Shown piece by piece: positions 1-64,000 of a stretch of 64,000 nt of DNA (its first letter is position 1; each line of letters starts with the position of its first letter). A program made the position numbers and the translations under genes. The stretch lies in contig CAZTXT010000001.1 in assembly GCA_964617735.1 (NCBI GenBank), forward strand, positions 203,589-267,588, given 5' to 3'. The notes below the pieces were generated by a model that was given only the letters and a program-made list of their open reading frames with translations, was not told the DNA's origin and did not search any database. Origin of the DNA: an uncultured Candidatus Saccharibacteria bacterium. GTDB lineage: Bacteria > Patescibacteriota > Minisyncoccia > Phycocordibacterales > DSPV01.

Positions 1-281
1 GGTTCGTGTGGGCGACGCCGCCGCTGCGGCCCGATACGGCAAATCCCGAGATGTACCTGCAATTCATCACCGTTCTCTCCGTACCGCCGATAGATGTTGA
101 TGGAGTGACACTAAGTTTCGCTTCGGAGTATCGAGCGGTTTTGGGTTCCTACAATGGTCCCGGTGAGGATGGGGAGTGGTGGCCGGATGATCATTTTGTC
201 TGGTTCCGTATTCAGCAATATTTTGACGGGCAGCTCGGTCCGGCGGTCATTTTCAAGGGGAGGATCTCGACGGAGCTTTAA
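1..281 (+). CDS. C-terminal fragment of hypothetical protein (5' end outside window)
   Basis: ORF open to the window start, ends at 281; followed by a strong hairpin terminator; no recognisable family. Confidence 0.4.
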   Translation, partial: FVWATPPLRPDTANPEMYLQFITVLSVPPIDVDGVTLSFASEYRAVLGSYNGPGEDGEWWPDDHFVWFRIQQYFDGQLGPAVIFKGRISTEL

Positions 282-284
282 AAG

Positions 285-319
285 AAAACCCCATCGGCCT
301 TCGGCCGATGGGGTTTTTT
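285..319. terminator. bidirectional rho-independent terminator
   Basis: aaaaccccatcggcc-ttcg-ggccgatgggg followed by tttttt; A-run on the other side serves the convergent minus-strand gene. Confidence 0.65.
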
Positions 320-988
320 CTAGCGCACTTTTCCTATGCAGGATAGATAGTTCCGCCTTTCAAACGGCGGATCGATGAGTCCTGAAAGTTCCACCTCAAA
401 TTCTCCCCCTTTCTCTTTCGCGAGATACGAGAGTGCGATGCCGACGCACCTCGCTACCCACGGACCCTTTCCGGTCCAGTCCTTCTTAGTCGAATCAACT
501 TCCAGTCGTAATCCTCCCAAGAGAATTTTCTTGACGCCAAGAATCTTGAGCAGTTTCCTGAATCGTGTCCAGATATCGGCTTCTGATTCTCCCACGATCG
601 CGGGTGTCGGGTTGTCGGGGAGCGTCCGGATAAAATATGGTTTTGTCCGGGTGCCTTCTTGGTACTCTCTGGCAAGCCACCGCTCGAACGTGGGCTCGTG
701 CGCTTCCTCCTCAAGAATGAGTATCGGGGGTGCATCTTCTTCGCTCATCGAGAGTAGACGTATGAGCGCTTCCTCTATCCGGACAAGCTGGATGTATTCG
801 GACTTATCCCTGTACCAATTTCCGTGCCGCCATTTTTCGTAAAGCGGATGGACGAAGATGCGGATTAGGCCGCCGCATTGTCGGAGGCGCTCCTCGAGCC
901 GCTCGCCGTTTTCTTGCGTGAGCTCGGTGAGGTCTAGTATATATCGTTGGTCTGGTGTTTTCGGTGGTGTTTCAAGCAGTGTTTCCAT
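320..988 (-). CDS. hypothetical protein (222 aa)
   Basis: long ORF with a coding-like acidic/helical composition; no family recognised. Confidence 0.6.
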   Translation of the reverse strand: METLLETPPKTPDQRYILDLTELTQENGERLEERLRQCGGLIRIFVHPLYEKWRHGNWYRDKSEYIQLVRIEEALIRLLSMSEEDAPPILILEEEAHEPTFERWLAREYQEGTRTKPYFIRTLPDNPTPAIVGESEADIWTRFRKLLKILGVKKILLGGLRLEVDSTKKDWTGKGPWVARCVGIALSYLAKEKGGEFEVELSGLIDPPFERRNYLSCIGKVR

Positions 989-1071
989 TTATTTTCCTTT
1001 CGAAAGGTTGAGATCAAAGTACAGCCCGGGTTGAGATTATCAGCGCTTCAGTGTTTGTCAAGAAATGTGCA

Positions 1072-1104
1072 AAAGCAAAGCGCCCGACGGGCTCGGGCGC
1101 TTTG
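1072..1104. terminator. hairpin terminator downstream of minus-strand gene 1111..1413
   Basis: gcgcccg-acgggct-cgggcgc perfect stem flanked by A/T runs. Confidence 0.5.
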
Positions 1105-1110
1105 CAAAGA

Positions 1111-1413
1111 TTATTTCGTGGCGAGTGCAAGGTTGACTTGGCTTTCCAGTACGGCGACTTTAGCTTGCATGAGACTAATCACCTGAAGCTGGAGCGCCAT
1201 GATCCTCTGGCGGATCACATCAGCGACTTTTTCTCGCAGCAGAACAGTCTCTTGCTGGAGAAGGTCTATCGCTTGTTCCTGAAGTACAACGATCTTCGCA
1301 CGGAGTTCGGTTTCAGTCGTCGTTGCTGTCGTTACCTGTGCGTGGGCGTTGAGCGCAATGCTCGAAAAGAGCACAATCAAAACACCCATCGCGATACCTT
1401 TATAGATTCGCAT
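1111..1413 (-). CDS. small secreted coiled-coil protein (100 aa)
   Basis: N-terminal signal peptide (MGVLIVLFSSIALNAHA) followed by a heptad-like Q/L/V-rich helix; the overlapping plus-strand ORF 1051..1428 looks random. Confidence 0.55.
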   Translation of the reverse strand: MRIYKGIAMGVLIVLFSSIALNAHAQVTTATTTETELRAKIVVLQEQAIDLLQQETVLLREKVADVIRQRIMALQLQVISLMQAKVAVLESQVNLALATK

Positions 1414-1529
1414 GGTAGTACTTGTTGATTGGCTACGACCTCTGATATAGACGACTTAGGGTGGTGCGTGCTTACGAGCCAACTCTTTACTTTTCCCTAG
1501 ACTTTTGTTACCTTATCGGAATCTCAATT

Positions 1530-1550
1530 GAGCCATTTCGGGCTCTTTTT
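1530..1550 (+). promoter_or_regulatory. leader hairpin plus U-tract 22 nt upstream of rplC (attenuator-like)
   Basis: gagcc-atttcg-ggctc then ttttt immediately before the rplC start. Confidence 0.3.
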
Positions 1551-1572
1551 AATCGGCCGAAACGGCACGGAA

Positions 1573-2172
1573 ATGAAATTCATACTGGGGAAAAAGCTGA
1601 ATATGACGCAGGTGTTCACTGAAGACGGAGTCGTGCATCCGGTCACGGTCATTTCTGCTGGCCCGGTCACGGTCACCCAAGTCAAAGGCAAGGACTCCGA
1701 CGGCTATGAGTCAGTCCAGGTTGGTTTTATGCCGACCAAGGCGAATGAGGATGTCAAAGCCGCGCACAAACGCTACGCGCACGTTCAGGAATTCCGCACC
1801 GAAGGCAAGAAGGTTGAACTCAAAGTCGGGGACAAGATAGATGTTTCTGCCTTTGTGGTCAACGATACGGTAGAGGTGAGCGGTATCTCGAAAGGAAAAG
1901 GATTTCAGGGCGTCGTGAAGCGCCATGGCTTCGGCGGCGGACGCCGCACGCACGGCCAAAAGCACAGCGAGCGCGAGCCGGGTGCTATCGGCGGGCGAGG
2001 GAGAGCTGGCGGTCGCGTGTCGAAAGGCATGCGCATGGCCGGCCGCATGGGCTCTGACCGCATCACCGTTAAAAATCTCAAAGTCGTGCAGGTGCATCCT
2101 GAGAGCAACACACTGCTTATAAGCGGCGCTATTCCGGGACGTCGGGGCACGCTCGTAGAGATCCGCGGCTAA
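1573..2172 (+). CDS. rplC: 50S ribosomal protein L3
   Basis: MKFILGKKLNMTQVF...KGKGFQGVVKRHGFGGG motifs; start chosen at the internal ATG of ORF 1528..2172. Confidence 0.95.
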   Translation: MKFILGKKLNMTQVFTEDGVVHPVTVISAGPVTVTQVKGKDSDGYESVQVGFMPTKANEDVKAAHKRYAHVQEFRTEGKKVELKVGDKIDVSAFVVNDTVEVSGISKGKGFQGVVKRHGFGGGRRTHGQKHSEREPGAIGGRGRAGGRVSKGMRMAGRMGSDRITVKNLKVVQVHPESNTLLISGAIPGRRGTLVEIRG

Positions 2173-2180
2173 ACATTTTA

Positions 2181-2849
2181 ATGGAAACTAAAGTCTACAA
2201 CCAGGATGGAAAAGAAGTGCGTACGCTCGCATTGCCGGCGGAAGTCTTCGGGGTGAAATGGAACGGCGATTTGGTGCATCAAGTCGTTGTCTCGATGCAA
2301 GCCAACGAGCGCGAGCATGTCGCGCATATCAAAACCCGCGGCCAGGTGGCTGGCGGTGGCAAGAAGCCCTGGCGCCAGAAAGGTACCGGACGCGCTCGCC
2401 ACGGCTCTATCCGCTCGCCTCTGTGGGTTGGCGGCGGTGTCACGCATGGCCCGAACCCGGACAAAGTCTATGGACGCAAAGTGAATCGCAAAATGAAAGC
2501 GAAAGCGCTCTACGCCGTGCTCTCAAAGAAGCTCTCCGATGGCGAAGTGCTTTTTGTGGATTCGCTCGCCGTTTCTTCCGGAAAAACGAAAGATGCGAAA
2601 GCTATGCTCGGCAAGCTCGCGGGCATCAAGGGCTTTGAAAAGCTCACGACCAAGCCCAAGAACGTCGCGCTCATCGCGCTCGCCAAGAAAGACAAACCGA
2701 CCGAGTTGGGCCTGCGCAATTTCGGCAACATCATGGTGGACGAAGCCCGCAACCTCAATCCCGTCAGTATTTTGAGCAACAAATATCTCGTCATCAGCTC
2801 TCCGGAGGCGTCTCTCGAGACTCTCACCGCTAAAACCGCTAAGAAATAA
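2181..2849 (+). CDS. rplD: 50S ribosomal protein L4
   Basis: KKPWRQKGTGRARHGS...GGGVTHGP motif; operon order after rplC. Confidence 0.95.
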   Translation: METKVYNQDGKEVRTLALPAEVFGVKWNGDLVHQVVVSMQANEREHVAHIKTRGQVAGGGKKPWRQKGTGRARHGSIRSPLWVGGGVTHGPNPDKVYGRKVNRKMKAKALYAVLSKKLSDGEVLFVDSLAVSSGKTKDAKAMLGKLAGIKGFEKLTTKPKNVALIALAKKDKPTELGLRNFGNIMVDEARNLNPVSILSNKYLVISSPEASLETLTAKTAKK

Positions 2850-2851
2850 TC

Positions 2852-3250
2852 ATGGCGCTCTTCGGCTTCAAAAAGAATAAGAAAGAGGAGAAGAAAGACA
2901 TCGCAACCAAGTTCGAGAAGCCTGTCGAGGTGAAGCGCGCGGTCGCGGTTTCAAATCCGGACGCGAAAGCGACCGGCGGCTCGGGCGTGCTGAAGAACCT
3001 TCGCGTTACCGAAAAAGTCTCGCTTCTCTCGGCTACCCGCAACGTCTACACCTTCAACATCACCGAGGACGCGAACAAAGAGAGCGTCTCGCAAAGCGTC
3101 GAGCACCTCTATAAAGTGCATCCGGTGAAGGTCCGCATCCTTCCGGTTCCGGCAAAGCGTGTTTTCGTCCGCGGCAAGGCCGGGGTCAAGCGCGGTGGCC
3201 GCAAAGCGTATGTGTATCTTAAGGAAGGGGAGAAAATAGATATTGCATAA
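2852..3250 (+). CDS. rplW: 50S ribosomal protein L23 (N-terminally extended)
   Basis: operon position between L4 and L2; L23-like core (VSEKA.../HPVKVRILP). Confidence 0.88.
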   Translation: MALFGFKKNKKEEKKDIATKFEKPVEVKRAVAVSNPDAKATGGSGVLKNLRVTEKVSLLSATRNVYTFNITEDANKESVSQSVEHLYKVHPVKVRILPVPAKRVFVRGKAGVKRGGRKAYVYLKEGEKIDIA

Positions 3251-3282
3251 TTCCCCACAAAGATTTTATACCCATTGGCAAA

Positions 3283-4137
3283 ATGAAATTCTATAAACCT
3301 ACAACCAAATCACGCCGCCAGTTCACGAACATCATGTATCGCGGCACCCTCACGAAGTCGGAGCCGCACAAAGCACTCACGACCGGATTTCAGCGCGACA
3401 GCGGCCGCAACAACCGTGGTCGCATCACCGTCCGCCACAAGGGGAACGGCAACAAACGCCTCTACCGCGCGATAGATTTCCTCTATGACAAACGCGACAT
3501 GAAGGCTGTGATCGAGTCCGTTGAATACGATCCGAACCGCACGGGTTTCATCGGCCTCGTCATCTACCCCGACGGAGAGCGCCGCTACACCCTTCTTCCG
3601 AAAGGACTCGGCAAAGGCTCTGGCTTTATCGTCTCTGAAAACGCGCCGCTTGTTCCGGGCAACCGTCTTCCCCTCAAGAAAATCCCGGTCGGCACGTTCA
3701 TTTTCAATGTTGAATTGAAACGCGACGGCGGCGCAATACTTGCCCGCTCGGCCGGCAACTACGCTCAGCTCATCGCGCTCGAAGGAGGATTCGCGCACGT
3801 CAAACTTCCGTCCACCGAAGTCCGCAAAGTAGACGAAGATGCATGGGCATCCATCGGCGCGGTCTCGAACGAAGAGAATCACCTCGTAAACCTCGGCAAA
3901 GCCGGACGCTCAAGGTGGCTGGGTATCCGCCCGACGGTGCGTGGCTCGGCTATGAACCCGGTTGACCATCCGTACGGCGGTGGTGAAGGACGCCAGGGAC
4001 GCGGCCGCAGACGCCTCATCACGAAGTGGGGCAAGCCCGTCGGCAAAGGACAGAAGTCCCGCCGCGCGAAGAAATACTCAAATGTTTTCATCGTTTCCCG
4101 GAGAAAGGTTGGAAAATCTCGAAAGACTGCCATTTAA
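3283..4137 (+). CDS. rplB: 50S ribosomal protein L2
   Basis: GRNNRGRITVRHKGNGNKRLYRAIDF and MNPVDHPYGGGEGR motifs. Confidence 0.95.
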   Translation: MKFYKPTTKSRRQFTNIMYRGTLTKSEPHKALTTGFQRDSGRNNRGRITVRHKGNGNKRLYRAIDFLYDKRDMKAVIESVEYDPNRTGFIGLVIYPDGERRYTLLPKGLGKGSGFIVSENAPLVPGNRLPLKKIPVGTFIFNVELKRDGGAILARSAGNYAQLIALEGGFAHVKLPSTEVRKVDEDAWASIGAVSNEENHLVNLGKAGRSRWLGIRPTVRGSAMNPVDHPYGGGEGRQGRGRRRLITKWGKPVGKGQKSRRAKKYSNVFIVSRRKVGKSRKTAI

Positions 4138-4140
4138 TCA

Positions 4141-4168
4141 AAACCGCCCTCTTGGGCGGTTTTTGTTT
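4141..4168 (+). terminator. rho-independent terminator after rplB
   Basis: accgccc-tctt-gggcggt then tttttgttt. Confidence 0.6.
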
Positions 4169-4170
4169 GA

Positions 4171-4701
4171 CATGGACAGCTCAATGGCGGCGGATACCTA
4201 CTTCTTGTTCCCAAAAGTCATACGCCATGCATCGCTCAGCTGCCTCTTCAGGAGCTTGAATTTCTGGAGAACCACATAGGCCGCATCCGTGATGTGTTGC
4301 GGAACGAGTACGACACTGACGACGTTCATGTTTTCGAGCATGGCATTGTCGGGCAGACGGTGAAGCACGCACACCTTCATTTCGTTCCCGTTAAGCATGA
4401 TTGCGACATGGACCAGAGGATACTTAAGGACTTTCCTCAAAGTACTGCAGGGTGGATACCCTCCCTGTATCTCTTGAAAAACACTCGTCAGAGTGCATCC
4501 GAGCCATATCTGATCTGGAAGAATCGCAGTAACGAGTTCAAGGTTTGCTGGGACCCGCCCGCACCTAAGCAATACTTTCGAACGGTCATTGCCGAAGCCA
4601 TCGGCTGTCCCGAGAAAGCCGATTATCGCAACATCGATCCGGAAGAGGATAAGCGTCTCTGTCTTGAAACGGTAGAGCGTCTCAAGCCGCACCTTAGTTG
4701 A
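4171..4701 (+). pseudogene. HIT-family (histidine triad) hydrolase homolog with no start codon for its N-terminal part (possible 5' truncation); ORF-finder calls only 4294..4701 from a GTG
   Basis: frame-1 translation from the stop at 4168 reads GYLLLVPKSHTPCIAQL...GQTVKHAHLHFVPVK (HIT HxHxHxx motif) with no ATG/GTG/TTG before 4294; the expected ~35-aa N-terminal nucleotide-binding strands are absent; long ~100-aa C-terminal extension. Confidence 0.45.
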
Positions 4702-4708
4702 ATATCAA

Positions 4709-4738
4709 AGCCCGCCTCCGCAGCGGGCTTTTTCTTTT
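4709..4738 (+). terminator. rho-independent terminator
   Basis: gcccgc-ctccgca-gcgggc followed by tttttctttt. Confidence 0.55.
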
Positions 4739-4844
4739 CCCAGTAAAGATTGTCTTTCCCGTGGCTTTTTGACATCTCTCTATGTCTTGGTAATGTGTGG
4801 TTAGACAAGGTTCATCATAATCAAAAAAAACAGAAAGGAATGCT

Positions 4845-5312
4845 ATGCAAAACGGAGAACCGAGCATGTACATCGGCCTCTCGACAATGCGCAACGGGCT
4901 CACCCAAATTCAATGGTCGCGTTTGCAGTTGTTCTTCATGTTCAATGCCATTGCTCTACCGTTCGTATTTGCTGCAGGCAAAAACGGAAACGCAATATCG
5001 TTCGCAAACGTCGAGATAACAAAATTACTATTAAGTGTCGTTGGGGTAGTTATCCACGTTGGCTTTTATTTCGGTGCCTTACGTGCAATCAGATGGATTA
5101 GGTACTTGAGCGAGAAACTGGCCGATTTTGAACGACTTGACCGGAAATCAGAGCCTTCACGCACGAGAGTGAAAGTCTTCAGTTACTCCCGATTCAAAGA
5201 GCTTCGCCGAGGTCAGTTTGTAACTTTTGGGCACTTGTGGCCGTTTGGCATTGGTATGGCCTTTTGGCTTGAACAATCTGTCTACCGTCTTCTGCCTTAT
5301 CTACAGAACTGA
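4845..5312 (+). CDS. hypothetical membrane protein (155 aa)
   Basis: RBS aaaggaa 7 nt upstream of ATG; several hydrophobic helices; AT-rich relative to flanks. Confidence 0.6.
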   Translation: MQNGEPSMYIGLSTMRNGLTQIQWSRLQLFFMFNAIALPFVFAAGKNGNAISFANVEITKLLLSVVGVVIHVGFYFGALRAIRWIRYLSEKLADFERLDRKSEPSRTRVKVFSYSRFKELRRGQFVTFGHLWPFGIGMAFWLEQSVYRLLPYLQN

Positions 5313-5332
5313 AATCAAAAACGAAAGGATAT

Positions 5333-5539
5333 ATGACTAAACAAGAGAAAATACAAACAGCCAAAACGAAACAGAATCTTGAGCAAGACGATGAAGATTC
5401 ATGGGAGCCCTACGACTTCGATAGCCCGTTTGAGCGTAAACTTGACATATTCTCCTATGTCTTTGGGGCCGCAGCACTTGCGGTCGCCGTCGCCGGACTT
5501 CTATTTCTGATCGTTCGCCAGTGGATGGGAAAGCTTTAA
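5333..5539 (+). CDS. small membrane protein (68 aa, C-terminal TM)
   Basis: RBS aaaggat; acidic N-terminus followed by AAALAVAVAGLLFLIV transmembrane segment. Confidence 0.5.
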   Translation: MTKQEKIQTAKTKQNLEQDDEDSWEPYDFDSPFERKLDIFSYVFGAAALAVAVAGLLFLIVRQWMGKL

Positions 5540-5567
5540 CGCTCACCCGTTCTGTTTGTTTGATCCA

Positions 5568-5597
5568 AGCGCTCGGCTACTTGCCGGGCGTTTTTTT
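5568..5597 (+). terminator. rho-independent terminator ending the insertion
   Basis: gctcgg-ctacttg-ccgggc (one G-U pair) followed by ttttttt. Confidence 0.5.
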
Positions 5598-5706
5598 ATA
5601 TCTACCTTTGTAAAACACAATAGCTCCCTTTCCCCAGAAAAACGGGCTTTCCCACACCCCTTCCACAGGGTAGGCACAACCTTTTCCCCATTCGCCCAGC
5701 ACCTGT

Positions 5707-5735
5707 TTGACAGAAAATGCCTAGATTGCTAGGAT
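5707..5735 (+). promoter_or_regulatory. sigma70-like promoter for the rpsS operon (TTGACA-17-TAGGAT), followed by a leader hairpin
   Basis: TTGACA at 5707, 17-nt spacer, TAGGAT; then aagctc-gaagg-gagctt with a U-rich tail before the rpsS ATG. Confidence 0.4.
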
Positions 5736-5783
5736 GCAACGACCAAGCTCGAAGGGAGCTTGTTTGTTTTCTGCCGATGTTTT

Positions 5784-6134
5784 ATGAGTAGATCCCTCAA
5801 AAAAGGCCCATATTTGGACCCGAAGCTTATGAAGAAGATTTCGGGCAAGAAGCCGGAGACAACCCCGGTTATTAAGACATGGGCGCGCGACTGCCAGATC
5901 GCACCGGAAATGGTCGGCTTTAAGTTCGGCGTCCATAACGGGAGGGAACATATTGAGACACTAGTCACCGAGGAAATGGTTGGACACCGCCTCGGTGAAT
6001 TTGCGCCTACCCGAAAGTTCACCAAACACGGCGGCAAGATGCAGAAAGAGCTCGAAGCCAAGAAGAAAGAGGGCGAAATAGCCGCAGCGCAGGCCGCGAA
6101 AGCCGCGCCCGCCGCAGGAGCCCCTGCAAAATAA
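5784..6134 (+). CDS. rpsS: 30S ribosomal protein S19 (Ala/Lys-rich C-terminal extension)
   Basis: [15 protein letters not shown]...[13 protein letters not shown]; start at the internal ATG of ORF 5760..6134. Confidence 0.92.
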
Positions 6135-6166
6135 TCAGCATTACGAAACATTGATATACCCACACC

Positions 6167-6583
6167 ATGGTGCAAACAATCATAAAAAATCATAGACAGT
6201 CCCCGCGCAAAGTCCGCCTTGTCGCTGACCTCGTACGCGGAAAGAAGGTCAATCACGCGCTCACCGTTTTGGATTTCTTGAGTAAGAAGGCATCCGAGCC
6301 GATAAAAGGCGCGATCGAGAGCGCGGTAGCGAACGCTCGCCACAATTTCAACATGGATCCCGAACGCCTCTACGTCAAAGATATCCGCGTGGATGAAGGC
6401 ACGGTGCTCAAGCGCTACAGCCCGAAGGCCCGCGGTTCCGCATCCATCATCAAGAAGCGCACGAGTCATATCTTCGTCGCGCTCGATACCAAGGGCAATG
6501 AAACCTTGCTTGCGGGCAACACCAAGTCGGGCGATGCAGTGCATAGCGAGAAAAAAGAAGGAGAAACAGGATCACTCGAATAA
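6167..6583 (+). CDS. rplV: 50S ribosomal protein L22 (C-terminal extension)
   Basis: QSPRKVRLVADLVRGKKVNHALTVLDF; operon position. Confidence 0.93.
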   Translation: MVQTIIKNHRQSPRKVRLVADLVRGKKVNHALTVLDFLSKKASEPIKGAIESAVANARHNFNMDPERLYVKDIRVDEGTVLKRYSPKARGSASIIKKRTSHIFVALDTKGNETLLAGNTKSGDAVHSEKKEGETGSLE

Positions 6584-6584
6584 T

Positions 6585-7256
6585 ATGTCACACTCGGTAC
6601 ACCCTTATTCGCATCGGTTGGGTTTCATCAGGGATTGGAGATCCCGCTGGTTCGGTTTGAAGGACAAGTACCGCGAATATCTGAAGGCAGACATCATGTT
6701 GCGCGAGTTCCTCATGAAGCGGCTGCGCGATTATTTTGTTTCAGCGGTTGAGATCGAGCGCAATGAAAAGCAATTCCGCATTATCATCCGCACCTCGCGG
6801 CCCGGCATGCTCTTGGGCAAAAGCGGCGAAGGGGTGACCAAACTCCGCGCTGACCTTGCCAAAGAGATGCGGCGCCTCAAGATCGTACAGAAGCAGGATA
6901 TCAAGATAGATGTGGAGGAGGTCCGCTCGCCGGAAAGCAACGCGGCGATCCTTGCGCATATGGTCGCGGAGTCGCTCGAGAAACGCTTGCCCTTCCGCCG
7001 CGTCATGAAGCAGATCATTGAGAAAGCGATGGCGAATCGCGATGTGCAGGGAGTGAAGATCTATTGCGGCGGACGCCTCGGCGGTGCCGACATGGCCCGT
7101 ACCGAAGAATTGAAGCGCGGACGCATTCCGCTCCAGACCTTGCGCGCCGATATCGATTTTGCGCGCGACAAAGCGCACATGACCTACGGCGATCTCGGCA
7201 TCAAGGTATGGGTATACCGCGGTGAAGTGTTTGCCAAAAAGCAGGGCGCTAAATAG
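6585..7256 (+). CDS. rpsC: 30S ribosomal protein S3
   Basis: HPYSHRLGFIRDW...KH and GLGIKVWVY regions; start at ATG 6585 inside the spurious upstream extension of ORF 6393..7256. Confidence 0.93.
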   Translation: MSHSVHPYSHRLGFIRDWRSRWFGLKDKYREYLKADIMLREFLMKRLRDYFVSAVEIERNEKQFRIIIRTSRPGMLLGKSGEGVTKLRADLAKEMRRLKIVQKQDIKIDVEEVRSPESNAAILAHMVAESLEKRLPFRRVMKQIIEKAMANRDVQGVKIYCGGRLGGADMARTEELKRGRIPLQTLRADIDFARDKAHMTYGDLGIKVWVYRGEVFAKKQGAK

Positions 7257-7267
7257 CCATCATAACC

Positions 7268-7693
7268 ATGTTATTCCCTAAGAAAGTAAAATTCAGAAAA
7301 TGGCAGACCGGGCGCTCCAACCCCAAGCATAAGCGCGTGGATGTTCGCGGTGCGAATGTTTCCTTCGGCTCCTTCGGCCTGAAGGCTCAAACGGGTGGAC
7401 GCCTGCGCAGCCAGCAGATCGAAGCGGCGAGAAAAGCGATGGCGCGGCTCGCGGGCAAGACCGGAAAGGTATGGGTCCGGGTATTTCCGGATCGCCCGTA
7501 TACGGCCAAGGCCGCTGAAGTGGGCATGGGCTCGGGCAAAGGCGATCCCCAAGGATACTGCATCGAGATACGCCCCGGGCGGGTTATTTTTGAAGTCGAT
7601 GGACTTGCCGATGTGGAGGCCAAGGAGGCGCTGCGCAAGGCGGGCACGAAGCTGCCGGTCAAGACAAAGATCGTAAGCCGCGATATCAGCTAA
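7268..7693 (+). CDS. rplP: 50S ribosomal protein L16
   Basis: MLFPKKVKFRKWQTGR...GMGSGKGDPQGY. Confidence 0.95.
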   Translation: MLFPKKVKFRKWQTGRSNPKHKRVDVRGANVSFGSFGLKAQTGGRLRSQQIEAARKAMARLAGKTGKVWVRVFPDRPYTAKAAEVGMGSGKGDPQGYCIEIRPGRVIFEVDGLADVEAKEALRKAGTKLPVKTKIVSRDIS

Positions 7694-7724
7694 GGGTTGT
7701 AGTTGTTGCATTGAACACAGCATC

Positions 7725-7916
7725 ATGAATGCTTCTGAATTGAGACAAAAGAATGAGCGGGAACTGGCACAGCTTCTGGAGAGCAAGCGGCACGAGCTTT
7801 GGACATTCCGTTTCGGCGCTTCCGGCAGCAAAGTGCGCAACGTCAAACAGGGAAGGACGATCCGCCGCGAGATCGCACGCATCCTTACGATTCTCGGCAC
7901 CATGAAGAAACAATAA
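7725..7916 (+). CDS. rpmC: 50S ribosomal protein L29
   Basis: 63 aa, ELRQKNERELAQLLESKRHELWTFRF. Confidence 0.9.
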   Translation: MNASELRQKNERELAQLLESKRHELWTFRFGASGSKVRNVKQGRTIRREIARILTILGTMKKQ

Positions 7917-7927
7917 AAAAAGAGCGC

Positions 7928-8242
7928 ATGCAAACGGAAAACACAAAAATGAATAAGCACGACAAGGAGCATATCCTTACCGGAGAGGTCGTATCCACGA
8001 AAATGAAAGACACGATCGTGGTGCGCATCAGCCGATACAAGAAAGTCCCGAAGTACGGCAAATACGTCACGCGCTCGGAGCGTTTTAAAGTGCACGATCC
8101 GGGGAATACGGCGACTCTCGGCGATATGGTCTATATCAAGGAAACTCGGCCGATATCGAAGGACAAGCATTTCATACTGGTCGGGAAAAAAGCTGCAGCG
8201 AAAACCGCAGAAGAAGCCACTGTTGTCGACCAGGAAGTATAA
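7928..8242 (+). CDS. rpsQ: 30S ribosomal protein S17 (C-terminal extension)
   Basis: ILTGEVVSTKMKDTIVVRISRYKKVPKYGKYV; start at the first in-frame ATG after the rpmC stop (an alternative start at 7949 is possible). Confidence 0.85.
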   Translation: MQTENTKMNKHDKEHILTGEVVSTKMKDTIVVRISRYKKVPKYGKYVTRSERFKVHDPGNTATLGDMVYIKETRPISKDKHFILVGKKAAAKTAEEATVVDQEV

Positions 8243-8263
8243 GCTACTGATTAATTTCGTATC

Positions 8264-8635
8264 ATGATACAGCCACGTTCAATCGTAAAAATCGCAGACA
8301 ATTCGGGCGCCCGCATTGGCCGCATTTTCAAAGTGCTCGGCGGAAGCCGGAAGCGCTATGCGCAGATTGGCGATCGCGTGGTGCTCTCGGTGCAGAAAGC
8401 CGAACCGCGAAAGCAGATAAAGAAAAAGGACGTCCTACAGGCGGTCGTGGTCAGGCAGCGCAACGCCTATCGCCGCAAAGACGGCTCGTACATCCGGTTC
8501 GATGAGAACGCGGTGGTCATCTTGGAGAAAGATAAGCTCGAGCCGATCGCCGGCCGCATCTTCGGTCCTATTCCGCGGGAAATATCCGAGCAGGGTTATC
8601 AGACGATCGCTTCCCGAGCGGCCGAGGTGATTTAG
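8264..8635 (+). CDS. rplN: 50S ribosomal protein L14
   Basis: MIQPRSIVKIADNSGAR... Confidence 0.95.
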   Translation: MIQPRSIVKIADNSGARIGRIFKVLGGSRKRYAQIGDRVVLSVQKAEPRKQIKKKDVLQAVVVRQRNAYRRKDGSYIRFDENAVVILEKDKLEPIAGRIFGPIPREISEQGYQTIASRAAEVI

Positions 8636-8671
8636 TAAATTAAGGAGCTTCCGGCGACTATAATTTACTTA

Positions 8672-8776
8672 ACCGAGCACCATTTTACGAAATTTACATT
8701 TAACTGATTTATTGCTAGATTGCACCAACTGAACTAAATAAAAACAGCACAGTGGTCCGTGAAAATGGTGCTCGGT
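8672..8776. repeat. ~105-nt element bounded by an 18-bp inverted repeat in the rplN-rplX spacer
   Basis: accgagcaccattttacg ... cgtgaaaatggtgctcggt (1 indel) enclosing an AT-rich 68-nt core; a 180-nt spacer is unusual here. Confidence 0.5.
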
Positions 8777-8816
8777 CATTATTTTCAAAAACTCGCTGAG
8801 CTCGTTAAGAAAATAT

Positions 8817-9125
8817 ATGAGAATCAAAAAAGGAGACAACGTAATAGTGATATCTGGGTCTGATAAAGGGAAGACCGGAAAGGTTTTGAAGGCTTTTCCT
8901 GTGGAAGGGACCGTCGTGGTGGAGGGTGTAAATATGCACAAGAAACACAGCCGGGCGGGCCGCACGGATCAGAAGGGGCAAGTAGTGGATAAAACCATGC
9001 CGATACACGCATCGAATGTCGCTGTCCTCGATCCGTCGAGCGGCAAGGCGACTCGCGTTGGCAAGAAGCTCATCGGAGAGAAGTATATCCGGATCGCACG
9101 AAAAAGCGGAGCAACACTTTCGTAA
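8817..9125 (+). CDS. rplX: 50S ribosomal protein L24
   Basis: MRIKKGDNVIVISGSDKGKTGKVLK (KOW motif). Confidence 0.92.
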   Translation: MRIKKGDNVIVISGSDKGKTGKVLKAFPVEGTVVVEGVNMHKKHSRAGRTDQKGQVVDKTMPIHASNVAVLDPSSGKATRVGKKLIGEKYIRIARKSGATLS

Positions 9126-9136
9126 ACTTTCTTACC

Positions 9137-9676
9137 ATGCAGACGATCAAAGAAAAATCTAATATCTCTTTTAAAAATCTCGAGAAGACGTTGAGTCTTA
9201 GAAACGTCATGCAAACTCCGCGCCTCATCAAGGCGGTGGTGAGCGTCGGCACTGGTTCTTTCAAGGATAAGAAAAAGAATGAAGTCGTGCAGGATCGCCT
9301 TACCAAGATCACCGGACAAAAGCCAGCTCCGCGCGGCGCGAAGAAGTCCATTGCGTCATTCAAGAGCCGCCAAGGCGACGTCATCGGCTTCCAGGTGACC
9401 CTGCGGGGCAAGCGTATGCAGGATTTCCTCGATCGGCTGCTCAATATCGCGCTTCCGCGTACCAAAGATTTCAAAGGCCTTTCTACCGATTCTATCGACG
9501 AGATGGGCAATCTGACGATCGGCATCAAAGAACACACGATCTTTCCGGAAACCGTTGATGAAGAACTCAAAGATGTCTTTGGTCTCTCCGTCACCGTAGT
9601 AACGACCGCATCGGATAAAGAATCTGCGCGGGCGCTGTTCTCGCACCTCGGTTTTCCCTTCAAAAAAGGTGCGTAG
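9137..9676 (+). CDS. rplE: 50S ribosomal protein L5
   Basis: operon position; MQTPRLIKAVVSVGTG...GFPF. Confidence 0.93.
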   Translation: MQTIKEKSNISFKNLEKTLSLRNVMQTPRLIKAVVSVGTGSFKDKKKNEVVQDRLTKITGQKPAPRGAKKSIASFKSRQGDVIGFQVTLRGKRMQDFLDRLLNIALPRTKDFKGLSTDSIDEMGNLTIGIKEHTIFPETVDEELKDVFGLSVTVVTTASDKESARALFSHLGFPFKKGA

Positions 9677-9730
9677 TCAGGTGTATAAGCCTCTTTGCGC
9701 CCAAAAGGCGCTATGCTACCATAGAAATCT

Positions 9731-10966
9731 ATGGCAGTTACTCCACAACTCACTCAATATATAAACCAGGCTCGGAAGGCGGGCATGACGGACGAGCAGA
9801 TAAAGGCAGAGCTCTTAAGGGCTGGCTGGAGTGCAACAGATGTTGAGGCGGTTCTTCCGCCGAGCGATCCCGTTCCGCCGATTCCGGCGCTCCAAACCAT
9901 GTTCCAGCAGGCCGCACAGGCTGCTACGGCGATGCCTCAACCGCAGATGCCGGTCAAACGCCGCAGTCATGCGGGCTTTTGGATAACAGTCATCATCCTC
10001 CTCCTCGCCGGCGGAGCGGCTTACTATTTCCTCCCGCAACTCACCACACTCTATGATAAATACTTTGGGGCATCAGAGAGTACGAACCTCTTGCCCTATA
10101 CTCCTCCGGTAACCGATGTGAATTCCGAAAACCCTGCTATTCCGAATCCAACCGAAGCGACTTCAACCGAGGGCTGGAAGACATATACAAACGACAAGTA
10201 TGGGTTTGAGTTTCAGTATCCGGCAGATATGAACATAATTCCTGTGGAGGAGGGCCAAGTTAACTTGGCAAATCAAAAACAGCCACCACCAGTGGCAACG
10301 GAACCACCAAGTCCACTGATGCTGTTCTTTGAGGAGAGTTCAAGTAATTCTTTGGAATGGGCAAGTAAAAGATTGCAAAAGTTTGGTGGCGTACGTGAAG
10401 TTACATACCTCGAAAAGAATCTTCCACTGTTCAAAGGGGTGAATGGTGTTTTAACTTTTGAATTGGTTGATGAAATAACAGAGAAGCCTGGATACGCGTT
10501 TAGTAAAAACGGAGTCAACTATGCCTTTTTGAGCGGGATAAGTGGAAATACCAAGTTGGTTAAAATCCTCTCAACCTTCAAATTTGTTTCCTCGACGACA
10601 TCGGTTACTGACTCTCAAGCTATACAGGAGTTGGTTACCACACAACTCTCTGAACTAAGAGCGGTCACTTCTTTTCAGCAAGCCGAGGCCATTGCTTTAA
10701 AGTATGGCACGAGCGCTTATATTCAAAAGATTAAGTCCCAACAGCAGCAAATAGACTCTCTTCCGGATTCTTTTAAAGAAAGCATGGTGAAGACGTTTGT
10801 AAGCAGCTTACCTAATAGTTCTTTCCAATTCACTTCGGTAAATATTTCAGGGGACGGAGCAACCGCAATAATTTCTGATGGTAAGACCACCGGTACCATC
10901 ACTCTCAAAAAAGAGAGTGGACTATGGAAAATAGACAATGAGGCCTACAAAGAAACGGCCAATTAA
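9731..10966 (+). CDS. membrane-anchored hypothetical protein (411 aa) inside the spc-type operon; N-terminal ~40-aa module shared with gene 28116..28778
   Basis: N-terminus LTQYINQARKAGMTDEQIKAELLRAGWSATDVEAVL then one TM helix (FWITVIILLLAGGAAYYFL); 3' two-thirds markedly AT-richer than 5' third. Confidence 0.65.
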   Translation: MAVTPQLTQYINQARKAGMTDEQIKAELLRAGWSATDVEAVLPPSDPVPPIPALQTMFQQAAQAATAMPQPQMPVKRRSHAGFWITVIILLLAGGAAYYFLPQLTTLYDKYFGASESTNLLPYTPPVTDVNSENPAIPNPTEATSTEGWKTYTNDKYGFEFQYPADMNIIPVEEGQVNLANQKQPPPVATEPPSPLMLFFEESSSNSLEWASKRLQKFGGVREVTYLEKNLPLFKGVNGVLTFELVDEITEKPGYAFSKNGVNYAFLSGISGNTKLVKILSTFKFVSSTTSVTDSQAIQELVTTQLSELRAVTSFQQAEAIALKYGTSAYIQKIKSQQQQIDSLPDSFKESMVKTFVSSLPNSSFQFTSVNISGDGATAIISDGKTTGTITLKKESGLWKIDNEAYKETAN

Positions 10967-11099
10967 TACTTAATGCATGTTCTCGAAGAGTCAGACACTT
11001 AGCTGGTTATAAAACAGCCGAGGTTTATTGGGGAGTAATAGCTGGTTTTGTTTTTTTGCTACAATCTTCAATATGTCGTCTAATCCTCATTTTCTTTTA

Positions 11100-11129
11100 T
11101 TGACACCCCCTCTTCTCCTCTGCTAGTAT
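11100..11129 (+). promoter_or_regulatory. sigma70-like promoter (TTGACA-18-TAGTAT) in the 280-bp gap before rpsZ
   Basis: consensus -35 and near-consensus -10; ~120-nt leader containing a gcgc-taac-gcgc hairpin. Confidence 0.4.
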
Positions 11130-11249
11130 GGCTCTGCGCTAACGCGCTATAGGTAATTGGCACTGTTGGAGTCTCCGCCCCGGTATATACAGATAATGGA
11201 TGAGGCGAGAGATACCCACCGAACCAATTATTTTTATTGTTTTCAAAAA

Positions 11250-11435
11250 ATGGCGAAAACATCCACATACGTACGGTCGCTCAAGAAACCCAAGTACAAA
11301 AGCCGCGTGGTCCGGCGCTGTTTCCGTTGCGGTAGGAAGCGTGGATTTATGCGTGACTTCGGACTCTGCCGCATCTGCTTCCGTGAGTTTGCCAATGAGG
11401 GCATGATACCCGGTATTCGAAAATCGTCATGGTAG
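11250..11435 (+). CDS. rpsZ: 30S ribosomal protein S14, type Z (Zn-ribbon, 61 aa)
   Basis: MAKTSTYVRSLKKPKYKSRVVRRCFRCGRKRGFMRDFGLCRICFRE: CxxC...CxxC short form; start at internal ATG 11250. Confidence 0.85.
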   Translation: MAKTSTYVRSLKKPKYKSRVVRRCFRCGRKRGFMRDFGLCRICFREFANEGMIPGIRKSSW

Positions 11436-11824
11436 TCGATAATTTATCAAACTTCATAGTCAAATTACAGAACGCGGGACGCGCTGGCCACCCTTCCGTC
11501 TCTTTTCCTTACTCAAAACTCTTGGCCGCAGTCGCCGAGGTGCTCCAGAAAGAGGGGTATCTCATCGCCGTAGAGCGCAAGGGCAAGAAAATGCATAAAT
11601 TCCTCGAAGTCACGCTCGCATTTAACGAGCACAAGCAACCAAAACTGAACGGTGTCGCGCGCATCTCGAAGCCCTCGCGCCGCGTGTATGTGAAGTCCAC
11701 CCACCTCTACCCGGTCTTAAACGGCCTCGGACGCTCTATCCTTTCAACTCCGAAAGGGATTATGACCAACATTACCGCCCGAAAACAAAAGATCGGAGGG
11801 GAGTTATTGTTCAAAATCTGGTAA
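11429..11824 (+). CDS. rpsH: 30S ribosomal protein S8
   Basis: operon position; ends with the LSTPKGIMT motif. Confidence 0.93.
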   Translation: MVVDNLSNFIVKLQNAGRAGHPSVSFPYSKLLAAVAEVLQKEGYLIAVERKGKKMHKFLEVTLAFNEHKQPKLNGVARISKPSRRVYVKSTHLYPVLNGLGRSILSTPKGIMTNITARKQKIGGELLFKIW

Positions 11825-11827
11825 AAC

Positions 11828-12370
11828 ATGTCTAGACTCGCTAAAAAACCGATCGCTATCCCCGAAAAGACACAGGTAAGTGTCGCTAATGGGCGTGTAA
11901 CCGTAAAAGGTCCGCTCGGCGAGATCACCCGCCAGTTCCGCCCGGTCATCGCGGTTGAAGTGGGAAGCGGAAGTGCAACACTGACCCCGAAAAGCGCTTC
12001 GAATGAAACCCGCGCTCTCTGGGGGACCTACGCGTCCCATCTCAAGAGCATGATAGCTGGCGTCAACAAGCCATTCGAGAAGAAACTGGTCATTGAAGGC
12101 ATCGGCTACAAGGCGGATGCGAAGGGGAATGAAATCACCCTCTCCCTTGGTTTCTCTCACCCAGTCAAAGTTCCCATTCCGACCGGCATTACGGTCAAGA
12201 CCGAAAAAGGGGTGATAACCATCTCGGGTATTGATAAAGAGCAGGTCGGACGCTTCGCCGCGGAACTGCGCGCGATGAAAAAGCCCGAGCCGTACAAAGG
12301 CAAGGGCATCAGGTATGAAGGTGAGCAGATCAAGCGGAAGCAGGGTAAGAAGGCTGTCGCAAGCGGATAA
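11828..12370 (+). CDS. rplF: 50S ribosomal protein L6
   Basis: MSRLAKKPIAIPEKTQV...GYKA; two L6 repeats. Confidence 0.93.
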   Translation: MSRLAKKPIAIPEKTQVSVANGRVTVKGPLGEITRQFRPVIAVEVGSGSATLTPKSASNETRALWGTYASHLKSMIAGVNKPFEKKLVIEGIGYKADAKGNEITLSLGFSHPVKVPIPTGITVKTEKGVITISGIDKEQVGRFAAELRAMKKPEPYKGKGIRYEGEQIKRKQGKKAVASG

Positions 12371-12372
12371 TC

Positions 12373-12726
12373 ATGAAACACGACAAAAACAAAAAACATC
12401 TGCAGCGAGCGCGCAGACATGCGCGTGTCCGCGCGAGAGTTTCTGGAACTTCCAAACGTCCGCGTCTCTCGGTATTCAAGTCCAATAAGTACATCTATGT
12501 TCAGCTGATCGACGACACGACTGGAAAAACCATCGCCGCCGCTTCCACTAAAGGAGAGAAAAAAGGCTCGATGATAGAGAAGGCAAAAGCGCTTGGAAAA
12601 ACCATCGCCTCGCTTGCTAGCACGCACAAGCTCTCCCAGGTCGCTTTTGATCGTGGCGGCTATATCTATACCGGGCGGGTCAAGGCAGTTGCGGATGGTG
12701 CACGGGAGGGGGGATTGAAATTTTAA
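12373..12726 (+). CDS. rplR: 50S ribosomal protein L18
   Basis: RPRLSVFKSNKYIYVQLIDD...FDRGGYIYTGRVKAVADGAREGGLKF. Confidence 0.9.
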   Translation: MKHDKNKKHLQRARRHARVRARVSGTSKRPRLSVFKSNKYIYVQLIDDTTGKTIAAASTKGEKKGSMIEKAKALGKTIASLASTHKLSQVAFDRGGYIYTGRVKAVADGAREGGLKF

Positions 12727-12734
12727 TATAAACC

Positions 12735-13427
12735 ATGAATCCAGAAGAAGTGAAAAAGGAAGAGGTGATCGAAACAGGGGCTCCAGCCGTTGCACAAGCT
12801 CCTGCCTCCAACTCCAACGCGCCCGCGAAGAAAGAGCGTTTTTTCTCTGCGGCGCCCGATCGCCAGTCTTTGCGGAAAAAGAACGTCCGTCGCAGCTCTC
12901 GTGAGCCGCGGGCGCGTTCCGAATTCGACCAGAAAATCATCACTATACGCCGCGTTGCGCGTGTCTCGAAAGGCGGCCGTCGTTTCAGTTTCAGCGTAGC
13001 GATGATACTCGGCAATCGCCACGGATCGGTCGGTGTCGGTACCGGAAAAGGCTCTGATACGGCTATCGCCATCGACAAAGCGATGCGCAACGCCAAAAAG
13101 AACATGCGGCAGCTCATGCTCACTCCGTCGAGCTCCATCGCGCACCGCGTCGAAGCGAAATTCTCCAGCGCGCGCATCATGCTCCAGCCCGCGCCGGGCC
13201 GCGGTGTGGTCGCGGGAAGCGCGGTCCGCTCTGTCCTAGAGCTCGCCGGCATCAAAGACATCACGGCAAAGATATTCTCTCCAAGCAAAAACACGCTCAA
13301 CACCGCCCGCGCTACCCTGCAGGCGCTCTTGCAGTTGCGGACACGGATACCACGGACTACAAAGGCAGGTGTTAACGAAAGCGCGCCCGTGGCTGCGGCA
13401 GAGGTAGCAGCGCCGGCGAGCGAATAG
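12735..13427 (+). CDS. rpsE: 30S ribosomal protein S5 (extended N- and C-termini)
   Basis: ITIRRVARVSKGGRRFSFSVAMILGNRHGSVGVGTGKG; ends with the LELAGIKDI motif. Confidence 0.93.
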   Translation: MNPEEVKKEEVIETGAPAVAQAPASNSNAPAKKERFFSAAPDRQSLRKKNVRRSSREPRARSEFDQKIITIRRVARVSKGGRRFSFSVAMILGNRHGSVGVGTGKGSDTAIAIDKAMRNAKKNMRQLMLTPSSSIAHRVEAKFSSARIMLQPAPGRGVVAGSAVRSVLELAGIKDITAKIFSPSKNTLNTARATLQALLQLRTRIPRTTKAGVNESAPVAAAEVAAPASE

Positions 13428-13447
13428 ATTTTCAATCTTCTACAACC

Positions 13448-13891
13448 ATGCAATTACATAACGTACAACGAAATACCAAACGCAAATACTCACAGTCCGT
13501 GGGTAGGGGCGGCAAGCGCGGCAAGACTTCCGGTCGCGGCACGAAAGGGCAGAAAGCCCGCGCTGGTCACAAGATCCGTCCGGAGGCACGGGATGTCATC
13601 ATGCGCCTGCCGAAACTGCGCGGGTATCGTTTCAAGTCGCGTTTTGAGGCGAGTGTTCCTGTCAGTTTAGAAATCATCGAACAAAAGTTCTCTGCGGGGG
13701 ATACGGTTACACCCCAGAGCCTCTTAGAAAAAGGCATCCTCTCGAGAGAGAGTGGCAGCATCCCGACAGTCAAGATTCTCTCTGACGGAGCATTGACGAA
13801 AAAGATCACGGTGCAAGGCTGTGCGATCTCTGCCGCGGCGCGAGCGAAGATCGAGAAAGCCGGCGGCGCGGTAGTAGCATCTAAGCAATAG
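13448..13891 (+). CDS. rplO: 50S ribosomal protein L15 (directly after rpsE; no rpmD/L30)
   Basis: GRGGKRGKTSGRGTKGQKARAG motif. Confidence 0.92.
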   Translation: MQLHNVQRNTKRKYSQSVGRGGKRGKTSGRGTKGQKARAGHKIRPEARDVIMRLPKLRGYRFKSRFEASVPVSLEIIEQKFSAGDTVTPQSLLEKGILSRESGSIPTVKILSDGALTKKITVQGCAISAAARAKIEKAGGAVVASKQ

Positions 13892-13905
13892 CGCCTTCGA
13901 CCCCG

Positions 13906-15177
13906 ATGCCATCCTTCGTCCAAAAACTCACCCAGATATTCAAGGATCCCATCCTGCGCAAACGCGTGTTCTTTACGGTCGGTGCGCTCATTATCTTCAG
14001 GCTGCTGGCGACCATTCCTATCCCGGGCATCGATCCGGTGCAATTGCGCAATGTCTTTTCCAATAACCAATTCCTCGGACTGCTCGACATCTTCTCCGGC
14101 GGAGGGCTCTCCAACCTCTCCATCATGATGCTCGGCGTCGGTCCTTTTATCACCGCGACCATCATCATGCAGCTTTTGACCATGGTTTTCCCGAAGCTCA
14201 AAGCGCTCTATCAGGAAGAAGGAGAAGCGGGACGCGTGAAATTCGCCCAGTATTCGAGATTGATCACAGTGCCACTCTCGTTCATTCAGGGCTACGGCTT
14301 TCTCATCCTACTTGAGCGCCAGCAGGTGGTAACACACCTCAATGCGTTCGGGCTTTTTATCAATGTCGTTATGATCATGGGAGGGGCGCTCTTGTTGATG
14401 TGGATCGGCGAGCTTATCACCGAGTTTGGTATCGGCAACGGCGTCTCGCTGCTCATCTTCGCGGGTATAGTCTCGCGCATCCCGACGGCGACCAGCCAGC
14501 TTATCTTTAACTTCGATAGCGCGCAGATACCGCTTTATATTGGCTTTCTCATCGCAGCCCTCCTCATCGTCTTTGGTGTTGTGGTGATCACCGAGGCGGA
14601 GCGTCCGATACCGGTCACCTATGCGCGGCGCGTGCGCGGCATGAAAGTCTACGGTGGCGTCTCGACATATTTGCCGCTTCGCCTCAATCAAGCCGGTGTC
14701 ATCCCGATCATCTTCGCGCTTTCCATTCTTTTGTTCCCGCAAATGATCGCAAATTTCCTTTCTGGCGTGAACAACCCCATCGTGCAGAGCATCTCATCCG
14801 CGCTTCTCTCCTTCCTTTCCAACGTCTGGCTCTACTCCATCGTGTATTTCGTGCTCGTCGTGGTATTTACCTACTTCTATACGGCGGTCACCTTCGATCC
14901 CCATCAGCTCTCGACTAACTTGCAGAAAAACGGAGCGTTCATCCCCGGTGTCCGGCCCGGACAGTCTACGGCAGAATATATCTCGCGCATCTTGACGCGT
15001 ATCACGCTCGTCGGCGCGCTCTTCCTTGGTATCGTCGCTATCTTGCCGCTTCTGATGCGCAATATCACCGGCAATACCCAGCTTGCGATCGGCGGAACGG
15101 CGCTTCTCATCGTCGTCTCGGTAGTGCTCGATCTCATGAAAAAGATCGACGCGCAGATCTCAATGCGGGAATACTAA
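13906..15177 (+). CDS. secY: preprotein translocase subunit SecY
   Basis: 10-TM protein; LGVGPFITATIIMQLL and GIRPGQ-like motifs; follows rplO. Confidence 0.95.
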   Translation: MPSFVQKLTQIFKDPILRKRVFFTVGALIIFRLLATIPIPGIDPVQLRNVFSNNQFLGLLDIFSGGGLSNLSIMMLGVGPFITATIIMQLLTMVFPKLKALYQEEGEAGRVKFAQYSRLITVPLSFIQGYGFLILLERQQVVTHLNAFGLFINVVMIMGGALLLMWIGELITEFGIGNGVSLLIFAGIVSRIPTATSQLIFNFDSAQIPLYIGFLIAALLIVFGVVVITEAERPIPVTYARRVRGMKVYGGVSTYLPLRLNQAGVIPIIFALSILLFPQMIANFLSGVNNPIVQSISSALLSFLSNVWLYSIVYFVLVVVFTYFYTAVTFDPHQLSTNLQKNGAFIPGVRPGQSTAEYISRILTRITLVGALFLGIVAILPLLMRNITGNTQLAIGGTALLIVVSVVLDLMKKIDAQISMREY

Positions 15178-15182
15178 GCTTT

Positions 15183-15758
15183 TTACTGAAAAACATCGGA
15201 GATACAGTAGGTCCCGCCGTAGGCCGTATGGGGATTACCATTCATGAGGTCCGTAAAACCTCCGCCACTGTTTGCCTCCGCCCACGCGAAATTTCGTATC
15301 CCGGTCGGATCGGTGAAGAAGAGCATGTAGCGGAATTGTTTCCTACCGCAATAATAGGTTTCGGAATTACCGTTATTCGGCGTAGTCATGTATCCCATTA
15401 AGAATCCTGAAGAGAAGTCGGAGGAGGTGAAGTGCGGCAGTGCGGAGAGGTACCCACCGCTTTGCGTGAGTTCGGAGAGGGTGCTGCTGCAGGGAAAGAA
15501 TTGCGGAGGATTTGATTGATCCATTAGACACACCTCGGGGTTTCCCGTGGACACATCGTGCGGATAATTGCCGTTGTGATCTTGTGCATATTGGTCCAGG
15601 GCGATCTGAATCGAGCGGACGCTTTCAAGAACTTGCGCCCCCTTCGCGTTTTTCCGTGCATTGTTCAACGATGCGAGGACCATACTCGCAAGCAGATTAA
15701 TGATCGCGATGACGACTAACAATTCGATGAGTGTGAATGCGCGCTGTGTGCGGGGCAC
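15183..15758 (-). CDS. type IV pilin-like protein (prepilin N-terminal cleavage/methylation motif)
   Basis: N-terminus MPRTQRAFTLIELLVVIAIINLLASMVLASL; convergent with secY, wedged between secY and adk. Confidence 0.8.
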   Translation of the reverse strand: MPRTQRAFTLIELLVVIAIINLLASMVLASLNNARKNAKGAQVLESVRSIQIALDQYAQDHNGNYPHDVSTGNPEVCLMDQSNPPQFFPCSSTLSELTQSGGYLSALPHFTSSDFSSGFLMGYMTTPNNGNSETYYCGRKQFRYMLFFTDPTGIRNFAWAEANSGGGFTDLMNGNPHTAYGGTYCISDVFQ

Positions 15759-15933
15759 GAGGATCGTTATGCTAATTTGTATCTATAATCTCTATACCAG
15801 GGTGATGTTCTGCTGCGTGACGTATATAGATAGATTTTAACATATCTTTCCACTATTTTATCCGCTCGCGTTCATGCCGTTGCGATGAGGACATTGTGAA
15901 GCGCCTCTTTTTGCTCTATACTGTAGGTACGAC

Positions 15934-16536
15934 ATGGGGATACAGTCTTACGTTTTTATATTCATCGGACGCTCAGGCTGCGGCAAAGGCACGCAGGCTG
16001 ATTTGTTAATGAAATACCTCAAGAAAGTAGATCCTGACCGGGAGATTGTTAATCTCGAGACTGGAAAGCTCTATCGGGAATTTATCCAAGGCTTGACCCC
16101 TACCCAGCAGCTCTCAAAAAAGATAAATATGGCGGGCGGCTTACAACCCGAATTTTTAACGATATCGCGCTGGGCGGATTTTTTCATCCACAACTTAAAG
16201 ACCGATGTGCATCTGGTTATGGACGGTACGCCGCGCAAGTACAGCGAAGCGTTCACGCTCGATTCGGCACGAACCTTTTACAACTGGACCAAACCGCACG
16301 TCCTTTATCAGAACATCACCCGTGAAGAAGCGATGAGACGTCTTCTTTCTCGCGGCCGCAGCGATGACACGAAGGAAGCTATCGAGAAGCGGCTTGATTG
16401 GTTCGACACTGATGTCGCAAGGGCACTGACGTACTATGAAGATAACGGCGATTATTTCTTTCACGACATCGACGGGCATCGTCCTATCGAGCAGATCCAC
16501 GACATCATCCTCCAGCGGGTCGGACTGAAACCGTAA
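15934..16536 (+). CDS. adk: adenylate kinase (divergent, short LID)
   Basis: P-loop GRSGCGKGTQA; canonical position after secY. Confidence 0.78.
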   Translation: MGIQSYVFIFIGRSGCGKGTQADLLMKYLKKVDPDREIVNLETGKLYREFIQGLTPTQQLSKKINMAGGLQPEFLTISRWADFFIHNLKTDVHLVMDGTPRKYSEAFTLDSARTFYNWTKPHVLYQNITREEAMRRLLSRGRSDDTKEAIEKRLDWFDTDVARALTYYEDNGDYFFHDIDGHRPIEQIHDIILQRVGLKP

Positions 16537-16541
16537 CCTCC

Positions 16542-17315
16542 ATGATCACGATCAAAAACACCGAAGCGATCGCCATCCTGCGCGAGGGTGGCAAGCGTCT
16601 CGCCCAAGTCCTTAAAGCGGTGGAAGCAGCAGTGCGACCCGGCGTGAGCGCTCATGAATTGGATGCACTTGCGCGAAAATTGGTGCTCGACGGGGGTGAT
16701 ACGCCATCATTTCTAAACTATAAACCCAAGGGAGCACCACGACCCTACCCGGCAAGCCTCTGTGTCTCGGTTAATGATGAGGTGGTGCACGGGGTGCCTA
16801 ACGAATCAAAAAAGGTTCTCAAGGAAGGCGATATCGTTTCGCTCGATATGGGTCTTATCCATAACAAAATGTTCGTCGACAGCGCTATTACGATCGGCGT
16901 GGGGAAGATAGATCCTGCAGCGGAAAAGCTCATTGCAGTCACTCAACAGGCGCTCGTTGCTGGTATCGCGGCGGCGCGCTCCGGCAGTCATGTCGGCGAT
17001 GTCGGGTATGCTATCGAACACTTCATCAAGCCGTATCACTATGGCATCGTCCGAGAGCTTGCGGGTCACGGTGTCGGTTTTGCGGTGCATGAAGATCCGT
17101 ATATTCCGAATTTCGGCAAACGGGGGAAGGGAGCGGTGCTCAAGAGCGGAATGGTCATCGCGATCGAGCCGATGGTCAACGAGGGGAAAGCGGATGTCCG
17201 ACTTGATGAGGATGGGTTTACGTTCCGGACCGTCGACGGCAAACGCAGCGCGCATTTCGAACATACCCTCCTTATCACTGACGGGCCGGCCGAGGTTTTG
17301 ACCGCCGTTCCTTAG
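16542..17315 (+). CDS. map: methionine aminopeptidase type I
   Basis: pita-bread fold metal ligands (D..D..H..E..E); VHGVP and GHGVG motifs. Confidence 0.93.
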   Translation: MITIKNTEAIAILREGGKRLAQVLKAVEAAVRPGVSAHELDALARKLVLDGGDTPSFLNYKPKGAPRPYPASLCVSVNDEVVHGVPNESKKVLKEGDIVSLDMGLIHNKMFVDSAITIGVGKIDPAAEKLIAVTQQALVAGIAAARSGSHVGDVGYAIEHFIKPYHYGIVRELAGHGVGFAVHEDPYIPNFGKRGKGAVLKSGMVIAIEPMVNEGKADVRLDEDGFTFRTVDGKRSAHFEHTLLITDGPAEVLTAVP

Positions 17316-17355
17316 TTGCGCGGCGAGATGGATTTGGTACTATGAGCTTCTTATT

Positions 17356-17967
17356 ATGAAAACGGCGCATCCGAAATTCGAGCGAACATTCGTTATCGTC
17401 AAACCTGACGGCGTCCAACGCTCGCTCATCGGCGAGATCGTCCGACGTTTTGAGAATGTCGGGCTCAAACTCTCCGGCATAAAAATGCTCGTTCCGTCGG
17501 CAAAGCACGTGGAAACGCACTACACGCTTGACCCTCATTGGCGGCGCGTAACCGGAGAGAAGACGATCAAGGGATACAAAGCGAAAGGGCTGACCCCTCC
17601 ATCGGAAGATCCGCTTGAGATAACCGCGAAGATCCTTGCAGGTCTGGTGAAATATCTCACCTCGGGCCCCGTCGTCGCGATGGTTTGGGAGGGCGCGCAT
17701 GCGGTGGGTATTGTGCGCAAGTTGGTCGGGGGGACGGAGCCCTTAACCTCTGACGTCGGGACCATCCGCGGAGATTACGTTCTTGATTCCTATCAGATGT
17801 CAGACACCGACAACCGCGCGGTGCGCAATCTTGTACACGCTTCGGGCTCGGTCAAGGAGGCCGAAATGGAGATAGAGCACTGGTTTTCAGAGAAGGAGCT
17901 CATCGACTATCGGCTGGTGCAGGAGCAGATCATCTATGATGTGAATCTTGACGGCATTCTGGAATAG
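17356..17967 (+). CDS. ndk: nucleoside diphosphate kinase (with ~50-aa insertion)
   Basis: ERTFVIVKPDGVQR...NLVHASGS (NIIHGSD-like active-site His). Confidence 0.85.
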   Translation: MKTAHPKFERTFVIVKPDGVQRSLIGEIVRRFENVGLKLSGIKMLVPSAKHVETHYTLDPHWRRVTGEKTIKGYKAKGLTPPSEDPLEITAKILAGLVKYLTSGPVVAMVWEGAHAVGIVRKLVGGTEPLTSDVGTIRGDYVLDSYQMSDTDNRAVRNLVHASGSVKEAEMEIEHWFSEKELIDYRLVQEQIIYDVNLDGILE

Positions 17968-18250
17968 ATGTCGAGCCGAGTTTTGTTGAAAACATGTTCC
18001 TAAACTGTGTTTGAATTCTTCGGATGAGGCCGTTTTTACGTTCCTTTTTCTCCGAAGCTATTTTGGCCTTCCCTAAATTTTCATGAACTGTGTTTTACAC
18101 TGTACATGGTTATCTGTATGTGACCAGGCGTTTTAACGCTCACAGAGCTTTTTATCGGATGCTGCGATGAGTGAATCCCATTCTGACCGGCATTCGAATG
18201 CAAGCCCACTTAATATATTTAGCTGGCTCCACATGCAGAAGCCGTTGCCG

Positions 18251-18290
18251 GAACTACCTCTTGCGCAGAAGCGCAAGAGGTAGTTCTTTT
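18251..18290 (+). terminator. perfect 16-bp hairpin plus U-tract (terminator or structured RNA 3' end)
   Basis: gaactacctcttgcgc-agaa-gcgcaagaggtagttc then tttt; lies 280 bp after ndk inside an ORF-free region. Confidence 0.55.
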
Positions 18291-18607
18291 ACGCTGTCGC
18301 GCTTCGTGTTCTCTAGTGCACGGCGTGTATTGTCACGCGCATTCGAAGCGTTATACTGTATGCAGGGTTATTTGAAGTATTAACTCTATACAATTTTTAA
18401 GGGAACCCGAAATGTCCGCGTCGTGGTTGAGCCCAGAACTTATTTTGCGAACGTCGCCGAATGAGTTCTGGGTTCCGATCGACATTATGCGGCTGTGGTA
18501 CCCACCTAAGCAAAGCTTAGGGCCAATACTCTCAAGTGACCCTGAAATAAGACTCTGACGCGCAGTGCGTTGGAGTTTTACTTTTTACATTGTTATACTC
18601 ATGCAGT

Positions 18608-19033
18608 ATGCACCGGATCCCGCTCTTCATTTCTTTCGTGGCGACTATTTCGGTAGCGATCCTGTTTGGCTTGGCAGAGCGGTATGATCTTCTCTGGCGC
18701 ATCTGGTGGTATGATATCCCGCTGCATTTTCTAGGAGGGGTCGCGCTCGGCGGTTTAGCCATCTGGTCTATCCACGCCTATGCCAAGCGAGAGAACAGGG
18801 TTTTTACGGGAGGGCAACTCTTTTTGTGGACGCTTCTCTTGGTGCTCATTGCCGGGCTTCTTTGGGAATTACAGGAATATCTCTCCGGCAATACGTTTAA
18901 TACCATCGGGAATTATCCTCTCGATACCTTCAAAGATTTGATTATGGATCTTTTAGGCGGAGCTCTCGCCTATTGGCTGGGTAATCGGCGCTCTCCGATA
19001 GTGTCGGCTTCTAACCTCGATGCAAAGCTCTGA
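18608..19033 (+). CDS. hypothetical polytopic membrane protein (141 aa)
   Basis: ATG at 18608 (the ORF call starts at an upstream TTG); 4 predicted TM helices; extended -10 (TGtTATACT) just upstream. Confidence 0.55.
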   Translation: MHRIPLFISFVATISVAILFGLAERYDLLWRIWWYDIPLHFLGGVALGGLAIWSIHAYAKRENRVFTGGQLFLWTLLLVLIAGLLWELQEYLSGNTFNTIGNYPLDTFKDLIMDLLGGALAYWLGNRRSPIVSASNLDAKL

Positions 19034-20405
19034 ATCTTCGATCACTTTTTATGGCGGGGTCGGAGACGCAACCGGCTCGAATTTTCTTTTTGCGATAGGC
19101 AGTGATACCGGAGTGCCAGAGCGGGTGCTTGTTGACTGCGGGCTCATGCAAGGAGCGCCCGATGCGTCAGAGAAAAATGCACGGCCATTCGCTTATGAAC
19201 CCTCCTCCATCGATGTCCTTTTGATCACACATTCCCATGCCGACCATATCGGCCGGGTCCCTAAGCTCGTCAAAGAAGGATTCAGGGGCCCGATCTATTC
19301 GACGCCGGAGACCAAGATGATCGCGGAGCTTATGTTCGACGATATGCTCAATATCATGGCACACGATGAGGAGAAGAAAGGCATAGCGCCGATGTATGAT
19401 GCGAAAAACGTCGCTGATGCGCTCTTGCAGTGGAAAGAGCTGCCCTATCACACCCCGCTTGCTCTTAAAAACGGCGTGACCATAACCCCTAAAGATGCGG
19501 GGCATATCCTCGGCTCATGCTTTTATGAATTTGCGCGCAATGGCCGGACGGTCGTCTTTTCCGGCGATCTTGGCAACACCCCGTCTATTCTCGTGCGTGA
19601 TACGGAGCCACTGCTACGGGTTAATTACCTGTTGGTTGAAAGCGTCTATGGCGATCGCAATCACGAGAATCGCGACGAGCGACGGGAGAAACTGCGCGCT
19701 GCGGTTCTCGCTGCTATAGAAAGAAAGAGCGCACTCATTATCCCCGCGTTCTCCATAGAGCGCAGCCAAGTCATCCTCTATGAGCTCAACAATTTGGTGG
19801 AGGAGGGGAAAGTGCCCTCCGTGCCGGTTTTTCTGGATTCGCCGCTTGCCATAAAAGTCACCGAGGTCTACCGAAAGATGAAAAAGGATTTCAAGCCCGG
19901 AGTGCAAGAGGAGATCGCCGGCGGCGATGACATCTTCAAGTTTCCGCGACTGCAGTTGACGGCGACCCACCAGGAGTCAGAGCGCATTGATCTGGTGCAG
20001 AGTCCGAAGATCATCATCGCCGGCGGCGGCATGTCAGAAGGGGGAAGGGTGGTCAGTCATGAAGAGCGGTATTTGCCCGATCCCCGCAACCTAGTGCTGT
20101 TAGTAGGCTATCAGGCGGTTGGTACGATGGGGCGCGCGCTCCAGGACGGAGCACATACGGTCACTATTCGTGGCAAGCAGATCCCCGTTCGCGCCGAAAT
20201 CCGTCTCATCAGCGGCTATTCGTCCCATAAAGATTCGGACCACCTCGTAGAGTGGGTCGCCAGCTCGGCAGAAACCCTGAAAGAAGTATTTGTCGTCATG
20301 GGCGAGCCGAAGTCTTCGATGTTTCTGGCCCAACGCCTGCGCGACGAGCTTGGGGTCAATGCAGTATTTCCGGAAGTGGGAAGTACACATCAGATCGAAT
20401 TTTAG
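19020..20405 (+). CDS. metallo-beta-lactamase/beta-CASP family ribonuclease (RNase J / CPSF-like)
   Basis: HSHADHIG (HxHxDH), GSCFYEF, SGD, ESVYGDR motifs. Confidence 0.8.
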   Translation: MQSSESSITFYGGVGDATGSNFLFAIGSDTGVPERVLVDCGLMQGAPDASEKNARPFAYEPSSIDVLLITHSHADHIGRVPKLVKEGFRGPIYSTPETKMIAELMFDDMLNIMAHDEEKKGIAPMYDAKNVADALLQWKELPYHTPLALKNGVTITPKDAGHILGSCFYEFARNGRTVVFSGDLGNTPSILVRDTEPLLRVNYLLVESVYGDRNHENRDERREKLRAAVLAAIERKSALIIPAFSIERSQVILYELNNLVEEGKVPSVPVFLDSPLAIKVTEVYRKMKKDFKPGVQEEIAGGDDIFKFPRLQLTATHQESERIDLVQSPKIIIAGGGMSEGGRVVSHEERYLPDPRNLVLLVGYQAVGTMGRALQDGAHTVTIRGKQIPVRAEIRLISGYSSHKDSDHLVEWVASSAETLKEVFVVMGEPKSSMFLAQRLRDELGVNAVFPEVGSTHQIEF

Positions 20406-20576
20406 GCCTCTACTAAACCTTATACGCAAAAGGTCAAGAAAGCTTGACCATATCTCATATTAGTGCTACTTTACTTACCGTAAACGCTGTCCTTTGAAAG
20501 TAAAGGTACGGTATACAGAAACAACGCAGAAAAACCGATAAGTCCCAAAAGGGATGAGTCACAACCGAAAGGAAAC

Positions 20577-21203
20577 ATGAAATCAGTCACGATCGATCAG
20601 TCTCATGAAGTGATGTCCAAGCTCGCCACGAATGTGGATTGGGTACAATTGGACGGCGACGTTCTCCAGCAAGCAGTGCGCGACCCCAAGAAGCTCGGCA
20701 TCGAATTCACGAAGTTTTTGAAGAATGGAGGCCGGGCTCTCATGATGCATACAGGCAAGCTCCCATTCATCGGAGATTTCGACCCCGTTTTTATTGGAGA
20801 AGGCTGGAAAATCATCACCAAAGACTGCGACTCGCGGGAAAACGATCTTCCCGAACTCGATTTGAGCCAGGTTCGTTTCGAGTTTTGCTTGGAGGGGGAA
20901 GAAACCTATACGAGCGGAGAAGAACGACTCAAACGGCTCAAAGCGATGAAGCACACGACTCGTCTCGGAGGCCGCTCATTCAAAACCTGCTGGGAGAATC
21001 GCGCGCTTCTGCCGGAGAGTTGGAAGAAAGATGAACAAGGGAACACTCGATATGTCTTCTTTGATGGCCTCATTCTTGAGGACCCGCACGGCCGCCGGTG
21101 CTCGCTCTTTCTCTGCTGGGGCGGTGGTAGGTGGAACGGGGACTACTACTGGCTCGACGACGGTCGCGACGGGGGCTACCCCTCCGCCGTTCTCGCAAGG
21201 TAG
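20577..21203 (+). CDS. hypothetical protein (208 aa)
   Basis: RBS aaaggaaac; no family recognised. Confidence 0.55.
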   Translation: MKSVTIDQSHEVMSKLATNVDWVQLDGDVLQQAVRDPKKLGIEFTKFLKNGGRALMMHTGKLPFIGDFDPVFIGEGWKIITKDCDSRENDLPELDLSQVRFEFCLEGEETYTSGEERLKRLKAMKHTTRLGGRSFKTCWENRALLPESWKKDEQGNTRYVFFDGLILEDPHGRRCSLFLCWGGGRWNGDYYWLDDGRDGGYPSAVLAR

Positions 21204-21218
21204 TTCTTGTTCATAACA

Positions 21219-21254
21219 AAAATCCCCGAACCTGTGTTCGGGGATTTCTTTTTA
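21219..21254. terminator. bidirectional terminator between convergent genes (20577 gene / rplT)
   Basis: aatccccgaac-ctgt-gttcggggatt flanked by A-run and U-run. Confidence 0.55.
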
Positions 21255-21599
21255 AACTGCTTTTGCGATGAGTCGCTTGAACGATGAGGGATTCTTTTCA
21301 GCGAGCGTTGCGAGGATTTTGCGATCAACCGCGATATTTTTCTTCTTTAGTGCGCCGATGAATTTTGAGTAGGAGAGGAAGCCGTTCTCTTTGAGTGCAG
21401 CATTGATGCGAACATTCCAGAGGCGGCGGAAGGCGCCTTTCTTGTCGCGGCGGTGCGCGAACGCGTGCGAGCCCGCGTGGACGATGGCTTCATACGCCAA
21501 CCGCTCCTTTTTAGAGGGGCCATGTCGATAGCCTTTTACGCGCTTGAGCGTATTGCGGCGGGTCTTGAGTGCATTAACTGCTTTTTTTACTCGGGTCAT
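21252..21599 (-). CDS. rplT: 50S ribosomal protein L20
   Basis: MTRVKKAVNALKTRRNTLKRVKGYRHG. Confidence 0.93.
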   Translation of the reverse strand: MTRVKKAVNALKTRRNTLKRVKGYRHGPSKKERLAYEAIVHAGSHAFAHRRDKKGAFRRLWNVRINAALKENGFLSYSKFIGALKKKNIAVDRKILATLAEKNPSSFKRLIAKAV

Positions 21600-21610
21600 G
21601 GTATTTGGAT

Positions 21611-21793
21611 TTAGCGGACGAGGTAGCGGCTCGCAGTCTTATTAGTGAAGGTAAAATCTTGCGTCCGCTTTTTCGCGAGCTGACGACGCCGGCGCTCCTT
21701 CGCATTGAAATGGTCATGCCCTTTCGCCCGGACTTTCACTTTGCCGGTTTTCGTCACGCGTATTCGTTTCATTACCGTTTTGTTCGTTTTCAT
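21611..21793 (-). CDS. rpmI: 50S ribosomal protein L35
   Basis: MKTNKTVMKRIRVTKTGKVKVRAKGHDHF. Confidence 0.9.
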   Translation of the reverse strand: MKTNKTVMKRIRVTKTGKVKVRAKGHDHFNAKERRRRQLAKKRTQDFTFTNKTASRYLVR

Positions 21794-21794
21794 A

Positions 21795-22304
21795 TCAATT
21801 CTTCTCGATCACGAGCGTTAGTCCCTTCGGGCTCTTTTTGGGCGTTTCGGCGACCTTGTACGAAACTGGAATGAGCTTGAGAATGCGCTCAAGCCGCTCC
21901 GTCAAGAACTTCTGATCCATATACTTGGCGCGACCGCGCAGGAAGAGGTCGATCTTTATGCGGTGGCCTTCGGAGAGCCATTCGCCGGCCTTTTTGGCCT
22001 TGAGCTCCAGATCATGGTCTCCCGTACCGATCGTTATCTGGATTGCCTTGGTTTCTACGTTGTGGGTCTTGGCTTTTGCCTCCTTGCGCTTCTTATTTTC
22101 AGCGTATTGGAATTTACCATAATCCATTATTTTTGCAACCGGCGGGTTGGCATTGGGCGAGATCTCGATCAGGTCGAGTCCTTCGGCTGCCGCGCGCTCA
22201 AGCGCCTGGGCAAGGCTGATGATACCGATGTTTTCACCATTCTCACCGAGGACCCGAAGCGGGTCTGCAGTGATGGCTCTGTTGATTCTGGTTTTCTGAT
22301 ACAC
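21795..22304 (-). CDS. infC: translation initiation factor IF-3 (GTG start as called)
   Basis: typical infC-rpmI-rplT order; [24 protein letters not shown] motif. Confidence 0.9.
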   Translation of the reverse strand: [169 protein letters not shown]

Positions 22305-22396
22305 TCGAAGTTTTTTTAGTGCCGAAATTGTATCAAATTTTGCAGGGAATACAATCTCCCGGCTTTCGGAGAGTATATGCGCGTATCAAGATGACA

Positions 22397-22425
22397 GAGC
22401 CGCCCAAACTATGTTTGGGCGGCTC
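22397..22425 (-). terminator. hairpin terminator downstream of gene 22452..23387
   Basis: gagccgcccaaac-tatg-tttgggcggctc (12-bp stem). Confidence 0.4.
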
Positions 22426-22451
22426 GTCTGTAGTGCATTTGAGGCTCTCCG

Positions 22452-23387
22452 TTAAATGCCGAGATGTAGATCAACGCTGTTTTCAGAATGGACCGTCGTT
22501 CCTTCTCCTGATTTCTTTACATTCACCGAAGAACTTGCGGTTGCTCCAGGGGATTTGCCTCGATCGTCTGTATCAGACGTTGTTCCGAGCTTGATATCGA
22601 GATTGAGGGAATGCTCTGTCTGTGCCGAGACCTGGGCTTCCTGTGCCAGCCGGATCGCTTGCTGGAAATCAGCGAATGCGACGCCGTAATTTTTTGCATT
22701 AAGCGATGTCTTGCCGCTCACGATCGCGTTTTCTGCAAGCGCGAGCTTCGCTTGCGCATCGCTCTGCGCTTGCGCGCTCAGCGAGATATGTTCGATGAAT
22801 TTCTTCACTTCAGCGATTTTGTTCTCCGCGGCATTGAGCTTGCCTTCGGCCCCCGACTGGACCGATGCTCCCGTTTCTGCCGAGAGTTTCAGTTCGGCAT
22901 CCGCGCGTGCCTGTGCTATTGCCTGCAGAGAATCTCTCACGCGGTTGAGTACGGTCAGCGCGTTCGAGCGTTCATCCGCGGTACCGCGTGCGGCAAGCTC
23001 TGCGAGTATTCTTTCATGCGCCGAGAGCGCCGCCTCGAAGTCGGAGCTTGTTTCAGCCGCCGCATCCGCTTTCTCGTGCGCGGTCATATCCGCGACATCT
23101 TTGGAGAACGCGGAAACTTCCTCGTCCAATTTCGAGTCTACCGTTGCTTGGGTATCTGCGTTCAACTTGCCTGACACGGAAAGCATTTCTGCTTCAGCGA
23201 GCCGGCGCTGCGCGCGCCACGCTTCCACTCGGGCATTCGCTTCATCCGAGAACGCGAACGAGCCGCGTACCCCTTCGTTGACGAAGACTTTTACCGGGTA
23301 GAGCACTTCACCGGGCATTGAATGTTCCGCGGCGATTGACGTGCCGCCTCCCAAGAGCAGTGCCAAGATAATGATGGTCGTGATCAT
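22452..23387 (-). CDS. secreted or membrane-anchored Ala/Glu-rich alpha-helical protein
   Basis: internal start MITTIIILALLLGGG (signal/TM) chosen over the ORF call at 23447; long A/E/K/S helical region. Confidence 0.6.
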   Translation of the reverse strand: MITTIIILALLLGGGTSIAAEHSMPGEVLYPVKVFVNEGVRGSFAFSDEANARVEAWRAQRRLAEAEMLSVSGKLNADTQATVDSKLDEEVSAFSKDVADMTAHEKADAAAETSSDFEAALSAHERILAELAARGTADERSNALTVLNRVRDSLQAIAQARADAELKLSAETGASVQSGAEGKLNAAENKIAEVKKFIEHISLSAQAQSDAQAKLALAENAIVSGKTSLNAKNYGVAFADFQQAIRLAQEAQVSAQTEHSLNLDIKLGTTSDTDDRGKSPGATASSSVNVKKSGEGTTVHSENSVDLHLGI

Positions 23388-23619
23388 GGATTTTATGGTG
23401 ATTATGTTCTGTCTTTTAAAGAAGGCACATATCCATGTGCCTATCATGAAGACGAAGAAGAAGCCCTTCCATTACATTTCGAGGATCGCAGGTCCTAGCC
23501 CTCCCTTGGTAGAGTTGCTTTCGGGCTTTCCTTCACGTAAGAATGTAAGTGCGCGCAGATCATTAGTAGCCTTCATGAACCATTCAGATTCGCCTGTATA
23601 CACTTACCTCTAAATCGCT

Positions 23620-25683
23620 ATGTCGCCTCCTCAAGGGATACGCACGTCAATAGCATCGGTATTTGCTGGGCAGGAGATCGGGCCATTTTTCCTCGTACTT
23701 ATTTCTTGTTTTCTGACTGCAAAGTTCAGTCAATACCTGTTCTATCATTTCTATACAAATCCCGCAGTTATCTGGCCTACCGCCGGCATCGCCCTATCGG
23801 CGGTAGCGCTCAAGGGCTATCGCATGTGGCTTCCCATTAGCCTCGCGTCATTTCTTTCAGTGCTCACGAGCCCGATAAACCCACCGATGCTCTTGATAGC
23901 CGCCGGGACTTTGGGCAATACGCTCCAGCCTTTGGTGGGAGGTTATCTGCTGCGGCGAGTAGGATTCGACAATTCGCTCCGGCGGGTGCGCGATATCTTC
24001 TCGCTTCTCGCGGTCTCTCTCTTTGCCACGATCCTGCTTCCCAGCATCAACGTTTCTGCCCAGTGGTTGAGCGGCATGGTTCTCGATCCTACTTCATCGT
24101 GGTGGATCATCTGGTCTCGTACGTGGGCTGGTGGCACCCTAAGCATTCTGATACTGACTCCGCTCATCTGCACCTGGTTTCGAAATCCGAGTCTTTCTGT
24201 CGAGCGGAAAGATCTTCTGGCGATCCTGGGATCTTTCGGCCTGCTTATCGCCACGCTCTTCGGCTTATTCTGGATGCCGCTCCTGCAACCGTTGGTTTTC
24301 GTGCTTTTGTATGTGAATTTCGCTGCTCTCTTTTGGATAGCGCTTCGGCTTGATATCCGTTCGATGACCTTGGCGCTGTTTCTCATGACCATGTTATCTA
24401 TGGGGGGTGTTGTTGCGGTGCAAACAGGCCCGGTTCCTCTTAATCAGCGGCTTTTATCGATCGAACTCTTCATGGTGCTGATCGCCCCGATCTTTCTGAT
24501 GTTTTCAGCGCTCATCGAAGAGCGGCGGACGTTTGAAGGCATGCTTGAAGACAAACTCACCGAGCTTCGGCAAGCCATGCGACGGTTGAACATCGAAGAC
24601 AAGTCGAAGAACGAATTCATCGCGATCCTCGCGCATGAGCTCCGTAATCCGCTCGCGCCCATTTTAAGCGCACTGGAGATCCTTAAACTCAAAAGCAATG
24701 ACCCCGAGGTAGTGGGCCTTGTCGATACTGCCCAACAGCAGGCACGCAGCATGCGCCGTATGCTCGAAGACCTCCTCGATATCTCGCGTATGACCCAGAA
24801 GAAATTTAAGCTCCAGAAAGAAATGTTTCAGCTTGAGCCTGCCATACGGCAGTGTCTGCAGAACACGGAGCGTTTTTTCAAAGGCCGTGCGCAGACTCTC
24901 GGCATCTCGTTGCCTTCTGAAGTGGTGTGGGTACATGCGGATAAAGTCCGGTTCGATCAGATCATCGTCAATCTTCTCTTCAATGCAGGAAAGTACACCA
25001 AGGATGGCGGGCGCATTGAGCTTTCCTGCTCGATTTCTCCTGAACATCTCACGCTCTCGGTTCGTGACGACGGCATCGGCATCTCCTCTGATGAGCTCAA
25101 GTATATCTTCAAACCGTTCCGTCAAGTGAAACCAACGCCCGGAGTAGGGACCGGTCTGGGCATCGGTCTATCGCTTACCAAGAGATTGGTGGAGATGCAT
25201 GGAGGCGACATTCGCGCACAGAGCGATGGTTTAGGGAAAGGCAGCACCTTCACGGTGACCTTGCCGATGCAGAACACAGCGCAGTTGCCGATAGCGCTCT
25301 CCCCGGAGCCGTCCCCCGAGGTTGCGTCACCATCCGCACCGCTTCGGATCCTTATCGTTGATGATAATGAGGCCGCGGCGCATGCGATGTCGAGGTTGCT
25401 TCAATACCAAGGTCATCAGGTGAGCGAAGTTTACAACGGGCAACAAGCGCTTGAAGTCGTTTCGACGCTCGCACCACAAGTCATTCTGCTCGACATCGGC
25501 CTGCCTGACATGGATGGCTATGAGGTCGCCCGCCGCTTGAGAAAAAGCGCGGTTGCCTCGCGCCTCGTCGCATTGACCGGTTTTGGGCAAGAAGAAGACA
25601 AGATGCGTTCACGCAATGCCGGTTTCGACCATCATTTGGTCAAACCGGTGGGCATCGTCGAATTGCAGAGCGTGTTGCGCTGA
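23620..25683 (+). CDS. hybrid sensor histidine kinase (membrane sensor - HisKA - HATPase_c - receiver)
   Basis: 8-10 TM helices; H-box ILAHELRNPLAPI; G-boxes DDGIGIS...GTGLGIGLS; C-terminal CheY-like LRILIVDDNE...D...K. Confidence 0.85.
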   Translation: MSPPQGIRTSIASVFAGQEIGPFFLVLISCFLTAKFSQYLFYHFYTNPAVIWPTAGIALSAVALKGYRMWLPISLASFLSVLTSPINPPMLLIAAGTLGNTLQPLVGGYLLRRVGFDNSLRRVRDIFSLLAVSLFATILLPSINVSAQWLSGMVLDPTSSWWIIWSRTWAGGTLSILILTPLICTWFRNPSLSVERKDLLAILGSFGLLIATLFGLFWMPLLQPLVFVLLYVNFAALFWIALRLDIRSMTLALFLMTMLSMGGVVAVQTGPVPLNQRLLSIELFMVLIAPIFLMFSALIEERRTFEGMLEDKLTELRQAMRRLNIEDKSKNEFIAILAHELRNPLAPILSALEILKLKSNDPEVVGLVDTAQQQARSMRRMLEDLLDISRMTQKKFKLQKEMFQLEPAIRQCLQNTERFFKGRAQTLGISLPSEVVWVHADKVRFDQIIVNLLFNAGKYTKDGGRIELSCSISPEHLTLSVRDDGIGISSDELKYIFKPFRQVKPTPGVGTGLGIGLSLTKRLVEMHGGDIRAQSDGLGKGSTFTVTLPMQNTAQLPIALSPEPSPEVASPSAPLRILIVDDNEAAAHAMSRLLQYQGHQVSEVYNGQQALEVVSTLAPQVILLDIGLPDMDGYEVARRLRKSAVASRLVALTGFGQEEDKMRSRNAGFDHHLVKPVGIVELQSVLR

Positions 25684-25914
25684 TTGAATGGGTAAAAAGA
25701 AAGCCGGAACTGTAGTGTACGTTCCGGCCAAGGATACTGACCTTTACCTTCCATCCTCCTTAGGAATCGAACCTGTTGTCTTTCCCATGATTCCATATCC
25801 GGCGCCGCGATTCAAGGGATAACCTAAACTGGCGCTCCACCTTCGATTCGAGATATTCACCGGGCCTCGTGTCTCGCGCTGGACTGCTTGGTATACTGAT
25901 AGTGTTACTTATCA

Positions 25915-26484
25915 GTGATAATGTATACGATTATGATAGACAAAGTTATTAACGAAGCGAAAAATGCGGTCGTCGCCGCGATCAAGGGCACGGGTGAGAC
26001 GGTGGCCGTTTTGGAGGATACGGTCGGAAATCTTTTGGTTAAAACGGTGCAGAACGTCGGCGGTGGAACGACTGAAGTCATGGGGACTGTGGTAGGGGTT
26101 GCCAAAGGTGCAGTCGCTGCGCTTGCGGGCACGGCCATTTCGGCCGAGGATGGCGTGGCCGCGGTGGTCAGAAGTTCTATAAAAAGCGTTTCTGATATCG
26201 GCGGTGACGCAGCGAGTGCGGCCAAGGGTGCGGTTTCGGGAAGTATCAGTGGAGCCGCCGAGATCGGCGGGAACGTTTCTAAAACCGCGGTCAATGCGGT
26301 GTTGAGTGCGATTAAGACCGCCGGTGAAGTCGGCGGCAATGTCGAAGCGATAACGAAGAGCGCTCTTTCCGGCGCCGTTGAGATTGCTGATTCTTTGGGC
26401 GGGAAGGTTGGTAAAAGCATCAAAGAAGCTTTGAAAGGCACAGCCTCGATTCCCAAGGAGCTGGTGCATGCCGCGATCAAATAA
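25915..26484 (+). CDS. Gly/Ala/Val-rich tandem-repeat protein (189 aa)
   Basis: ~8 imperfect repeats of the A-x-x-G-A-V-x-G...EIGGNV type; promoter region contains the palindrome actgata-gtgttac-tatcagt. Confidence 0.55.
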   Translation: MIMYTIMIDKVINEAKNAVVAAIKGTGETVAVLEDTVGNLLVKTVQNVGGGTTEVMGTVVGVAKGAVAALAGTAISAEDGVAAVVRSSIKSVSDIGGDAASAAKGAVSGSISGAAEIGGNVSKTAVNAVLSAIKTAGEVGGNVEAITKSALSGAVEIADSLGGKVGKSIKEALKGTASIPKELVHAAIK

Positions 26485-26505
26485 CTGATTTAATCAATCC
26501 CAACG

Positions 26506-26530
26506 AAAACTGCCCTTTAGGGCAGTTTTG
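26506..26530 (+). terminator. rho-independent terminator
   Basis: ctgccc-ttta-gggcag followed by ttttg. Confidence 0.5.
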
Positions 26531-26540
26531 CGTTTATGGG

Positions 26541-26567
26541 TGGAGATGCCTGAACGACGTTAGAACC
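26541..26567 (+). repeat. conserved intergenic box, copy a (TGGAGATGCCTGAACGACGTTAGAACC)
   Basis: near-identical copies at 27369, 28822 and a more diverged one at 39764; each 13 nt before an AAAAAAACC-hairpin (minus-strand terminator). Confidence 0.6.
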
Positions 26568-26646
26568 GTTTTTGTCTCATAAAAAAACCAGTGACCGATT
26601 ATGGTCGCTGGGAGATTGTGAGCGGTGTCTTAGGTGCGCTTCACTG

Positions 26647-27054
26647 CTATACGTCACAGCCTTGCTTACGCAGGGCGCGGAGGAGCGCCCTGCCCGGTTT
26701 CTTTGGAGCGCCCATCTGCTGAGGCTCGCTGTCCGGGAACAGTTCGATATTGAGGATGGTTATGATGCGCCCCAGCATATCGTTCCATTCGAAGGCTGAG
26801 CCTTTGGTGAGCGAGATTTCGTACTGATCGATATGGACCGTTTTGATGCCATCGACCCCGAACAGGCGAGTTACATAAACCGGTGGGTCTTTCTCACCGA
26901 CTATTGTGTTGCCATTCCACACGTCGATTTTGTCGCTCGGGCTCTCGAAGTTCTCGCACATGTTGTTCACCAGTCGGCTTGTTACATGGATGCTCAGACA
27001 GTTGGGGTTCGGATGGAACTCCAGCTTGTATTTCATAGCTTTTTTGGCTTTCAT
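26647..27054 (-). CDS. NifU/Nfu N-terminal domain-like protein with a basic C-terminal tail
   Basis: KLEFHPNPNCLSIHV...GVDGIKTVHIDQYEISLTK...EWNDMLGRIITIL resembles the Nfu_N scaffold domain. Confidence 0.6.
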   Translation of the reverse strand: MKAKKAMKYKLEFHPNPNCLSIHVTSRLVNNMCENFESPSDKIDVWNGNTIVGEKDPPVYVTRLFGVDGIKTVHIDQYEISLTKGSAFEWNDMLGRIITILNIELFPDSEPQQMGAPKKPGRALLRALRKQGCDV

Positions 27055-27368
27055 ATGTTGTTGTTCACTACAGGATCGGTTTCTTAACCAGTGCAGGTAA
27101 GAAATCGATTTCTGCAGTGAACAGATATGGACCCAAATTTCAAGGTTCTGTCACCGGGGAATACTATCACGTATTTTAGTATCATGTCAAGTCGCTTCAA
27201 AGGCAGAGTGTCCTAGGCATTTGCAATCCGCTAAGTGCTCTCGACCCCGCCTCGCTGCCGCAATAGCGGCATGCTCCGTCTTTCGACTCCTCTCGAAAGC
27301 GAATCAATTCGCTTTCTCATCACCATCGAAAAAACAAACCACCCATGCGGGCGGGTTACGTTTGTCGT

Positions 27369-27395
27369 TGGAGATGCCTGCACGACGTTAGAACC
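27369..27395 (+). repeat. conserved intergenic box, copy b
   Basis: TGGAGATGCCTGCACGACGTTAGAACC; shares ~40 nt including upstream CGTTTGTCGT with copy a. Confidence 0.6.
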
Positions 27396-27451
27396 ATTTA
27401 TATCAAATAAAAAAACCAACTACTGATTTAGGGTAGTTGGTTTGTGATCAC

Positions 27452-27934
27452 TCAGAAGAACTCTCCATTTTTGTATTCTTGGAGTGTCGCTGCCGCTGTC
27501 TCCCGTTCTGGACTTTCAGTAATTTGGTCTGCCCAGAGTTCTGCTTCCTTGAGTTTCTCGTGCACGAGAAAATGTAAAAGTCTCGTGATTTTATTCGGGT
27601 GGTCGGGCATTTGTAGCTCCAGTGCTTTGCCAGCGTACAACTGGGCAAGCTTCCGATCTTTTCGTTTCCAGATGGCAATACTAGTTGCGTGGTGATACCA
27701 GAACCACAGAATCTCATGCCACCAGATTTTATCTGATTCAGAAAGGTCGGATGGGTTGATTCCCTCCAAAAGCATTTTAATCCTGTTGGTGATAAGGCTA
27801 GGCTCAGAGTCGTCCCATGCTTTGGTTTTCATTAGCCTCTGGTCCTCCTCGCCATATGCCCGCGAGAGACTTCTGAAATCGTTCACACCAAGTAGGGCAA
27901 AGGCCGCACGGACGTTAGGGTGAGTTAGCATCAA
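27452..27934 (-). CDS. hypothetical protein (160 aa)
   Basis: coding-like ORF ending just before box b and its terminator. Confidence 0.55.
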   Translation of the reverse strand: MMLTHPNVRAAFALLGVNDFRSLSRAYGEEDQRLMKTKAWDDSEPSLITNRIKMLLEGINPSDLSESDKIWWHEILWFWYHHATSIAIWKRKDRKLAQLYAGKALELQMPDHPNKITRLLHFLVHEKLKEAELWADQITESPERETAAATLQEYKNGEFF

Positions 27935-28115
27935 TCCTCCTGTTGTTGATTGTTTAGAACTGAAAAACCGGAATTGACACTACGGTAACCTGTATCTTAT
28001 GTCAAAGGATCAAAGCCAGAACCGCAAACTCCCTGCTAGAACCTGTTTTCTTGGAAATGAGCCGCGGTTTGAACAAGTTTGTTGTATTGCCAAAGAAATT
28101 TCTTAAAATAGTGTT

Positions 28116-28778
28116 ATGGCAGTAAATAAAGAACTGATAGATTACATAAAACTATCTCGAGTTTCGGGAAAATCCAATGATTCTATTAAGGCCGAACTCT
28201 TGAAGAGCGGTTGGAGCGAAATTGATGTAAATTCTGCGCTTGCCGATAACTCTGTTCCGCAATCGATCGCACCATTGATACCAGAGTCATTTGTGCCACA
28301 AATCAATACTCTTCAGAAGCAAGAAGAAAGCCCTCTCGTCACAGCATCACCTAAATTTCGATGGTTCATTGGCTCGTTTGGTTTTATTTTTGTGGCTATC
28401 GGTATATATTTTTTTGTAACAGTTCTTCTTTTTTCTATGATAGCTGTCCAAACAGTAGGAACTATAACAGGAAATACTGTAACCACTAGCCATAGTAATG
28501 GACACACCGAAAAAAGTTATTGCCCTCAAGCGACTTTCACTGCGGATGGAAAAGAATACAATTTCACAAATAATGTCTGTTCAAGCTCCGCATATAGTGT
28601 AGGTAGCGAGGTAGACATACTTTATGATCCAAATAATCCATCCAAAGCTCGCATTAAGGGCGGAAATCAGTGGGTGATCCCGGTAGTTTTCACCGGCGTT
28701 GGATTGCTCGCATTTTTAGGCGCACTGTTCAATATTATCAAAGTTGGAAAACCAATATTTTCTACGAGAAAGCTCTGA
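28116..28778 (+). CDS. membrane protein sharing the N-terminal module of gene 9731..10966 (AT-rich)
   Basis: MAVNKELIDYIKLSRVSGKSNDSIKAELLKSGWSEIDVNSAL aligns with MAVTPQLTQYINQARKAGMTDEQIKAELLRAGWSATDVEAVL; two TM segments. Confidence 0.6.
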   Translation: MAVNKELIDYIKLSRVSGKSNDSIKAELLKSGWSEIDVNSALADNSVPQSIAPLIPESFVPQINTLQKQEESPLVTASPKFRWFIGSFGFIFVAIGIYFFVTVLLFSMIAVQTVGTITGNTVTTSHSNGHTEKSYCPQATFTADGKEYNFTNNVCSSSAYSVGSEVDILYDPNNPSKARIKGGNQWVIPVVFTGVGLLAFLGALFNIIKVGKPIFSTRKL

Positions 28779-28821
28779 GACATCTTAAGTACCCAGGTTG
28801 CCTTATGCTAAATATTCCTTG

Positions 28822-28848
28822 TGAAGATGCCTGAACGACGTTGGAACC
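28822..28848 (+). repeat. conserved intergenic box, copy c
   Basis: TGAAGATGCCTGAACGACGTTGGAACC. Confidence 0.6.
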
Positions 28849-28902
28849 TGTTTTGTGTAAGAAAAAGACCTACTCACCATGTGGTTTTCGGTCTTGCTTA
28901 TA

Positions 28903-29250
28903 TCAGCGAATGTATTCGGGTGGAGTCAGGTCCGGAAGTTTGCCGCACCTTTCGCAAAAGATTCCGGTCTCCCCTTGAATGACCGCAGCGCCCTTGCATG
29001 GTCGGTGATAGCACTGACTTGTGTTCATATCTTCGAAGTATCGTTTCTCGTACTCCTCAAAAAAATCGAAGACTTCTTTCGTTTGCTCTGGAGAGAGTTT
29101 CTTCTTGTCCAGACCTTCACGAAGCTGACTTTCAAGCTGTTCCCTCGTTGCTGGGGAGGGCAGTTCTCCTTCCCAAGCAGGAGGAAACTTTATGTTTACA
29201 TCCCGTATAAGTAGATCGATTATCGGTCCACCAGGTCTTTCACATCCCAT
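28903..29250 (-). CDS. small Cys-containing hypothetical protein (C-terminal CxxC zinc-ribbon-like)
   Basis: C-terminal QCYHRPCKG...FCERCGKLP. Confidence 0.5.
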   Translation of the reverse strand: MGCERPGGPIIDLLIRDVNIKFPPAWEGELPSPATREQLESQLREGLDKKKLSPEQTKEVFDFFEEYEKRYFEDMNTSQCYHRPCKGAAVIQGETGIFCERCGKLPDLTPPEYIR

Positions 29251-29375
29251 AATATATCCTTTTGTTGAGGTTCTGCTCGAAGATTACACATGCCAGCATA
29301 AAATTGCAAATTCTTTCCAACAATAAAGACTGAGGGAGATTTTATTGTTCCGCATTGCGCATGTTTTTATTTCTA

Positions 29376-29390
29376 TGGAGATGGGCAGAA
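29376..29390 (+). repeat. direct repeat of the tmRNA 3' terminus (TGGAGATGGGCAGAA)
   Basis: matches 15/16 with TGGAGATGGGCGGAAT at 29579..29594 (complement of the ssrA 3' end), ~200 bp away. Confidence 0.55.
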
Positions 29391-29579
29391 GTTACGCGGA
29401 TCGGCTACAAGTTTTACCTTGCCGTCGCTCGGTAAACTTGCAGCCCACCCCTCGCGATTTTTTCTGCTGAAAAAATATCGCTGCGGTCTTCGATTCCGCA
29501 CGTGAGCGAAACCCTTCGCTCACTCCACTCCAATTAAGAAAAATCGCCCGCCATGACTGGCGAGCTGATTTTTCAAAAT

Positions 29580-29971
29580 TGGAGATGGGCGGAATCGAAC
29601 CGCCGTGCAAAGGGTGAATTGGGGAAAGTCTACACGATGTAGTCGGTCTTTTGTTTTCGGCGCTCGTACTATAAGAGCGACAGAACATACGAGAGCTTAT
29701 TCTCTATGGTTCGGATGTGAACCGAGAAGGGAGCACGTCCTAGCCCGAAAATATCATGCCCCGCGATGCGATTCAGGCGAGCGCACCGGGAACACGTTTA
29801 CGTATTATGCGTAAACGAAGGCGAGGTCCTTCGCTCCGAAATACGGAGAAACGATGGCCTTTGCCTTTGCAACTGCGTTTTTGGCAGTTATGGTTTCCAG
29901 CAGTTTATGGAGTTACTGGAGCTCCATCGCGCATTCCAAAAGACATTCCTTTGTCTATGCCGTTCATCCCC
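29580..29971 (-). ncRNA. ssrA: tmRNA (ssrA), ~392 nt, CCA not encoded
   Basis: 5' GGGGAUGAACGGCAUAGAC pairs with 3' ...GGCGGUUCGAUUCCGCCCAUCUCCA (T-arm plus acceptor); tag ORF ends at a UAA inside a CGUUUACG/CGUAAACG hairpin loop; directly downstream of smpB; terminator hairpin follows. Confidence 0.8.
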
Positions 29972-29982
29972 CTATGAAAATA

Positions 29983-30429
29983 TCAACGTTCCGTCATTTC
30001 CCGTTGGATATCCCGATCCGCTTCGCGGCGTTTGATGCTCTCGCGTTTGTCGAATTTCTTCTTACCGCGCGCTATCGCGATGCGAACCTTGATAAGGCCG
30101 TCCTTATTGTACAGTGAGATTGGCACTATTGTCAAACCTCGCTGCATCTCGCCGCTGCCGAGCGTCTCAATTTCTTCTTTCGTCAGCAAAAGCCGTCGGC
30201 TGCGGGTGGGTTCGTAGTCGCGCGGCGTGTTGCCCGGCTGGTAGGGAGCGATAGTTGCGCCGACGAGATACGCTTCGCCACCGCGAATAGTGACGTGTGA
30301 GCCGTCGAGAGACGCTTTTCCTTGCCGGATCGCTTTCACTTCAAATCCGAGCAATTCGATACCCGCCTCCAATTCTTGCAGGAGTTCATAGTTAAAACGC
30401 GCTTTTCGGTTGGTGGCGAGGTCAGGCAT
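29983..30429 (-). CDS. smpB: SsrA-binding protein SmpB
   Basis: KARFNYELLQELEAGIEL...GKKKFDKRESIKRREADR. Confidence 0.92.
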   Translation of the reverse strand: MPDLATNRKARFNYELLQELEAGIELLGFEVKAIRQGKASLDGSHVTIRGGEAYLVGATIAPYQPGNTPRDYEPTRSRRLLLTKEEIETLGSGEMQRGLTIVPISLYNKDGLIKVRIAIARGKKKFDKRESIKRREADRDIQREMTER

Positions 30430-30537
30430 GGCGTTATGGTAGCAAATCCCGGCATGATTGACTAACTAATGTTTGCATGATATCTTTTGCTTCAGATAAG
30501 TTCCTCAACGAAACCACCAAAAAACAGAAAGGAAAGC

Positions 30538-30846
30538 ATGATGTACTCTACCATCGTCATCGCCGCGGTTGTCGCGTATGCGGCGAAGTTCGGAATAAGC
30601 ATGTTCAAGCATCGCAAGCGACCTTGCGAATTCTGCGGGCACGCGTTCCTCTGGAGATTTCCGGAGATGCGCCGGCCTGACTATCGTCCTCCCATAGGGA
30701 ACCGGTTTCTGTGCACCATGTACCGAAGGTGCCTCAACCCCTTCTGTACGGCCTTCTTGCGGAAGGAAGAGGGAAGAAGTTTTGTAAAGGAGTTCAATGA
30801 CCTGGAATTGTTTTGGAGGCGTTTGAAGTTCGAGCGGTTTCTATAA
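30538..30846 (+). CDS. small membrane-anchored Cys/Arg-rich protein
   Basis: RBS gaaaggaaag before ATG 30538; TM IVIAAVVAYAAKFGI then CEFCGH...C...C...C. Confidence 0.45.
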   Translation: MMYSTIVIAAVVAYAAKFGISMFKHRKRPCEFCGHAFLWRFPEMRRPDYRPPIGNRFLCTMYRRCLNPFCTAFLRKEEGRSFVKEFNDLELFWRRLKFERFL

Positions 30847-30966
30847 GCGTCTGATTTTGCCCCGGCCAGATCAAGGGAGAGCACATTCCCTCGATCTGGC
30901 CGCTTTTTATTTCCAAAAGTGGGCGTTTGTGTATAATACGGGGGCTCATCCTCTTGAAGTCTTCTT

Positions 30967-32844
30967 ATGGAGCCTAAAAAACCCAAGCTAATCCTGAATC
31001 TTTCGACTGCGCTCATCATCTTTTTGGCGCTTACCCTTTTGTATTCGCTTATCTCGGAAAATCAAACGCCGAGCTCGGAAGTCGCGCTCTCGGAGCTCTC
31101 ATCCGATATCAACGCGGGCAAGGTGACGGAGATTGCGATCAACGGAGACAAGATCGAGATAACGTACCGCGGAGAGACGGAAACTAAAACGGCGCGCAAG
31201 GAAGACAATGTTTCATTAAGCGAGTCGCTGGTGAATTTTGGCGTTGATAAAGCGAAGCTCGGGGCGGTCAAAGTACTCGTGAAAGCGCCTTCAGGTTTTA
31301 CGTTCTGGTTCGTCAATCTTGCACCATTCATACTACCGATGATCTTTATTTTGGTGTTCATATGGTTTTTGACCCGGCAAGTGCGCGGTGCAGGCATGCA
31401 AGCATTCACCTTCGGCCAATCGAAAGCGCGGATGATCGCTCCCGATGACAAACGTCAGCGGGTTACCTTCAAGGACGTTGCGGGGGTCAAAGAGGCGAAA
31501 GAGGAGCTCACCGAAGTGGTTGATTTTCTCAAGAACCCCCGGAAATTCTTTGAGATCGGCGCACGCATCCCCAAAGGAATACTCCTGATGGGTGCGCCCG
31601 GAACGGGAAAGACGCTCTTGGCACGCGCAGTTGCGGGCGAGGCGGGAGTCTCATTCTTCTCGATCTCGGGTTCCGAATTCGTCGAGATGTTCGTCGGTGT
31701 CGGCGCATCGCGCGTCCGCGATCTCTTTAAACTCGCGAAGCAAGTCTCTCCCGCCATCATCTTTATGGACGAGATAGACGCCGTCGGCCGGGTGCGTGGT
31801 ACCGGAGTGGGTGGCGGCAATGATGAGCGTGAGCAGACCCTCAACCAAATACTCGTCGAGCTCGACGGCTTCGAGCCCACTGAAAAAGTCATCGTCATGG
31901 CCGCGACGAATCGTCCCGATGTGCTCGATCCGGCGCTTCTGCGACCCGGGCGATTCGACCGACGCGTCGTGCTCGATCTTCCCGACCGGGGCGATCGCGA
32001 AGAGATTCTCAAGATACACTCGCGTCAAAAGCCGTTCGCCGAGGATGTCAATCTCTCCGTCATTGCGGAGCGTACCCCCGGATTTTCGGGTGCTGATCTC
32101 TATTCGTTGATGAATGAGGGAGCGATACTCGCCGCTCGTGAAAATCGGACGAAAGTGTCGCAGTACGATCTCATCCGCGCGATCGAGAAGGTCATGCTCG
32201 GGCCCGAGCGCAAGAGTCACCTGCTCTCCAAGAAAGAAAAAGAGATCACTGCCTATCATGAAGCAGGGCACGCGCTTGTCGCTTCGGTCCTGCCCTACGC
32301 CGACCCCGTACACAAAGTCTCGATCATCTCCCGCGGCAGAGCCGCGGGCTACACGCTCAAGCTTCCGCTTGAAGATCGCAAACTCCAATCACGAAAGGAA
32401 TTTCTCGATGACATTGCGGTGAGCCTCGGTGGCTACGTCGCGGAGGAATTGGTTTTCGGGGATGTGACGACCGGTCCTGCAAACGATCTACAGGTGCTGA
32501 CCGCGCTTGCGCGCGACATGGTCACCAAATATGGCATGTCCGAGAAAGTCGGGCCGGTTGCCCTTGAAACGGCGGGAGGAGTGCCTTTGTATGGGAAAGG
32601 AACATGGAGCGAGAAAGAATACTCGGAGCGGGTGAGCGCCGAGATCGATGCCGAAGTGTCGTCGCTTATCGCCAGTGCGATGAAAAAAGCGAAAGACATC
32701 GTTACGGGACAGAGAAAAGCGCTCGACTCAATCGCCGCAAAACTCATCGAAGTGGAGACCATCGAGCGGGAGGATTTTGAGACACTGCTGATCGCAAACG
32801 GCATCATGCCGAAGAAAAAGGGTAGTATCGAGCATCAGGCATAG
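30967..32844 (+). CDS. ftsH: ATP-dependent zinc metalloprotease FtsH
   Basis: Walker [25 protein letters not shown] zinc motif, two N-terminal TM helices. Confidence 0.95.
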
Positions 32845-32919
32845 AGCCGAGTGGTCGAGCCGTCTTTTCTTTTCTCCTAGGTTTATTACACTTGAGGTGC
32901 GCAGGAACCTTTTCTGCAA

Positions 32920-32993
32920 CCGCCCTTAGCTCAGCTGGTTAGAGCAACGAGCTTATACCTCGTAGGTCCTTGGTTCGAATCCAAGAGGGCGGA
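32920..32993 (+). tRNA. tRNA-Ile (anticodon UAU), no encoded CCA
   Basis: cloverleaf: acceptor CCGCCCT/AGGGCGG, D arm GCTC-AGCTGGTTA-GAGC, anticodon stem ACGAG/CTCGT with loop CTTATAC, T arm CTTGG-TTCGAAT-CCAAG. Confidence 0.85.
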
Positions 32994-33142
32994 ATATAGA
33001 GCGAAGCGAAATATTCCGCCCTAGCACGCAAATCATTTTGCGTGCGGCTGGATTCGAACAGCGGAGCGATGTTTGCCTCTTCGGCAAACCGCGAGCTGGT
33101 GCCCAGGCCAAAGCGAGCGACGGCGAGCTTTGAGTCGCGGGC

Positions 33143-33159
33143 GAATCCAAGAGGGCGGA
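33143..33159 (+). repeat. direct repeat 1 of the tRNA-Ile 3' end (GAATCCAAGAGGGCGGA)
   Basis: 17/17 identity to 32977..32993. Confidence 0.6.
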
Positions 33160-33316
33160 TACGCGTTAAGAAAATCCAAACCGCTTTGGATTTTTAGCGT
33201 ATCCGAGCCGCAGCATCCGCCTCAGGCGGAGCGAGGCGGGGTCGCGAACACTTGGGCTTTTGGAATTTCTCGATTCCAAAAGACTTAGTGATTCGTGACG
33301 ACACTTAGCAAAGCCG

Positions 33317-33333
33317 ATCCAAGAGGGCGGAAT
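33317..33333 (+). repeat. direct repeat 2 of the tRNA-Ile 3' end (ATCCAAGAGGGCGGAAT)
   Basis: 17/17 identity to 32979..32995. Confidence 0.6.
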
Positions 33334-33391
33334 CTTTTGAATACCCACCCTTTTCCGATGCAATTTCATTTGCGGAGGGTATAATATCTCT

Positions 33392-34507
33392 ATGCGAAAA
33401 ATGCGCAAAGGTTTCTCCCTCATCGAGCTCTTGACGGTCATTTCGATCATCACGCTGTTGGCCAGTATTTTCTTCGCGGTGACCGCTTCCTCGTATCGCA
33501 AGGGCAGGGATGCAAAGCGTATCGAACAGGTTCACCAGATAGACCTCGCAGTCCAGCATTACAAGGCGGACAATAATGGGAACGCTCCCACGCTCCAAAG
33601 CACCTGTGGAGCAGACAAGTCCTACGCCGCTTCATGTGTCGCGGTTTCAAGTGCCGCTCCGAATACCGCCGAAGCAGCCGGATGGACCAAATTCAAAAGC
33701 GATATCCAGCCCTACATGCCTGCAGTCCCCGACGATCCCTGCGGTTCAAGTTGCACGAGCGCTTCCGGTGGCCCCGTCGGCTACACGTACGTCTCACCCG
33801 CGGCGATGAACTATCTCTGCGGTAATTTCTGCGATACGACCGGTGCCAGCCTGGCTGATTCGTATCAATTGTACGCGACACTCGAAGCGACTTCGACCCC
33901 TTCCGGGAGTTCGAGTTTCGGTTCGTTCTTCTTCCCCTCAAGTTCCGCTCCGACCATCACCTTCTCGGCAAACCCCACTTCGGTGAGCGCCAACGGACAT
34001 ACGCTGCTGACGTGGTCGACTGCCAATGCAACCTCGTGCACGGGGAGCGGCTCCGGCAGTGTGGGCTCCTGGCCAGGTTCCAAGACTTTGTCGGGAAGTC
34101 TTGACCCTGGCGCGATTCAAACCACAACGACCTTTACCCTCAACTGCAACGGTTCGGGTGGTTCGACGAGCCAGAGTGTGGTGGTGATCAGTGGCAGTGC
34201 TCCTCCGGTCTTGAACTTCTCTGCAGATCCGACTGCCATCATAGCAGGAGAGAGTAGCACGTTGACGTGGACCACCTCGGGTGCGACCCCCCCGTGCGGG
34301 ATTTCAGGCACACTAGAAGTAGGAGCAGGCCCATTCCCAGGCCTCCCCCTACTTGTATCTGCATCAGGCAGTACCCGTGTAACTCCAGGGGTCGGAGCTT
34401 TTCAGCCGGATACCGCGACGTATACCCTTTCCTGTACTGGTCCCGGGGGCAATTCGAGTCAAAGCGTTTCCATAACCGTTACTCCCTTTACCCCATCCCC
34501 ACCGTAA
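33392..34507 (+). CDS. large type IV pilin-like protein with two C-terminal Cys-containing beta-repeat domains
   Basis: MRKMRKGFSLIELLTVISIITLLASIFFAV prepilin N-terminus; Ser/Thr/Gly-rich; repeats ending ...Y(T)L(S/N)C(T/N)G(P/S)GG.S.QSV. Confidence 0.75.
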   Translation: MRKMRKGFSLIELLTVISIITLLASIFFAVTASSYRKGRDAKRIEQVHQIDLAVQHYKADNNGNAPTLQSTCGADKSYAASCVAVSSAAPNTAEAAGWTKFKSDIQPYMPAVPDDPCGSSCTSASGGPVGYTYVSPAAMNYLCGNFCDTTGASLADSYQLYATLEATSTPSGSSSFGSFFFPSSSAPTITFSANPTSVSANGHTLLTWSTANATSCTGSGSGSVGSWPGSKTLSGSLDPGAIQTTTTFTLNCNGSGGSTSQSVVVISGSAPPVLNFSADPTAIIAGESSTLTWTTSGATPPCGISGTLEVGAGPFPGLPLLVSASGSTRVTPGVGAFQPDTATYTLSCTGPGGNSSQSVSITVTPFTPSPP

Positions 34508-34525
34508 TTCTTTAGCGCGAGCCTT

Positions 34526-36676
34526 TTATTCAAAGTGTATCTCTTTTTTCAGGGCGAGCTTTTCTTTTAAGAGCGGGTGCCCTGTTAATTCTGGATCGGA
34601 TTCGATGATGAGTCCCGCTTCAGTCCGAGCCGCCTCCACCATTTTGATATTTTTCAGCGCTTCCATCGCGATATCGGAGACACCCCATTGCTCCCGGCCG
34701 GAGAGCGTGCCCGCGCCACGAAACTCGAGGTCTCGTTCCGCCAGTTCGAATCCGTTTTTCGCGGTCTGGAGCGCTTTCAGTCGCTCCGCAGAATTTTTTG
34801 ATTTGGTATCCGTGAATACGTAACAGTAGGCCTGGTGCGCCGAACGGACTACGCGGCCGCGCAGCTGGTGCAGCTGCGCGAGGCCGAACCGCTCGGCTCC
34901 TTCGATGATCATGACGGTCGCGTTCGGGACGTTGACCCCAACTTCGACCACCGAGGTTGAGACCAATATGCGGATTGCGCCGCTTTTGAAGGATTCCATG
35001 ACGCGCTCTTTTTCATCGGATTTCATTTTGCTGTGCATGACGCCGATCGTATATTCTGGGAACACTTCTTTTTTGAGGCGGGCCGCTTCTTCTTTCACCG
35101 ATTTTGCCTGCAGCGCGAGCTCTTTCGCTGGGTCCGGCTCATCAATGCGCGGGCAGATGACATATGCCTGTCGTCCCGCTGACAGCTCTGTGTGTGCTCG
35201 CTCGTACACTGCCGCGCGCCCATCGGGCGCGACGACTTCGGTGATGACGGTTTTTCTCCCCGGCGGCATCTCATCGAGAAGGGTGAGATCGAGATCGCCG
35301 TATATGGTGAGTGCCAGCGTCCGGGGAATGGGAGTCGCGGTCATGGACAAGAGATGGGGGGTCACGCCCTCTTTGGTGATGAGCGCTCGGCGCTGGTTCA
35401 CTCCGAAACGGTGCTGCTCGTCGATTATTGCGAATGCGAGATGTTTGAAGCGCACCGTCTTTTGTATCAGCGCATGCGTGCCGACGAGAATGGGTATCTC
35501 GCCGTTCTCGACCCACTTGAGGAGCTGGGCTCGGGATATGTCCGTTGCCGTGCTCGGGTCTACCTTTGAGGGGAATTTCTGACAGCCGCTTGCGGTAATG
35601 AGACCGACTTGGATACCCAGATGCCGGGAGTATTGGATGAATGACTCGAATTGCTGTCGCGCCAAGACCTCGGTCGGCGCCATATATGCCACCTGCAGAT
35701 TGCCGAAATCTTGTCCCTTGGGTCTCGAAATCATTGTCGCATAGGCGCTCGCCGCGGCGACGAAAGTCTTTCCCGACCCGACGTCTCCCTCCAAGAGTCG
35801 CGCCATCGGATGGCCTTTTTTGAGATCGGAGAGTATCGCGTCGATCGCGCGCTGTTGCGCTAGGGTCGCGGTGAATGGGAAACGGCGCATGAATTCGTTG
35901 ATCTCATTGCGCGACGGGGCGATCGAAAACGCAGGCTCGCTAGAGATTGCTTTGCGTGCGCGCTGTTTTTCGAGCTGTATGGTGAAGACTTCCTCGAAGG
36001 CAAAGCGTTTGCGTGCCGCCATCGCGTCGTTTTCGTTCTGCGGCGCGTGGATCCAGATGAGTGCGGTTTTGAGGTTGGGCAGATGGTATTTCTCGCGCAG
36101 TTCGTTCGGTAGGGGATCGGTCAGCTCGTCGAGCACTCCGGCGCGAATGGTTTTTTGCACTGCATGGTAGAGCCAATTTGAGGTAACCCCGCGCGTCTCG
36201 GGATAGATCGGATGGAGCGCATGAGTTTGGGGCGTCCCCGTAAAGAGGCTGTCCGAGGCGTTGGGGATTTTCTCGATCCGTTCGATCTTCGGGTTTGAAA
36301 AGTAGCGTGAGCCTTTGCGTTCGCTGATCTTTCCTTCCAGTCGCACCAAACTTCCCTCACTGATCATCTTGGCGATGTAGGGCTGGTGGAACCACACGAC
36401 CTTTATCGCCCCGGTATCATCGGCAAACGAGGCTTCCGCCATCGGGATTTTCTTGCGAAATGCCTTAAGGGTCTTTAAGCCGTGGATGCGTCCGTAGGCG
36501 ACCGCTTCCATTCCCGCTTCGAGTGTGGAAACACTCTGCGTGGCGGAGGGGGTCTCGTAGCGGGCAGGGAAGTGCGAAAGCAGATCTCGGGCGCTCTCGA
36601 TTCCCAGGCGCTTGAGCGCTTTTTTCTGCGCATCGCGTATCGGTATGATGTTTTCAAGAGGAGTTTCGGCCTGCAT
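34526..36676 (-). CDS. recG: ATP-dependent DNA helicase RecG
   Basis: wedge domain, GDVGSGKT, DEQHRFGV, TATPIPRTLA, QLHQLRGRVVR; start at ATG 36676 (MQAETP) rather than the ORF call at 36736. Confidence 0.9.
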   Translation of the reverse strand: MQAETPLENIIPIRDAQKKALKRLGIESARDLLSHFPARYETPSATQSVSTLEAGMEAVAYGRIHGLKTLKAFRKKIPMAEASFADDTGAIKVVWFHQPYIAKMISEGSLVRLEGKISERKGSRYFSNPKIERIEKIPNASDSLFTGTPQTHALHPIYPETRGVTSNWLYHAVQKTIRAGVLDELTDPLPNELREKYHLPNLKTALIWIHAPQNENDAMAARKRFAFEEVFTIQLEKQRARKAISSEPAFSIAPSRNEINEFMRRFPFTATLAQQRAIDAILSDLKKGHPMARLLEGDVGSGKTFVAAASAYATMISRPKGQDFGNLQVAYMAPTEVLARQQFESFIQYSRHLGIQVGLITASGCQKFPSKVDPSTATDISRAQLLKWVENGEIPILVGTHALIQKTVRFKHLAFAIIDEQHRFGVNQRRALITKEGVTPHLLSMTATPIPRTLALTIYGDLDLTLLDEMPPGRKTVITEVVAPDGRAAVYERAHTELSAGRQAYVICPRIDEPDPAKELALQAKSVKEEAARLKKEVFPEYTIGVMHSKMKSDEKERVMESFKSGAIRILVSTSVVEVGVNVPNATVMIIEGAERFGLAQLHQLRGRVVRSAHQAYCYVFTDTKSKNSAERLKALQTAKNGFELAERDLEFRGAGTLSGREQWGVSDIAMEALKNIKMVEAARTEAGLIIESDPELTGHPLLKEKLALKKEIHFE

Positions 36677-36715
36677 ACTTCGATATTGTAAAGGGAAACT
36701 AGGGATTTCCAGTGA

Positions 36716-36743
36716 TTGACAAAATCGTAAAATCATGTACTAT
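36716..36743 (+). promoter_or_regulatory. sigma70-like promoter (TTGACA-16-TACTAT) for gene 36806
   Basis: consensus -35, good -10, followed by RBS aaaggaaag. Confidence 0.4.
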
Positions 36744-36805
36744 ATCTTTCGTACGTACTTTGCAATTCAACTTCATACCATAAACACCTAAACGAAAGGA
36801 AAGCT

Positions 36806-37387
36806 ATGCTGCATTTGTCCTCCACGGACAGAGATCAGATCAAACAAGCTCGAGAGGCCGGCGCTCTCAAGGAGATCCAGCATCATCGGATCGAAGATCC
36901 TGCCGGAACCATATTTGTAGCGTGTCCCGATGGCGACCAGTTTCGGGATGTCTACGGACATCATTGCACGCTCTGCGCGATTGAGCGGCACCATCCGCTT
37001 TCGCTCAACGGCGGAGCTTTGCTTCTGTCGCGGCATTCGCCGATCCTGTGCGCCAAGAAAGACGGTGCGGTGTTCCTGCGGCATGTGAAAGCCGCTTCAA
37101 GGCTCAAGGGCATGCGGACGGTCGTGCTTTACGTTCATGCGCCGTGCGGCGTCGCGTACGGAAGCAAACTCGACTTTTGGGAAGTTCTTCGGCTGCTGGT
37201 CGAAGCCAAGTTGAGGCTTCGCCACCAGCGAGGTTTGCGCAAGCTCAAGATCGCCTGTTTCGTGCATGTGGATTACAACGGCAACGCGCTTGCGGCCGGA
37301 ATAAAAAAGCGGACCTACTTCGTCGACCGAGCCGTCGCATCGGAGTTCCTCAAGACGCAGGGCAGAGAAGTCAGAATTAGAGTTTGA
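36806..37387 (+). CDS. hypothetical His/Cys-rich protein (193 aa)
   Basis: good RBS; several conserved-looking H/C clusters (HHCTLCAIERHH, HAPCG); no family recognised. Confidence 0.55.
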   Translation: MLHLSSTDRDQIKQAREAGALKEIQHHRIEDPAGTIFVACPDGDQFRDVYGHHCTLCAIERHHPLSLNGGALLLSRHSPILCAKKDGAVFLRHVKAASRLKGMRTVVLYVHAPCGVAYGSKLDFWEVLRLLVEAKLRLRHQRGLRKLKIACFVHVDYNGNALAAGIKKRTYFVDRAVASEFLKTQGREVRIRV

Positions 37388-37463
37388 GAAGAGATAGTGT
37401 ACAGCGCGCGAACTTTTCAGTTCGCGCGCTTTTTTCTTACCTTATTCCGTGGACTCTTGATCC

Positions 37464-38150
37464 TTAGCGTGTCACGTCGCGGACGACTACCACATCGATG
37501 GACGAGGTCGTCGATGTGTTATAGGAACCGTACACCCGCACCGTGTCGTTGACTTGGAATGTAGTAAGATCGGTGACACCCCAGTTTCTGTTCAGAATCT
37601 GCGTACCGGTCGGAACATTGACCGTGTAATTGATATTCCCGATTTTAAGTCCGAAGGTCGTCGGAAGCGTCGTGGTGCTGATCGAGGCATTCAGTCTTCC
37701 TTCGAAGATGTGCCGTTCGAGAGCAACCTTTTCTTTAGAGCGGTCACGGATCACTTTTGCGTTGAGTGTAAGGCCGCTGCCGGTGAGCATGCCGTTGATA
37801 TTCACCACATCGCCTACCCCCAGTACCGAAGCGCTCGCGCTCCGGCCGCCTTTGTAGAGAAACTCGGTCGAGCTCGCGTAGTTAACCGTCCAGTTGAGCA
37901 CCGTGCCACCCCAGGTGGTGGTGACCTCGATGCTCGAGTTCCCGATACTCGTAATCGCTGCGCCTTTGATATCAGCGTGGCCGTTTGCATTGATGTGCAC
38001 GTCAACCGAAGTTTGTACTGGTACGACGACAATCGTGGTGCTCGCCGTTTGTGTGGATTCCATAGCAAAAACAAAAGCTGGGAGCGCTACCAGAGCGCTG
38101 GTAACTGCCGCTGCCACAGCCGGACGCCATATTTTTGTAATGATATTCAT
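37464..38150 (-). CDS. secreted Thr/Ser/Val-rich beta-rich protein
   Basis: start at internal ATG 38150 giving signal peptide MNIITKIWRPAVAAAVTSALVALPAFVFA. Confidence 0.6.
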   Translation of the reverse strand: MNIITKIWRPAVAAAVTSALVALPAFVFAMESTQTASTTIVVVPVQTSVDVHINANGHADIKGAAITSIGNSSIEVTTTWGGTVLNWTVNYASSTEFLYKGGRSASASVLGVGDVVNINGMLTGSGLTLNAKVIRDRSKEKVALERHIFEGRLNASISTTTLPTTFGLKIGNINYTVNVPTGTQILNRNWGVTDLTTFQVNDTVRVYGSYNTSTTSSIDVVVVRDVTR

Positions 38151-38347
38151 AGTCAAAATGATTATCGATAATAATCCTCTTGGGATACGAGTATACAGAC
38201 GAGCAAATCCGCTTGATATTACATACAGCAACACTGATCCTATGTTGCCTTGTGGCAAAAATATGAAAAAGCACCAACCTGAGCGTGTGGTTGGTGCTTG
38301 CGGCACATTGGGATGAACCTAGAACTGGACGGAGCGATACGGTTGCG

Positions 38348-38578
38348 TTACTGAATTTCTCGACGGGGTAAGGTAGTAAGCTCGGCCCAGTGTTCCAGTA
38401 TGTAGGCCGGTCCTTGGGGTTCAGTTTTTAGGTAATAGGCACCCAAGCTGTCAGATTTTGTCATACGCCCCTCAATAGTAGCACCCAACTTCTTCGCGGC
38501 AGCTTCAGGGGTCTCTCCTGTCACGATGCCAACCTTGTAACTTCCGCCGTTAAAACACTCCACTAAGAGAAACATCAT
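38348..38578 (-). CDS. small hypothetical protein (76 aa)
   Basis: ORF starting MMFLLVECFNGGSYKVGIV. Confidence 0.4.
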   Translation of the reverse strand: MMFLLVECFNGGSYKVGIVTGETPEAAAKKLGATIEGRMTKSDSLGAYYLKTEPQGPAYILEHWAELTTLPRREIQ

Positions 38579-38729
38579 ACAGTATCCTTTCTGGCTTTGA
38601 GCGTACTGGTTATTGATGCGCACGCAAGTCTTGACGAGAAGATTAATATCGTGTCACTCTACGTTCAGACTAAACCCGTACAGAACTATGCTTAACGTTG
38701 GTATCCAATTCTCCGATTTTTCTCATAAT

Positions 38730-39113
38730 TTATTTTGCATTTGGATCTGGTTGGAATAATCCAAATGTATTGCCCTCGGGATCCAAAAAGTAACCCTGCC
38801 AACACACTTCAGGCACGGCGAACTTGGGCAAAGCGACTTGCCCACCGTTCTTTACAATCTTGTCCGCCGCCGCATCAAAATTCTCGACTTCCATGGAGCA
38901 GACATAGGCGTTAGCGCCCTGCTCTTTCGCGGGAGCGGGACGAGGACGCTTCAAAAGCCCGCCGCGTTGTCCGTTGGCCATAATGCGCCAGTATTCTATG
39001 GGCTGACGCTCGTCTTTCGTAAATTCCCAGCCGAAAACCTTGCGGTAAAATTTCACCGCTCTATCTGTGTCATCCGCTTGAATTTCAAAATATGAGGGTC
39101 CGTGCATATACAT
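38730..39113 (-). CDS. VOC/glyoxalase-bleomycin resistance family protein
   Basis: SYFEIQADDTDRAVKFYRKVFGWEF...GYFLDPEGNTFGLFQ. Confidence 0.75.
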   Translation of the reverse strand: MYMHGPSYFEIQADDTDRAVKFYRKVFGWEFTKDERQPIEYWRIMANGQRGGLLKRPRPAPAKEQGANAYVCSMEVENFDAAADKIVKNGGQVALPKFAVPEVCWQGYFLDPEGNTFGLFQPDPNAK

Positions 39114-39361
39114 TTATTTTAAGATGCTATCAATTATTTTATTCATACGATCGTTATTTAAAGGCAAAAGCCATAAACACGATTGTAAGGACATTCAAAA
39201 CGATCAATACCGCTGCGTTGCCCAATTTTTTGGGAAGCGGATGCATTAGGATATAGATTGTGTAGATGATGGCGACGATAGCCGCACCAAGAAAGTTTCC
39301 CCTAATCCTAGGTTCATTATAAGGTATAGTGATCGAGCTCGAGCTTGAATAACAAACTCTT

Positions 39362-39718
39362 TTATTCCGCTTGCCAAAGCTGGATGGGATTACCTTCGGG
39401 ATCCTTGAGTGACGCAAATCGCCCATACGGATAGTGTTCAGGATCCACTTCAACCGTAATCCCCGTTGCCCGAAGCTGCGCAACCATCTTCTCAAGGTCA
39501 GCAACCCGGAAATTGAGCATAAAACTAGTATTTGGAAACATCTTCGTGTCGCGAGGAAATGGTCGGAACACAGTCGGTCCCGCCTCTTCATGCCAGGGCT
39601 CATGGCCATTCTTTTCCGTCGCCCGTGTTACACCAAGGTGCTTTTCATACCAAAGCGCCAATCCTTCGGGATCGGCTGCCTTAAAGAAAAATCCCCCAAA
39701 ACCGAGCGCTCGTTCCAT
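39362..39718 (-). CDS. VOC/glyoxalase family protein
   Basis: GFFFKAADPEGLALWYEKHLGV...FASLKDPEGNPIQLWQ. Confidence 0.75.
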   Translation of the reverse strand: MERALGFGGFFFKAADPEGLALWYEKHLGVTRATEKNGHEPWHEEAGPTVFRPFPRDTKMFPNTSFMLNFRVADLEKMVAQLRATGITVEVDPEHYPYGRFASLKDPEGNPIQLWQAE

Positions 39719-39763
39719 ACGATTTTTTATTATTATTTGTGCTATGTGTCGATAATGTTTCTG

Positions 39764-39791
39764 GCGGAGAATCGTGGATGACGTTAGAACC
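39764..39791 (+). repeat. diverged copy d of the intergenic box (GGCGGAGAATCGTGGATGACGTTAGAACC)
   Basis: shares GACGTTAGAACC and the GGAG start with copies a-c; lies between the 3' end of AT-rich gene 39828..40409 and the start of VOC gene 39718. Confidence 0.45.
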
Positions 39792-39827
39792 TATGTACAA
39801 GAGAATAACGCTAATTTTAACGTACCA

Positions 39828-40409
39828 TTAAACCTTCATTGTGATTCCTAACAACATGAATACTGCCAGAATGGCAATAAAACAACCAAATACAATCAAA
39901 CCCCAAATCGAAATTCTTTTAATGTATTGATCAGAACGACTCTGATTGGCGGATCTAATAGCGAGGATTGCGCAAAGAAGTGAAATTGTATAGATCAAGG
40001 CTGCCCAAGATTTGAATGATGCTTGATAGAATTGCCACGCAGGTATCAACGTGAGAAAAGATACTGTCGCTAAGATTTTCGCCATCCCAAACCGCTTCTT
40101 AGCATCAGGATTTGCATTTGAGACTTCTGTAGTTCCTTTTGATAATTTGCGTACATATATACCAACTCGTCCAGAAGCGATTAGACAAGCCACTCCAAGA
40201 ACTATGAACAGACCTAATAAAGCATCATTACCGCCAGAGACATCGGAGAAAACAGCTGCGACACCAATAATACCTACGATTGCTAAGACGAGCTCAAGAA
40301 TGAAGAAGCCAATAATCTTTCCTATTTCTTCTGTATTCTGGCCTTTATGAGAAATAAGAAACTGGACAATTCGGAAAATTAAATAAATTAAACCTAAATA
40401 TAAAAGCAT
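39828..40409 (-). CDS. AT-rich hypothetical polytopic membrane protein (193 aa)
   Basis: 6 predicted TM helices; much lower GC than neighbours; immediately 3' of tRNA-Ser. Confidence 0.6.
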   Translation of the reverse strand: MLLYLGLIYLIFRIVQFLISHKGQNTEEIGKIIGFFILELVLAIVGIIGVAAVFSDVSGGNDALLGLFIVLGVACLIASGRVGIYVRKLSKGTTEVSNANPDAKKRFGMAKILATVSFLTLIPAWQFYQASFKSWAALIYTISLLCAILAIRSANQSRSDQYIKRISIWGLIVFGCFIAILAVFMLLGITMKV

Positions 40410-40544
40410 AATTTAATAATTTAATTTTTAAAAAAGCCTATTCGTGTATGAATCTGTTTCATTATTCAACACGTAACCTCACCATTATATTGGTTAAAAG
40501 TTTCTTTTGCACGACGTAAGGTGTATAGATTGTTTTTATGTAAA

Positions 40545-40631
40545 CGGAGGAGGTGGGATTCGAACCCACGGGACCCTTTTAGAGGTCCACGGTTTAGCAA
40601 ACCGTTCCGTTAACCGCTCCGGCACTCCTCC
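40545..40631 (-). tRNA. tRNA-Ser (anticodon GCU), long variable arm, no encoded CCA
   Basis: acceptor GGAGGAG/CTCCTCC, anticodon stem ACGGT/ACCGT with loop TTGCTAA, variable arm GGACCTCTAAAAGGGTCCC, T arm GTGGG-TTCGAAT-CCCAC. Confidence 0.85.
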
Positions 40632-40672
40632 AGAGAGCTTACTTTAAACTTTTAAGTCGCAACTTTCAACTT

Positions 40673-41338
40673 TTAGTGCGCGAGGGTAAGTCCCACAACC
40701 GATGCTGCGCCTGCTTCCTCAAGTACGTTCTTGATCTCGCCGATCGTGCACCCAGTAGTGGAGACGTCGTCGAGGATGATGAAATGTTCGCCGCTGACCT
40801 TCTGCCGATCGGCGATCGTGAATGCCCCGCGCATATTCTCGATGCGCTCGGCACGCGAGGCGGTATGCGATTGGCTTTTGGTCTCCTTGATACGCGCGAC
40901 CGGCATGGCAAGCGAGAAATTCTTGCCACCGTCGCGCTCAAACATCGCTTTCGCGATGCGCTGTGTTTGATTGAATCCGCGCTCGCGCAGCCGACCTTCG
41001 GAGAGCGGCACGGGAAGCAGGATGGGCGCGCGGGCGCCTTCAAAGAAGTACCGATCCGCAAGCTCGGCGAGCATGACATCGAGCAGTATTTCCGCCGCAA
41101 GCCCAACGAGCCGTTTGTTCCCCTTGAATTTGATCTGCCAGATCAATGTCGTGATGAGCTCATCACGATAATCGAAGACCGACATAATGCCGGGAAGTTC
41201 TCTCTGCGCGCGGCGCGCGCGGGCGAAGAGCGCGGATGCACTCATCGTCTCGAGCACTCTCGTTTCTCTCGAGGGAGGCAGAAGCAGGTCGAGGGCGTTT
41301 TTCCAGGCGGACGTCAGCAGTTGGAGGGCTTTAGGCAT
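40673..41338 (-). CDS. comF: ComF-family phosphoribosyltransferase-domain protein (competence protein ComFC-like)
   Basis: C-terminal PRTase signature FIILDDVSTTGCT; adjacent divergent pilM. Confidence 0.7.
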   Translation of the reverse strand: MPKALQLLTSAWKNALDLLLPPSRETRVLETMSASALFARARRAQRELPGIMSVFDYRDELITTLIWQIKFKGNKRLVGLAAEILLDVMLAELADRYFFEGARAPILLPVPLSEGRLRERGFNQTQRIAKAMFERDGGKNFSLAMPVARIKETKSQSHTASRAERIENMRGAFTIADRQKVSGEHFIILDDVSTTGCTIGEIKNVLEEAGAASVVGLTLAH

Positions 41339-41392
41339 ATAAGAAGCGGATTTCAATGCTATAATTATCGCACACTATATACTGAAATAGTC

Positions 41393-42514
41393 ATGGCGAA
41401 TCCGTTGAGCAATCTTTTAAATGTATTTCGCGGGGGATCGAGCGCTCTGGGCGTTGACTTTGGCTCATCCTCGGTGAAAGTGGTGCAGTTGCGCAAGTCG
41501 CACGGTTATGCGGTACTTGAGACCTACGGAGAACTCTCGGTAGGCCCCTATGGGAAAGCCGATATCGGCAATGCCGTCAAGCTCTCCGTCAGCCGGATGG
41601 CCGAGGCGCTGACCGATGTCCTGCGCGAATCTAAAGTGACCAGCCGCGATTGCGGTGTTGCGATCCCGATATCGTCGAGTTTCGTTACGACTGTCGAATT
41701 GCCACTCGTGGATGATCGGCAGTTCGCCCAGATGGTTCCGATCGAAGCGCGCAAATATATTCCCGTGCCTATCACGGAAGTCGCCCTTGACTGGTGGGTC
41801 ATTCCCAAAGAGTCCGGTGCGATCTCCAATCCGTTCGGCGAGCATCCGGACACGGAAATAAAATCCGGGCGGATGGTGGAGGTGCTCTTGGCGGTGATCC
41901 ATAACGATGCCATCCGCGGGTATCAGGATCTGGTGAAGTCCGCCGGCCTCACCTCCTCTTTTTATGAAGTCGAGATATTCAGTACTATCCGCGCGGCGCT
42001 CGGGCAGGAAACGGCTCCCGTCATGATCCTCGACATGGGTGCGGCAACGACGAAACTCTACATCGTCGACCGGGGCATCGTTAAAAGTTCACATGCGATC
42101 AATCGGGGATCGCAAGATATCACGCTCTCGCTCGCCCGCGCGCTCAATCTCTCGGTCAAAGAAGCCGAATTGCTCAAACGCAATGTGGGCCTCGATACCA
42201 CAAACCGTAAAGATGTCTATGAAACGGCTTCGACCACCCTCTCCTACATACTCTCCGAAGCCAATCGCGTCATATTCAATTATGAAAGCAGGACCGGCCA
42301 GCGACTCAACAAGGTATTGCTCACCGGAGGGGGAGTGTTGCTCAAAGACTTTCATATATTCGCACAGAAATTCTTCGAGACTGAAGCGGTGATGGCGGAT
42401 CCGTTCTCGAAAGTCCAATCACCAGCCTTTCTACGATCGATCCTGCAGACTGCGGGCCCCGAATTCGCAGTTGCGATCGGTCTTGCCCTGCGCAAGTTGC
42501 AGGAGCTTTCATAA
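41393..42514 (+). CDS. pilM: type IV pilus assembly protein PilM (actin-like ATPase fold)
   Basis: start at ATG 41393 (MANPLSNLL...); the ORF-table call 40676..42514 has a spurious 5' extension antisense to comF; GVDFGSSSVKVV... PilM N-terminus. Confidence 0.85.
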   Translation: MANPLSNLLNVFRGGSSALGVDFGSSSVKVVQLRKSHGYAVLETYGELSVGPYGKADIGNAVKLSVSRMAEALTDVLRESKVTSRDCGVAIPISSSFVTTVELPLVDDRQFAQMVPIEARKYIPVPITEVALDWWVIPKESGAISNPFGEHPDTEIKSGRMVEVLLAVIHNDAIRGYQDLVKSAGLTSSFYEVEIFSTIRAALGQETAPVMILDMGAATTKLYIVDRGIVKSSHAINRGSQDITLSLARALNLSVKEAELLKRNVGLDTTNRKDVYETASTTLSYILSEANRVIFNYESRTGQRLNKVLLTGGGVLLKDFHIFAQKFFETEAVMADPFSKVQSPAFLRSILQTAGPEFAVAIGLALRKLQELS

Positions 42515-42634
42515 GAAGCTGGTGATCCCGATATGCAGAAGAGAGAGCGGGAAGCAGCCGGGCAGTCATCGCTTTTGACGTGTGGATACGACAGAGAAAT
42601 ACCTGCGGCGGCGGTGTATAATTAGGCAAACTCT

Positions 42635-43225
42635 ATGGACGCGAAGTTTCAGCCTTCATTCATACCCAAACAGCCGATAGCGCCGGTGCCCGTGGCAGTC
42701 GGCGGGCGTATCAGCCTGTTGTCTGTTATCGCGAGTGTAATCTTTATCATAACCCTGGGGCTTGTGGGCGCGGTCTTGATTACCGAACGCAGCCTCGACC
42801 GCGATATCACGGCCCTTAACGGAACCCTCGTCGCCGCCCGCGGTTCATTCGAACTCTCCACCATCGCAGAGCTTAAAAAAGTGAGCGGCCAAACCAGCCT
42901 TGCCAACAATCTTTTGAATCGGCATATCGCCATGTCGAAGTTCTTAGAAGCGCTGGGGCGAGCGACGTATGAAAATGTCTCGTTCAGTTCGCTTGCGCTC
43001 CATGCCAACGACCCTTCGAGCCCCGTCGTGATCTCGCTTGCAGGCATCGCGGCGAGCTACAACTCGCTCATCCTACAGTCGGCATATTTTGAGGATCTCC
43101 AGTTCCTCCAGTCGCCGCAGTTCTCGAATTTCACCCTTCAAAAGAACGGGAGCGTCGGTTTCAGTTTCTCCGCTATCGTTGACCCCAAACTCGTGGATTA
43201 CAAGCGCTACATAGAAACGAATTGA
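42635..43225 (+). CDS. pilN: PilN-like pilus assembly protein (single N-terminal TM)
   Basis: position after pilM; bitopic topology. Confidence 0.6.
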   Translation: MDAKFQPSFIPKQPIAPVPVAVGGRISLLSVIASVIFIITLGLVGAVLITERSLDRDITALNGTLVAARGSFELSTIAELKKVSGQTSLANNLLNRHIAMSKFLEALGRATYENVSFSSLALHANDPSSPVVISLAGIAASYNSLILQSAYFEDLQFLQSPQFSNFTLQKNGSVGFSFSAIVDPKLVDYKRYIETN

Positions 43226-43226
43226 T

Positions 43227-43868
43227 ATGCCTTTCTCCGTACGCAACATCATCCCCGTCCTGATGCTCTTGGCTTCCGTCGCGACGATCCTCATGTATCT
43301 GAAACCCCACTACGGCAACATTCAGGATCTGCAATACAAAAAATCGGAGTACGAGCGATCCGTCGACAATGCCAACGAGGTGCGGATACTGCGGGGCCAG
43401 CTGCTCTCGACATACGATAGTTTCTCGCAAGAAGACAAGCGCCGGCTCGCTATCATGCTGCCACAAAAGCCCGATGGCATCACGCTTGCCAAAGACATCA
43501 GCGCGCTGGCATCGGTGTTCGGCATAAAGATCGATTCGTTCACCTTCCGCGATGCGTCCGCTGCATCCACTCCGTCTACGACGACCGGCCCTGATGGCAA
43601 CCCTGTCACTAATCCTTCTCCCACCGGCGGTGTGGGGGTGCTCGAACTCTCAATTTCCTTTCAGTCCTCTTACCCTGAATTCTTGAATTTCTTGCATGAA
43701 CTCGAACGCAACCTCGAACTGTCGGATGTCGTTTCTGTCTCCATCACGCGAGGCTCTGTAAACCAACAAAAAGAAACGGGGACGCCCGGGAAGGGGGTCG
43801 CATCGAGCACGCCGACGGTTTCCACCTACGGATTTTCTCTTACTATAGATACGTATTGGAACAAATAG
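43227..43868 (+). CDS. pilO: PilO-like pilus assembly protein
   Basis: position; N-terminal TM then coiled-coil; Ser/Thr/Pro-rich insert. Confidence 0.55.
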   Translation: MPFSVRNIIPVLMLLASVATILMYLKPHYGNIQDLQYKKSEYERSVDNANEVRILRGQLLSTYDSFSQEDKRRLAIMLPQKPDGITLAKDISALASVFGIKIDSFTFRDASAASTPSTTTGPDGNPVTNPSPTGGVGVLELSISFQSSYPEFLNFLHELERNLELSDVVSVSITRGSVNQQKETGTPGKGVASSTPTVSTYGFSLTIDTYWNK

Positions 43869-43871
43869 CAT

Positions 43872-44201
43872 ATGGAGATCATCAAGAAATATAAGAATAT
43901 ACTGATCGGGGTGGGTGTGCTGGCGCTCGTGTTCGCGGGCTATCTGTATTTCCGTTCTGATAATAGCGCGAGCGAGATCTTGACCGCGACCGAACCTCCC
44001 CCGGAAGCGGAGCTTGCGGGACAGGAGATCCTTTCGGTGCTCAATGAGCTGCATGGGCTACATATCGATGGCAGCGTCTTCCAGAACCCCGTCTTCAAAA
44101 GCCTTATTGATTACACGGTTGCGACTACGGCAGAGCCGCTCGGGCGCCCCGATCCCTTCAAACCGCTTCCTATAGAAACGTCGGCTAATTCGCAGAAATA
44201 A
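43872..44201 (+). CDS. small membrane-anchored pilus-locus protein (PilP-like position)
   Basis: N-terminal TM IGVGVLALVFAGYLYF; sits between pilO and pilB. Confidence 0.5.
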   Translation: MEIIKKYKNILIGVGVLALVFAGYLYFRSDNSASEILTATEPPPEAELAGQEILSVLNELHGLHIDGSVFQNPVFKSLIDYTVATTAEPLGRPDPFKPLPIETSANSQK

Positions 44202-44204
44202 ACC

Positions 44205-45920
44205 ATGGGAATTCTTGAAACCTTAGTGCAAAAGGGTGTTGTGCAAAGAGAGGACATACCAAGTATCAAGCAGGAGATGCTTGAGCCGGGTGCCACGCTC
44301 GAGTCCGCTCTGCACAAGCGCGGTGTCAACGCCGACGATATCTTGGGTGCCAAGGGCGAGCTCGTGGGCATTCCACCCGCGCATATCGGGAACCGCGCGA
44401 TCACGCCTGAAGTGCTCAAATTCGTTCCCGAAGAGTCTGCCCTCTACTATCGCTTCGTGCCGATCGGGCTCAATAAAGGCGTGCTGGAAGTTGGCGTGGT
44501 GGATCCGGACAATATCGAAGCTCGGGATGCACTCAACTTCATCGCGTCCAAGAACAACATCTCGTATCAGGTCTACCTTATCTCTGAAGAGGACTTTCAG
44601 CGCATCATTCAGTTGTACAAGAGCCTCTCGGGGGAAGTGAACAAGGCTCTCTCCGAGCTTGAAACGGAACTCTCCACAAGCCAAGAAGCGCAGAGTACCT
44701 ACGTCGAGCCTGAATCAATCGAGGGCGAGACCAAGATCATCGAAGATGCCCCGGTGACCAAGATCGTCGCGACGGTGCTGCATTATGCGACGGAGGGCAG
44801 AGCCTCCGACATCCATATCGAGCCGCTCTCCGACAAGGTCCGGGTTCGGTTCCGCGTCGATGGCGTGCTGACCACGAGCCTTATTCTTCCGCAGAAGGTC
44901 CATCAGGCGGTGGTGGCGCGCATCAAGATACTCTCGAACATGCGTCTCGATGAGCGGCGCAAGCCGCAGGACGGGCGGTTCAGTGCGACCATAGACCGGC
45001 GCAAAGTGGACTTCCGCGTCTCCACGTTCCCTGCCTACTACGGGGAGAAGATCGTGATGCGAATCCTCGACTCGGAGCTCGGTGTCCGCAAACTCGAGGA
45101 GCTCGGGCTTTCAGAGCGTAACCTCGACCTGTTGCGTTCTGCACTCGGGAGGCCCTATGGCATGGTCCTTATCTCCGGTCCGACCGGCTCGGGAAAATCA
45201 ACCACGCTCTATTCGATGCTCAATGAGCTCGATCGGGATAAAAAGAACGTACTCTCCCTCGAAGACCCGGTCGAGTACAACATCCCGGGCATGAGCCAAT
45301 CGCAAGTGCGTCCGGAGATCGGCTACACCTTCGCGAACGGCTTGCGCACGACCTTGCGTCAGGACCCAGATGTCATCATGGTCGGCGAGATCCGCGATAA
45401 AGAAACCGCGCAGCTTGCCGTGCAAGCGGCGCTCACCGGCCATCTGGTATTCTCGACCATCCACACCAACAATGCAGTCGGTGTCATTCCGCGCCTCATC
45501 GACATGGGCGTTGACCCGTACCTCATCGCGCCGACGCTCATCCTCGCCGCGGCCCAGCGTCTCGTGGTGCAGCTCTGCGAAGGTGGTGGCAAGCCGGTCC
45601 CGGTGGAGGGCAGTATCAAGGTCATGTATGAAAAGCAATTCGCCGATGTGCCGCCGGAGATTCGGGCAAAGCTGCCTAAGTTCGAGCATGTCCATGAAGC
45701 TGCTCCGACCGCCGATTGTCCCAAGGGTATCCGCGGCCGCGTCGCCGTTTTCGAGGTGCTGGACATGAACAAAGAGCTCGAAGCAGCGATACTGAAGAAT
45801 GCTCCCGAGACCGAGTTGATGAAGATCGGCCGTCGGCAGGGAATGCTTACCATGAAAGAAGACGCGATGATCAAAACCCTCAATCGCATTGTGCCTTTCG
45901 AGGAAATAGGGGGTTTGTAG
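44205..45920 (+). CDS. pilB: type IV pilus assembly ATPase PilB (GspE family)
   Basis: N1/N2 domains, Walker A GPTGSGKSTTLYSML, Asp box, His box, tetracysteine-region equivalent. Confidence 0.9.
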   Translation: MGILETLVQKGVVQREDIPSIKQEMLEPGATLESALHKRGVNADDILGAKGELVGIPPAHIGNRAITPEVLKFVPEESALYYRFVPIGLNKGVLEVGVVDPDNIEARDALNFIASKNNISYQVYLISEEDFQRIIQLYKSLSGEVNKALSELETELSTSQEAQSTYVEPESIEGETKIIEDAPVTKIVATVLHYATEGRASDIHIEPLSDKVRVRFRVDGVLTTSLILPQKVHQAVVARIKILSNMRLDERRKPQDGRFSATIDRRKVDFRVSTFPAYYGEKIVMRILDSELGVRKLEELGLSERNLDLLRSALGRPYGMVLISGPTGSGKSTTLYSMLNELDRDKKNVLSLEDPVEYNIPGMSQSQVRPEIGYTFANGLRTTLRQDPDVIMVGEIRDKETAQLAVQAALTGHLVFSTIHTNNAVGVIPRLIDMGVDPYLIAPTLILAAAQRLVVQLCEGGGKPVPVEGSIKVMYEKQFADVPPEIRAKLPKFEHVHEAAPTADCPKGIRGRVAVFEVLDMNKELEAAILKNAPETELMKIGRRQGMLTMKEDAMIKTLNRIVPFEEIGGL

Positions 45921-45962
45921 CAGATTATAGGACGGCTTTTTAATGGTATACTAGTCAAACCC

Positions 45963-46370
45963 ATGAGCGAACAGAAAAAATACAAGGTGCTCATCGTCGA
46001 TGACGATGAATTCCTGCTCAACATGTATTCAGTCAAGTTCGCCAAGAGCGGGGTCGAGGTGGTGACCGCGCTGGCGTCGGATGCCGCTATCGCCAAGTTA
46101 AAAGAAGGCTTTGAACCCGATGTGATGCTCATCGATATCGTGATGCCTGATATGGACGGCTTTGGTCTTTTGGAAAAGATCCGCGCCGAGAAGCTCGCCC
46201 CTAAGTCCGCGGTGATCTTCCTGACGAACCAGGGACAGTCGGCCGACATCGAACGTGCAAAAAAGTTGGGGGCGAACGGCTATATCGTCAAAGCGAGCAC
46301 CATTCCTTCAGAAGTTTTTAACGAAGTCCTCAAGTGCATCAAGCAGACGGAGGGAAAACAACGCCGCTGA
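45963..46370 (+). CDS. single-domain CheY-like response regulator (PilH/PilG-like)
   Basis: KVLIVDDDEF...DIVMPDMDG...K receiver signature residues. Confidence 0.85.
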   Translation: MSEQKKYKVLIVDDDEFLLNMYSVKFAKSGVEVVTALASDAAIAKLKEGFEPDVMLIDIVMPDMDGFGLLEKIRAEKLAPKSAVIFLTNQGQSADIERAKKLGANGYIVKASTIPSEVFNEVLKCIKQTEGKQRR

Positions 46371-46405
46371 TCAGTATGGCTATCTTTAATCCTTAATTTC
46401 TTACG

Positions 46406-47467
46406 ATGGATTATCGCCACGAACTCGATGACTATGTCGCGGTGCTCTCAAAAGAAGGGGGTTCCGATCTGCATCTCTCCGAAGGTCGCTATCCGATCAT
46501 TCGCGTGAGCGCGTTTTTGGTTCCGCTCGTCAAGAAATCGATCCTGACCCGCGACGCCATCAAGAGCTTCATGGACCTCATGCTCACGCCGGATAATCAG
46601 AAGCTTTTTGATGCGGACCGGGAAGTTGATTTCTCGTTCACGTTCAAGAACGGCACCCGTTTTCGTGGCAACGTCTATCAGCGCCTCGGCAAATTCTCCA
46701 TCGCCCTGCGTCTTATTCCCAATCACATCCGCACGCTCCAAGATCTCGGACTTCCCAAAGTATTGGAAGATTTCACCCGCAAACAACAGGGGTTCTTTCT
46801 CGTCGTGGGACCGGTAGGGCATGGCAAGACGACGACGCTCGCTTCGATGGTGGAGATCATCAATAACGAGCGCTCCGAACACATCATCACTATCGAAGAC
46901 CCCGTCGAGTATGTCTACGAAGCGAAGAAATCGATCATCGATCAGCGCGAGGTGCGCTCCGATACCCGCGATTTCGCGTCAGGTCTCATAAACATGCTCC
47001 GGCAGGACGTTGATGTGGTGCTCATCGGCGAGATGCGCGGGACCGATACGATGCAGACCGCAGTCACTGCCGCCGAAACCGGCCATCTAGTATTCTCGAC
47101 GCTCCATACCAACAATGCAGCGCAGACCATCGATCGCATCATCGATTCGTTCCCCGCCGAACAGCAAGGCCAGATCAAGCTCCAGCTCTCCGGAAGCCTT
47201 CTAGGCATTTTCTCCCAGCGTCTCATTCCGCGCGTCTCCGGAGGCCTTGTGCCCGCCTTCGAACTTCTGATCGCCAACGCCGCGGTGGCTAATCTCATTC
47301 GTGAAGGCAGGACGCACGAGATCAGCACGGTCATCGAGACCGGGATGGATCAGGGGATGATCGATATCAACCGCTGTCTCGCCGACCTTGTCCGCTCGGG
47401 GGAAATCACGGTCGACAGCGCCTATCAGTATTCCCTCAATCCCAAGTCGCTGGACCGGTTTTTGTAA
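46406..47467 (+). CDS. pilT: twitching-motility / retraction ATPase PilT
   Basis: Walker A GPVGHGKTTTLASM; PilT family length (353 aa); AIRNLIRE-like motif (AVANLIREGRTHE). Confidence 0.9.
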   Translation: MDYRHELDDYVAVLSKEGGSDLHLSEGRYPIIRVSAFLVPLVKKSILTRDAIKSFMDLMLTPDNQKLFDADREVDFSFTFKNGTRFRGNVYQRLGKFSIALRLIPNHIRTLQDLGLPKVLEDFTRKQQGFFLVVGPVGHGKTTTLASMVEIINNERSEHIITIEDPVEYVYEAKKSIIDQREVRSDTRDFASGLINMLRQDVDVVLIGEMRGTDTMQTAVTAAETGHLVFSTLHTNNAAQTIDRIIDSFPAEQQGQIKLQLSGSLLGIFSQRLIPRVSGGLVPAFELLIANAAVANLIREGRTHEISTVIETGMDQGMIDINRCLADLVRSGEITVDSAYQYSLNPKSLDRFL

Positions 47468-47523
47468 GAGCTTCGGGCTCATAGCCCAGAGCCCTTCAAG
47501 CCAAGAGCACCAAGTTTTTCATC

Positions 47524-48732
47524 ATGTTATTCAAATACGAAGCGCTCGATAAAAACGGAGACAAGCAGCAAGGGACGATCGATGCGTTCAGCACTGAAGC
47601 CGCCATCAATTCCATTCAGCGCCGCGGTCTCGTTATCACGTCCATAAAGAGCGCGGAGGAGAAGTCGCTGCTTAATTTCGAGATCTCGTTCCTCAGCCGC
47701 GTCTCGAACAAAGACATCGTCATCCTCTCGCGGCAAATGGCGACTCTCTTCAATGCGCAAGTCTCGGCCTTGCGCGTTTTCACCCTGCTTGCGTCGGAGA
47801 ATTCCAACAAACAGCTTTCAAAGCACATGACGCAGATCGCCGACGATCTGCAGTCGGGCAGTTCCATCTCAAAAGCGCTCTCAAGGCATCCGCGAGTGTT
47901 CTCCGACTTTTACGTTAACATGGTTCGCGCAGGCGAAGAATCCGGAAAGCTCGACCAGACGTTTAACTATCTCGCCGACTACCTCGACCGCTCCTACGAA
48001 GTCACGGGCAAGGTCAAAAATGCTCTGGTTTACCCCTCATTCGTCGTCGTTGTTTTTATCGCGGTCATGACCTTCATGCTCACCAATATCATTCCTAAAA
48101 TAAGCGAGATCATCGAGGGGGCAGGGCAGCAAATCCCTATCTACACAAAGATCGTCATAGGCGCAAGCAATCTCCTCACGCACTACGGTTTTATCCTCCT
48201 GATAGTTCTGGCTATAGCGGGAGTAGCGCTGTTCCGCTACAACAAGACGGCACAGGGCAAGGCTCAATTCTCCCGGTTGCGTCTCTCCGTCCCCTATCTG
48301 GGCAATCTCTACAAAAAGCTCTACCTCTCCCGTATCGCGGACAACATGAATACCATGCTCTCCAGCGCAATACCGATCGTCAAGACGCTCGATATCACGG
48401 CGACAGTTGTGGAAGATGCGACGTATGAACGAATTCTTAAAGAAGTGTCAGACTCGGTGCGGACGGGGAGCACGGTCTCGCTTGCCTTCTCCCAATACAA
48501 AGAGATTCCGACAATCCTTGTTCAGATGATCAAAGTTGGCGAAGAAACGGGAGAGCTCGGTACCATATTGAGCACCCTGGCGAAATTTTACGCCCGAGAA
48601 GTCACGAATGCCGTTGATGCCCTGATCGGGCTTATCGAGCCGGCGATGATCATCCTCCTTGCCTTCGGGGTCGGCATCCTCCTTATGTCTGTTCTGGTGC
48701 CGATCTATAATTTATCTTCGAGCATCTCCTAA
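47524..48732 (+). CDS. pilC: type IV pilus platform protein PilC (GspF family)
   Basis: two T2SSF repeats, 3 TM helices, 402 aa. Confidence 0.9.
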   Translation: MLFKYEALDKNGDKQQGTIDAFSTEAAINSIQRRGLVITSIKSAEEKSLLNFEISFLSRVSNKDIVILSRQMATLFNAQVSALRVFTLLASENSNKQLSKHMTQIADDLQSGSSISKALSRHPRVFSDFYVNMVRAGEESGKLDQTFNYLADYLDRSYEVTGKVKNALVYPSFVVVVFIAVMTFMLTNIIPKISEIIEGAGQQIPIYTKIVIGASNLLTHYGFILLIVLAIAGVALFRYNKTAQGKAQFSRLRLSVPYLGNLYKKLYLSRIADNMNTMLSSAIPIVKTLDITATVVEDATYERILKEVSDSVRTGSTVSLAFSQYKEIPTILVQMIKVGEETGELGTILSTLAKFYAREVTNAVDALIGLIEPAMIILLAFGVGILLMSVLVPIYNLSSSIS

Positions 48733-48751
48733 ATTAACTTCTCCCGACAGC

Positions 48752-49867
48752 TTAATGATAGAGAAACTGGGCGTTGATCATTAGGTCTTGCAGGGTTATC
48801 AGGACTGGTTGCGCTGCCAAGGCAGCAATTAAACAAACTGTAAACAGGAGGCGCAATCCTTTTGTGGATATTCCATTGAATTCTGAAATGATGTGTGGAA
48901 TGACCGAGAGAATAAAGAGCGGAAGTAATGTCTCCCAGATGAAAATTACCGGCATAAAATAGCGGGCAGCTTGATAATGAGATGTGAGGAAGGTCACATA
49001 CAGAAAAAAGCTCATTATTAAGATCGTTCTGTAAAAGCTTATTGGAAGGGGAAATAAGTCTCTTTTTTTGTAAAACAAGAGAATCGAAACTGTGATACTT
49101 ATAATCGTGAGTAGTGAGATGGTAGTAAGTAAGTCCAGCGGTATATGTTGAGGCGCGAATTCTGCATAATGATAGAATATCTTTCCGATAATATCTTTGA
49201 TGTGCTGAACTGGCATGTACCACATATACGGATCCACAATAATAAATGTCATAATTGAAGTGAGAGTGGCTGTTATTACATTTTTCAGTCCGATTTTTTT
49301 CACCGTAGGAATAAGAAAGAAAAGAAAGGAAATTCCGCCTATGTCGGCTCTAGTGGCGATGGCTAATCCAGCCACAAATCCCCACAAGGCCCCCTGTTTC
49401 CAGGAGGTTTTCTGGACTTTACAGATATACAAGGTGAAGAGGCATAGCAGTACGATTAAAAGCGACGCAACGGCCGATGGCGGTGTGGAGTATCCATACA
49501 GATAGCTTGACGACAAGGGTATTAGGACCGCAAGCCACCACAAAGTGTTTTTGCTTAAAAGAAAACAGAGCCCGCAAATAACTGCAATTGTCAATCCGTT
49601 AAATAATGATAAAAAGACTATCAATGAGTCATCATATGATAGATGTAAAGTCCAATGGGTCGCTATTGTCCCGATAATAATCGGTGCTCCTGGATGACCA
49701 TATGCCCACGCGGTGATGAATTGTTTAGGGTTATTCTCGACAACATATTGAGCTTGCGATGACCACATGGTTACATCAATTGCGTCAAAGAAATACCACT
49801 GCAGGCCATGGAGCAGAGATGCTACAAGGAAAGTACCGAGAATGATGTATCTTTGCGCGTGGTTCAT
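48752..49867 (-). CDS. AT-rich polytopic membrane protein, possible GT-C-fold glycosyltransferase or ligase
   Basis: >=10 TM helices, aromatic-rich loops; low GC. Confidence 0.5.
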   Translation of the reverse strand: MNHAQRYIILGTFLVASLLHGLQWYFFDAIDVTMWSSQAQYVVENNPKQFITAWAYGHPGAPIIIGTIATHWTLHLSYDDSLIVFLSLFNGLTIAVICGLCFLLSKNTLWWLAVLIPLSSSYLYGYSTPPSAVASLLIVLLCLFTLYICKVQKTSWKQGALWGFVAGLAIATRADIGGISFLFFLIPTVKKIGLKNVITATLTSIMTFIIVDPYMWYMPVQHIKDIIGKIFYHYAEFAPQHIPLDLLTTISLLTIISITVSILLFYKKRDLFPLPISFYRTILIMSFFLYVTFLTSHYQAARYFMPVIFIWETLLPLFILSVIPHIISEFNGISTKGLRLLFTVCLIAALAAQPVLITLQDLMINAQFLYH

Positions 49868-49970
49868 GGTTTTATTTCTGCGTATTATAGCAAGATACTG
49901 AGGATCTAACAGTGCACTTGAGATTCAAACATCTGTGAAAATTTGCTAGTATTTTCTAGCATATACGAAT

Positions 49971-51665
49971 ATGTATTTCTTCGGAAAGAAAGTATCGGAT
50001 CAATATACCAATGCAGTGATTTTCTTACGCCAACGTCCGGTGTTTACCACGTTTCTTGTGTTCGTTTTTTTCTTTTCTATTTTTTTCGCTGTATATTTCT
50101 CGGTAGGGAAACTTGCGGGAAATGACGACCATTTTTTTCATTTTCGATTCGCGCAAGAGATGCTCAATAAAGGATTTTTCCAATCATTCTCGGATTTCAA
50201 GTCGATCTATTTTTCGAAGATGGCCCAGGGGAATGAATACTTTATGTATTATAATTTCCTCTTTTATCTTTTAGTCATACCGTTCACGTTTATTACGCCT
50301 CTGTTCTTGGGCATTAAATTATATGCAGTTTTCGCCGCGGGGGCCGCGTTCACACTTTTGTATTGGTGCCTGAAGCAGTTTTCCGTAAAGAATCCGTTTA
50401 TCTGGACACTCATTCTGTTCTCAGTCACAAATGCCGGTTTCGTAAAGCGATTCCTGCTTTCTCGCCCTTATACACTAGCACCCGCGTTATTGTTGCTGTT
50501 ACTCTATTTTCTCTACAAAAGAAACCGTATCGGAGTATTCCTAATTAGTTTTGCGTATTTGTTTTGGCACAGTTCGACATTCTTTTTGCCGGTTTGCGTT
50601 ACCTTATGCTTTTACCTTGCGGAGAGATTTCATCGATCCATAGGAGATCGGAAGACCCTTTTGGCCAGCATTTATGGCACCCTTGCCGCTGTAGCCGCAA
50701 CGTTTCTGGTTTCGTCCGGATTTCTTCTCTTTCTCAAAGATACCCTTTTCGGCATTTACTGGGATACTATCCTTGGAAAGAATGTACCGATTGCGGAAGG
50801 TGCTGAACTTTACCCGATCAACGTTTTTTTGTTTGCGAGGATAGATACATTCATGTTCTCGGGATTTATACTAGCAGTGGTCCTTGACGTGTACGGCTAT
50901 ATTGCCCAATTAAGATTTATAACAAAATCAATATGGTCTGATATTTCTGAACAAAGGCGGCATCTACAGACCTGCATATTTTTAGTGACCATTTCCTTTG
51001 CGCTGGGTTCTATCGTTGTGAGCGCTCGCTTTGTGGATTTTTTCACGTTCTTTGCAGCTCTCTATGTGGCGCTCACACTCGACAAGATGCGTTCCTATGT
51101 CGTTCTTTCAAACGAAGTCGTCCGTAAAGCTGTAGCAATGAGTATCTTCGTAGTGGTCGGTTATTTGTTTTTGAGCAACTTGCTCACCCTCCAGGAATCT
51201 ATCGCATATAATGTGACCGATTTTTCTTCTATCGGTGGTTGGCTTGAGATGCATTCCAAACCCGGAGATATCGTGGTACTTGAAGACTGGAGTTGGTTTC
51301 CCCAATTGTATTACTATAGTCCCAAAAATTATTACAGTTCAGGCCTCGAACCGCGCTTCATGTATACCTACAATCCCGGACTATACTGGGAGTCCGTGCA
51401 TTTAAAGGATGGATATCTATGCAGGGAAGCACGATGTCCAGATATTATGGAAGCGGCTCACGCTGCGCTGTGGGGTACGAATGCACACACCTATGCTTTT
51501 GTGGAAGGCGATAATATTGCTCGAGCGCTTAAAAATGATTTTCACGCCTCCTATATTGTAATTTCTGGCGAAAGCGCAATGAACTATATAGCCTCCAATA
51601 ATAGCCATTTTGTGCGCAATGCTTATGATGAAGATTCTAGAACCGTACTCTACAGTCTTAAGTAG
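49971..51665 (+). CDS. AT-rich polytopic membrane protein (564 aa) with a C-terminal soluble domain
   Basis: ~12 TM helices then a ~180-aa Tyr/Trp-rich periplasmic-type domain; low GC; divergent from the 48752 gene. Confidence 0.5.
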   Translation: MYFFGKKVSDQYTNAVIFLRQRPVFTTFLVFVFFFSIFFAVYFSVGKLAGNDDHFFHFRFAQEMLNKGFFQSFSDFKSIYFSKMAQGNEYFMYYNFLFYLLVIPFTFITPLFLGIKLYAVFAAGAAFTLLYWCLKQFSVKNPFIWTLILFSVTNAGFVKRFLLSRPYTLAPALLLLLLYFLYKRNRIGVFLISFAYLFWHSSTFFLPVCVTLCFYLAERFHRSIGDRKTLLASIYGTLAAVAATFLVSSGFLLFLKDTLFGIYWDTILGKNVPIAEGAELYPINVFLFARIDTFMFSGFILAVVLDVYGYIAQLRFITKSIWSDISEQRRHLQTCIFLVTISFALGSIVVSARFVDFFTFFAALYVALTLDKMRSYVVLSNEVVRKAVAMSIFVVVGYLFLSNLLTLQESIAYNVTDFSSIGGWLEMHSKPGDIVVLEDWSWFPQLYYYSPKNYYSSGLEPRFMYTYNPGLYWESVHLKDGYLCREARCPDIMEAAHAALWGTNAHTYAFVEGDNIARALKNDFHASYIVISGESAMNYIASNNSHFVRNAYDEDSRTVLYSLK

Positions 51666-51841
51666 TGCTCCAGTGGTTATCCACACGTCTCTTTTCACCC
51701 CCGGTTCATTTAGCCGTATAATAAGCGGGTACTTAAACAGTATCTGCCTTCGCAGCAGCGTGGGCGGCCATTAATATAAGGTCGGCATCTGGCCTTTAAC
51801 GGGGAGCGGATGCACAATTTATCAATAGTTACAAGCAAACA

Positions 51842-52273
51842 ATGTCAAAAAAGTTACACTCGAAAGGTTTTACGCTCATCGAGCTTTTGGTAGTTATCGC
51901 GATCATCGGTATCTTGGCATCCATCGTCCTCGCGAGTCTCAACACGGCGCGCGGCAAAGCAGCCGACGCTGCTATTAAGGGAGATTTGGCCCAAATTCGG
52001 TCCCAGGCGGCCATCTTTCAAGATCAAAACACTAACAATACTTTCACTGGTCTATGCACGAACGCCCAGTTAGTGACGATACTCACCCATGCAAACACTC
52101 AGAGTTCAGATTCCGCAAATGCAGTATGTAACGTAACCCCGACTACCGGTGCTAATTACGCTGTTTCAGTCCCACTCAAGACATCATCAACCGCCCACTG
52201 GTGTGTTGATTCCAATGGTATTTCCATTTCGAGATCAACAAAGCTTGGAGCAGGTGAGTACGTCTGCCAATAA
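51842..52273 (+). CDS. pilA: type IV major pilin (PilA-like) with C-terminal disulfide loop
   Basis: MSKKLHSKGFTLIELLVVIAIIGILASIVLASL; C-terminal C...C pair. Confidence 0.8.
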   Translation: MSKKLHSKGFTLIELLVVIAIIGILASIVLASLNTARGKAADAAIKGDLAQIRSQAAIFQDQNTNNTFTGLCTNAQLVTILTHANTQSSDSANAVCNVTPTTGANYAVSVPLKTSSTAHWCVDSNGISISRSTKLGAGEYVCQ

Positions 52274-52378
52274 TCAGGTTTTGTAAGGTGACAACAACAT
52301 GGAAAGGCTGTGCCTTTCCATGTTGTGTTATGTGCATAACTTATCAAGAACAGCGCTGTAAGCATGCTAAGATAACAT

Positions 52379-53866
52379 TTGCCCATGACCTCTCGCTTCT
52401 TCAAGATTCTTTTGATGTCAGTAGGGGCAGTGATTTTAAGTCTGCCGACTGCTACGTTCGCGCTCTCATGCACTGGTAGTCCTTGGGTATGCCATGAGGC
52501 TCTCGATATAACTTGTTCTGCGTCGCCAAACCCGGTTAAAGCTAACCAAACGACCACTTTAACTTCCCAAGTAACCGGAGGTGCAGCTGGAAGTGCTCCG
52601 TACACATACGTTTGGATGGATGGTTCTGGAAACACGATTAGCTCTGGTCAGACCATTACTGAAAGTTACGATACGCAAGGTGCTGTCACCCGTATTGTAA
52701 AAGCGACCGGACAACCAGTAGGCGGATATCAGTCATATGGACAGTGCAGCGTAACGGTAACCGTCTCTGGCCTCTTAAATGGTGATTCATGTACGCTAGA
52801 TTCGCAATGCTCTAGCGGTTATTGTGATTTAAGCAACGGTGATCCGGGTATCTGCGCGACGCCCACACCCTTCCGTGCGACCTGTTCGGTCTCTCCTGCA
52901 ACCACCACGGTGGATCCCACGACGGGAGAGGCGGATGTTATCTACAGCGCCTCGCCGACCGGAGGCACCGGCAACTACACCTACGTATGGAGCGGATCGG
53001 TTTGTCCGGGGACCAACTCGGCAACCGGCGACGAGTCCATCTCGGGGTCGGAGACGACCATTGACGCCTCGTACCGCTATGCCGGCTGCAAGCGCGGCGT
53101 TGCGCGGATTTCTTCCGGCAATCAGACCATTACCTGCCAAGCGCAGGTTACGGTAACACCGCCGCCCAAGCCCGCGATCACACTTACCGCAAGTCCCAAT
53201 CCGGTCCAAAATTCAGGCGATACCGCGACGATAAGCTGGTCGGTTACGGGCGCGACAAGCTGTACGGCAAGCGGCGCATGGGGAAACTGGAGCGAAAATA
53301 TATCCGGTACTGGCTCTGATTCCGAGGAAACCGATCCGGTGGTAAGCGGTACACCCCAGCGCTACACCCTTACCTGCACGGGTCCTGGCGGGCAGAGCTC
53401 GGCTTCGGTTATCGTAAGCGTCAGGCCGCCGCCTTCGTGCACCTATACCTATAGCGATTGGGAGCCGGCGAGTTGCACGTTCGGCTCTTCTCAAACTAGA
53501 ACCTATACTTCCAGTCCCGACGGTTGCACCGGAACACCGGGACCGACGACGCGCTCGTGCACAGCCGGACCGCCAAGCGGCGAACCGCCCGATCTCTCCG
53601 GCGGGCTCAAGGATCCCTTGGGCAATATAACGCTCTTGGGATTTCTGGAGAAGACGCTGCGCGCCTTCATTAATCTTCTCATTCCCATCATTGTCCTCTT
53701 CTTCCTCATCACCGGTCTTATGTTCATCTTGGCCCGCGGTAATCCGGCAAAGCTTGCGACCGCAAAGACCGCATTCCTCTATACGACGATCGGAGCAGGA
53801 GTTGTCTTGGGAGCGTGGGCGCTCGCACAGCTCGTTAGCAATACTATCAATGCGATTCAGGGATAG
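52379..53866 (+). CDS. secreted Cys-rich repeat protein ending in a VirB2/TrbC-like two-helix pilin domain
   Basis: signal peptide; repeats with (P/N)YTYVW and ...YTLTCTGPGGQSSASV; C-terminus LLIPIIVLFFLITGLMFILARGNPAKLATAKTAFLYTTIGAGVVLGAWALA resembles TrbC/VirB2 pilins. Confidence 0.55.
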   Translation: MPMTSRFFKILLMSVGAVILSLPTATFALSCTGSPWVCHEALDITCSASPNPVKANQTTTLTSQVTGGAAGSAPYTYVWMDGSGNTISSGQTITESYDTQGAVTRIVKATGQPVGGYQSYGQCSVTVTVSGLLNGDSCTLDSQCSSGYCDLSNGDPGICATPTPFRATCSVSPATTTVDPTTGEADVIYSASPTGGTGNYTYVWSGSVCPGTNSATGDESISGSETTIDASYRYAGCKRGVARISSGNQTITCQAQVTVTPPPKPAITLTASPNPVQNSGDTATISWSVTGATSCTASGAWGNWSENISGTGSDSEETDPVVSGTPQRYTLTCTGPGGQSSASVIVSVRPPPSCTYTYSDWEPASCTFGSSQTRTYTSSPDGCTGTPGPTTRSCTAGPPSGEPPDLSGGLKDPLGNITLLGFLEKTLRAFINLLIPIIVLFFLITGLMFILARGNPAKLATAKTAFLYTTIGAGVVLGAWALAQLVSNTINAIQG

Positions 53867-54278
53867 CACATTCACGAGAGGAAAGCAGTGGCACGCTCTC
53901 GTTGCACTCGTGCTCGTGTTTCTCATCCTCTGCGCGCCACTGCTTTCGTCGGCGCAGACGACGGGAGGAGTTACATTCAAAAGTCTTGTCGGCAAGTTAC
54001 TGGCGTATGGGAAACCCATCACGGGTCTTTTAGTGAACCTTGCGGTTTTCCTCCTCGCATTCGGTATCTTTCGCTATATAAACGCCGGTGCTGACGTCAA
54101 ACGTAGGCAGGAGGGAGCGAAGCTCTTGCTGTGGGGGCTTATTTCCGTCGTGGTGATGCTCTCGATGTGGGGCATCATCAATATCGTGCTCAACACGTTC
54201 TTCAGCAGCGACAGCACGAGCCACTTTGAACTCTCCAATGATCTCTGGAACGGGAGCTCTTCCGATACCAATCCGTAG
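53850..54278 (+). CDS. VirB2/TrbC-like pilin family protein (142 aa)
   Basis: signal/TM1 then LLVNLAVFLLAFGIFRYINAGADVKRRQEGAKLLLWGLISVVVMLSMWGIINIV (two-helix hairpin with A/G-x-D/NP...AK loop); start at internal ATG 53850. Confidence 0.5.
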   Translation: MRFRDSTFTRGKQWHALVALVLVFLILCAPLLSSAQTTGGVTFKSLVGKLLAYGKPITGLLVNLAVFLLAFGIFRYINAGADVKRRQEGAKLLLWGLISVVVMLSMWGIINIVLNTFFSSDSTSHFELSNDLWNGSSSDTNP

Positions 54279-54334
54279 CGCGCTTGCGCACTGCGGCTTC
54301 TGATTTTGGCCCCGTTGCCTGCTATACTATAGCC

Positions 54335-55132
54335 ATGGTCTGGGTATTTTTCTTTTATGTACTGCTCTTGGGTTCCGCGATCGGGAGCTTTCTCAATGTG
54401 GTGGTGTTGAGGTTCAATACCGGACGCACCCTCGCGGGCCGCTCCGCTTGTCTTACCTGCGCCGCGAAGCTCTCATGGTATGACCTGGTGCCGGTGTTCA
54501 GTTTCTTTGTGTTGCGCGGGCGCTGCCGTTCCTGCCGCAGCAAGATCTCCTGGCAGTATCCTCTCGTCGAGCTTGCTGCCGCGCTGATCTATTTTTCCAT
54601 CGCGTGGCAGTTTTTGCATTCGGGAATGGGTACCGACGATATCCTCTTGCTTTTGTTCAGCATCGTTTCATGGCCGTTGCTTTTGGCAATCCTGGTGTAT
54701 GATGCGCGGCACAAAGTGATCCCCGACCCCTTTGTGTACGGGTTCACCGCGCTCACTCTTTTATTCCGAGTGTTGCTAGGTTTTTTGCACGGCTTCGATT
54801 CCTATTTCCTGGCTGATCTTTTGGCGGGCCCGCTTTTGTTCATTCCGTTCTATCTTCTGTGGAGGTTATCGGGCGGTAGATGGATGGGATTGGGAGATGG
54901 AAAGCTTGCGCTGGGTCTGGGTTTTGCTGGAGGGCTTGGCGGTGGGATCTCCGCTATCGTGCTGGGGTTTTGGTTCGGGGCGGCGGTCGGGCTTGTGCTC
55001 ATTGCCGCTTCGAGATTTCGCGGATCGAGCGGGCTTTCGATGAAAAGCGAGCTTCCTTTCGGACCATTCCTCATTGCGGGTCTCTTTGCCGTGCAGTTTT
55101 TTGGTTTCTCGCTTTTTAATATCGGATTCTAA
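54335..55132 (+). CDS. pilD: prepilin peptidase PilD (A24 family) with N-terminal CxxC...CxxC
   Basis: CLTCAAKLSWYDLVPVFSF...CRSCRSKISWQYPLVE; catalytic Asp-containing TM region. Confidence 0.85.
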   Translation: MVWVFFFYVLLLGSAIGSFLNVVVLRFNTGRTLAGRSACLTCAAKLSWYDLVPVFSFFVLRGRCRSCRSKISWQYPLVELAAALIYFSIAWQFLHSGMGTDDILLLLFSIVSWPLLLAILVYDARHKVIPDPFVYGFTALTLLFRVLLGFLHGFDSYFLADLLAGPLLFIPFYLLWRLSGGRWMGLGDGKLALGLGFAGGLGGGISAIVLGFWFGAAVGLVLIAASRFRGSSGLSMKSELPFGPFLIAGLFAVQFFGFSLFNIGF

Positions 55133-55133
55133 C

Positions 55134-55763
55134 ATGCTATCGCTCCGCCGCTTTCTGTATAGCAAACGCACCCGAGGCTTTACCCTCATCGAATTGCTCG
55201 TTTCGCTTTCCATCATGATAATCATCACCGGCATCGCACGGTTCGGGAAAAGCCGCTACGAGCGTTCGATCTTACTGACGAACCTCGCGTACGACGTCGC
55301 GCTCTCGATACGGGAAGCGCAGGTATACGGCATCAATGTGCGCTCCGCCGGCGGTAACGCGCCCTTTGACGCAGGGTATGGGATACATTTCTCCACCGCG
55401 TCGCCGGGGGATACGTTCTCCTTGTTCGCCGATACCAACAACGATCATTTTTACAGCGTTTTGGAAAAAGTCCGGGACTATAAGATAAAGAACAACAATA
55501 AAATCTCCCGATTATGCACGGTTTCCATCAATCAGAGCGCCTGTGTCGATATCCCGTCGGGTTCCCTCGATATCACCTTCCGGCGCCCCGACCCCAATGC
55601 CTGTTTCAACGGCACGGGCAGTGCTGTCGCTAATGCGATCCCGACGAGCGATTGCATCAATGCGACCGGAAAATCGCAAGCGCAGATCACTGTCAGCGCC
55701 GACGATGGAAGCACCCGCATCATCTATGTTTTCTCGACCGGTCAGATATCATTGTCGCCATGA
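55134..55763 (+). CDS. minor pilin / pseudopilin
   Basis: KRTRGFTLIELLVSLSIMIIITGIA prepilin N-terminus; start at internal ATG 55134. Confidence 0.7.
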   Translation: MLSLRRFLYSKRTRGFTLIELLVSLSIMIIITGIARFGKSRYERSILLTNLAYDVALSIREAQVYGINVRSAGGNAPFDAGYGIHFSTASPGDTFSLFADTNNDHFYSVLEKVRDYKIKNNNKISRLCTVSINQSACVDIPSGSLDITFRRPDPNACFNGTGSAVANAIPTSDCINATGKSQAQITVSADDGSTRIIYVFSTGQISLSP

Positions 55764-56398
55764 TGAATAAGTCCTTCAAGAAATCTTTCTCGGTCGGGTT
55801 CTCGACGGTCGAACTGCTGGTTTCAGTCGCGCTCTTCTCCTTGGTTGTGCTCATCTCCATCGCTTCGATGCTCGTGCTGATGGATGCCAATCAGAAAGCG
55901 CGCTCGGTGAAGACTGCGGTAGATAACCTCAACTTCGTCGTTGACGATATCTCGCGGAATTTGCGGCTCGGAAGCAAATTCTATTGCCTGACCTCGGTGC
56001 CCACAGCGCCGATCACGATCGGGGGCAATACCCAAGATTGTCTCTATAACCCGAGCCAGTCGTTCTCGGGCGGCGGTGTCTATGTAGCTTTGCGGGACCG
56101 CAGCGGCAAGGCTCTGATATACCGGTTCAACGGGACTCGCATCCAAGAGAAACTTACCGGAAGCGCCTGGTCGGGCTACACGGATTCGGATCCGACCAAC
56201 GGCTTCCTCGATATGACCTCGGCTAGCGTCACGATAACGTACATGCGCTTTTTCGTCTTCAACACCGCGGCGAATTCGGGAGCCCAGCCATACGTCATCA
56301 TCGCGATAAAGGGGCGCGCCGGACAGAAAGCCTCCACACAGACTTCCTTTTCGATCATGACCTCAATTTCCCAACGTATTCCCCATAACGCTGAATAA
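55760..56398 (+). CDS. minor pilin / pseudopilin
   Basis: MMNKSFKKSFSVGFSTVELLVSVALFSLVVL; start overlaps the previous stop (ATGA). Confidence 0.7.
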   Translation: MMNKSFKKSFSVGFSTVELLVSVALFSLVVLISIASMLVLMDANQKARSVKTAVDNLNFVVDDISRNLRLGSKFYCLTSVPTAPITIGGNTQDCLYNPSQSFSGGGVYVALRDRSGKALIYRFNGTRIQEKLTGSAWSGYTDSDPTNGFLDMTSASVTITYMRFFVFNTAANSGAQPYVIIAIKGRAGQKASTQTSFSIMTSISQRIPHNAE

Positions 56399-56406
56399 AA
56401 AACGCG

Positions 56407-57030
56407 ATGTATGCAATGAGTAAGAAAAAACAACGGACAGTGTTGAAGGCGACGAGAAAAAGTTTTACGCTCGTCGAGACGATGCTTGCGGTGACGATAC
56501 TCTCGATGGCTATCATCGCACCGCTCTCCATAGCGTCGAATTCTCTTACTGCCGCGACGACTGGAAAAGATCGGCTCGTCGCGATCGCGCTTGCTCGGGA
56601 TGCCATCGAGTATGTGAGAAACCTCCGTGATACGAACCGCCTCAACGGAGTGTCGTGGCTTAATGGGCTCGATAACAACAACTGTATCAACGGCAGCAAT
56701 CTAAGCGCATGCAATCTATGCTTCACGGCCAATGGTTGCGAGGTTGATTCGCTGCAAGGAGATGGCGCATCGAACCTGCATGGGCGCGGTGTTGGAGGAT
56801 TGCTCAAAAGTCAGTGTACCTCCCCGAGCTGTACCGATACGTATGGTCTCTACGCGTACTTTCCGAGCACCTATCTGGACAGCAAGTTTACGCGCTGGGT
56901 TGTCATTCAATGGGTCAACGATGCGGCACGTGTAGCCAATCGCGAAGTGCGGGTTACCGCGACGGTGACCTGGAAGACGATCTTTAGCACGAAAAAGGTC
57001 GAGATAGTGGAGCAGCTCACGAACTGGTAA
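56407..57030 (+). CDS. minor pilin / pseudopilin
   Basis: RKSFTLVETMLAVTILSMAIIAPL. Confidence 0.7.
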   Translation: MYAMSKKKQRTVLKATRKSFTLVETMLAVTILSMAIIAPLSIASNSLTAATTGKDRLVAIALARDAIEYVRNLRDTNRLNGVSWLNGLDNNNCINGSNLSACNLCFTANGCEVDSLQGDGASNLHGRGVGGLLKSQCTSPSCTDTYGLYAYFPSTYLDSKFTRWVVIQWVNDAARVANREVRVTATVTWKTIFSTKKVEIVEQLTNW

Positions 57031-57031
57031 C

Positions 57032-57577
57032 ATGACGCACTACTCTCTTCGCCGACATCGTCTCACTCCTGAAGTCTCAAGGCACAGGGGCTTCACCCTC
57101 TACTACGCCGTGCTCTTCGGGAGCATCATTTTGGCGATCGGGGCGTCCATGCTCAATCTCTCGCTCAAGGAATTCCTGTTGAGCTCGTCGCTCAAGGAAT
57201 CCGAGTACGCTTTCTTTGCGGCGGATTCAGGAACGGAATGTGTGCTCTATTGGGATTTGCACGGCATTCCGGTTACGTTTCCACGTACTGCAGTGGACGG
57301 AAATGCCAATCTCTCGCAGATCCAGTGCAACGGCGCTTCGATAAGCCCGGCACCGGTCGTCTCGAGCGCTTCGGCGAATTATGCTACGACTACCTTTTCC
57401 TATAACATCTCTGACAGTTCTGGCACTCCGAAGTACGGAGTAGTGCTCGAGGTTGGCAAGCAGGTCAGCTCGATCGACGGAAGCATCACGACCACGATCA
57501 TCTCCCGAGGCTACAATGTACTGTACAACTCAACGAGCAATCGCAAGATCGAGCGTGCTATTGTTACGCAATACTGA
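57032..57577 (+). CDS. pilin-like membrane-anchored protein (PilX/pseudopilin-like)
   Basis: HRGFTLYYAVLFGSIILAIGASMLNL N-terminus. Confidence 0.55.
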   Translation: MTHYSLRRHRLTPEVSRHRGFTLYYAVLFGSIILAIGASMLNLSLKEFLLSSSLKESEYAFFAADSGTECVLYWDLHGIPVTFPRTAVDGNANLSQIQCNGASISPAPVVSSASANYATTTFSYNISDSSGTPKYGVVLEVGKQVSSIDGSITTTIISRGYNVLYNSTSNRKIERAIVTQY

Positions 57578-59602
<2,025 letters not shown>

Positions 59603-59677
59603 CACCGTTCGCACCCGCTGCATTTTCGTTCCATTGTCAAATTTTTCGATCGGCGCGCGGAATGCTATCATGACATT

Positions 59678-59959
59678 ATGTTGACGCTCAAAGATATCGA
59701 AAATCTTGCCGCGCTTGCACGGCTGGATATCCCCGCCGAGGAAAAAGAATCGCTTCGCACAGAAGTGGATTCGATTTTGGGGTATGTGAGCGAGATTCAG
59801 CAGGTTTCGGGAGGTACAACGAAGAAAGAGGCAGGCGAGGTCCGCAACGTATTCCGTGAAGACAAAAACCCGCATCTTCCCGGCGAATTTAGTGCGGAGC
59901 TTCTTGCAGCGGCGCCGCGCAGGCAGGACGATTATGTGAAGGTCAAGAAGATACTCTGA
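59678..59959 (+). CDS. gatC: Asp/Glu-tRNA amidotransferase subunit C
   Basis: 93 aa; LARLDIPAEEKESL...GYVSEIQQV; TGATG overlap with gatA. Confidence 0.85.
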   Translation: MLTLKDIENLAALARLDIPAEEKESLRTEVDSILGYVSEIQQVSGGTTKKEAGEVRNVFREDKNPHLPGEFSAELLAAAPRRQDDYVKVKKIL

Positions 59960-61395
59960 TGAAGCTGGATCTTCATGGCCTCACCGTAGCGTCGGCGCAT
60001 TCACATCTGAAAAAAGGCGATTTTTCCGCCCGCGAGCTTGCGCAAGTGTATCTTGATTCGATCGAAAAGAAGAACCCTCCAGTGAACGCGTATCTCGAGG
60101 TTTTTGACGATGTACTCGACCAGGCTCATGAGGCCGATCAGCGTCTTCAATCGAAGAAGAATGTGCATACGTTGACCGGTATTCCCTTCGCGATGAAAGA
60201 CAATATCTTGGTGAAGGGGCACCGCGCCGGCGCCGCATCGAAGATCCTCGAAGGATACTACGCTCCCTACGATGCCACGGTCTCGAAGAAGTTACGGGAC
60301 GCCGGCGCGGTTTTCCTCGGACGGACGAACATGGACGAATTCGCGATGGGCGGCTCGACGGAGAATTCCGCTTACGGTCCCACCAAAAATCCGCATGATC
60401 CTGCGCGCGTAGCGGGCGGTTCATCCGGCGGCTCCGCCGCCGCCGTCGCCATGGATGCCGCGCTCGCCGCTTTGGGTTCTGATACTGGTGGTTCCATCCG
60501 CGAACCCGCATCTTTTTGTGGTGTGGTGGGTTTCAAGCCAACCTACGGCGCTGTCTCGCGGTCGGGGCTTATGGCGATGGGTTCATCGCTCGATCAGATC
60601 GGACCATTCGCAAAGACGGTTGAAGACGCCGAGCTTATTTTCAATACCATCCGCGGAGCGGACCCCCTCGATAGCACGACTATTTCCGAGACTACGTACC
60701 CTCGCGGAAAATCATCTAAACGATTCGTGATCGGCGTACCGCGCGATTTCGCGCTCGCGGAAGGGGTCGACAAAGATGTCGCGAAAAACTTCTCGGAGAG
60801 CCTCGAGAAATTGGAGCAGTCGGGATGCGAGCTGCGCGACGTCAGCCTCCCCATGATCCGCTATTCGCTCTCGGTGTATTACATCATCATGCCTGCGGAA
60901 GTGTCCTCCAACCTCGCGCGCTACGACGGGGTCAAGTTTGGCGCGCTCGAAGAGGGTGGAGACGTGATCCAGGATTATTTTTTGACGCGAGGGCGCTTGT
61001 TCGGCAAAGAGGCACGCCGGAGGATCATGCTCGGCACCTACGTGCTCTCGGCCGGTTACTACGATGCCTATTACGGGAAGGCGAACCGGGTGCGGGCGCT
61101 TATCACCGATGATTTCAAGAACGTATTTTCAAGCGGTGTGCACGCGGTCGCCACGCCGACTGCGCCGACGCCCGCGTTTAAAATAGGCGAGAAGACCGCC
61201 GACCCGCTCCAGATGTATCTTGCCGACATCTTCACGGTTCCTGCCAATATCGCTGGCATCCCCGCCATCTCTATCCCTTCTGGTACCACTCTCGTCGGCG
61301 GAAAGTCACTGCCGCTGGGCTTGCAACTGCAAGCCGCGCACGGTTGTGAATCCACGCTCTTTGAGCTCGGCAAGAAATTTGAGAAGATAAAGTAG
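59959..61395 (+). CDS. gatA: Asp/Glu-tRNA amidotransferase subunit A (amidase signature)
   Basis: GGSSGGSAAAVA and the Ser-cisSer-Lys triad region. Confidence 0.92.
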   Translation: MKLDLHGLTVASAHSHLKKGDFSARELAQVYLDSIEKKNPPVNAYLEVFDDVLDQAHEADQRLQSKKNVHTLTGIPFAMKDNILVKGHRAGAASKILEGYYAPYDATVSKKLRDAGAVFLGRTNMDEFAMGGSTENSAYGPTKNPHDPARVAGGSSGGSAAAVAMDAALAALGSDTGGSIREPASFCGVVGFKPTYGAVSRSGLMAMGSSLDQIGPFAKTVEDAELIFNTIRGADPLDSTTISETTYPRGKSSKRFVIGVPRDFALAEGVDKDVAKNFSESLEKLEQSGCELRDVSLPMIRYSLSVYYIIMPAEVSSNLARYDGVKFGALEEGGDVIQDYFLTRGRLFGKEARRRIMLGTYVLSAGYYDAYYGKANRVRALITDDFKNVFSSGVHAVATPTAPTPAFKIGEKTADPLQMYLADIFTVPANIAGIPAISIPSGTTLVGGKSLPLGLQLQAAHGCESTLFELGKKFEKIK

Positions 61396-61396
61396 T

Positions 61397-62350
61397 ATGC
61401 CTCCGCAAAATCAGGCTCGACCCTCTCCATCGAGAGCCCCGGGTCCTCGCCCATCTCACGGTCCTAAACCATCGGGAAGCGCACCGCTAAGCGAAAAGAC
61501 GACCGAAGTGTTCTTTATTTTGCTCGTGGTCCTTATGATCGTCGCGGGGCTCGCTAATGCGACCCGTTCGCCACTTTTCCGTTCCGTGTATGTACAGCTT
61601 TTCCATCCGACCTCGCTCACGTATTACCAAAGCGCGAAGGGAGCACGGGTTTATGTCTCCGGCCCCCTCGGCAATGTCCGCGAGTCGCCCGGCGGTGTGC
61701 GCATTGGCTCGCAGGAAAGCGGCTCGGCCGGAGTGATCATCGGCGGAGCGCAAGCGAGCGGCGCGACGCGCTTTTGGGATATCGATTTCGATTCGGGTGT
61801 TGATGGATGGGTCGATGAAGCCGAGCTGTTACTCTTCAAACAAGAGACGGTCTTGAGTTTTATTCTCGCGGGCATTGCTGATCTTTTCAAGATCGTCTCA
61901 ACGCTCGCGTCGCTTCTGTTCCTCTCCGGTATCATCTATTCTCTGATCCGCGTCAGCCAGGTCGTTGCCGAACGTCGAAAGCACGAGAAGTTCAAAGAAA
62001 CTCCGGCACATATGGTCGCCGCCGCGCAGGAACATGTGAACCACCGATGGGAGCGAATCATCGCCCATGTGCAGAGCGAAAATCCAGCTGATTGGCGGCT
62101 GGCTATCCTTGAGGCGGACATCATGCTGGCGGAGATGCTCGATCCTATGGGGTATATCGGAGAGAATGTGGGGGAGAAATTGAAGCGCGTGGAGAGAAGC
62201 GATTTCGATACGATCGAAGATGCCTGGGAAGCGCACAAGATCCGCAACCTCGTCGCCCACAAGGGTTCTGATTTCGTGCTCTCCAAACGTGAGGCGCAAC
62301 GCGTTGTGTCGTTGTACGCGAATGTTTTCCGAGAATTTCACTATATCTAG
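61397..62350 (+). CDS. hypothetical membrane protein with Pro-rich N-terminus (in the usual gatB position)
   Basis: starts 2 nt after the gatA stop; two TM segments; no GatB motifs. Confidence 0.55.
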   Translation: MPPQNQARPSPSRAPGPRPSHGPKPSGSAPLSEKTTEVFFILLVVLMIVAGLANATRSPLFRSVYVQLFHPTSLTYYQSAKGARVYVSGPLGNVRESPGGVRIGSQESGSAGVIIGGAQASGATRFWDIDFDSGVDGWVDEAELLLFKQETVLSFILAGIADLFKIVSTLASLLFLSGIIYSLIRVSQVVAERRKHEKFKETPAHMVAAAQEHVNHRWERIIAHVQSENPADWRLAILEADIMLAEMLDPMGYIGENVGEKLKRVERSDFDTIEDAWEAHKIRNLVAHKGSDFVLSKREAQRVVSLYANVFREFHYI

Positions 62351-62395
62351 CGGTTGCCTTCGCTCTAGTGCTGTTGTATGATGAACCCCGCTTAT

Positions 62396-62466
62396 CGCGG
62401 GGTAGAGTAACAGTAATTCGCAAGGCTCATAACCTTGAGATGCCGGTGCAATTCCGGCCCCCGCAA
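62396..62466 (+). tRNA. candidate initiator-like tRNA (anticodon CAU) with non-canonical D and T loops
   Basis: acceptor CGCGGGG/CCCCGCA gives a C1-A72 mismatch, A11:U24 pair, A73 discriminator, anticodon loop CTCATAA; but the D loop (AACAGTA) lacks GG and the T loop is TGCAATT. Confidence 0.5.
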
Positions 62467-62547
62467 ATTTCATGAAGTAAATTCTTTACTGTCCAACCAA
62501 TAAAGGTTTAGACAGATTCTTTTTCTACGATACAATTGAGATATCCC

Positions 62548-62754
62548 ATGCAGGAGAGCAAATCCAAGAAAATTCTCGGAAGGTCATCCGTACCGAAGCT
62601 GGTGCGGTGGCTTATTGATGCGGGCATCGTGAAAACAGAGCAGGCCGCCGGGATGATGCTCGTTATCCTTATCGTCGCTTTTTTCGCCGCTTCCTACTAC
62701 TTTTTCAAGTCTGCACAGTCCACGGCTTCGCTATCGGCGGTCTTTTCAAACTAA
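62548..62754 (+). CDS. small membrane protein
   Basis: single TM MMLVILIVAFFAASYYFF; start uncertain (62536 or 62548). Confidence 0.4.
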   Translation: MQESKSKKILGRSSVPKLVRWLIDAGIVKTEQAAGMMLVILIVAFFAASYYFFKSAQSTASLSAVFSN

Positions 62755-62783
62755 AATCTCTCGAGTCTCTTCAAACGGCAATC

Positions 62784-62858
62784 TGGTGCCGGTGAGTGGA
62801 GTCGAACCACTGTCTAGGGCTTATGAGTCCCTCGTTCTGACCGTTGAACTACACCGGC
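62784..62858 (-). tRNA. tRNA-Met-type (anticodon CAU; elongator Met or Ile2-lysidine), CCA encoded
   Basis: acceptor GCCGGTG/CACCGGC, D arm GTTC-AACGGTCA-GAAC, anticodon loop CTCATAA, T arm AGTGG-TTCGACT-CCACT, ACCA 3' end. Confidence 0.8.
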
Positions 62859-63102
62859 AATGGGGAAAATATAATATACTCACGCGGGGATTACAAACTA
62901 CTTGCCGAATAGGGATGAGGGCGTATGATGGGTCTTAGGTGTACCTAACGAAAGGATTTTTTATGCCCTCAAAATTCTGGAACGATGACTCCCTTGAACT
63001 TCGCTTCCCGCTTGCACTCCGGCTGCTTTTCGGACTCTTGTATCTGCCCCGTGCAGTGAAATTGTGGTGTCAGCGGCGCCGAAAGATCTCCTGATCGATA
63101 CG

Positions 63103-63136
63103 TACCCGCCCTTGTAAAAGGGCGGGCCTCTTTTTA
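63103..63136 (+). terminator. rho-independent terminator
   Basis: cccgccctt-gtaa-aagggcggg followed by cctcttttt; follows a possible 44-aa sORF (62963..63097). Confidence 0.45.
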
Positions 63137-63263
63137 TCCTTATTTTTCTTGACTTTTCCACACCAACATAGCTGTAAGAGAGCACCGGGTATATAATCAT
63201 TTCCAGGGTTCACTATTATAAAAGGTCTTAAATTCGGCACCGTATCATAAGTCTACTTTAGGT

Positions 63264-64000
63264 ATGAGATATATTTCACTTAATTTTGTCATTGCGCTCG
63301 TAGTTATCGTGGCAACGGGCGCTGGTTTGATTTACAAGCTCCAAGAGTCAGCCTCGGAGATGGCCCTCTTACCCCTCCCCCTGGCCCAGGTAGCCTCATA
63401 TAATCTTGATCAAGGCCTCGCCCTTTATTGGAAACTCGATGAGGGTACCGGCTCAACGGTAACCGATTCGTCCGGCAACGGGATGAACGGCACGCTACTA
63501 GGCTCTCCTACATGGGTTTCCGGCTCGACCGCAAAGATCAACGGTGCGCTTTCTTTTAACGGTACCAACAGCGCAGTAACATCTCCTGCAGTTCCGCTCA
63601 ATACCGCTGTCGTTTCGGTCGCTTTCTGGCTCAACGGCGGCATGGGTTCAGGAACGAGTATGATTCTTGAATCGTCTCCCAACCTGAATAATTCGGATAC
63701 GGGTTTTGCCGTATCCACGGAATCCTCCTCTACAAATTGTCCGGGCGCTTCCAACATAGTTTGGCTGGTACTCCACGGGAATATGGGCTACAACAACAGC
63801 TGTTTTCAATATCCCGGTTCCGGCTGGCATCATTACGTAGCCGTCTTTGATAAAAGCCAGGGGTCTCAGCGGGAAGTGAGTCTCTTTATCGACGGAGCTA
63901 CGAGCTCGGTCCTCGTTCAGCATAACAGTGCGGATAATACCAATGGTTTCAACGCCAGCCCCGCCAATCCGATCTATCTGATGTCGCGCGGCGGGTCGTC
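63264..64000 (+). CDS. LamG / concanavalin-A-like lectin domain protein (partial, 3' end outside window)
   Basis: signal/TM then LALYWKLDEGTGSTVTDSSGNGMNGTLLGSPTWVSGSTAKINGALSFNG, the typical LamG jelly-roll opening motif. Confidence 0.6.
   Translation, partial: MRYISLNFVIALVVIVATGAGLIYKLQESASEMALLPLPLAQVASYNLDQGLALYWKLDEGTGSTVTDSSGNGMNGTLLGSPTWVSGSTAKINGALSFNGTNSAVTSPAVPLNTAVVSVAFWLNGGMGSGTSMILESSPNLNNSDTGFAVSTESSSTNCPGASNIVWLVLHGNMGYNNSCFQYPGSGWHHYVAVFDKSQGSQREVSLFIDGATSSVLVQHNSADNTNGFNASPANPIYLMSRGGS

What the first reader, a model, noticed from the sequence alone, without database searches (positions are those of the whole stretch)
52379..54278. Two VirB2/TrbC-like pilin-domain proteins inside a type IV pilus (T4P) locus, one fused to a large Cys-rich repeat ectodomain
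Both ORFs end in the two-helix hairpin with the A/G-x-NP/D...AK loop typical of conjugative (T4SS) pilins. Yet they sit between the major T4P pilin gene pilA and the prepilin peptidase gene pilD, and no VirB4/VirD4 is in the window.

The first carries a ~400-aa signal-peptide-led, Cys-rich repeat region (YTYVW and TCTGPGG repeats) upstream of the pilin-like domain. That suggests a surface-displayed adhesin anchored through a VirB2-like module. Mixing T4SS-type and T4P-type pilins in one locus is not a described arrangement.
Basis: partly seen in the sequence, partly recalled or inferred. Interest (0 to 1): 0.6.

Follow-up and report, generated by a model that had tools for sequence, protein, structure and literature searches.

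The report
VirB2-like adhesin pair in pilus operon
Two genes for conjugative-pilin-like membrane hairpin proteins, one carrying a large adhesin-like outer domain, sit inside the type IV pilus operon of one small clade of ultrasmall (Patescibacteria) bacteria; the protein family is known, but this placement and the fusion are not described and hint at a combined host-attachment apparatus.

Summary
ORF1 (52385-53866, 493 aa) and ORF2 (53850-54278, 142 aa) both reach the Pfam gathering score for PF18895 (T4SS_pilin). They lie between pilA and pilD in a Paceibacteria-type type IV pilus (T4P) locus, and the 64-kb window has no VirB4, VirD4 or VirB6.

ORF1 is a signal peptide, three Ig-like domains plus two small Cys-rich modules (18 Cys), and a C-terminal two-helix hairpin. 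ORF2 is a plain small family member.

VirB2-like pilins and pilin arrays are already described in Patescibacteria. Ectodomain fusions turn out to be frequent: 39 of the 150 nearest cluster representatives are 250 aa or longer.

The placement is what is unusual. Among 80 PilD loci from species-representative genomes, only one carries such genes. With the window and three other contigs it forms one monophyletic Taylorbacteria-related clade.

The hairpin is conserved at 56-72% identity and the ectodomains at 24-37%. The closest named relative is listed as lacking VirB4 in a published survey.

My reading is a surface adhesin tethered by a VirB2-type module, plus a partner subunit, co-expressed with pilD and the minor pilins for host attachment. 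Whether it polymerises, and on what machine, is unresolved. I class it as a new variant of a known kind, of moderate interest.

The parts
51842..52273 (+). pilA, the major type IV pilin (143 aa) with a class III signal peptide (KGFTLIELL)
   Evidence: Pfam N_methyl E=1.2e-9 and NCBIfam IV_pilin_GFxxxE. A promoter-like site lies at 51694-51722.
52288..52331 (+). Strong RNA hairpin directly after pilA. It is a likely attenuator or terminator that separates the highly expressed pilin gene from ORF1-ORF2-pilD.
   Evidence: Fold energy is -35.4 kcal/mol, z = -7.4, with 0 of 200 shuffles as stable. Equivalent hairpins follow pilA in L003 (with a U-tract) and in L088. The terminator scan did not flag it because it has no T-run.
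52385..53866 (+). ORF1, 493 aa: signal peptide + Ig-like/Cys-rich ectodomain + C-terminal VirB2-like hairpin
   Evidence: Supported by the ORF list, independent gene calls, Pfam PF18895 at 27.5 bits and the AF2 model.
52385..52462 (+). ORF1 signal peptide (aa 1-26, MTSRFFKILLMSVGAVILSLPTATFA|LS)
   Evidence: A hydrophobic segment spans aa 5-29 and the n-region is positively charged. The cleavage site is inferred, not tested.
52463..53599 (+). ORF1 ectodomain (aa 27-405). It has three Ig-like beta-sandwiches (about aa 41-128, 166-258 and 264-344), a small Cys knot (131-160) and a Cys-rich CxYxYSxW...QTRT module (350-395).
   Evidence: In the AF2 model, domain 3 has pLDDT around 90. Foldseek finds Ig-type adhesion molecules and the GhpA grappling hook at E 1e-6 to 1e-4. 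All 18 Cys lie here. Pfam PKD and SprB hits are below threshold.
53600..53863 (+). ORF1 VirB2-like module (aa 406-493): a DPLG junction motif, helix 417-449, the loop ARGNPAKLATAK and helix 454-492
   Evidence: PF18895 matches here and AF2 pLDDT is 80-92. Identity is 61-68% to the same module in six other fusion proteins. It finds 3,749 cluster representatives at E<=1e-3.
53850..54278 (+). ORF2, 142 aa: a small VirB2-like protein. It has a signal peptide (aa 1-36, ...LLSSAQ|TT), helix 43-78, the loop NAGADVKRRQEGAK, helix 83-124 and a 20-aa S/N/D-rich tail. It overlaps ORF1 by 17 nt.
   Evidence: PF18895 scores 26.8 bits against a cut-off of 26.6. NCBIfam NF045849 gives E=1e-6, below its cut-off. 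The AF2 model has pLDDT 73.5. The sequence is identical to P0121 and 43% identical to an array member in L005 that gives a weak TrbC hit.
54335..55132 (+). pilD, the prepilin peptidase (265 aa), starting 57 nt after ORF2 with no stable hairpin in between
   Evidence: Pfam A24_N_bact E=2e-29 and Peptidase_A24 E=4e-9. The intergenic fold has z = -0.2.
55134..57577 (+). Four minor-pilin genes (mp1-mp4) downstream of pilD, followed by ligA. They give the operon context.
   Evidence: N_methyl hits. The synteny is conserved in most of the 80 related loci.

Best explanation
ORF1 and ORF2 are Patescibacteria-type VirB2/TrbC-like (PF18895) proteins.

Topology and roles. Both are exported by Sec and lose a signal peptide. 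Each then sits in the membrane as a long two-helix hairpin, with both ends outside and the short positively charged loop in the cytoplasm. ORF1 carries about 380 residues of disulfide-rich Ig-like domains on the outward-facing N-terminus of the hairpin, so it is an adhesin-like surface protein tethered by a pilin module. ORF2 is the plain subunit.

Origin and expression. The pair (fusion followed by an ORF2-type gene) also occurs inside ordinary 'pilin arrays'. It was moved once, in the ancestor of a small Taylorbacteria-related clade, into the slot between pilA and pilD. There it heads the pilD/minor-pilin transcription unit behind the pilA hairpin.

Proposed mechanism. The two proteins are made together with the type IV pilus and serve host-cell attachment. 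ORF2-type subunits (and perhaps others elsewhere in the genome) form a short VirB2-type fibre or oligomer on a T4SS core encoded elsewhere. ORF1 is a low-copy adhesive subunit whose ectodomain projects from the outside of that fibre.

Shown: family membership, architecture, conserved synteny, single origin, and the difference in conservation between hairpin and ectodomain.

Inferred: topology, co-transcription, adhesion, polymerisation, and the existence of a T4SS core in this genome.
For: Family and architecture:
- Both proteins reach the PF18895 gathering score.
- All 115 relatives match PF18895, and 77 of them also match TrbC/VirB2 PF04956.
- AF2 gives hairpins of 33-42-residue helices, longer than a plain membrane span, with pLDDT 80-92 in ORF1.
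- The loops carry net positive charge, and the hydrophobic segments are as expected.
- The ectodomain is three Ig-like domains that match adhesion molecules.

Conservation:
- Hairpins are 56-72% identical and ectodomains 24-37% identical across seven fusions.

Placement:
- The same gene order (pilA, fusion, zero or one further PF18895 gene, pilD) is found in L003/L007, L004, L088 and L089.
- These five loci are monophyletic in a LigA+PilD tree.
- Among the 80 species-representative PilD loci, only L007 has such genes.
- A fusion followed by an ORF2-like gene also occurs in a canonical array, L005.
- ORF1 and ORF2 overlap by 17 nt, and no hairpin precedes pilD.

Literature:
- In solved conjugative pili both termini lie outside and the loop faces the lumen; the Gram-positive VirB2-like protein PrgF is essential for conjugation, and modelling, mutagenesis and chemical labelling support that it forms a pilus (preprint 10.64898/2025.12.18.695078).
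- The pilin array in the T4SS cluster of S. epibionticum is essential (PMC10633639).
Against: - No T4SS core gene is in the window.
- The closest named relative with the same arrangement (Ca. Taylorbacteria RIFCSPHIGHO2_02_FULL_46_13, GCA_001821015.1) is listed as VirB4-negative in PMC12102498 Table S1. So are all higher-GC Taylorbacteria MAGs in that part of the table.
- There is no direct sequence or fold match to any solved VirB2 or TraA.
- A 380-aa N-terminal domain could not sit on every subunit of a VirB2-type helix, so ORF1 could only be a minor subunit.
- L088 has the fusion alone in this slot.
- Co-transcription and surface exposure are untested.
- IS200-type transposase genes sit in or next to the slot in two of the five loci, so the slot may simply be permissive.
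Confidence: 0.45

Rival explanations
1. T4SS-independent tethered adhesin. The clade has no type IV secretion core. The conserved hairpin is an oligomerising membrane anchor, possibly docking to the T4P platform or to ORF2. It holds the Ig-domain stalk at the cell surface, where it acts with the type IV pilus in host contact. No VirB2-type fibre is made.
For: - The nearest relative with the arrangement is listed as VirB4-negative, and 9 of 23 Taylorbacteria MAGs lack VirB4, including all those with 49-51% GC. The window itself is about 52% GC.
- The genes sit in the T4P operon and not near any T4SS gene.
- The content of the slot varies: fusion alone, two fusions, or fusion plus a small gene.
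- In the same genome the same Ig repeat is also displayed on a T4P-type pilin.
Against: - The VirB4 absence comes from scaffold-level MAGs and from one survey. The source genome itself could not be searched.
- The hairpin helices are much longer than a membrane span, and their extramembrane amphipathic part and loop are conserved as in pilins.
- Related fusions lie inside ordinary pilin arrays. Most Paceibacteria genomes in the survey table are VirB4-positive, but the genomes holding those arrays were not themselves checked.
Confidence: 0.3
2. Hitch-hiking. These are ordinary T4SS pilin-array genes that landed in a recombination-prone, variable slot of the T4P locus. They work only with a T4SS elsewhere, and the position has no functional meaning.
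For: - In relatives the pilA-pilD slot holds 1-4 pilA paralogues or unrelated large ORFs (L029, L040, L043).
- Y1 (IS200-like) transposase genes lie in or beside the slot in L003 and L004.
- A low-GC island lies just upstream.
- Canonical arrays also sit among housekeeping genes, far from any T4SS gene.
Against: - The arrangement has been kept on the same strand with short gaps across five lineages whose PilD proteins are only 54-58% identical for the three aligned (window, L003, L004), and whose fusion ectodomains have diverged to about 30-37%.
- There is translational overlap, and no terminator precedes pilD.
Confidence: 0.15
3. Hybrid use. The VirB2-like proteins are handled by, or incorporated into, the type IV pilus machine itself.
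For: Only the position between pilA and pilD, at the head of the minor-pilin operon, and the possible absence of a T4SS.
Against: - ORF1 and ORF2 have no class III signal peptide or G|FxxxE motif.
- The [DN]PLG junction does not put a Glu at +5 consistently.
- The two-helix hairpin topology is incompatible with known T4P pilin extraction, which uses a single N-terminal helix (established knowledge).
Confidence: 0.05
4. These are not pilin homologues at all. The C-terminal hydrophobic hairpins are generic membrane anchors that match PF18895 by composition.
For: - Scores are only just at the Pfam threshold.
- A profile search of the PDB finds only spurious transmembrane hairpins such as CCR5.
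- Foldseek finds only generic helical hairpins.
- hhalign against A. tumefaciens VirB2 gives a probability of 1.7%.
Against: - ORF1 scores E=7e-30 against an independent family HMM.
- The ORF1 hairpin finds 502 cluster representatives at E<=1e-10.
- 77 of 115 relatives match the classical TrbC profile.
- Polar and charged positions are conserved: [DN]PLG, ARGNPxKL..AK and GAW.
- The hairpin is twice as conserved as the ectodomain.
Confidence: 0.05

Closest known systems
VirB2-like pilins and pilin arrays of Patescibacteria (Wang et al. 2023, PMC10633639; Quinonero-Coronel et al. 2025, PMC12102498)
   Same: - Same Pfam family (PF18895, with overlap to PF04956).
- Signal peptide plus two-helix hairpin.
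- Chromosomal, tandemly arranged, sequence-divergent paralogues.
- Often not next to virB4: pilin genes lie near virB4 in 1,135 of 1,948 assemblies.
   Different: - Here the genes lie inside the T4P operon between pilA and pilD. In TM7x the T4P loci are explicitly not associated with the T4SS.
- Only two genes are present.
- One is fused to a roughly 380-aa Ig-like ectodomain. The survey paper reports finding no adhesins.
Canonical Paceibacteria array: gyrA, a SAM-methyltransferase, an SBP-like gene, then 4-5 PF18895 genes (loci L005, L006, L090, L095, L103, L104, L115, L119)
   Same: - It contains an ORF1-type fusion (P0012, 389 aa; hairpin 68% identical) directly followed by an ORF2-type gene (43% identical).
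- This is the likely source of the window's pair.
   Different: - Different genomic neighbourhood.
- More paralogues.
- No T4P genes within 10 kb.
Classical VirB2/TrbC conjugative pilins (A. tumefaciens VirB2, PDB 8CUE/8EXH; Pfam PF04956)
   Same: - Long signal peptide.
- Small mature protein of two hydrophobic helices joined by a short basic loop.
- A G-G-x-T-[DN]-P motif before helix 1 aligns in register.
   Different: - No significant direct similarity: hhalign probability 1.7%, and no PF04956 hit for ORF1 or ORF2.
- Monoderm host.
- No virB operon context.
- Cyclisation and other processing are unknown.
PrgF, the VirB2-like pilus protein of Gram-positive plasmid pCF10 (preprint 10.64898/2025.12.18.695078), and the Mycoplasma ICE 'Mbov_0395 family pilin-like conjugal transfer protein' (NF045849)
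   Same: These are monoderm two-helix pilin-like proteins. ORF2 matches NF045849 at E=1e-6.
   Different: - The NF045849 score of 28.3 is below the cut-off of 40.
- Those proteins are encoded within conjugation gene clusters.
- No ectodomain fusions are reported for them.
Pilus-associated adhesins: VirB5 tip protein, PrgB, and large T4P minor pilins such as window ORF 33392-34507
   Same: The proposed role is the same: an adhesive domain presented by a filament subunit or anchor. The window's own 371-aa prepilin carries the same Ig repeat.
   Different: The attachment module differs. Here it is a C-terminal VirB2-like hairpin rather than a T4P N-terminal helix, a VirB5 fold or an LPXTG anchor.

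Membership tests
PF18895 T4SS_pilin (VirB2-like pilins of Patescibacteria and other monoderms) | Score at or above the Pfam gathering threshold (26.6 bits) | tested here: met
   ORF1 scores 27.5 bits. ORF2 scores 26.6 bits (195-aa form) and 26.8 bits (142-aa form). ORF1 scores E=7e-30 against an independent family HMM.
PF18895 T4SS_pilin (VirB2-like pilins of Patescibacteria and other monoderms) | Cleavable signal peptide followed by two long hydrophobic helices joined by a short charged loop | tested here: met
   Shown by the AF2 models and by hydropathy and loop charge. The cleavage itself is inferred.
PF18895 T4SS_pilin (VirB2-like pilins of Patescibacteria and other monoderms) | Encoded beside T4SS core genes (virB4, virB6, virB3) | tested here: not met
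   None is in the 64-kb window, and none lies within 10 kb in the four related loci. The literature does not treat this as obligatory: pilin genes are near virB4 in only 1,135 of 1,948 assemblies.
PF18895 T4SS_pilin (VirB2-like pilins of Patescibacteria and other monoderms) | A T4SS core (VirB4) somewhere in the same genome | not testable with these tools
Published Table S1 lists the closest relative, GCA_001821015.1, as VirB4-negative.
PF18895 T4SS_pilin (VirB2-like pilins of Patescibacteria and other monoderms) | Polymerises into an extracellular pilus | not testable with these tools
   No multimer modelling tool was available, and there are no experimental data.
Classical TrbC/VirB2 (PF04956) | Match to the PF04956 profile or to a solved VirB2/TraA pilin | tested here: not met
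   Neither ORF1 nor ORF2 hits PF04956 at E<=0.1. The PDB profile search finds no pilin, and hhalign against VirB2 gives a probability of 1.7%. At family level the link does exist: 77 of 115 relatives match PF04956, best E=6.8e-9.
Type IV pilins (T4P, class III signal peptide) | N-terminal G|F/M-x-x-x-E prepilin peptidase motif (N_methyl) | tested here: not met
   ORF1 and ORF2 have no N_methyl hit and no motif, whereas pilA and the minor pilins do.
NF045849 Mbov_0395 family pilin-like conjugal transfer protein | NCBIfam score at or above the cut-off (40 bits) | tested here: not met
   ORF2 scores 28.3 bits (E=1e-6) and ORF1 scores 15.1 bits.
Ig-like/PKD-type bacterial surface adhesin domains (ORF1 ectodomain) | Beta-sandwich Ig-like fold in tandem | tested here: met
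   The AF2 model has three beta-sandwiches, the third with pLDDT around 90. Foldseek gives 69 PDB matches at E<=1e-3, all multi-Ig adhesion-type proteins. The Pfam PKD hit is below its cut-off (15.9 against 23.5).

The most novel reading that the evidence does not exclude
In a Taylorbacteria-related clade that has lost the type IV secretion core, VirB2-type hairpin modules have been kept, fused to adhesin ectodomains and wired into the type IV pilus operon. Conjugative-pilin-like proteins would then work without a T4SS, as part of, or docked to, the T4P-based host-attachment apparatus. More broadly, the VirB2 hairpin would be a general surface-display module of Patescibacteria, supplying the 'missing adhesins' of these epibionts.
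Probability: 0.2. Interest if true: 0.8.

Novelty: new variant of a known kind. Interest (0 to 1): 0.5.

Why it matters
Patescibacteria live attached to host cells. In the one genetically tractable species, both the type IV pili and the T4SS with its VirB2-like pilin array are essential, but how they cooperate is unknown, and no adhesin has been assigned to the T4SS.

This locus offers three leads:
- It is a natural case where the two systems' components are physically and probably transcriptionally linked.
- It points to a widespread but undiscussed architecture, a surface domain fused to a VirB2-like hairpin. These proteins are candidates for the host-recognition proteins.
- If the clade truly lacks VirB4, it gives a test case for T4SS-independent use of a conjugative-pilin fold.

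All three can be tested with complete genomes, multimer modelling and the existing Saccharibacteria genetics.

Tried and rejected
- Profile search of PDB sequences with the family alignment. It returned only spurious transmembrane hairpins (CCR5, G8P) and no VirB2 or TraA.
- Foldseek of the ORF2 model against the PDB. There was no hit at E<=1e-3, only generic helical hairpins, so fold search cannot test pilin identity for such a small fold.
- hhalign of the family against A. tumefaciens VirB2. The alignment was in register but not significant.
- Building a broad VirB2 alignment from PLSDB. tblastn returned only close Rhizobiales relatives, so I abandoned this.
- Identifying or walking the source genome. 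The exact-sequence look-ups gave no accession and only short Logan contigs. The genome is not among the GTDB representatives hit, and its size is not found in the stored part of Table S1. VirB4 presence could therefore not be tested.
- A prepilin-peptidase-like site at the [DN]PLG junction. I rejected this because Glu is not consistently at +5.
- A lipoprotein reading of ORF1 ('FALS|C'). I rejected this because the Cys is not conserved after the signal peptide in homologues.
- A separate promoter for ORF1. None was found between the pilA hairpin and ORF1.
- The Walker-A ORFs near canonical arrays as T4SS ATPases. I rejected this: they are IF-2 and ClpB.
Full report
**What is in the sequence**

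The window is a piece of a Patescibacteria (Paceibacteria-type) chromosome. It carries the ribosomal-protein/secY cluster and a complete type IV pilus (T4P) locus. The gene order is pilM, pilN-like, pilO-like, a small ORF, pilB, a response regulator, pilT, pilC, two polytopic membrane proteins, pilA, ORF1, ORF2, pilD, four minor pilins and ligA.

ORF1 runs from 52385 (ATG; the maximal ORF starts at TTG 52379) to 53866 and encodes 493 aa. ORF2 runs from ATG 53850 to 54278 and encodes 142 aa. It overlaps ORF1 by 17 nt and ends 57 nt before pilD. Independent gene calls on two Logan contigs that carry the identical genes give the same 493-, 142- and 265-aa products.

**Are they VirB2/TrbC-like?**

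Both proteins reach the Pfam gathering score for PF18895 'T4SS_pilin': ORF1 scores 27.5 bits and ORF2 26.6-26.8 bits, against a cut-off of 26.6. The scores are marginal, but several other results back them up.
- A family HMM built from 122 PF18895 proteins, none of them a fusion, scores ORF1 at E=7e-30.
- The 88-residue ORF1 hairpin alone finds 3,749 cluster representatives at E<=1e-3 and 502 at E<=1e-10 among 1.84 billion.
- All 115 aligned relatives match PF18895, and 77 of them also match the classical TrbC/VirB2 profile PF04956, best E=6.8e-9.
- NCBI's pipeline names several relatives 'pilin'.

AlphaFold2 gives the expected signal-peptide helix plus a hairpin of two long helices in both proteins. 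In ORF2 the helices are 43-78 and 83-124. In ORF1 they are 417-449 and 454-492, with pLDDT 80-92. The loops are short and basic: ARGNPAKLATAK in ORF1 and NAGADVKRRQEGAK in ORF2.

Direct links to solved pilins fail.
- A profile search of all PDB sequences finds only spurious transmembrane hairpins.
- Foldseek finds only generic helical hairpins.
- hhalign against A. tumefaciens VirB2 is in register but not significant, with a probability of 1.7%.

Membership of PF18895 is therefore met. Homology to classical VirB2 is supported only at family level.

**ORF1 architecture**

After the signal peptide come three Ig-like beta-sandwiches at about aa 41-128, 166-258 and 264-344; the third has pLDDT around 90. 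Between and after them lie a small Cys knot (131-160) and a Cys-rich 'CxYxYSxW...QTRT' module (350-395). A [DN]PLG junction motif follows, and then the hairpin.

All 18 cysteines lie in the ectodomain, and S+T+G make up 38% of the protein. Foldseek matches multi-Ig adhesion molecules (CEACAM, nectins, DSCAM) and the GhpA grappling hook at E 1e-6 to 1e-4. 'YTYVW' occurs twice and 'TCTGPGG' once.

**How general is the fusion?**

Homologues with the same plan (signal peptide, variable Cys-rich ectodomain, near-identical hairpin) include P0002 (651 aa), P0004 (428), P0006 (554), P0012 (389), and fusions of 411, 734 and at least 503 aa in L004, L088 and L089.

Across seven such proteins the last 84 residues are 56-72% identical, while the ectodomains are 24-37% identical. 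The polar positions [DN]PLG, ARG[NA]PxKL..AK and GAW are invariant or nearly so. That pattern is not what a generic membrane anchor shows.

Among the 150 best cluster representatives for the hairpin, 39 are at least 250 aa and 9 at least 500 aa, nearly always with the hairpin at the C-terminus. Their ectodomains differ. One 1,619-aa protein has Big_7, InlB B-repeat and M64-like regions. Others have fn3, or Big_1/Filamin domains. One 555-aa protein consists of six tandem hairpins. The fusion is thus a recurrent architecture, although the papers I could search do not discuss it.

**How unusual is the position?**

I fetched 80 PilD loci from species-representative genomes, with 10 kb on each side, and scanned all ORFs with the family HMMs. 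Only one locus, L007 (Ca. Taylorbacteria RIFCSPHIGHO2_02_FULL_46_13, the same sequence as L003), has PF18895-like genes. Relaxing the threshold to E<10 added nothing.

The canonical locus is pilB, RR, pilT, pilC, 1-4 pilA paralogues, pilD, mp1-4 and ligA. A metagenome scan with the hairpin alignment added two more T4P-embedded cases: L088 has a 734-aa fusion alone, and L089 has a fusion plus an 87-aa hairpin-only gene. L004 has two fusions.

In a neighbour-joining tree of LigA+PilD, the window, L003, L088, L089 and L004 form one clade that contains all such loci and only those. The insertion was therefore a single event. It has been retained while the PilD proteins of the three aligned members (window, L003, L004) diverged to 54-58% identity.

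All other hits of the hairpin lie in a different, widely conserved context: gyrA, a SAM-methyltransferase, an SBP-like protein, then 4-5 PF18895 genes. These arrays sit among housekeeping genes such as IF-2, ClpB and a NifS-like gene, with no T4SS ATPase within 10 kb.

In one such array (L005), an ORF1-type fusion is directly followed by an ORF2-type gene 43% identical to ORF2. The window's pair therefore looks like a sub-module lifted out of an array.

**Expression signals**

A very stable hairpin follows pilA at 52288-52331 (-35.4 kcal/mol, z = -7.4). Equivalent hairpins follow pilA in L003 (with a U-tract) and in L088. No promoter-like site lies between it and ORF1. No stable structure separates ORF2 from pilD.

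ORF1 and ORF2 therefore probably head the pilD/minor-pilin transcription unit, fed by read-through from pilA. This is inference.

**What is known**

VirB2-like pilins are documented in 1,948 Patescibacteria assemblies. They lie near virB4 in 1,135 of them, and 441 arrays of 2-11 genes are known (PMC12102498). In Southlakia epibionticum the pilin series within the T4SS cluster is essential (PMC10633639; PMC12857230).

[quoted passage not shown] The survey paper states that no adhesins such as PrgB were detected.

A 2025 preprint shows that PrgF, a VirB2-like protein of a Gram-positive plasmid, is essential for conjugation, and its modelling, mutagenesis and labelling data support a pilus on a VirB6 pentamer. 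It also restates that in all solved conjugative pili both termini are outside and the loop lines the lumen. An N-terminal ectodomain on such a module would project from the outside of a fibre.

**The T4SS question**

No VirB4, VirD4 or VirB6 is in the window. I could not reach the rest of the source genome.

Table S1 of PMC12102498 lists GCA_001821015.1, the only named genome with the same arrangement (887 kb, 876 CDS), as VirB4-negative. In the same part of the table 9 of 23 Taylorbacteria MAGs are negative, including all with 49-51% GC. The window has about 52% GC.

This is suggestive but not decisive, because these are scaffold-level MAGs.

**Interpretation**

The robust part is as follows. 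ORF1 is an adhesin-like Ig-domain surface protein tethered by a conserved VirB2-type hairpin. ORF2 is a plain VirB2-like subunit. The two were inserted once into the T4P operon of a small clade and have been kept there.

I favour, at 0.45, co-expression with the T4P for host attachment. In this reading ORF1 is a minor adhesive subunit of a VirB2-type fibre or oligomer assembled on a T4SS core elsewhere in the genome.

The rivals are:
- a T4SS-independent tethered adhesin, at 0.3. This is strengthened by the VirB4-negative relative;
- accidental parking in a variable, transposase-visited slot, at 0.15;
- handling by the T4P machine itself, at 0.05. There is no prepilin motif;
- a non-homologous generic anchor, at 0.05.

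**Verdict**

The T4P-embedded placement and the fusion class are apparently undescribed.

I class it as a new variant of a known kind, with interest 0.5.

Noticed in passing
window 33392-34507 (+): A 371-aa prepilin-type protein (MRKMRKG|FSLIELL, N_methyl E=7e-6). Its C-terminal half carries two copies of the same Ig-like 'TLxCxGxGG' repeat as ORF1 domain 3 (39% identity over 127 aa, E=6e-9). One genome thus shows the same surface module on a T4P pilin and on a VirB2-like hairpin.
   Followed up: partly
window 48752-51665 (371-aa ORF on the - strand, 564-aa ORF on the + strand): A low-GC island (0.44 against about 0.53) between pilC and pilA encodes two polytopic membrane proteins with no Pfam match even at E<=1. 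Homologues of the 564-aa protein sit next to pilA in L032, L043, L048, L071 and L085. They may be pilin-modifying (GT-C-like) enzymes; this was not tested.
   Followed up: partly
window 52288-52331; L003 ~9960-9992; L088 ~7969-7998: A very stable hairpin lies directly after the major pilin gene (-35.4 kcal/mol, z = -7.4 in the window) and is conserved in position in relatives. It is a likely attenuator that sets the ratio of pilin to downstream gene products.
   Followed up: partly
protein P0261 (555 aa, from the search of protein representatives): A single polypeptide made of six tandem PF18895 hairpins (Pfam E=1e-51, six stretches), in effect a covalently linked 'poly-pilin'.
   Followed up: no
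loci L005, L006, L090, L095, L103, L104, L115, L119: There is a widely conserved Paceibacteria context for VirB2-like arrays: gyrA, a SAM-methyltransferase, a roughly 434-aa SBP_bac_8-like protein, then 4-5 PF18895 genes. The arrays are flanked by IF-2, ClpB and a NifS-like gene, with no T4SS ATPase within 10 kb. The constant SBP-like neighbour is unexplained.
   Followed up: partly
L003 8458-9156 (-) and L004 3584-4273 (+): IS200-type Y1 transposase genes lie in or next to the pilA-pilD slot in two of the five T4P-embedded loci. This suggests the slot is a hot spot for rearrangement.
   Followed up: no
L003 11998-12261; L089 1533-1796 (87-aa proteins, P0133): These hairpin-only genes start exactly at the [DN]PLG motif and have no signal peptide. 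That marks the natural N-terminal boundary of the pilin module and means they must insert without Sec cleavage.
   Followed up: no
window 15183-15758 (-): A further prepilin-type gene (RAFTLIELLVVIAI) lies far from the main T4P locus, beside secY and adk.
   Followed up: no
ORF1 aa 350-395 (window 53432-53569); three copies in P0002: This is a Cys-rich module with the pattern 'C-x-Y-x-Y-S-x-W-x(2-4)-C ... QTRT ... P-x-G-C-x-G ... C', reminiscent of thrombospondin type 1-like repeats. The model has low confidence here (pLDDT about 50), and the module is not identified by Pfam.
   Followed up: no
PMC12102498 Table S1 (supplement 2, part 14): Of the 23 Taylorbacteria MAGs listed there, 9 are VirB4-negative. 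These include all with 49-51% GC and the one that carries the T4P-embedded VirB2-like genes. A VirB4-less sub-lineage may exist.
   Followed up: partly
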